Source: an uncultured virus (IMG/VR IMGVR_UViG_3300028557_000030)
Lineage: Duplodnaviria; Heunggongvirae; Uroviricota; Caudoviricetes
Virus record (IMG/VR): IMGVR_UViG_3300028557_000030
Reading direction: 5' to 3' (one strand)
Length of the DNA stretch: 20,000 bases
The notes beneath the pieces were generated by a model. That model was given only the letters and a program-made list of their open reading frames with translations. It had not been told where the DNA came from and ran no database searches. The translations under genes were made by a program, and so were the position numbers. This document shows positions 1 through 20,000 of the stretch, piece by piece. Within the stretch, counting starts at the first letter, position 1; every line of letters begins with the position of its first letter.

Positions 1-879
1 CCTGTTAATTATCTAAATAACAAAGACATTCTTAAAGAAATCCACGCGAGCAAGAACTCGTACTGTTACTTCACTGAACCGGAATACAATCGATATGATC
101 TTATCATCGACATGCCCGATTCTCCCATAGAAACTAGTCTAGATTTTGCAATAAAGCCAGAACAAATCCAAGCAGCTAAACAAACTAGAGCAGTCTGGCT
201 TTCACTACAGGCAGAAGAAAAGATTCTTCCAGAATCAGTAAAAACTGAAGATTTAATCTTCAGAGTCATGACTTGGGACCATATCCCAGTTGCTCAAAAG
301 CAGCCTCGTAAGACTACGAAGAAGAAAACAGCCAAAGACATCATCGTTTTTGAAGATGACGAGTTGGAAGATTTTTCTGATTTAGAAGACAAGACCACGA
401 AGGCCGAAGTTGACGATATGGTTCACGTTAGAGTCAACTTCCCTCCCTTCCAGCACTTTAAGTTAGACGAAACCAACACATTTAGGTGTGTGGGTAAGTC
501 GCATTGGGTTGATGGAATTGAGAATGGTCATTTCTCTAAGGATCACGGCAACATCACTAATAAACTAGCTCGTATGTACATGATGCTTTGTGAGAAGTAT
601 GCCATGAGATTCAACTGGCGCGGCTACACATATAATGACGAGATGCGTAACTCTGCTATTCTACAGTTGACCTATGTTGGCCTTCGATTCAATGAGGCAA
701 AGTCTTCTAATCCGTTTGCATACTACACAGCAGCTATCACCAATAGCTTCTGCCGAGTGCTAAATTCAGAAAAGCGAACACAAAACATCCGCGATGACAT
801 TCTTGAGATGAATGGTCTTAACCCATCGTTCACGAGGCAAATGCGTGAGGTAAAACCTAAACAAGTTAAGGTTACCTAA
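1..879 (+). CDS. gp55: T4 gp55-like sigma factor for late transcription (5'-truncated)
   Basis: Frame 1 is open from base 1 (PVNYLNNKDILKEIHASK...), so the true start lies upstream of the window and Met112 is internal. Motifs YLNNKD, NWRGYTYNDEM and NPFAYYT..ITNSF match gp55. Lies upstream of gp47/gp46 as in T4-like phages. Confidence 0.85.
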   Translation, partial: PVNYLNNKDILKEIHASKNSYCYFTEPEYNRYDLIIDMPDSPIETSLDFAIKPEQIQAAKQTRAVWLSLQAEEKILPESVKTEDLIFRVMTWDHIPVAQKQPRKTTKKKTAKDIIVFEDDELEDFSDLEDKTTKAEVDDMVHVRVNFPPFQHFKLDETNTFRCVGKSHWVDGIENGHFSKDHGNITNKLARMYMMLCEKYAMRFNWRGYTYNDEMRNSAILQLTYVGLRFNEAKSSNPFAYYTAAITNSFCRVLNSEKRTQNIRDDILEMNGLNPSFTRQMREVKPKQVKVT

Positions 880-883
880 CTGA

Positions 884-912
884 TTGCTATTTGCAACTAA
901 GGACATTATAGT
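884..912 (+). promoter_or_regulatory. Sigma70-type promoter for gp47-gp46
   Basis: TTGCTA (884-889), 17 nt spacer, TATAGT (907-912). The predicted +1 falls at about 919, the A of the gp47 ATG. Confidence 0.55.
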
Positions 913-918
913 AAGATT

Positions 919-1935
919 ATGGCAGAACTATTCAAGAAGGCAGCAGTCTTTACGGACATTCATTTTGGGTTAAAGAGTAACAGCATACAGCACAATACCG
1001 ATTGTATTGAGTTTGTAGATTGGTTCATCACTAAAGCTAAGGCTGAGGGATGCGAGACATGTTTGTTCTTAGGTGACTACAATCACCATAGATCAAGCAT
1101 CAACATGCACACCCTTCAGTTTGGCCTTCGTGCATTAGAAAAACTGAACGATGCATTTGACCGAGTATATTTTATCCCTGGCAACCACGATCTCTATTAT
1201 CGTGATCGTCGGGACATTCACTCAGTCGAATGGGCAAATCATCTTCCCAACGTTACCATCGTCAATGATTGGTTTCAGCAAGGTGATGTAGTAATTGCTC
1301 CTTGGTTGGTAGGTGATGACTATAAGAAGTTGCTCAAAATGAAGGGCAAGTACCTATTTGCTCATCTGGAATTGCCGCATTTTTATATGAATGCAATGAT
1401 AGAGATGCCCGACCACGGGGAGATCAACTCAGAATACGTTTCAGGATTCGAGTGGGTCTTCTCTGGTCACTTTCATAAGCGCCAGTGCCGAAAGAACATC
1501 TGGTATATCGGTAACGCTTTCCCCCATAACTACGCAGATGCGGGAGACGACGCAAGAGGCATGATGATTCTAGACTGGGGCGGTGAACCCGAGTTTCATT
1601 CATGGCCAGGTCAACCTATCTTTCGTGTATACAAGCTAAGTGATATCTTAGATAACCCAGAGGGTCTTCTTCTTCCTAAGTCTAGTGTCAGAGTACATCT
1701 TGACATTGACATTTCGTATGAAGAAGCCAGCTTTATTCGTGAAACGCTCATTCCAAAACATGGACTAAGAGAAATGTCTTTGATTCCTATCAAGAATACA
1801 GAGTTTGCGCAGGATCTTGCTCCCGGCGAGGTGAACTTTGAGAGCGTAGACCAAATCGTTATTGATCAGATCACGAAGATCGAGAGTGATTTCTATGATC
1901 CAAAACTACTGTTAGAGATTTACCGTAACCTATGA
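919..1935 (+). CDS. gp47: gp47-like recombination nuclease subunit (Mre11/SbcD metallophosphoesterase)
   Basis: Motifs DIHFG, LGD, GNHD and SGHFH. ATGA overlap with the downstream Rad50-like gene. Confidence 0.93.
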   Translation: MAELFKKAAVFTDIHFGLKSNSIQHNTDCIEFVDWFITKAKAEGCETCLFLGDYNHHRSSINMHTLQFGLRALEKLNDAFDRVYFIPGNHDLYYRDRRDIHSVEWANHLPNVTIVNDWFQQGDVVIAPWLVGDDYKKLLKMKGKYLFAHLELPHFYMNAMIEMPDHGEINSEYVSGFEWVFSGHFHKRQCRKNIWYIGNAFPHNYADAGDDARGMMILDWGGEPEFHSWPGQPIFRVYKLSDILDNPEGLLLPKSSVRVHLDIDISYEEASFIRETLIPKHGLREMSLIPIKNTEFAQDLAPGEVNFESVDQIVIDQITKIESDFYDPKLLLEIYRNL

Positions 1936-4007
1936 TCATACTTAAGAACATCACCCTTCGTAACTTTTTATCAATTGGTGCAGTAACACAAGCTGTCAAC
2001 TTCGACAGCAAAGAACTCACGCTTATCCTAGGTGAAAATCTAGATTTAGGTGGAGATGGTTCTCGCAATGGTACCGGTAAGACTTCGCTTATGCAAGCTC
2101 TTTCCTATGCTGCGTTTGATGCCCCCATCAACAAGATTCGTAAGGATAATCTAATCAATCGTACCAACGGTAAGGGTATGATGGTTACACTAGAGTATTC
2201 TTCTAGGGGCGTTGATTACAAGATTGAACGCGGGCGCCGACCAAACACTCTTAGGTTCTACGTCAACGGGGTTGAACAGTCTGAGGACAAGGATACTGCA
2301 CAGGGCGAGAACAAGGACACACAGAAAGAGATCGAACGTACATTAGGTATGTCACATGATATGTTTAAGCATATCGTAGCGTTGAATACCTATACTGAAC
2401 CGTTTCTTTCCTTAGGGGCAGGTGAGCAGCGTAAGATCATCGAGCAATTGCTCGGTATTACTTTGCTTTCGGAGAAAGCAGAAGCAATCAAAACAAAAAT
2501 CAAGTCTACCAAAGAAACGATTGAGCAAGAGCAATTCAAAGTTAAGACTATCCAAGAAGCCAACAAGCGAGTTGAAGAACAGATTGAGAATCTTCGCCGC
2601 CGTCAGCGTCTTTGGAATGCAAAGCACAATGAAGACCTCGACAAGCTCGTCAGTGATTACGATGAACTAAGCAAGATTGATATCGTTGCCGAACTTCAAG
2701 CTCATAAAGACTTAACAATCTACAACGAAAAGAAGAAAAAGCAAGAGCGTTACGAAGCTATCCTAGCTCGTCAAACTGCTTGGTTACAGAAGCGTGATGC
2801 TGATGTTAAGGTTCTGCAAACTAGCTACGATACAAAGAGCAATATTGACATCACGGCCGAACTACAGTCTCACTATGACCTTAAGGTATATGAAGCTAGC
2901 AAGATCGAACTTGCTGCCCTCAACAAGACTATCGCTGGACTAGAGGCAACTCTAAAAAAGGATGAGAGTCTTGTAACTAAACTAGAGGGCGAGATCAGGA
3001 CACTTGAAGAAAACAAGTGTTATACTTGTGGTCAGGATCTTCACGATGAAAATCATACCAGTGTCATACACAGTAAGCGTGACCTTTTGGCCGCAGCAAG
3101 ATCAGAACTTGCCCAAACCCAAAACGAGCTAGAAAAAAATAAAAATTCATTGTTCGTTTTGGGACTTTCTCCTGTTACTCACTACAAGACTGAAGCAGAA
3201 GCAATCAAACATAGCTCTGAACTTGAAAACATTCAGAACCAAATCCACGCTAAGATGACCGAGACTGATCCGTATGTAGAACAATTGATTGAGAATTCTT
3301 GCATGATCGTTGGCACTATGCCTGTAACTCACTATGATACAGAAGCAGAAGCAATCGAACATCGTAGTGTTGTATCAAGCTTGTTAAAGCAGATCGAGAA
3401 GAAGGCAGAAGACATTGACCCATACGTTGACCAAATCAAAGAGATGGAAGCTAATGCTCTACTGACTATTGACTTTGAAATCATCAACGAACTGTCAAAG
3501 TTAGGAGATCACTTGAAGTTCTTGCTTGACTTGCTGACTAGCAAGGATAGCTTCGTTCGCAAGAAGATCATTGATCAGAACTTGTCGTATCTTAACGCAA
3601 GACTGACTCACTATCTTGACAAGATCGGTCTTCCACATACAGTCGTGTTTATGAATGACCTTTCAGTTGAGATCACTGAGTTAGGTCGTGAGTTGGATTT
3701 CGACAATTTGTCCCGGGGTGAGCGCAATCGTCTCATCCTTGGTCTGTCGTTTGCATTCCGTGATGTGTGGGAAAATCTATACTTCCCGATCAACACGCTA
3801 TTCATAGATGAACTCATCGACAGCGGACTTGATAGCATAGGTGTCGAGAATGCAATGGCAATCCTAAAAGAAATGTCACGTAGACGCAGTAAATCTATAT
3901 GGCTCGTCAGTCACCGAGAAGAACTTGCAGGACGCGTTCCTAGCGTTCTCAAGGTGATTAAAGAAAACGGGTTTACTAGTTACAATACCACGACAGATAT
4001 CACATAA
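1932..4007 (+). CDS. gp46: gp46-like recombination ATPase subunit (Rad50/SbcC)
   Basis: N-terminal NFLS, Walker A NGTGKTS, coiled coil with CYTC zinc hook (3018-3029), signature LSRGE, Walker B LFIDE, D-loop GLD, H-loop VSH. Confidence 0.94.
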   Translation: MIILKNITLRNFLSIGAVTQAVNFDSKELTLILGENLDLGGDGSRNGTGKTSLMQALSYAAFDAPINKIRKDNLINRTNGKGMMVTLEYSSRGVDYKIERGRRPNTLRFYVNGVEQSEDKDTAQGENKDTQKEIERTLGMSHDMFKHIVALNTYTEPFLSLGAGEQRKIIEQLLGITLLSEKAEAIKTKIKSTKETIEQEQFKVKTIQEANKRVEEQIENLRRRQRLWNAKHNEDLDKLVSDYDELSKIDIVAELQAHKDLTIYNEKKKKQERYEAILARQTAWLQKRDADVKVLQTSYDTKSNIDITAELQSHYDLKVYEASKIELAALNKTIAGLEATLKKDESLVTKLEGEIRTLEENKCYTCGQDLHDENHTSVIHSKRDLLAAARSELAQTQNELEKNKNSLFVLGLSPVTHYKTEAEAIKHSSELENIQNQIHAKMTETDPYVEQLIENSCMIVGTMPVTHYDTEAEAIEHRSVVSSLLKQIEKKAEDIDPYVDQIKEMEANALLTIDFEIINELSKLGDHLKFLLDLLTSKDSFVRKKIIDQNLSYLNARLTHYLDKIGLPHTVVFMNDLSVEITELGRELDFDNLSRGERNRLILGLSFAFRDVWENLYFPINTLFIDELIDSGLDSIGVENAMAILKEMSRRRSKSIWLVSHREELAGRVPSVLKVIKENGFTSYNTTTDIT

Positions 4008-4033
4008 GAAATATTACCGGCACTATGAGAAAG

Positions 4034-4041
4034 CATAAGTT
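4034..4041 (+). promoter_or_regulatory. Possible late promoter (variant CATAAGTT)
   Basis: Resembles the T4 late TATAAATA box and CATAAGTA at 16281. Ends 5 nt before the ATG at 4047. Confidence 0.35.
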
Positions 4042-4046
4042 ATTAT

Positions 4047-4610
4047 ATGACATCACCTAGCAAAGCCAAAGGCTCATCGTTCGAACGAGAAGTTGCAACC
4101 TTCTTGTCAAAGACATATGACGAAAGTTTTATCAGGGCTCCCGGCTCAGGTGCATACATTGGCGGTAAGAATCAATCCCGCAAACAGTATTTGGATGAGG
4201 GTCAGATTCGTAGCTTCAAGGGCGACATCGTTCCGGGCGTGACTTTCACTAAATTCAACGCAGAATGTAAGTCATATGCAGACTTCCCTTTTCATCTTCT
4301 TTTATCCGGGGACTGCAAACAAATCGACAGTTGGCTAGACCAACTGATGGCTGTAGCAGAAACTGATGATTGCAACGTGCTATTCATGAAGTTTAATCGT
4401 AAAGGCAAGTATGTTGCTGTACAAGCAAAGTGTACTTGGGTCACAGACAACTTCATTTACTACAGTTCCGCTAAGTTCGGGGACTGGATCATCATCGAAT
4501 TTCAACACTTCTTCAAGCTCAACAAAGACCTTCTTAAAGTTTACTCAGGCTCACCTAATACAAACCTTGACACCGCGTCTACAGCTAACGTACTAACGCT
4601 CAAAACCTAA
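4047..4610 (+). CDS. PD-(D/E)xK nuclease, Holliday-junction-resolvase (Hjc)-like
   Basis: SKAKGSSFEREVA (G..FERE), R.PGSG, GDI and AECKSY (E-x-K) follow the Hjc-type pattern. Confidence 0.75.
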   Translation: MTSPSKAKGSSFEREVATFLSKTYDESFIRAPGSGAYIGGKNQSRKQYLDEGQIRSFKGDIVPGVTFTKFNAECKSYADFPFHLLLSGDCKQIDSWLDQLMAVAETDDCNVLFMKFNRKGKYVAVQAKCTWVTDNFIYYSSAKFGDWIIIEFQHFFKLNKDLLKVYSGSPNTNLDTASTANVLTLKT

Positions 4611-4619
4611 ACAAAACCA

Positions 4620-5000
4620 CAGAATCCTACATAGCTGTTTGGTCGGGGTTGCTCGACTCTCCTTGAGGACGCATGGAATACTGCGAACGGAATCTGGAGC
4701 CGAAGGTGCATTCCTTCAAAAATGCATAGGTGTTTACATCTATGGAATACCGATAGGGCCCTCGTTAGGTTAAGCGAACCCTAAATGAGTCTGTGTCGTA
4801 CTCTGTCTTGAGAACACAGAACATGCGTTGCCGAGGAATCGAAAGATAGCCTCACTACAGTCCCAGTAAACTTTACAGGGCAACCGGTAGCGTCAATCAG
4901 CATCAAAAGCTAGGTTGACGGGGAATAGACAGCAAGGGTGACGGGCCATGGCAATGTCCTAGACCATTGGTAGTGCTACATAGCACTACCATGGATTCTG
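4620..5000 (+). ncRNA. Putative large structured non-coding RNA, family unrecognised
   Basis: No ORF of 60 aa or more. About 49% GC by hand count, with A-rich flanks. Closing helix CAGAATCC/GGATTCTG, a second long-range helix (4634-4641/4926-4933) and about ten internal helices. Several G-U pairs work only on the + strand. Confidence 0.65.
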
Positions 5001-5061
5001 AACCGGCAAGTATCTTCAACAAGTTATCTTAGACATTACCATTAAAGAGAATGAAAAAGGA

Positions 5062-5112
5062 TATACCGAAACGAACGAAGTGAGTAAGGTATAAGTTGTC
5101 CGAAGGACAACT
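5062..5112 (+). other. Twin GAA-triloop hairpins (ssDNA-type structure; candidate origin or protein-recognition site)
   Basis: TATACC-GAA-[AC-GA-AC-GAA-GT-GA-GT]-AA-GGTATA, followed directly by AGTTGTCC-GAA-GGACAACT. Confidence 0.5.
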
Positions 5113-5137
5113 CTGAATGAGAGCTATGATAGAAGCC

Positions 5138-5171
5138 AAAAAAAGAGAGAACTAAATGAATAGTTCCCTCT
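5138..5171 (-). terminator. Rho-independent terminator for the minus-strand gp26-like unit
   Basis: The minus strand reads GAGGGAACTA-TTCATT-TAGTTCTCTC (one G-U pair) followed by a T7 run, immediately after the stop at 5173-5175. Confidence 0.8.
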
Positions 5172-5172
5172 A

Positions 5173-5403
5173 TTAGAAATACGGAAGTTGTGACTTCTTT
5201 GTTATCTCAAGATGTTCTTCGATAATCTTGTTTATGTCTGCTCTTTCTTGAAAAGACATATTCAGAATATCTTCGTACGTCGCTCCCCCTCGCATGTGCC
5301 ATGCCATTTCTAGGGCTGACTTTTTGATTCCTGAGACATCGTTTTCGTAGTTATCAAACAGCTTCTTAATGTCTTCAGGGGGTGATCTGAGGAGCGTTAG
5401 TCG
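5173..5403 (-). CDS. Unlisted coding frame (gp51-like / gpT-like chaperone extension), probably reached by -1 frameshift
   Basis: 76 sense codons: RLTLLRSPPEDIKKLFDNYENDVSGIKKSALEMAWHMRGGATYEDILNMSFQERADINKIIEEHLEITKKSQLPYF*. The first ATG is at 5307 (44 aa) with no SD. A terminator follows the stop. Confidence 0.7.
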   Translation of the reverse strand, partial: RLTLLRSPPEDIKKLFDNYENDVSGIKKSALEMAWHMRGGATYEDILNMSFQERADINKIIEEHLEITKKSQLPYF

Positions 5404-6224
5404 AAAAAATCCGTTGGGTTCAGTGTGATTGTCTGATCGTATTCATGCTCGCAACTTCCGCAAGTGATCTTCATTGGTTTAATCTCACTAGCTTGACGTA
5501 GTTCCGAACTACGATCTCGGATAGTAACATAAACATTGCGGTCACAGTGTCTTAGGAAATCAAGAATAAAATCCTTCTGATCTACTTTGATTGTAGGAGT
5601 CTGAATATATTCAATTGCTTGGCACAGCAAATCCATAGTAAGATCGGTGATTTTCTGTAATGACTCCTTCATCAGTTTGCTGCGATCATCTTCGTTTTCG
5701 ATAGAATCAATCTGAGAAGCTGCTCTTTGGAATTCAAATTGTTTCATTGATGCTGCGTTGATTTCTTTAAAATTAACGGACTTTAATTTTATTTTAAGAT
5801 CACCTGCGCTGAGTTCTTCTGAGAAATCAGGACTGCTGATTGACGAAAGAATGCCTACTAGGTTTATTTTATAAGTAGATGTTTCCTCACAGTTTGGGCA
5901 GCTTGACGTAAGATCCATCTCACCTGAAGAAGATGAGGCTGCTTTTATAGCAATAAGAATAGCGTCAAGGTCAATATTAGGCACTGCCCATGGGTCCTTG
6001 ATATTGGGGACACAACTTGTGATCAAGTCTGCAATTGCAGTTCCGTTAAACAACGCATCCGGTGTACGAGCAGTGATTTCATCAATAGCAGTCATCGGAT
6101 ATACTGGAATCTCGCCGATTTCGGGCATGTCCAGTGCTCCATCCGGATAGCCCTGACCATTTGATGGTAGCTTCATATATACAGATGGTCTTCTGAAATA
6201 CTGTTTTAGTGGGTTGTTGTCCAT
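5397..6224 (-). CDS. gp26-like baseplate hub assembly protein / tail chaperone
   Basis: LPS.G, PMTAIDE, DLDAILIAIKAAS, two CxxC pairs (CPNC, CGSC) and C-terminal DFF. GAGG SD upstream. Confidence 0.75.
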   Translation of the reverse strand: MDNNPLKQYFRRPSVYMKLPSNGQGYPDGALDMPEIGEIPVYPMTAIDEITARTPDALFNGTAIADLITSCVPNIKDPWAVPNIDLDAILIAIKAASSSSGEMDLTSSCPNCEETSTYKINLVGILSSISSPDFSEELSAGDLKIKLKSVNFKEINAASMKQFEFQRAASQIDSIENEDDRSKLMKESLQKITDLTMDLLCQAIEYIQTPTIKVDQKDFILDFLRHCDRNVYVTIRDRSSELRQASEIKPMKITCGSCEHEYDQTITLNPTDFFD

Positions 6225-6257
6225 GTAGTTCCTCTTAAAATTTCGGTTTTAGATTTA

Positions 6258-6282
6258 TACTAAATACATATGCTATTTAGTA
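6258..6282. promoter_or_regulatory. Overlapping opposite-strand late promoters (ACTAAATA on both strands)
   Basis: Inverted repeat TACTAAATA (6258-6266) / TATTTAGTA (6274-6282) between the divergent gp26-like and tape-measure-like genes. The same 8-mer precedes the portal gene. Confidence 0.65.
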
Positions 6283-6322
6283 GGTAAAAAAAACCTAGCT
6301 ATTTATTTTATCGGAACTGAGC

Positions 6323-9300
6323 ATGGACCCAGAAGTATTTAGAGAGCTACAAGATTCGATTAAATCATTTAATGATCAACTGTCGAGCCTTAGCTCAACC
6401 ATGGCAGGAATGGTAAATGCTGTAAACCAGCAAGTCGGTTCAATCCGAGACAACACGGTTGAAGAAAAGAAAAAGTCTGAATCTATCAAAAGAGGTACAA
6501 GCAGCGTTGATCCGCTAGCCAAAGCTCATACCCAAGCCGCACAGACCGTACAAGAATCTAATGCTAACTTTTCAAAAGCATCTGCCACAAGCGTACAATC
6601 ACTAAAAAGTTTTAAAGATGCGTTACTAAGTGCTGAAAAAGGGTTATCCAAATATGGTAACGCCGCCGAAGGTTTAGGAACTGCTGCATATGAAGCTGGT
6701 AAGAACTTTGGACCTTTGGGGCAAGTTTTAGGCTTTGCCCTTGGTGCATTTGGTGCATTAACTAAAGAAATATTTGGCCTTAATGATAACATTATAGACT
6801 TCAGAGATAGTTTTACGGAGACTGCAGGAATTCTTCCTGTGTCTACGACCGAGATAGGAAATCTAGCAAAGCAAGCAAGATTCTCACTTGATGACATGAA
6901 GAAGTTGTCTAAGACAACTAATGGTTTAGGTCAAAGTCTTCTCGGTATGGGCGGTTATGCCGGCGAAGGGGCAGTCAAGTTCATGAAGCTGGCTGATGTT
7001 TCCGACGAAACAAGAAGACGTTTTGGTAGAATGGGTATCTCTCAAGAACAACTACTTGATTCTCAAGCCAAATATGTCGAGTTACAAAGTGTCTCTGGTC
7101 AAGCTCTACACAATCAACGTAAGTCTGTTAATACGATGCAGCAAGAGTCGTTAGCTTATGCTGAAAATCTTATTAGAGTGTCCGCCTTGACAGGTAAAAA
7201 AGCTGATCAGTTACAAGCTGGACGCGTCGGAGCACTATCTGAATATGAGGAACAAGTTAAAACTCTTGCTGAAAATAAACGAATAGCAGAACTTAGGGCT
7301 AAGACAAATGACCCTGCGGCGCAAGAAGAAGCGCAAAGAATAGAAGACGAACAGAAAAAACGTCAAGCTTTCATTCAGGCAATATATGATACAGGAGACA
7401 AAGAGCAGGCAAGCACTGCTGGTAAAGTATATCGTTTGGGCGGTTATAGTGGAGCTACAGCAGGGTCGTCTGTCATAGGCATGTCGGACATTGTCAAGGA
7501 TTTCAAAAAGAGTGATGGTGGTGAAGAAAGTTTAGCGAGAGCATCTCAAATGCTTGAGGATCGGATTGTAGGAGTTGTTACAAACCCGGCATATCAGGTC
7601 ACAATCCAGGCACGTGGCGAGGAGTTTACGCGAGGCTTCGGTGGCTTCGGCAATGAGTATATTACTGGACTAACGCTACGCGGCGGCCCCGGAGCTATGG
7701 CTGCGAATCGGGCAAAAATTACAGCAGACATGGTGAAGAAGGGTGAGGCAGGGACAGACCGTACTGCTGATGCTATCGAAGGTGTCAAATCATTGGAACG
7801 TGAGGCTAAATCTGTGTATCAAACATTCTTAGAATCAATTGATCCTTTGCGTGGTTCAATGGAGGCACTCAAGTTCGCAGCTATTGGAGCAGCCGCAGTA
7901 GTAGGTTCAATAGCTGTGGGTAGTCTAGCGTCTAAGATTCCCGGTATAGGCGGAATGTTTAATCGCGGCGCAGGTGCGGCAGGTGGTGCGGCAGGTGCCG
8001 CAAAGGCAGCAGGTGGTGCCGCAAAGGCAGCAGGTGGTGCCGCAAAGGCAGCAGGTGGTGCCGCAAAGGCAGCAGGTGGTGCGGCAGGTGCTGCAAAGGC
8101 AGCAGGTGCAATCAGTGGCGCAGATGCAGGAATTCAAAATCTCAGTAAAGCCGCTTCCGGTGGAGGCGGCATGGTGGGAGGATTCTTACAGGGAATCGTC
8201 AATGGTCTAGCAGCAGCAGGTAGACCCCCTGTTCCCTTTTATATTATAGCGGGTTCCGCTGCAATTGGTGCAGCTATCACTGCGATTGGTGCTGGCCTTG
8301 CGGGTGCAACTTGGATTTTAGGGAAGTCAATGCCTTCTCTTGCAAACGGGTTGAAAGCATTTGACAAATTAAACGGACCTAATCTCCTGCAAGTAGGTTT
8401 CGGAATGGCCGGGCTTGGCGCTGGAATTCTAGCAATGGGTGCCGGAAACGTAGCTGGCGCTATCGGCAATGTAATAAATTTCTTAGTTGACGGTGAAGAC
8501 CCGATCAAAAAAGTATCTTCACAGGTAATCGAGCTTCAAGGTTATGATTTTGATAAAGAAAAGGTTAAAAACAATTCAGAAGCAATGGTATCATTCGCTA
8601 GAGCAATGGCCGCTGCTTCATCAATTAGTGCAATTGGTTCAGTTGCACAAGCCAGCGGTGCTATTGCGGGCGGCGTTGCGAGCTTCTTTGATAAAACACC
8701 ACCTCTAAAAAAATTCGTAGAATTTTCAGAACTTAAGATTGATGACAAACAGACCAAAATAAATGCACAAGCTTTTGTCGAATTTAGTACTGCTATGTCT
8801 TCTTATGAAGGATACGGTGACGGCATCGGGGCACTTACTGCAACATTGGGTGACGCTGCTGCAAAATTCTTTGGTGTGAGACCACCGGTTGATCAGTTTG
8901 CGTATTTTTCTAGACTTCCGATTAATGAAAAGAAAGCTGAAATAAATTCTAAATCATTTGTCGCGTTTGCTAATGCTATGGCTGAATATAGAGGTGGCCC
9001 CGGTTTAATGGCGACCATCAGCGCCCTTGCTGGTGCTGGTCTCAATAAAATATTTGGTGAAGATGGACCAATCGAAGCATTTGCTAAATTTGCTCAAAGA
9101 GATTTTGGTCCTAAAGCTAAAGACAATTCAGAAGCATTCTTCAACTATGCAACAGCGGCAAACCTGCTTAGGAATGGGGGCGCTACGGCTCCTGGTGCTG
9201 CTGCACCGGCCGGCGGAGGTGCTTCTGGCGGAGGTGCTTCTGGCGGTGGCGGAGGAGGTGGTGAAGGTGGAGGTGCTTCTGGTGGAGGTGCTTCTGGCGG

Positions 9301-10183
9301 TGGAGGTGCTTCTGGCGGTGGCAGAGGTGCCGCTCCTAGTGAAGGCGGCGACATGGACACCCCGAGCGGTGGTGCTGCTAGCGGCGGTGGCGGCGGGCAA
9401 TCCGAAGGTGCTGGGGCGGTGGTTTCCGGAGGTGCTGCTGGCGAAGGTAGCGCTCGTGGCCTTCGCAGAAAGACAGAAGGACTAATAGTTCACCACACAG
9501 GCGGCCGCGGGTTACAAGCTGCGATTGATACACTAAGGGCAAGAAAATTAGGATATCATTATCTTGTTGATAGAGATGGTACAGTAGTCAATTATGTCGA
9601 TGATAGTCAAATAACATGGCATGCCGGTAAAACTGATAAAAAACCAAACTTAGGTAATAGAAATACAGTAGGTGTCTCACTAATAGCAAAAGACGACAAA
9701 GACATAACTAGAACACAAAAACAAACAGCAGTTCAGTTGAGCCAACAAATAATGAGAAAATATGGCATTAGTGCTGTTTATGGTCACGGCGAAACAAGCA
9801 GCCATAAACACCCTGATGAAGGTAAAACAATTTCTAATCTATTGCGCGCCGGAGGCCTGCAACGAGCAGAAAACGGTGGCGTTTTTGATGGCCCTGGTGC
9901 AAGTTTCCCTTCAGATTCTGATAAGGGCAAAAAGATTAGCCCACTTAAACTTGATTCGTTGTTGATGAAATTGGCTAAAACTGGTTCAGAATCACTCAAT
10001 CCGGCGGCGGCATCGTCTACGTCTTCTACATCTTCTGCTACTGATAACTACGCCGCAGAAGATCAAGGTGCAATGAATTTAGAATTGTATAACATGATTC
10101 AACACAAATTAGATAACGTGCTTAATGCGCTAGATAGCAGTTATAGTACACAATCTAAAATACTTAGACATTCAATGGTGTAA
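6323..10183 (+). CDS. Tape-measure/baseplate-hub-like virion protein A with C-terminal N-acetylmuramoyl-L-alanine amidase (Amidase_2-like)
   Basis: 1286 aa, Ala/Gly-rich and helical, with hydrophobic segments. The C-terminal motifs IVHHTGG, GYHYLVDRDG, WHAG, N..VGVSL and YGHGE are typical of type 2 amidases. Confidence 0.7.
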   Translation: MDPEVFRELQDSIKSFNDQLSSLSSTMAGMVNAVNQQVGSIRDNTVEEKKKSESIKRGTSSVDPLAKAHTQAAQTVQESNANFSKASATSVQSLKSFKDALLSAEKGLSKYGNAAEGLGTAAYEAGKNFGPLGQVLGFALGAFGALTKEIFGLNDNIIDFRDSFTETAGILPVSTTEIGNLAKQARFSLDDMKKLSKTTNGLGQSLLGMGGYAGEGAVKFMKLADVSDETRRRFGRMGISQEQLLDSQAKYVELQSVSGQALHNQRKSVNTMQQESLAYAENLIRVSALTGKKADQLQAGRVGALSEYEEQVKTLAENKRIAELRAKTNDPAAQEEAQRIEDEQKKRQAFIQAIYDTGDKEQASTAGKVYRLGGYSGATAGSSVIGMSDIVKDFKKSDGGEESLARASQMLEDRIVGVVTNPAYQVTIQARGEEFTRGFGGFGNEYITGLTLRGGPGAMAANRAKITADMVKKGEAGTDRTADAIEGVKSLEREAKSVYQTFLESIDPLRGSMEALKFAAIGAAAVVGSIAVGSLASKIPGIGGMFNRGAGAAGGAAGAAKAAGGAAKAAGGAAKAAGGAAKAAGGAAGAAKAAGAISGADAGIQNLSKAASGGGGMVGGFLQGIVNGLAAAGRPPVPFYIIAGSAAIGAAITAIGAGLAGATWILGKSMPSLANGLKAFDKLNGPNLLQVGFGMAGLGAGILAMGAGNVAGAIGNVINFLVDGEDPIKKVSSQVIELQGYDFDKEKVKNNSEAMVSFARAMAAASSISAIGSVAQASGAIAGGVASFFDKTPPLKKFVEFSELKIDDKQTKINAQAFVEFSTAMSSYEGYGDGIGALTATLGDAAAKFFGVRPPVDQFAYFSRLPINEKKAEINSKSFVAFANAMAEYRGGPGLMATISALAGAGLNKIFGEDGPIEAFAKFAQRDFGPKAKDNSEAFFNYATAANLLRNGGATAPGAAAPAGGGASGGGASGGGGGGGEGGGASGGGASGGGGASGGGRGAAPSEGGDMDTPSGGAASGGGGGQSEGAGAVVSGGAAGEGSARGLRRKTEGLIVHHTGGRGLQAAIDTLRARKLGYHYLVDRDGTVVNYVDDSQITWHAGKTDKKPNLGNRNTVGVSLIAKDDKDITRTQKQTAVQLSQQIMRKYGISAVYGHGETSSHKHPDEGKTISNLLRAGGLQRAENGGVFDGPGASFPSDSDKGKKISPLKLDSLLMKLAKTGSESLNPAAASSTSSTSSATDNYAAEDQGAMNLELYNMIQHKLDNVLNALDSSYSTQSKILRHSMV
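7973..8107 (+). repeat. 21-bp in-frame tandem repeat (GAAKAAG)n
   Basis: ggtgccgcaaaggcagcaggt occurs four times perfectly (7994-8077), with degenerate flanking copies. Confidence 0.9.
9213..9320 (+). repeat. Imperfect 15-18 bp repeat encoding a GGGAS linker
   Basis: Five copies of ggaggtgcttctgg in the Gly-rich linker before the amidase domain. Confidence 0.8.
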
Positions 10184-10188
10184 CGTAG

Positions 10189-13100
10189 ATGGATCCGGAA
10201 CAACAAGAAATTCAAGCTGCAATGCGTGAACTTAGTATGCTGCTTTCTCAGCAAACTTCCTTGTTGGGAGGTACGGTCAAATCATTAGCCGATACTATAC
10301 CTGCACTAAAAAACGGAACACAAGCTCAAACTGCTAATACTCAAGCAGAAAAAGAAAACAACAATGTGATTGATAGATTTGCTGAAGCCAACACAAAAGC
10401 TGCGTCTATTGTCAACGAAAAATCTCAAATTTATAAAGAAGCGTTTGGAACCGGAGTTAGTGCGCTTATGGGGTTTAAAAACGCAGTATTAAGTAGTCAA
10501 GAAGGTTTGGTCAAATATAGTAATGTTATAGATACTTTAGGAACCGGTGCCTATAACATTGGTCAAAATTTTGGTTTTTTGGGGACGGCGGCGGGCGGAA
10601 TCCTTAGTGTATTTGGTAAAGTAGTTAACGAACTACTGAAGGTCACAGACGGTGTTGTTGGAATTAGAGATAATTTTACAAAAACATCCGGAATCATTCC
10701 GATAACAATGACAGAAATTGGTAAATTAGCAGCAAATGCTAGATTTTCGCTTGATAATATGGCAACGCTGGGCCGCGAGATGGAAAATCTCGGTGGAAAG
10801 ATGATAGGATTAGGCGGTTATGCCGGTGAAGGTGCTGTCAAATTCATGAAGATAGCGGCTGTAAGTGACAATGTTCGTCGAGAATTTGGTAGAATGGGTA
10901 TTAACCAAGATGCATTGCTGCATCTGCAAGCAAAGTATGTAGAAACTCAAGCTATTTCAGGTAATGCTTATGTAAATCAATCTAAGTCAATAGAACAAAT
11001 TCAAAAAGAATCGCTTGTTTATGCGAAGAACATGACGGTGTTGTCATCTCTTACTGGTAAATCTGCTGATGCGTTGCAAGAAGAAATAAATCAAGTTCAA
11101 CTGGTGTTTGAAGAACAGGTTGCAACTATGGCTGAAAATGCCAAAATACGAAAGCTACAGGACGAGGGTCGGCACAGCGAGGCTGCTGCATTAAAGCTTG
11201 AACAAGACAACCGCAAGAAAATGATTGAGACATATACTGCGTTGTATGGCCCAGACAAAGCAAACCAGATGGCAAGGGTAATGCGTACTGGATACTATGA
11301 TTCGCTCACTTCCGGTTTAGCAATGCTACAAATGAGGGGAGGATCTGATCCTCTATCCTTCACTCAAGGATTGAAGACATCAGCTAACGCACAAGCAGAC
11401 TTATTAGCGTACTCTGAAAAACTAGATAGTGCTATATCTGCAAATGCAGAAGCGTTTAGTGTAGCTTTTGAGGTGCTAGGATCCGAATTCGGTAAAAAGG
11501 TAGGAGCTGAAGAACAAGTAGTGGGCGCTATGATGAGGCGTCAAGGGATAGACGTATCAAAAGATTTTGCAAGAATCTTAGCCGAAGCTACTGCTAAAAG
11601 CGAAGAAGATACAGACACGCTAGCCAATAGCGTTGAAACGGCTCGCTCGGTTGAGCGTGAGGTACAAGGTAAGGTGCAAAACGCCCTGCTTGATGTACAA
11701 TCGGCCCTGCTTGAAGGACCGGACTCAATTAAAGCATTCATTGATAAATTTCTCAACAAAAATTTATTACTGATGGGTGCGGTGTCAGCAGCAGCAATCG
11801 CACTAGGTACTATAGTAGCAGCTAAAGGCCTACAAGCCTTGTTAGGTCGCGGGGGAGCAGCCGCAGGAGCAGCCGCAAGTGTAGCAGAAATCGCAGAAGA
11901 TCAACTATTAGATAAAAACGGTAGACCTCTAAGAGGCGGAGCCAGAAGCGCAAGGATTGCTAAACTTACTGGAGGAGGCCCAGCACAAGTTGGTAAACCT
12001 GGAGGATTCGGTGCGTCATTGCAATCTGTCGCTAGTGCGTTGTCAAATGCGGGTAAAGCTGGCCCGCAGGTTATCTTAGGTGCGGCTGCATTAGCAACTG
12101 CAATTGCTTCTTTCGGTGCAGGTATAGCAGGTGCAGTCGCAGTCATCGGAAAAGCACTTCCGTCTCTAGCGAATGGTCTAAAAGCATTTAATGATCTTGA
12201 TGGTAAAAATCTACAACAGGCAGGGCTAGGTATGGCAGGGCTAGGTATCGGCATTCTGGCGATGGGCGCGGGAACAATGGCTCAAGCGTTTGGTACTATC
12301 ATAAGATTTTTCACCGGTGACAAAGACCCTCTAACTCAAGCATCTGAAATGCTGTTCCGACTACAAGCAGTTAACCTCGATAGAAAGAAAATTGAAGACA
12401 ACGGTGCATCTCTGATGGCATATGCTAAGGCTATGGCAGCAGTGGCAGCTTTGGGAGCAGGAGCAGGAATCGCCGACGCAATGCGAAGTTATTACGATGG
12501 TATTGGTAAGCTGTTTGGTGCTACCCCTCCTTACAAAGACTTAGAAAAGTTCTCACAGTTACAGGTTGATCCGGCAAAAGTAAAGATTAATTCAGACTCA
12601 TTTGTAGAATTTTCTCGTGCAATGGCTTCTTATAGCGGGTACGGAGACGGACTAAGCGTAATAACATCTTCACTTGCACAAGCAACCGTTAGTTTCTTCA
12701 ACACAAATCCACCGGAAAAACAAGTCGTAGAGTTCTCGAAATTAAAGATTGATCCAAAACAAACTAGTATCAACGCAACTGGGTTTGTAGAATTCTCTCG
12801 TGCAATGGCAGCATATAAAGGCGGCGTGGGGTTGAGAGAGGCAGTTAGTATAATTGCAGGAGCTAAGCTATCTATGTTGTTTGGGATGGATGGGCCAATC
12901 AAAAGTTTCGAAAATTTTGCTGCTATAAACGTTGGTCCAAAAGCGGCCGAAAACTCACAAGCATTCTTGAATTTCTCTAAGGCTATGGGAGTGCTTTCAG
13001 GCGGCAGTGGCGGAGGATGGTTTAATAATTTAGTTAGCAACTTAAGAGAACCTGTAGCAAGAACCGTAGCAAGAACAGTAGATAGCGGCAGAGAACTTGT

Positions 13101-13938
13101 CACGCAAGTCGGTACGGCAGTAGGAGATTTTGCTAGGGGTCTATTCACTAGACCCGGTCCAGATAGCACGGCTCTCAATTTTATAGGTAGGATAGAATCA
13201 GGAAACAACTATAACAAGCTAGTCGGCGGAAGGGTAAAAAATGATCCTCCGTTAACCAGTATGACTGTCGGTCAGGTAATGGCTTATCAAGATACAATGA
13301 GGGATAACGGACATGAATCAACTGCTCTTGGAAAATATCAGATTATCAAAGGAACTCTCGGTGGCATAGTCAGATCCGGAACAGTAAGTCCCAATGATCA
13401 ATTTAGTGAAACCACGCAGGATAAGGCAGCGGTTTACCTGATGAATGTGCGCGGCAGAGAGAGATTCCGATCCGGCAGACTCGGTGTAGATCAATATGCA
13501 AATAATCTTGCAAAAGAGTGGGCAAGTTTGCCGATGCCAAATGGTAGAAGTTACTATGCAGGTGTCGGCAGCAACAATAGTTTAACATCCAGAAGTGATT
13601 TTGTGAGAAGCTTGCAGGCAAGAGACGGTGGAATAATGTCAGGTCCTTCAACCGGATACCCGATCGAACTGCACGGCACTGAATTAATAATTCCAATCGA
13701 CTCCAACTCAATTCTTTCTAAACTAGCTTCAACCAGCGCAGAGGCTGTAGCAAAAGACTTGCAACGTAAGAGTGTCAAGGCTGTTCCTAAACCAACTTCT
13801 ACTACTGGTATTCCTAAAAAAACAGTCGGAATCAGCAAAGAAATGATTTATGCATTGTCTGCGAAGTTTGATAGTGTAGTCAACAAGATAGAAAGCACTG
13901 ATCAAGTTCAGAAGAAGTTGTTGAAACAGGTGCTTTGA
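10189..13938 (+). CDS. Tape-measure/baseplate-hub-like virion protein B with C-terminal lambda-R-like lysozyme/lytic transglycosylase
   Basis: 1249 aa paralog of the upstream gene. Motifs IESGNNYN, STALGKYQII, F...TQDKAA and EWASLP, followed by ARDGG..SGP.TGYP.ELHGTE.IIP. Confidence 0.72.
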   Translation: MDPEQQEIQAAMRELSMLLSQQTSLLGGTVKSLADTIPALKNGTQAQTANTQAEKENNNVIDRFAEANTKAASIVNEKSQIYKEAFGTGVSALMGFKNAVLSSQEGLVKYSNVIDTLGTGAYNIGQNFGFLGTAAGGILSVFGKVVNELLKVTDGVVGIRDNFTKTSGIIPITMTEIGKLAANARFSLDNMATLGREMENLGGKMIGLGGYAGEGAVKFMKIAAVSDNVRREFGRMGINQDALLHLQAKYVETQAISGNAYVNQSKSIEQIQKESLVYAKNMTVLSSLTGKSADALQEEINQVQLVFEEQVATMAENAKIRKLQDEGRHSEAAALKLEQDNRKKMIETYTALYGPDKANQMARVMRTGYYDSLTSGLAMLQMRGGSDPLSFTQGLKTSANAQADLLAYSEKLDSAISANAEAFSVAFEVLGSEFGKKVGAEEQVVGAMMRRQGIDVSKDFARILAEATAKSEEDTDTLANSVETARSVEREVQGKVQNALLDVQSALLEGPDSIKAFIDKFLNKNLLLMGAVSAAAIALGTIVAAKGLQALLGRGGAAAGAAASVAEIAEDQLLDKNGRPLRGGARSARIAKLTGGGPAQVGKPGGFGASLQSVASALSNAGKAGPQVILGAAALATAIASFGAGIAGAVAVIGKALPSLANGLKAFNDLDGKNLQQAGLGMAGLGIGILAMGAGTMAQAFGTIIRFFTGDKDPLTQASEMLFRLQAVNLDRKKIEDNGASLMAYAKAMAAVAALGAGAGIADAMRSYYDGIGKLFGATPPYKDLEKFSQLQVDPAKVKINSDSFVEFSRAMASYSGYGDGLSVITSSLAQATVSFFNTNPPEKQVVEFSKLKIDPKQTSINATGFVEFSRAMAAYKGGVGLREAVSIIAGAKLSMLFGMDGPIKSFENFAAINVGPKAAENSQAFLNFSKAMGVLSGGSGGGWFNNLVSNLREPVARTVARTVDSGRELVTQVGTAVGDFARGLFTRPGPDSTALNFIGRIESGNNYNKLVGGRVKNDPPLTSMTVGQVMAYQDTMRDNGHESTALGKYQIIKGTLGGIVRSGTVSPNDQFSETTQDKAAVYLMNVRGRERFRSGRLGVDQYANNLAKEWASLPMPNGRSYYAGVGSNNSLTSRSDFVRSLQARDGGIMSGPSTGYPIELHGTELIIPIDSNSILSKLASTSAEAVAKDLQRKSVKAVPKPTSTTGIPKKTVGISKEMIYALSAKFDSVVNKIESTDQVQKKLLKQVL

Positions 13939-13939
13939 C

Positions 13940-13947
13940 ACTAAATA
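13940..13947 (+). promoter_or_regulatory. Late promoter ACTAAATA upstream of portal
   Basis: Intergenic, identical to the 6259 and 6274 motifs, and similar to T4 TATAAATA. Confidence 0.65.
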
Positions 13948-13972
13948 GACTACGATAAGAGAACAGGTACCT

Positions 13973-15769
13973 ATGTCATACAAGAAGAAATTCCTAAACA
14001 AGAGCGGTATATCTAGTCCGATCTCTGGCATGAACAGTAACGCCGGAGCTTGGAATAACTCACCTGGTACTCAGGATGGGTATAACAGTACTGAGTTTGG
14101 ATATAAGAACTACATGTCCAGACTACCGGAAGTATATACCGGTCACCCAAATCGTATCGAACGTTATAATCAATACGAGATGATGGACGTTGATGCTGAG
14201 ATCAATGCGTGTCTAGACATTCTTGCAGAATTCTCCACTCAGCGCAACGAACACAACAAGACTCCGTTCTCTTTCGAATACAAAGATGACCCTACTCCGC
14301 GTGAAGTAGAACTGCTCACTAAGCAGCTACAACAGTGGTGCAAGCTTAATGAATTCGATGGTCGTATGTTCAAGATTTTCCGTAACGTTGTAAAGTACGG
14401 TGACCAAGTCTTTGTCCGTGACCCAGAAAACTTCAAGCTATACTGGGTTGATATGGTAAAAGTCATCAAGGTTATTGTTAATGAATCTGAAGGCAAGCAA
14501 CCGGAACAGTATGTCATCAAAGATATCAACATCAATCTACAGAACTTATCAGTAGCACAGAAAACCAATACTGACTTTGCTGCTAACCCAGCAACTGGAT
14601 TAGGTGGCAGCGGCGGCGGAACAAACACACCCTATACTGTTCCTGCAATGCCCTATAACACATCTGGTTCAAGATTTACTTTGGGTCAGTCTGAATCAGC
14701 AGTAGATGCAAAGCATATCGTTCACTTGTCACTTACTGAAGGGCTTGATAGATTCTGGCCATTCGGTCAATCGATTCTAGAGAACATCTTTAAAGTTTAC
14801 AAGCAGAAAGAACTTCTAGAAGACGCTGTTCTTATCTATCGTGTACAACGTGCTCCTGAACGTAGAATGTTCAAGATCGATGTTGGCAACATGCCATCTC
14901 ACTTAGCAATGGCATTCGTTGAGCGGGTTAAGAACGAGATTCACCAACGAAGAATTCCCTCAGTATACGGTGGACAGTCAATCGTTGATGCTTCGTACAA
15001 TCCACTATCAATGAACGAAGATTACTTCTTCCCGGTCACTGCTGAAGGTCGCGGATCATCAGTCGAAGTTCTTCCTGGCGGCCAGAATCTTGGTGAAATC
15101 GATGACTTGAAATACTTCAACAATCGTCTTGCTCGTGGTCTTCGTGTACCTTCATCATACTTGCCAACTGGACCAGATGATAACACCACACCACTAAGTG
15201 ACGGGCGTGTCGGTACTGCGATGATTCAAGAATTCAGATTCAATCAGTATTGTGAAAGACTACAAAACTACATGGCTATGAAGCTTGATGAAGAATTCAA
15301 GCTGTTCTTGCGCTGGAGAGGTTTCAATATTGATACTGGCTTATTCCAGATTACGTTCAATCCACCTCAGAACTTTGCTGCATATCGACAGAGTGAACTG
15401 GACAACGCAAGAGTATCAACGTTTGCTAGCATGGAGGCGTTCCCTTATATCTCAAAGCGTTTTGCACTCGAAAGATTCTTAGGACTGAGTGAAGAAGAAA
15501 TCAAGAAGAATGAGCAGCTTTGGTTAGAAGAAAATGCTGAAGACGTAGTACAAGACCCTAAAGGTTCTGATCTCAGAAACATTGGTGTATCTACTGGAGA
15601 CTTCCAAGCAGACTCTGATACTGCTGACGAACTTGAAAATGCAGAAATGGAACAAGAGCCAGGCTCACCTGAAACCGCAGGCCCTGTTGCAGGACCAGAG
15701 GGTGCAGCAGCAGCAGGTGCTGGTGCAGGTCCCGTAGGCGGCGGCGCAGCTGGCGCTATGCAAATCTAA
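13973..15769 (+). CDS. gp20: Portal vertex protein
   Basis: LLEDAVLIYRVQRAPERRMFKIDVGNMP, EDYFFP, GRGSSVEVLPGGQNLGEIDDLKYF and LRVPSS match the T4 gp20 family. Confidence 0.95.
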   Translation: MSYKKKFLNKSGISSPISGMNSNAGAWNNSPGTQDGYNSTEFGYKNYMSRLPEVYTGHPNRIERYNQYEMMDVDAEINACLDILAEFSTQRNEHNKTPFSFEYKDDPTPREVELLTKQLQQWCKLNEFDGRMFKIFRNVVKYGDQVFVRDPENFKLYWVDMVKVIKVIVNESEGKQPEQYVIKDININLQNLSVAQKTNTDFAANPATGLGGSGGGTNTPYTVPAMPYNTSGSRFTLGQSESAVDAKHIVHLSLTEGLDRFWPFGQSILENIFKVYKQKELLEDAVLIYRVQRAPERRMFKIDVGNMPSHLAMAFVERVKNEIHQRRIPSVYGGQSIVDASYNPLSMNEDYFFPVTAEGRGSSVEVLPGGQNLGEIDDLKYFNNRLARGLRVPSSYLPTGPDDNTTPLSDGRVGTAMIQEFRFNQYCERLQNYMAMKLDEEFKLFLRWRGFNIDTGLFQITFNPPQNFAAYRQSELDNARVSTFASMEAFPYISKRFALERFLGLSEEEIKKNEQLWLEENAEDVVQDPKGSDLRNIGVSTGDFQADSDTADELENAEMEQEPGSPETAGPVAGPEGAAAAGAGAGPVGGGAAGAMQI

Positions 15770-15772
15770 CAA

Positions 15773-15970
15773 ATGCTAAGTTTTGTCAAATTCCTTTTGG
15801 TATGGATTTCGCAAAACTTAGCTATTCCATTTTGGATAGTAGGACATGTGCATTTAAGTATGCATATGGGAATCTATAAAGACATTCATATGCTGATAGC
15901 TTCGTTGGGTATGCATGTCGTGGTTGCAATTGGCTTTTTGGTAGATTATAAATCACAGAAAGATAAATAA
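15773..15970 (+). CDS. Small His-rich hydrophobic (membrane) protein, hypothetical
   Basis: 65 aa with two hydrophobic stretches. Fills the gap between the portal gene and the next gene. Confidence 0.55.
   Translation: MLSFVKFLLVWISQNLAIPFWIVGHVHLSMHMGIYKDIHMLIASLGMHVVVAIGFLVDYKSQKDK
15962..15969 (+). promoter_or_regulatory. Late promoter GATAAATA
   Basis: One mismatch from T4 TATAAATA. Ends 5 nt before the ATG at 15975. Confidence 0.6.
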
Positions 15971-15974
15971 TCTT

Positions 15975-16208
15975 ATGCGACTGCTAGAGATGTTTGACCC
16001 GCCCGTTCAAGGAATGCAAGATGTCAATTCTGACAATAGCAGACCTGTGTATCGAACATCCCGCAAAACCAAACTAACACTAAAGCAAATCCGCAAATTG
16101 CGTCGAATGCTTGACGTTAGAAACTACGAACGTACCACATATCTTAAGAAAGTAAAGAAACAATACGGTGCACCGGCTGCAGGTGATGCCGGCGGCCCTT
16201 CAATCTAA
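15975..16208 (+). CDS. Small basic hypothetical protein in the head module
   Basis: 77 aa, RKTKLTLKQIRKLRRM...VKKQYG, with an N-terminal LLE (possible prohead-protease site). Confidence 0.7.
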   Translation: MRLLEMFDPPVQGMQDVNSDNSRPVYRTSRKTKLTLKQIRKLRRMLDVRNYERTTYLKKVKKQYGAPAAGDAGGPSI

Positions 16209-16280
16209 TCCTACGTAAATCCATTTCGTTAACCGAAACGTAAAAAACTAGTAGTTAATCCGACGTTTTCCTGACTACGG

Positions 16281-16288
16281 CATAAGTA
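16281..16288 (+). promoter_or_regulatory. Late promoter variant CATAAGTA
   Basis: Intergenic, upstream of the AGGAG SD (16312-16316) of the prohead core gene. Confidence 0.5.
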
Positions 16289-16326
16289 ATTTATACAAAG
16301 CCATTTATATCAGGAGAAACAAATCA

Positions 16327-17178
16327 ATGGATATTAGAAAATTTTCGCAACTACACGATCTCATCATCAATGAGGACGTAGATCAGGCCCGTGAACTATT
16401 CCACGAAATCGTCGTTGAAAAGTCTCGTGAAATCTTCGAGTCAATTATGGCCGACGACATGGACGATTCTATGGAAGAAAATATGGGCGGCCAAACAGGT
16501 GATCTACTTGACGAAATCAATGCTGAAGAATCAGGCGTTATGGAAGACGATGACGAAGCTGACATTGACTTTGATGATGACGCTGAAGAAGCAGGACAAG
16601 ACCTTACTCATGACATGGAAATGGACAATGACGAAGGCGAAGATTATGAACACGAAGAAGTTGAAGATGCAGTAATCCGCATCGAAGACAAGCTTGACCA
16701 ATTGATGGCTGAGTTTGAAGAAATCATGGGCGGCGGCGACTTCGGTGACGAAGGCGACGATGAAGCAATGATGGGCGCCGGTGATGAAGACTTCGGTGGC
16801 GATGACGAAGAAGATGACGAAGAAGCAATGATGGAAGCTGTACAGCTTCAGAAAGTTTCTGTAACTCACGGTGACAACGGTGTACAAAATAAAAGTGCAG
16901 TAGGTTCGGCAGCTAACGCAGGTCAAGCAGGAATGGCAAGCAAGCCAGTAAGATTTGCAGGCAACACTGAATCTGCTCCAAATGGTCCGAAGGCTCCGAG
17001 CAATGCATATTCAAAGGGAGAAGGCAATCTTCCAGGTGCAGGCAAGTTCAAGAATGCACCAGGGCATCGCGGCCTCGATCTAGACAAGACTCCAAAGCCT
17101 GTCTCAAAAGACGGAGCATCGGGCACCAAGAGTCCAGTAGCAGAGTCACGTAGACCTGCTCGTAGACCAGCACGTTAA
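16327..17178 (+). CDS. Acidic prohead core/internal protein (gp67/gp68 position)
   Basis: Very D/E-rich N-terminal part and a basic G/P/K-rich C-terminus. Strong SD. Lies between portal and protease. Confidence 0.6.
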   Translation: MDIRKFSQLHDLIINEDVDQARELFHEIVVEKSREIFESIMADDMDDSMEENMGGQTGDLLDEINAEESGVMEDDDEADIDFDDDAEEAGQDLTHDMEMDNDEGEDYEHEEVEDAVIRIEDKLDQLMAEFEEIMGGGDFGDEGDDEAMMGAGDEDFGGDDEEDDEEAMMEAVQLQKVSVTHGDNGVQNKSAVGSAANAGQAGMASKPVRFAGNTESAPNGPKAPSNAYSKGEGNLPGAGKFKNAPGHRGLDLDKTPKPVSKDGASGTKSPVAESRRPARRPAR

Positions 17179-17194
17179 GGGAATCTGAGAACAA

Positions 17195-17833
17195 ATGGCT
17201 TTGTATCTTAGGGAAAATCTAACCTTCGATAAGGCGGGGTTGATTGTCGAGTCCGTAACAGAAGGCGACGACAAGCTAAAGACCCTATATATGAAGGGGA
17301 TTTTCATTCAAGGCGGGGTAAAGAACGCAAATGAGCGTGTTTACCCCGTCAATGAAATTCAAGCAGCAGTAGATACATTGAATAAGCAGATTGAAGAAGG
17401 TTATTCGGTGTTGGGTGAAGTAGATCACCCAGATGATTTAAAGATTAATTTGGACCGTGTATCTCATATGATCACTCGTATGTGGATGGACGGTCCCAAT
17501 GGTTTCGGGAAACTGAAAATTCTCCCAACTCCAATGGGTCAACTCGTAAAGACTATGTTGGAATCAGGAGTCAAACTAGGCGTATCCAGTCGTGGATCAG
17601 GTAATGTAAACGATGTGGATGGCCGCGTCAGTGATTTTGAAATAATCACTGTAGACATCGTAGCTCAACCAAGCGCACCAAACGCATACCCTAAGGCAAT
17701 TTATGAAGGCGTCATGAATATGAAGCATGGTCATAAAATCCTTGAGATTGCTAAGGAAGCGGGCGGCGACAGAAAAGTACAGAGATTCTTAGGTGCAGAA
17801 GTAAAACGTCTCATCTCAGAACTCAAATTATAA
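17195..17833 (+). CDS. gp21: Prohead core protease
   Basis: GIFIQGGVKNANERVYP, GEVDHP, INLDRVSH, GVSSRGSG and DIVAQPSAPNAY. Confidence 0.95.
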   Translation: MALYLRENLTFDKAGLIVESVTEGDDKLKTLYMKGIFIQGGVKNANERVYPVNEIQAAVDTLNKQIEEGYSVLGEVDHPDDLKINLDRVSHMITRMWMDGPNGFGKLKILPTPMGQLVKTMLESGVKLGVSSRGSGNVNDVDGRVSDFEIITVDIVAQPSAPNAYPKAIYEGVMNMKHGHKILEIAKEAGGDRKVQRFLGAEVKRLISELKL

Positions 17834-17848
17834 TAAGGGGATTAAAGC

Positions 17849-18958
17849 ATGTTAGATGCTATCAAGCCACTACTCGAAAGCGGCCTTATTAACGAAGATA
17901 TCGGGGTTCAGTTAAATGAAGCCTGGGAAGCTAAGTTAAATGAAGCTCGCAATGAGATTCGTGCAGAACTCCATGAGGAGTTTGCTAATCGCTACGAGCA
18001 TGATCGTAGCGTGATGGTCGAAGCCCTTGATAAGATGATGACAGAAAATCTTTCAGAAGAAATTGCAGAATTTGCATCTGAAAGAAAAGCAATGAACGAC
18101 GACCGTGTAAAAGCTCAATTAAAGCTACGCGAAAATGCAACAAAGTTCAATGACTTCATGGTTACTAAACTAGCCGAAGAAATCAGAGAATTGCGTTCTG
18201 ATCGCCAGCTTCAGACAGAAAACAACAAGAAGCTAGAACAATTCATTGTTCATGCTTTAGCTCGTGAAATCAAAGAGTTCTCTCAAGATAGACAAGCAGT
18301 TGTGGAAGCTAAAGTCAAGCTCGTTACTGAAGGCCGCAAGCAACTTAATGCACTCAAAGCAAGATTCATTGCAGAAAGCGCAAAGAGAGTCAGTTCAGTC
18401 GTCACATCACATCTCAAGGCTGAGTTATCTCAGCTTAAGGAAGATATCAAGCTCGCCAAAGAAAACAATTTCGGTCGCAGGATCTTTGAATCATTCGCAA
18501 GCGAATTCTCTGTAACTCATCTAAATGATAAGGCAGAGACTCGTAAGGTGATGAAGGCACTTGCATACAAAGACCGTCAACTTGCCGAAGCCAAATATAG
18601 ATTGTCAGAAACAACTAAGTTGGTTGAAAGCAAGGATCGTGAAGTCAGAATTATCAAGGAATCAACTCATCGTGAAAGAGAACTAGGCAAGCTCCTAGGA
18701 ACTCTGAATGCTGAGAAGGCCTCAGTAATGAAGACTTTACTAGAAAGCGTCCAGACACCAAAACTGTCTGCCGCATTCGATAAGTATTTGCCAGCAGTCC
18801 TTAATAACGGTTCAACACAGCCAACTTCAATGAAGAAGACTTTGAATGAATCTGTTATTGGAGAAGCTACTGGTAATAAAGCTGCCAAGAAAATTGAAGA
18901 AATCGATTCGTATGACACAGATAATGTAATCGATATTAAGCGCCTGGCAGGGCTTTAA
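17849..18958 (+). CDS. gp22: Prohead core scaffolding protein
   Basis: Coiled-coil, E/K-rich, with IFESF and many L/I-x-E sites. Lies between protease and capsid. Confidence 0.8.
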   Translation: MLDAIKPLLESGLINEDIGVQLNEAWEAKLNEARNEIRAELHEEFANRYEHDRSVMVEALDKMMTENLSEEIAEFASERKAMNDDRVKAQLKLRENATKFNDFMVTKLAEEIRELRSDRQLQTENNKKLEQFIVHALAREIKEFSQDRQAVVEAKVKLVTEGRKQLNALKARFIAESAKRVSSVVTSHLKAELSQLKEDIKLAKENNFGRRIFESFASEFSVTHLNDKAETRKVMKALAYKDRQLAEAKYRLSETTKLVESKDREVRIIKESTHRERELGKLLGTLNAEKASVMKTLLESVQTPKLSAAFDKYLPAVLNNGSTQPTSMKKTLNESVIGEATGNKAAKKIEEIDSYDTDNVIDIKRLAGL

Positions 18959-18985
18959 TTAGACATATTTTAGGAGAATAACATA

Positions 18986-20000
18986 ATGTCAAAAATACTC
19001 TTAGAAAGCCGTTGGGGAGAGACTAAAGACGCCCTGCTTGAAGGCTTGAAAGGCAATCGCAAATCAACGATGAGCGTATTGCTAGAAAATACAAAGAAGC
19101 AGTTGCTCGCTGAAAGCTCAGCTGGTACTACAACTGCTGGTAATATCGCAACACTTAACCGCGTTATTCTTCCAGTAATTCGTCGTGTCATGCCAACTGT
19201 TATCGCAAACGAACTCGTCGGCGTTCAGCCAATGACTGGCCCAGTTGGTCAGATTCACACTCTACGTGTTCGCTATGCAAATAGCTTGACTGATAACTCA
19301 GCAGCAGCAACTTCAGTAGTTGCTGGTGAAGAAGCACTATCACCGTTCAAGATTGCACAGGCATACTCACGCGTTCCTCTAGATGCAACAAGCACTAACT
19401 TCTACACTGGTGCTGATACTGCTTCACTAGAAGGTAACGGTGGTAAGCAGATTTCTGTTCAGATCCTTCGTCAGGCCGTAGAAGCCAAGTCACGCAAGCT
19501 ACAAGCTCGTTGGACTTTCGAAGCTGCACAGGACGCACAATCACAGCACGGTATCGACGTAGAAGCAGAAATCATGGCTGCTCTTGCACAAGAAATCACT
19601 GCTGAAATCGACCAAGAAATCTTGCTCTCACTTGCAACTCTTGCTTCAACTGAATTCACATTCAACCAAGCAACTGTTTCAGGTACTGCCACTTACGTTG
19701 GTGACGAACATGCTGCTCTAGCTGTTCTTATCAACCGCGTTGCAAACTTGATCGCACAACGTACTCGTCGTGGTGCAGGTAACTGGGCTGTTGTTTCACC
19801 AGCTACACTTACTGTTCTTCAGTCAGCTACAACTTCAGCATTCGCTCGTACAACTGAAGGCACTTTTGAAGCTCCAACTAACACCAAGTTTGTTGGTACT
19901 CTTAACGGTGCAATGCGTGTATTTGTTAACTCATATGCACCAGACACTCAGCCAGTACTCGTAGGATACAAGGGTTCATCGGAAACTGACGCAGCAGCAT
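18986..20000 (+). CDS. gp23: Major capsid protein (3'-truncated)
   Basis: Absent from the ORF track because it has no stop in the window. AGGAG SD. Translates as MSKILLESRW...VILPVIRRVMPTVIANELVGVQPMTGPVGQIHTLRVRYA...AKSRKLQARWTFEAAQDAQSQHGIDVEAEI. Confidence 0.96.
   Translation, partial: MSKILLESRWGETKDALLEGLKGNRKSTMSVLLENTKKQLLAESSAGTTTAGNIATLNRVILPVIRRVMPTVIANELVGVQPMTGPVGQIHTLRVRYANSLTDNSAAATSVVAGEEALSPFKIAQAYSRVPLDATSTNFYTGADTASLEGNGGKQISVQILRQAVEAKSRKLQARWTFEAAQDAQSQHGIDVEAEIMAALAQEITAEIDQEILLSLATLASTEFTFNQATVSGTATYVGDEHAALAVLINRVANLIAQRTRRGAGNWAVVSPATLTVLQSATTSAFARTTEGTFEAPTNTKFVGTLNGAMRVFVNSYAPDTQPVLVGYKGSSETDAAA

What the first reader, a model, noticed from the sequence alone, without database searches (positions are those of the whole stretch)
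4620..5000. Unrecognised ~380 nt multibranched structured RNA directly downstream of a PD-(D/E)xK nuclease
Seen in sequence (paired by hand): outer helix CAGAATCC 4620-4627 / GGATTCTG 4993-5000. Inner long-range helix GCTGTTTG 4634-4641 / TAGACAGC 4926-4933. Inside it: GTCGGG/CTCGAC (4642-4657); CTCC/GGAG (4659-4699) enclosing CGCA/TGCG; TGCATT/AATGCA (4707-4726); TAGGTG/CATCTA (4727-4742); a domain closed by TACCG 4748-4752 / CGGTA 4885-4889 that holds hairpins 4761-4789, TCTGTGT/ACACAGA (4790-4820) and GTTGCC/GGCAAC (4827-4884, with an ATC-GAAA-GAT GNRA loop); and CGTCAATC/GGTTGACG (4891-4920). A 3' hairpin TGGTAGTGCT/AGCACTACCA follows (4968-4991). These helices nest compatibly, and the G-U pairs favour the + strand. 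A pseudoknot GGCCC 4757-4761 / GGGCC 4943-4947 is possible as an alternative. Inference: a ribozyme-scale ncRNA in an otherwise gene-dense core region, beginning 10 nt after the nuclease stop and probably co-transcribed with it. It could be an RNP partner or guide scaffold for the nuclease, an origin or primer RNA, or a virion-assembly RNA. I cannot tell these apart.
Basis: partly seen in the sequence, partly recalled or inferred. Interest (0 to 1): 0.88.

Follow-up and report, generated by a model that had tools for sequence, protein, structure and literature searches.

The report
New pseudoknotted RNA of jumbo phages
A roughly 380-base RNA with a strongly conserved, doubly knotted fold sits at the same spot in hundreds of uncultured giant-phage genomes and matches no known RNA family, so it is very likely a new functional RNA whose job is still unknown.

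Summary
The feature is real. Window 4641-5009 (+) holds a structured non-coding RNA. It is present once in each of 5 near-complete 333-364 kb T4-like jumbo-phage genomes.

On 92 distinct core sequences, 97.4% of cells pair, against 81.9% in shuffles (0 of 500 reach it) and 32-40% with slid partners. 41 of 55 pairs show compensatory changes. G-U outnumbers A-C by 177 to 26, which fixes the + strand.

Its two long-range closing helices and its proposed pseudoknot do not. Instead, a 12-nt strand (4921-4932) pairs with an internal loop (PK1) and with a hairpin loop (PK2).

- No Rfam 15 family matched, and ARAGORN found no tRNA or tmRNA.
- Six literature searches found no description.
- 0 of 5 cultured relatives carry it.
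- A link to the nuclease is not separable from synteny: the nuclease lies upstream in 69 of 70 loci, and gp26 converges downstream in 72 of 72.
- No + strand gene follows the RNA, so it is not a leader.

Best reading: an independent, trans-acting structural RNA, acting as an RNP or an RNA assembly. A ribozyme is the main rival. Function is untested.

The parts
4047..4610 (+). Context only: PD-(D/E)xK nuclease gene (187 aa) upstream of the RNA
   Evidence: Pfam PDDEXK_15, E 3.2e-24. Upstream on the same strand in 69 of 70 loci with at least 700 nt of upstream DNA.
4619..4627 (+). 5' motif ACAGAATCC (ACAGAACCC in relatives). Clade-specific, at variable distance from the core. Role unknown.
   Evidence: Present in 22 of 75 distinct sequences. 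Not enriched elsewhere in the window. Its pairing with 4993-5000 is not kept family-wide (48%).
4629..4640 (+). Moderately conserved leader (consensus about ACAATTnGTTTG). No pairing partner established. Resembles the CTAAATAG motif upstream of late genes.
   Evidence: Right-justified consensus of 87 distinct upstream sequences. Tested partners failed. Motif comparison.
4641..4658 (+). Hairpin a (GGTCGGG / CTCGACT, loop GTTG)
   Evidence: 7 of 7 pairs have double changes. 66 distinct versions all fold as one hairpin, median z -2.56.
4659..4699 (+). Element b: CTCC/GGAG and GA/TC closing an irregular hairpin with inner stem 4671-4673/4682-4684
   Evidence: Outer helix 99.0% paired. Pair 4667-4688 is GC:36 GU:7 AU:5.
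4702..4717 (+). Optional hairpin GAAGG / CCTTC with invariant loop TGCATT, present only in the window's subclade
   Evidence: Insertion seen in the alignments. GAGAG/CTCTC variant in L011. Folds.
4725..4744 (+). Hairpin c (CATAGGTG / CATCTATG). Variable sequence and length. GNRA tetraloop in many relatives.
   Evidence: 62 distinct versions, median z -3.05. GNRA loops in 29 of 62. Covarying pairs 4726-4743 and 4729-4740.
4748..4889 (+). Core junction domain closed by H_A (4748-4752 / 4885-4889). Holds H_B (4754-4758/4779-4783 plus 4762-4764/4775-4777), H_C (4785-4787/4822-4824 plus 4790-4797/4813-4820), H_D (4827-4832/4879-4884) and H_E (4833-4836/4850-4853).
   Evidence: helices 88.6-100% paired. 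RNAalifold predicts the same nested helices on the unfitted alignment, except H_E: 38 pairs, 26 with compensatory changes.
4854..4878 (+). Highly conserved 3' side of the H_D internal loop (ACTACAG-TCCC-A..AAACTTTACAG). Carries the 5' strand of PK1.
   Evidence: Invariant columns listed (ACTAC, AC.TTA.AG).
4891..4920 (+). Hairpin H_F (4891-4898/4913-4920 plus 4899-4901/4909-4911)
   Evidence: 98.3% paired. 9 of 11 pairs have double changes.
4861..4864 (+). PK1, 5' strand (TCCC), pairs with 4921-4924
   Evidence: 96.2% paired, 4 of 4 pairs covary (UA:54 CG:21 AU:9 GC:2 at the first pair). Not part of the model used for the alignment.
4803..4808 (+). PK2, 5' strand (CTGTCT, apical loop of H_C), pairs with 4927-4932
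   Evidence: 100% paired, 5 of 6 pairs covary. 536 of 540 cells pair on the MAFFT alignment.
4921..4932 (+). 'Staple' strand GGGAATAGACAG: 3' strands of PK1 (4921-4924) and PK2 (4927-4932), 2 nt apart
4936..4965 (+). Probable hairpin H_J with a conserved GGCAA/GCAA-type loop. Not established.
   Evidence: Seen by eye in A3. Only 36-46% paired on the MAFFT columns. Per-sequence folds have median z -0.87.
4968..4991 (+). Hairpin H_G (TGGTAGTGCT / AGCACTACCA), nearly invariant in sequence
   Evidence: 99.1% paired. 5 of 9 pairs never vary, 2 have double changes.
4992..5009 (+). Conserved 3' tail (TGG-CTTC..A.CGGCAAT in relatives). Conservation ends after about 5009.
   Evidence: Alignments. blastn conservation limits.
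5397..6224 (-). Context only: convergent gp26-like baseplate hub gene
   Evidence: Pfam T4_baseplate, E 6.4e-17. Downstream on the opposite strand in 72 of 72 loci with at least 1900 nt of downstream DNA.

Best explanation
Window about 4641-5009 (+) encodes a stand-alone, trans-acting structured non-coding RNA. It is a single-copy core gene of a large clade of uncultured, roughly 350-kb T4-like jumbo phages.

Shown:
- It folds into three 5' hairpins (a, b, c).
- It has a junction domain closed by ACCG/CGGU that carries arms H_B, H_C and H_D/H_E, followed by hairpin H_F.
- A 12-nt 'staple' strand pairs at once with the conserved internal loop of H_D (PK1) and with the apical loop of H_C (PK2). 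This clamps two arms of the junction.
- Two 3' hairpins follow.

Inferred: the roughly 50 invariant core positions lie largely in joining regions and in sequence-invariant helices, and the peripheral hairpins often end in GNRA loops. Together these build a compact tertiary core that is recognised by a partner.

My commitment on mechanism (about 0.35): it works as an architectural RNA. It would be either the RNA subunit of an RNP with a phage or host protein, or a self-associating RNA particle. It would be made or processed from the end of the gp47-gp46-nuclease transcription unit and would act independently of the neighbouring nuclease.

That it is a real, selected RNA structure of a new family I hold at about 0.95.
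For: Structure:
- 97.4% of 4824 cells pair on 92 distinct sequences, against 81.9% in shuffles (0 of 500 reach it) and 31.7-40.0% with slid partners.
- 41 of 55 pairs have changes on both sides.
- Both pseudoknots were left out of the alignment model. PK2 pairs in 100% of cells and PK1 in 96.2%. The same holds on the unfitted MAFFT alignment and in the RNAalifold prediction.

Strand: 177 G-U cells against 26 A-C cells.

Not coding: core lengths fall in all three classes mod 3, 45/27/23.

Selection: 50 invariant columns in 48 sequences that are under 86% identical, while the flanking proteins drop to 42-60% identity.

Distribution:
- At least 119 viral contigs.
- 157 of 158 loci hit by nhmmer.
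- 79 of 80 loci chosen by the nuclease alone.
- One copy in each of 5 of 5 genomes of 333-364 kb.

Independence from the nuclease:
- L074 keeps the RNA without the nuclease.
- gp26 linkage is 72 of 72, nuclease linkage 69 of 70.
- PA5oct, SCTP-2 and Phosso have the nuclease homologue but no RNA.

Not a leader: every ORF between the RNA and gp26 that I take to be a real gene, in the five relatives I examined, lies on the - strand.

Scaffold-type features: the H_G helix is sequence-invariant, and 29 of 62 distinct hairpin-c versions have GNRA loops.
Against: - No read-level transcript evidence. Only contigs from RNA-labelled metagenome libraries touch the core, and they cannot show ends, strand or level.
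- No promoter-like site was found by the sigma-70 scan near the RNA.
- A terminator-like site lies within 300 nt downstream in only 6 of 76 loci. The 5' and 3' ends are therefore inferred from conservation alone.
- No partner protein was identified.
- Nothing separates a scaffold from a catalyst or a ligand sensor.
- The leader, the tail and H_J have no established pairing.
- Covariation cannot tell intramolecular from intermolecular pseudoknots.
Confidence: 0.4

Rival explanations
1. It is a ribozyme. The pseudoknot-stapled junction with invariant joining regions would form an active site. The RNA would either cut itself out of the operon transcript or process or modify other RNAs.
For: - Size, two pseudoknots and about 50 invariant positions, largely in unpaired joining regions, are typical of catalytic RNAs (established knowledge, not tested).
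- No terminator lies between the nuclease gene and the RNA, and terminator-like sites are rare after it (6 of 76). The mature ends therefore probably need processing.
Against: - No match to any ribozyme family of Rfam 15, even at E up to 10.
- The helix order differs from group I introns and RNase P.
- No cleavage site or substrate can be named.
- No activity was tested.
Confidence: 0.2
2. It is the RNA partner (cofactor, guide or regulator) of the adjacent PD-(D/E)xK nuclease.
For: - The RNA lies about 10-100 nt downstream of the nuclease gene on the same strand in 69 of 70 loci, and in 79 of 80 loci picked by the nuclease alone.
- No terminator lies between the two.
Against: - The linkage is no tighter than to the convergent gp26 gene (72 of 72), so synteny alone explains it.
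- L074 keeps the RNA with other genes in the nuclease's place.
- Three cultured phages with a homologous nuclease have no such RNA.
- The nuclease belongs to a resolvase-type phage family next to gp46/gp47, not to a known RNA-guided nuclease family.
- No hypervariable guide-like segment was identified.
Confidence: 0.07
3. It is a decoy or anti-defence RNA that titrates a host protein, for example an RNA-binding defence or RNA-processing factor.
For: - It is phage-restricted. The one GTDB pattern scan gave 9 places. nhmmer matched six of them over only 22-30 nt, and matched nothing in the other three.
- It is single-copy and has an invariant hairpin H_G that could be a protein-binding site.
Against: - No resemblance to a host RNA was found: Rfam none; ARAGORN found no tRNA or tmRNA.
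- Decoys seldom need so elaborate and so conserved a core.
- The hosts are unknown.
Confidence: 0.1
4. It is a cis-acting element of the transcript: a 3'-UTR stabiliser, or a sensor that controls read-through into the convergent gp26 unit (antisense control).
For: - It lies at the end of a + strand unit facing a - strand unit.
- It is not followed by its own terminator in most loci.
Against: - It is far larger and more conserved than 3' stabilisers.
- A strong - strand terminator (5171-5144) and a small - strand ORF separate it from gp26.
- No + strand gene follows it.
- No match to a riboswitch family.
Confidence: 0.06
5. It acts at the DNA level (replication origin, packaging site) or as an origin R-loop or primer RNA.
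For: It sits between the recombination-replication genes (gp47, gp46, resolvase-type nuclease) and the structural genes.
Against: - Compensatory changes that preserve pairing, with G-U tolerated on one strand only (177 against 26), and two pseudoknots point to a folded RNA, not duplex DNA.
- The window shows no long direct or iterated repeats of origin type. This is from reading the sequence; it was not tested separately.
Confidence: 0.03

Closest known systems
GOLLD and ROOL RNAs (large ornate RNAs linked to phages and prophages; cryo-EM shows RNA-only multimers; bioRxiv 10.1101/2024.12.08.627333, seen as search listing and abstract only)
   Same: A large, intricately folded, phage-associated ncRNA with strong covariation and no known function. 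It is not a leader of a downstream gene. Its pseudoknot pairs could in principle be intermolecular.
   Different: - No sequence or structure match to either Rfam model, even at E up to 10.
- Shorter, at about 370-390 nt.
- Found in lytic-type T4-like jumbo phages at a fixed core-genome position.
- Multimerisation was not tested.
phi29-family packaging RNA (pRNA)
   Same: A phage-encoded structured RNA that acts in trans as part of a virion-assembly machine and uses loop-loop pairing. Here the RNA borders the structural gene block.
   Different: - No Rfam match.
- About twice to three times the size.
- Much higher sequence conservation.
- T4-type terminase systems are not known to need an RNA (established knowledge).
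- No evidence of portal binding.
omega-RNA / reRNA of IscB, IsrB and TnpB (structured RNA encoded beside its nuclease)
   Same: A structured RNA of hundreds of nucleotides, with a pseudoknot, immediately beside a nuclease gene and probably on the same transcript.
   Different: - The nuclease is a 187-aa PDDEXK_15 resolvase-type protein, not a RuvC/HNH protein.
- No transposon ends and no identifiable guide segment.
- The RNA persists without the nuclease in L074.
- Nuclease homologues exist without the RNA.
RNase P RNA and group I introns (ribozymes of similar size with pseudoknotted cores)
   Same: About 300-400 nt, a multi-helix junction, long-range pseudoknots, invariant joining regions and GNRA-capped peripheral arms.
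   Different: - No hit to any of their Rfam models.
- The order of helices and pseudoknots differs.
- It does not interrupt a gene.
- The 9-mer ACAGAAYCC recalls the conserved 3' region of bacterial RNase P RNA. This is from memory only. Here it is clade-specific and has no conserved partner.

Membership tests
Any Rfam 15 family (4227 models) | Score at or above the family's gathering threshold | tested here: not met
   0 matches in the whole 20-kb window. In 4400-5500 at E up to 10 there were only three matches of 15-16 bits, far below threshold, and none covered the RNA. Across 16 diverse homologues at E up to 5 there were two unrelated weak matches and none recurred.
Group I intron | P3-P7 pseudoknot topology with P4-P6 and P3-P9 domains | tested here: not met
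   The order of helices supported by covariation is H_A, H_B, H_C, H_D/H_E, PK1-5', H_D-3', H_A-3', H_F, PK1-3', PK2-3'. That is not the group I order (the group I order is recalled).
Group I intron | Interrupts a host gene, with exons on both sides | tested here: not met
   It lies after the stop codon of the nuclease gene and before a convergent gene. It is present in all relatives, with no intron-less allele seen.
Bacterial RNase P RNA | Match to RNase P covariance models; P4 pseudoknot between conserved regions CR-I and CR-V | tested here: not met
   No Rfam match. The CR-V-like 9-mer at 4619-4627 occurs in only 22 of 75 distinct sequences and has no conserved partner.
tmRNA / tRNA-like RNA | tRNA-like domain and tag reading frame detected by ARAGORN | tested here: not met
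   0 tRNA or tmRNA genes in the window.
GOLLD / ROOL | Match to the family covariance model | tested here: not met
GOLLD / ROOL | Homo-oligomeric RNA-only assembly | not testable with these tools
   Covariation cannot tell intramolecular from intermolecular pairing. This needs native gels, SEC-MALS or cryo-EM.
phi29-type pRNA | Match to the pRNA model; intermolecular loop-loop pairing; binding to the portal | tested here: not met
   No Rfam match. The other two features are not testable here.
OMEGA-type guide RNA (omega-RNA / reRNA) | Encoded beside an IscB/IsrB/TnpB-type (RuvC) nuclease within a transposon end, with a variable guide at one end | tested here: not met
   The neighbouring protein is PDDEXK_15. 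The RNA is kept without it in L074. No guide-like hypervariable end was defined.
Riboswitch / cis-regulatory leader | Lies in the 5' UTR of a regulated gene on the same strand | tested here: not met
   Downstream there are only - strand genes, and the convergent gp26 gene follows in 72 of 72 loci.
Protein-coding gene | A reading frame kept across relatives | tested here: not met
   Core lengths fall in all three residue classes mod 3, 45/27/23 of 95 rows. Substitutions follow base pairing.

The most novel reading that the evidence does not exclude
This would be a new class of large functional phage RNA, essential to a widespread clade of roughly 350-kb jumbo phages. It would be either a new ribozyme or a self-assembling RNA particle in which the 'staple' pseudoknots PK1 and PK2 form between molecules, as the kissing contacts of ROOL and GOLLD cages do. 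That would give T4-like giant phages an RNA-based machine with no protein or RNA counterpart in cultured relatives.
Probability: 0.3. Interest if true: 0.92.

Novelty: categorically new. Interest (0 to 1): 0.82.

Why it matters
Large, highly conserved, pseudoknotted RNAs are rare. Almost every one whose function was solved turned out to be a ribozyme, a guide or scaffold RNA, or an unexpected RNA assembly.

- This one is defined by unusually strong covariation.
- It is a single-copy gene at a fixed position in complete 333-364 kb phage genomes.
- It is abundant in viral metagenome contigs.
- It is absent from Rfam, from the literature I could search, and from all five cultured relatives I tested.

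It therefore gives RNA biologists a well-specified new family for probing, cryo-EM and activity screens. It gives phage biologists a marker and a candidate essential RNA for an uncultured jumbo-phage lineage.

Tried and rejected
1. **Outer helix P1 (4620-4627/4993-5000).** 48% paired family-wide. The 5' motif is present in only 22 of 75 distinct sequences. In 16 of those 22 the 3' strand reads TTCT or TCTA, compatible with a subclade-specific 4-5 bp helix. It is not a family feature.

2. **Inner helix P2 (4634-4641/4926-4933).** 72% paired, mostly by wobble, and mutually exclusive with PK2 at 99%. A switch between the two cannot be excluded in the window's subclade.

60% paired.

4. **Partners for the leader.** GTTTG with CAAGG (4933-4937) pairs in 62%. 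TTG with the tail CAA pairs in 48%. RNAduplex of the 5' and 3' flanks gave no consistent register.

5. **H_J as drawn from the window.** 36-46% paired on MAFFT columns and median z of only -0.87. I kept it as 'probable'.

6. **Public sequencing runs.** Three runs were laid, as contigs only.
   - One 169-nt contig is identical to 4809-4976 (X2, probably DNA).
   - One covers 4837-5003 (X1).
   - In the one run recorded as RNA (X3), fragments of relatives lie on 4774-4880 and 4963-4998, and also on the gp46 gene.
   - This shows no ends, no strand and no expression level.

7. **blastn against phage isolates.** No match to 50,697 records.

8. **Cultured relatives.** nhmmer and model R1 on PA5oct, SCTP-2, Phosso, Vibrio phage 2.275.O and Escherichia phage Turkey5 gave no homologue. 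The positive control was 5 of 5 IMG/VR genomes.

9. **PA5oct ncRNAs.** The four RNA-seq-defined ncRNAs of PA5oct lie at other loci (PMC7318152, passages read).

10. **GTDB genome scan with the 20-mer pattern.** 9 places. nhmmer matched six of them over only 22-30 nt, and found nothing in the other three. None has the neighbouring genes.

11. **Promoter and terminator.** No sigma-70-like promoter near the RNA. The TTGACA-N18-TACTAA that I read at 4567-4596 fails the scan's rule and is not kept in relatives. The resemblance of the leader to the CTAAATAG motif upstream of late genes remains a lead only.

12. **Earlier notes of this scan.** None found.
Full report
**What the window is.**
- Pfam places a gp47-like phosphoesterase at 919-1935 and a gp46/Rad50-like ATPase at 1932-4007.
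- A PDDEXK_15 nuclease lies at 4047-4610, and a gp26-like baseplate hub at 5397-6224 on the - strand.
- Further on come a T4-type portal, a prohead protease and a gp23 capsid protein.
- The window belongs to a 39-kb fragment of an IMG/VR virus record.
- By capsid and nuclease protein similarity, the nearest cultured phages are jumbo phages: PA5oct, Vibrio phage 2.275.O, Phosso and SCTP-2, all below 67% identity.
- Several related contigs are near-complete genomes of 333-364 kb, two of them with terminal repeats.
- The finding lies in the 786-nt gap between the nuclease stop and the convergent gp26 gene.

**Is the observation there, and is it more than chance?**
- The listed complementary segments are in the sequence.
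- The + strand of 4611-5010 folds to -138.7 kcal/mol. Shuffles give -112.2 +/- 6.4, so z = -4.13, with 0 of 100 shuffles as good.
- The - strand gives z = -2.33.
- The real test is comparative, and it follows.

**Relatives.**
- A protein-anchored scan with the nuclease gave 39 viral loci.
- The non-coding stretch after the gene is conserved at 65-92% nucleotide identity. The strongest block matches window about 4740-5017.
- nhmmer found the element in 157 of 158 loci. The one miss, L028, ends 29 nt after the nuclease gene.
- That set holds 99 distinct sequences.
- A second, independent sample of 80 loci, picked only by the nuclease protein out of 587 matching stretches, carries the RNA on the same strand in 79 of 80. 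The miss, L227, again has no downstream DNA.
- Each of five near-complete genomes has exactly one copy.

**Structure of the core.**
- I aligned 48 representatives that are under 86% identical over window 4743-4935, using MAFFT with no structure input (A1). There are 50 invariant columns, and mean column identity is 63%.
- RNAalifold on this alignment predicts helices H_A, H_B, H_C, H_D and H_F: 38 pairs, 26 of them with compensatory changes.
- A column-pair covariation scan of my own also brought up two long-range helices that no nested fold can hold:
  - 4861-4864 with 4921-4924 (PK1);
  - 4803-4808 with 4927-4932 (PK2).
- Counted on A1, the 55 pairs are 95.8% paired. Shuffles give 81.2% (0 of 500 reach the observed value) and slid partners give 32.5-40.0%. 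39 pairs have changes on both sides.
- I then built covariance model R1 from the nested helices only and aligned the window plus 99 loci. All 100 sources matched, with E from 6e-11 to 5e-55.
- On the 92 distinct rows:
  - 97.4% of 4824 cells pair, against 81.9% in shuffles (0 of 500) and 31.7-40.0% when slid;
  - 41 of 55 pairs have double changes;
  - PK2 is 100% paired with 5 of 6 pairs covarying;
  - PK1 is 96.2% paired with 4 of 4 covarying, although neither pseudoknot was in the model.
- G-U cells outnumber A-C cells by 177 to 26, so the + strand is the folded one.
- Core lengths fall in all three classes mod 3, which rules out a conserved reading frame.

**Anatomy.**
- H_A (ACCG/CGGU) closes a junction that bears three arms:
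  - H_B;
  - the long hairpin H_C;
  - H_D, which continues into the variable arm H_E and has a 25-nt, almost invariant, one-sided internal loop.
- After H_A comes hairpin H_F.
- Directly after H_F, a 12-nt strand (GGGAAUAGACAG in the window) pairs with that internal loop through its first four bases. After two unpaired bases, its last six bases pair with the apical loop of H_C.
- This 'staple' must pull two arms of the junction together.

**The 5' and 3' domains.**
- Upstream lie hairpin a, the irregular hairpin b (CUCC/GGAG) and hairpin c. On an unfitted alignment these are 84.1% paired, against 30-47% when slid, and 14 of 18 pairs have double changes.
- Hairpins a and c and arm H_E exist in 62-69 distinct versions. 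Almost all fold as single hairpins, with median z from -2.6 to -3.0. GNRA tetraloops cap 29 of 62 distinct c hairpins.
- A short GAAGG/CCUUC hairpin with loop UGCAUU is an insertion of the window's subclade.
- Downstream, hairpin H_G is 99.1% paired and almost invariant in sequence.
- A hairpin H_J with a GGCAA/GCAA-type loop is probable but not established.

- The outer helix pairs in 48% of cells and the inner helix in 72%, the latter mostly by wobble.
- The inner helix uses the very bases that form PK2 in 99% of cells.
- The 5' motif ACAGAAYCC occurs in 22 of 75 distinct sequences, at variable distance from the core. It may form a short subclade-specific helix with the 3' UUCU (16 of 22).
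- The conserved leader before hairpin a has no partner that I could find.

**What it is not.**
- Rfam 15 has no family for it: 0 hits at gathering thresholds in the window, nothing relevant at E up to 10, and nothing recurrent in 16 homologues.
- ARAGORN finds no tRNA or tmRNA.
- It is not a leader. Between the RNA and gp26, relatives carry only - strand genes that I take to be real, and gp26 converges downstream in 72 of 72 loci.
- It is not in 50,697 phage isolates by blastn.
- By R1, it is not in the whole genomes of five cultured relatives.
- It is not in GTDB representative genomes by the one pattern scan. That scan gave 9 places. nhmmer matched six of them over 22-30 nt only, and matched nothing in the other three.
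- Six full-text searches listed no paper that describes it.
- Passages of the PA5oct omics paper (PMC7318152) place that phage's four ncRNAs elsewhere.
- Passages of a 2026 preprint on prokaryotic non-coding space (10.64898/2026.10.21.760802) do not contain the word 'phage'. I did not see the supplements of either paper.

**Relation to the nuclease.**
- The nuclease lies upstream on the same strand in 69 of 70 loci. That is no more than the synteny of the whole block.
- L074 keeps the RNA behind a radical-SAM/SPASM gene pair and a SegE-type GIY-YIG gene.
- PA5oct, SCTP-2 and Phosso encode homologous nucleases, annotated as resolvases, without the RNA.
- I therefore rate the partner or guide idea at about 0.07.

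**Expression and ends.**
- Nothing direct is available.
- No sigma-70-like site lies near the RNA, and the only clear terminator (5171-5144) serves the - strand.
- A terminator-like site follows the RNA within 300 nt in only 6 of 76 loci. The mature RNA is therefore probably cut from a longer transcript, or ends by other means.
- The leader (CCUACAUAGC) resembles the CTAAATAG motif that I saw upstream of the portal gene, gp26 and the 6323 gene. This hints at a late promoter, but it is only a resemblance.
- Contigs of three public runs with RNA-type library labels touch the core, but they cannot show transcription.

**How it most likely works.**
- Shown: a selected RNA fold with a pseudoknot-stapled junction, invariant joining regions, a sequence-invariant hairpin and GNRA-capped variable arms. 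It is single-copy, specific to one phage clade, and is not a leader.
- Inferred: it acts in trans through its tertiary structure.
- My estimates:
  - architectural role, as an RNP subunit or a self-associating RNA: about 0.35-0.4;
  - ribozyme: 0.2;
  - decoy: 0.1;
  - nuclease partner: 0.07;
  - cis element: 0.06;
  - DNA-level or primer role: 0.03;
  - the remainder is unassigned.

**Novelty and verdict.**
- This is a new RNA family with no detectable relation in sequence, model score or helix topology to any described class.
- Its covariation support is comparable to that of well-established structured RNAs.
- I rate it categorically new as an RNA class, with high interest. The caveat is that function and expression are untested.

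Noticed in passing
window 5173-5307 (-): A 44-aa ORF just downstream of gp26 is conserved in relatives as a 40-58 aa ORF (shared ...MRGG.SYED.LNMS..ER..I.K.I...L..TKKSG.PFF). It has no Pfam family. It accounts for the second conserved block of the gap (window about 5172-5400).
   Followed up: partly
window 5144-5171 (-): A strong intrinsic-terminator-like hairpin (11 pairs plus a T-run) serves the - strand gp26 unit. It lies about 135 nt beyond the end of the RNA. A weak CsrB-model match (15.8 bits, against a 71-bit threshold) overlaps it and is due to this hairpin.
   Followed up: partly
window 13935-13945, 6250-6300 (both strands): The motif CTAAATA(G/C) recurs upstream of the portal gene, of gp26 and of the 6323 gene. 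It is a candidate late-promoter core, analogous to T4's TATAAATA (recalled). The RNA's leader, CCTACATAGC, resembles it.
   Followed up: partly
L074:745-2120: In one relative the nuclease's place is taken by a radical-SAM gene (PF04055), a SPASM-domain ORF and a SegE-type GIY-YIG homing endonuclease (PF19835, E 9e-36). The RNA is kept.
   Followed up: partly
L075:2779-3276, L109:1938-2456, L116:2779-3336, L098:2735-3478 (all on the strand opposite to the RNA): Some relatives carry extra - strand genes inserted between the RNA and gp26. One is a 165-185 aa ORF with no Pfam match. One is a DUF6071 protein. This spot appears to be an insertion hot spot.
   Followed up: partly
L161:2479-3991 (PA5oct) and L163:2987-4000 (Phosso): The cultured relatives have a 1-1.5 kb stretch beside their resolvase gene with only tiny annotated ORFs or none. 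Parts of it fold far better than shuffles on both strands (z down to -8). These parts correspond to long local inverted repeats of 18-26 nt arms. There is no homology to the RNA described here.
   Followed up: partly
window 4567-4596 (+): TTGACA-N18-TACTAA lies inside the 3' end of the nuclease gene, about 25 nt upstream of the conserved 5' motif. It was not listed by the promoter scan, and the first hexamer is not kept in distant relatives.
   Followed up: partly
window 4659-4667 and 4693-4699: Element b places CCUCCUU, identical to the anti-Shine-Dalgarno core of 16S rRNA (recalled), opposite GGAG within one helix. It may be a coincidence.
   Followed up: no
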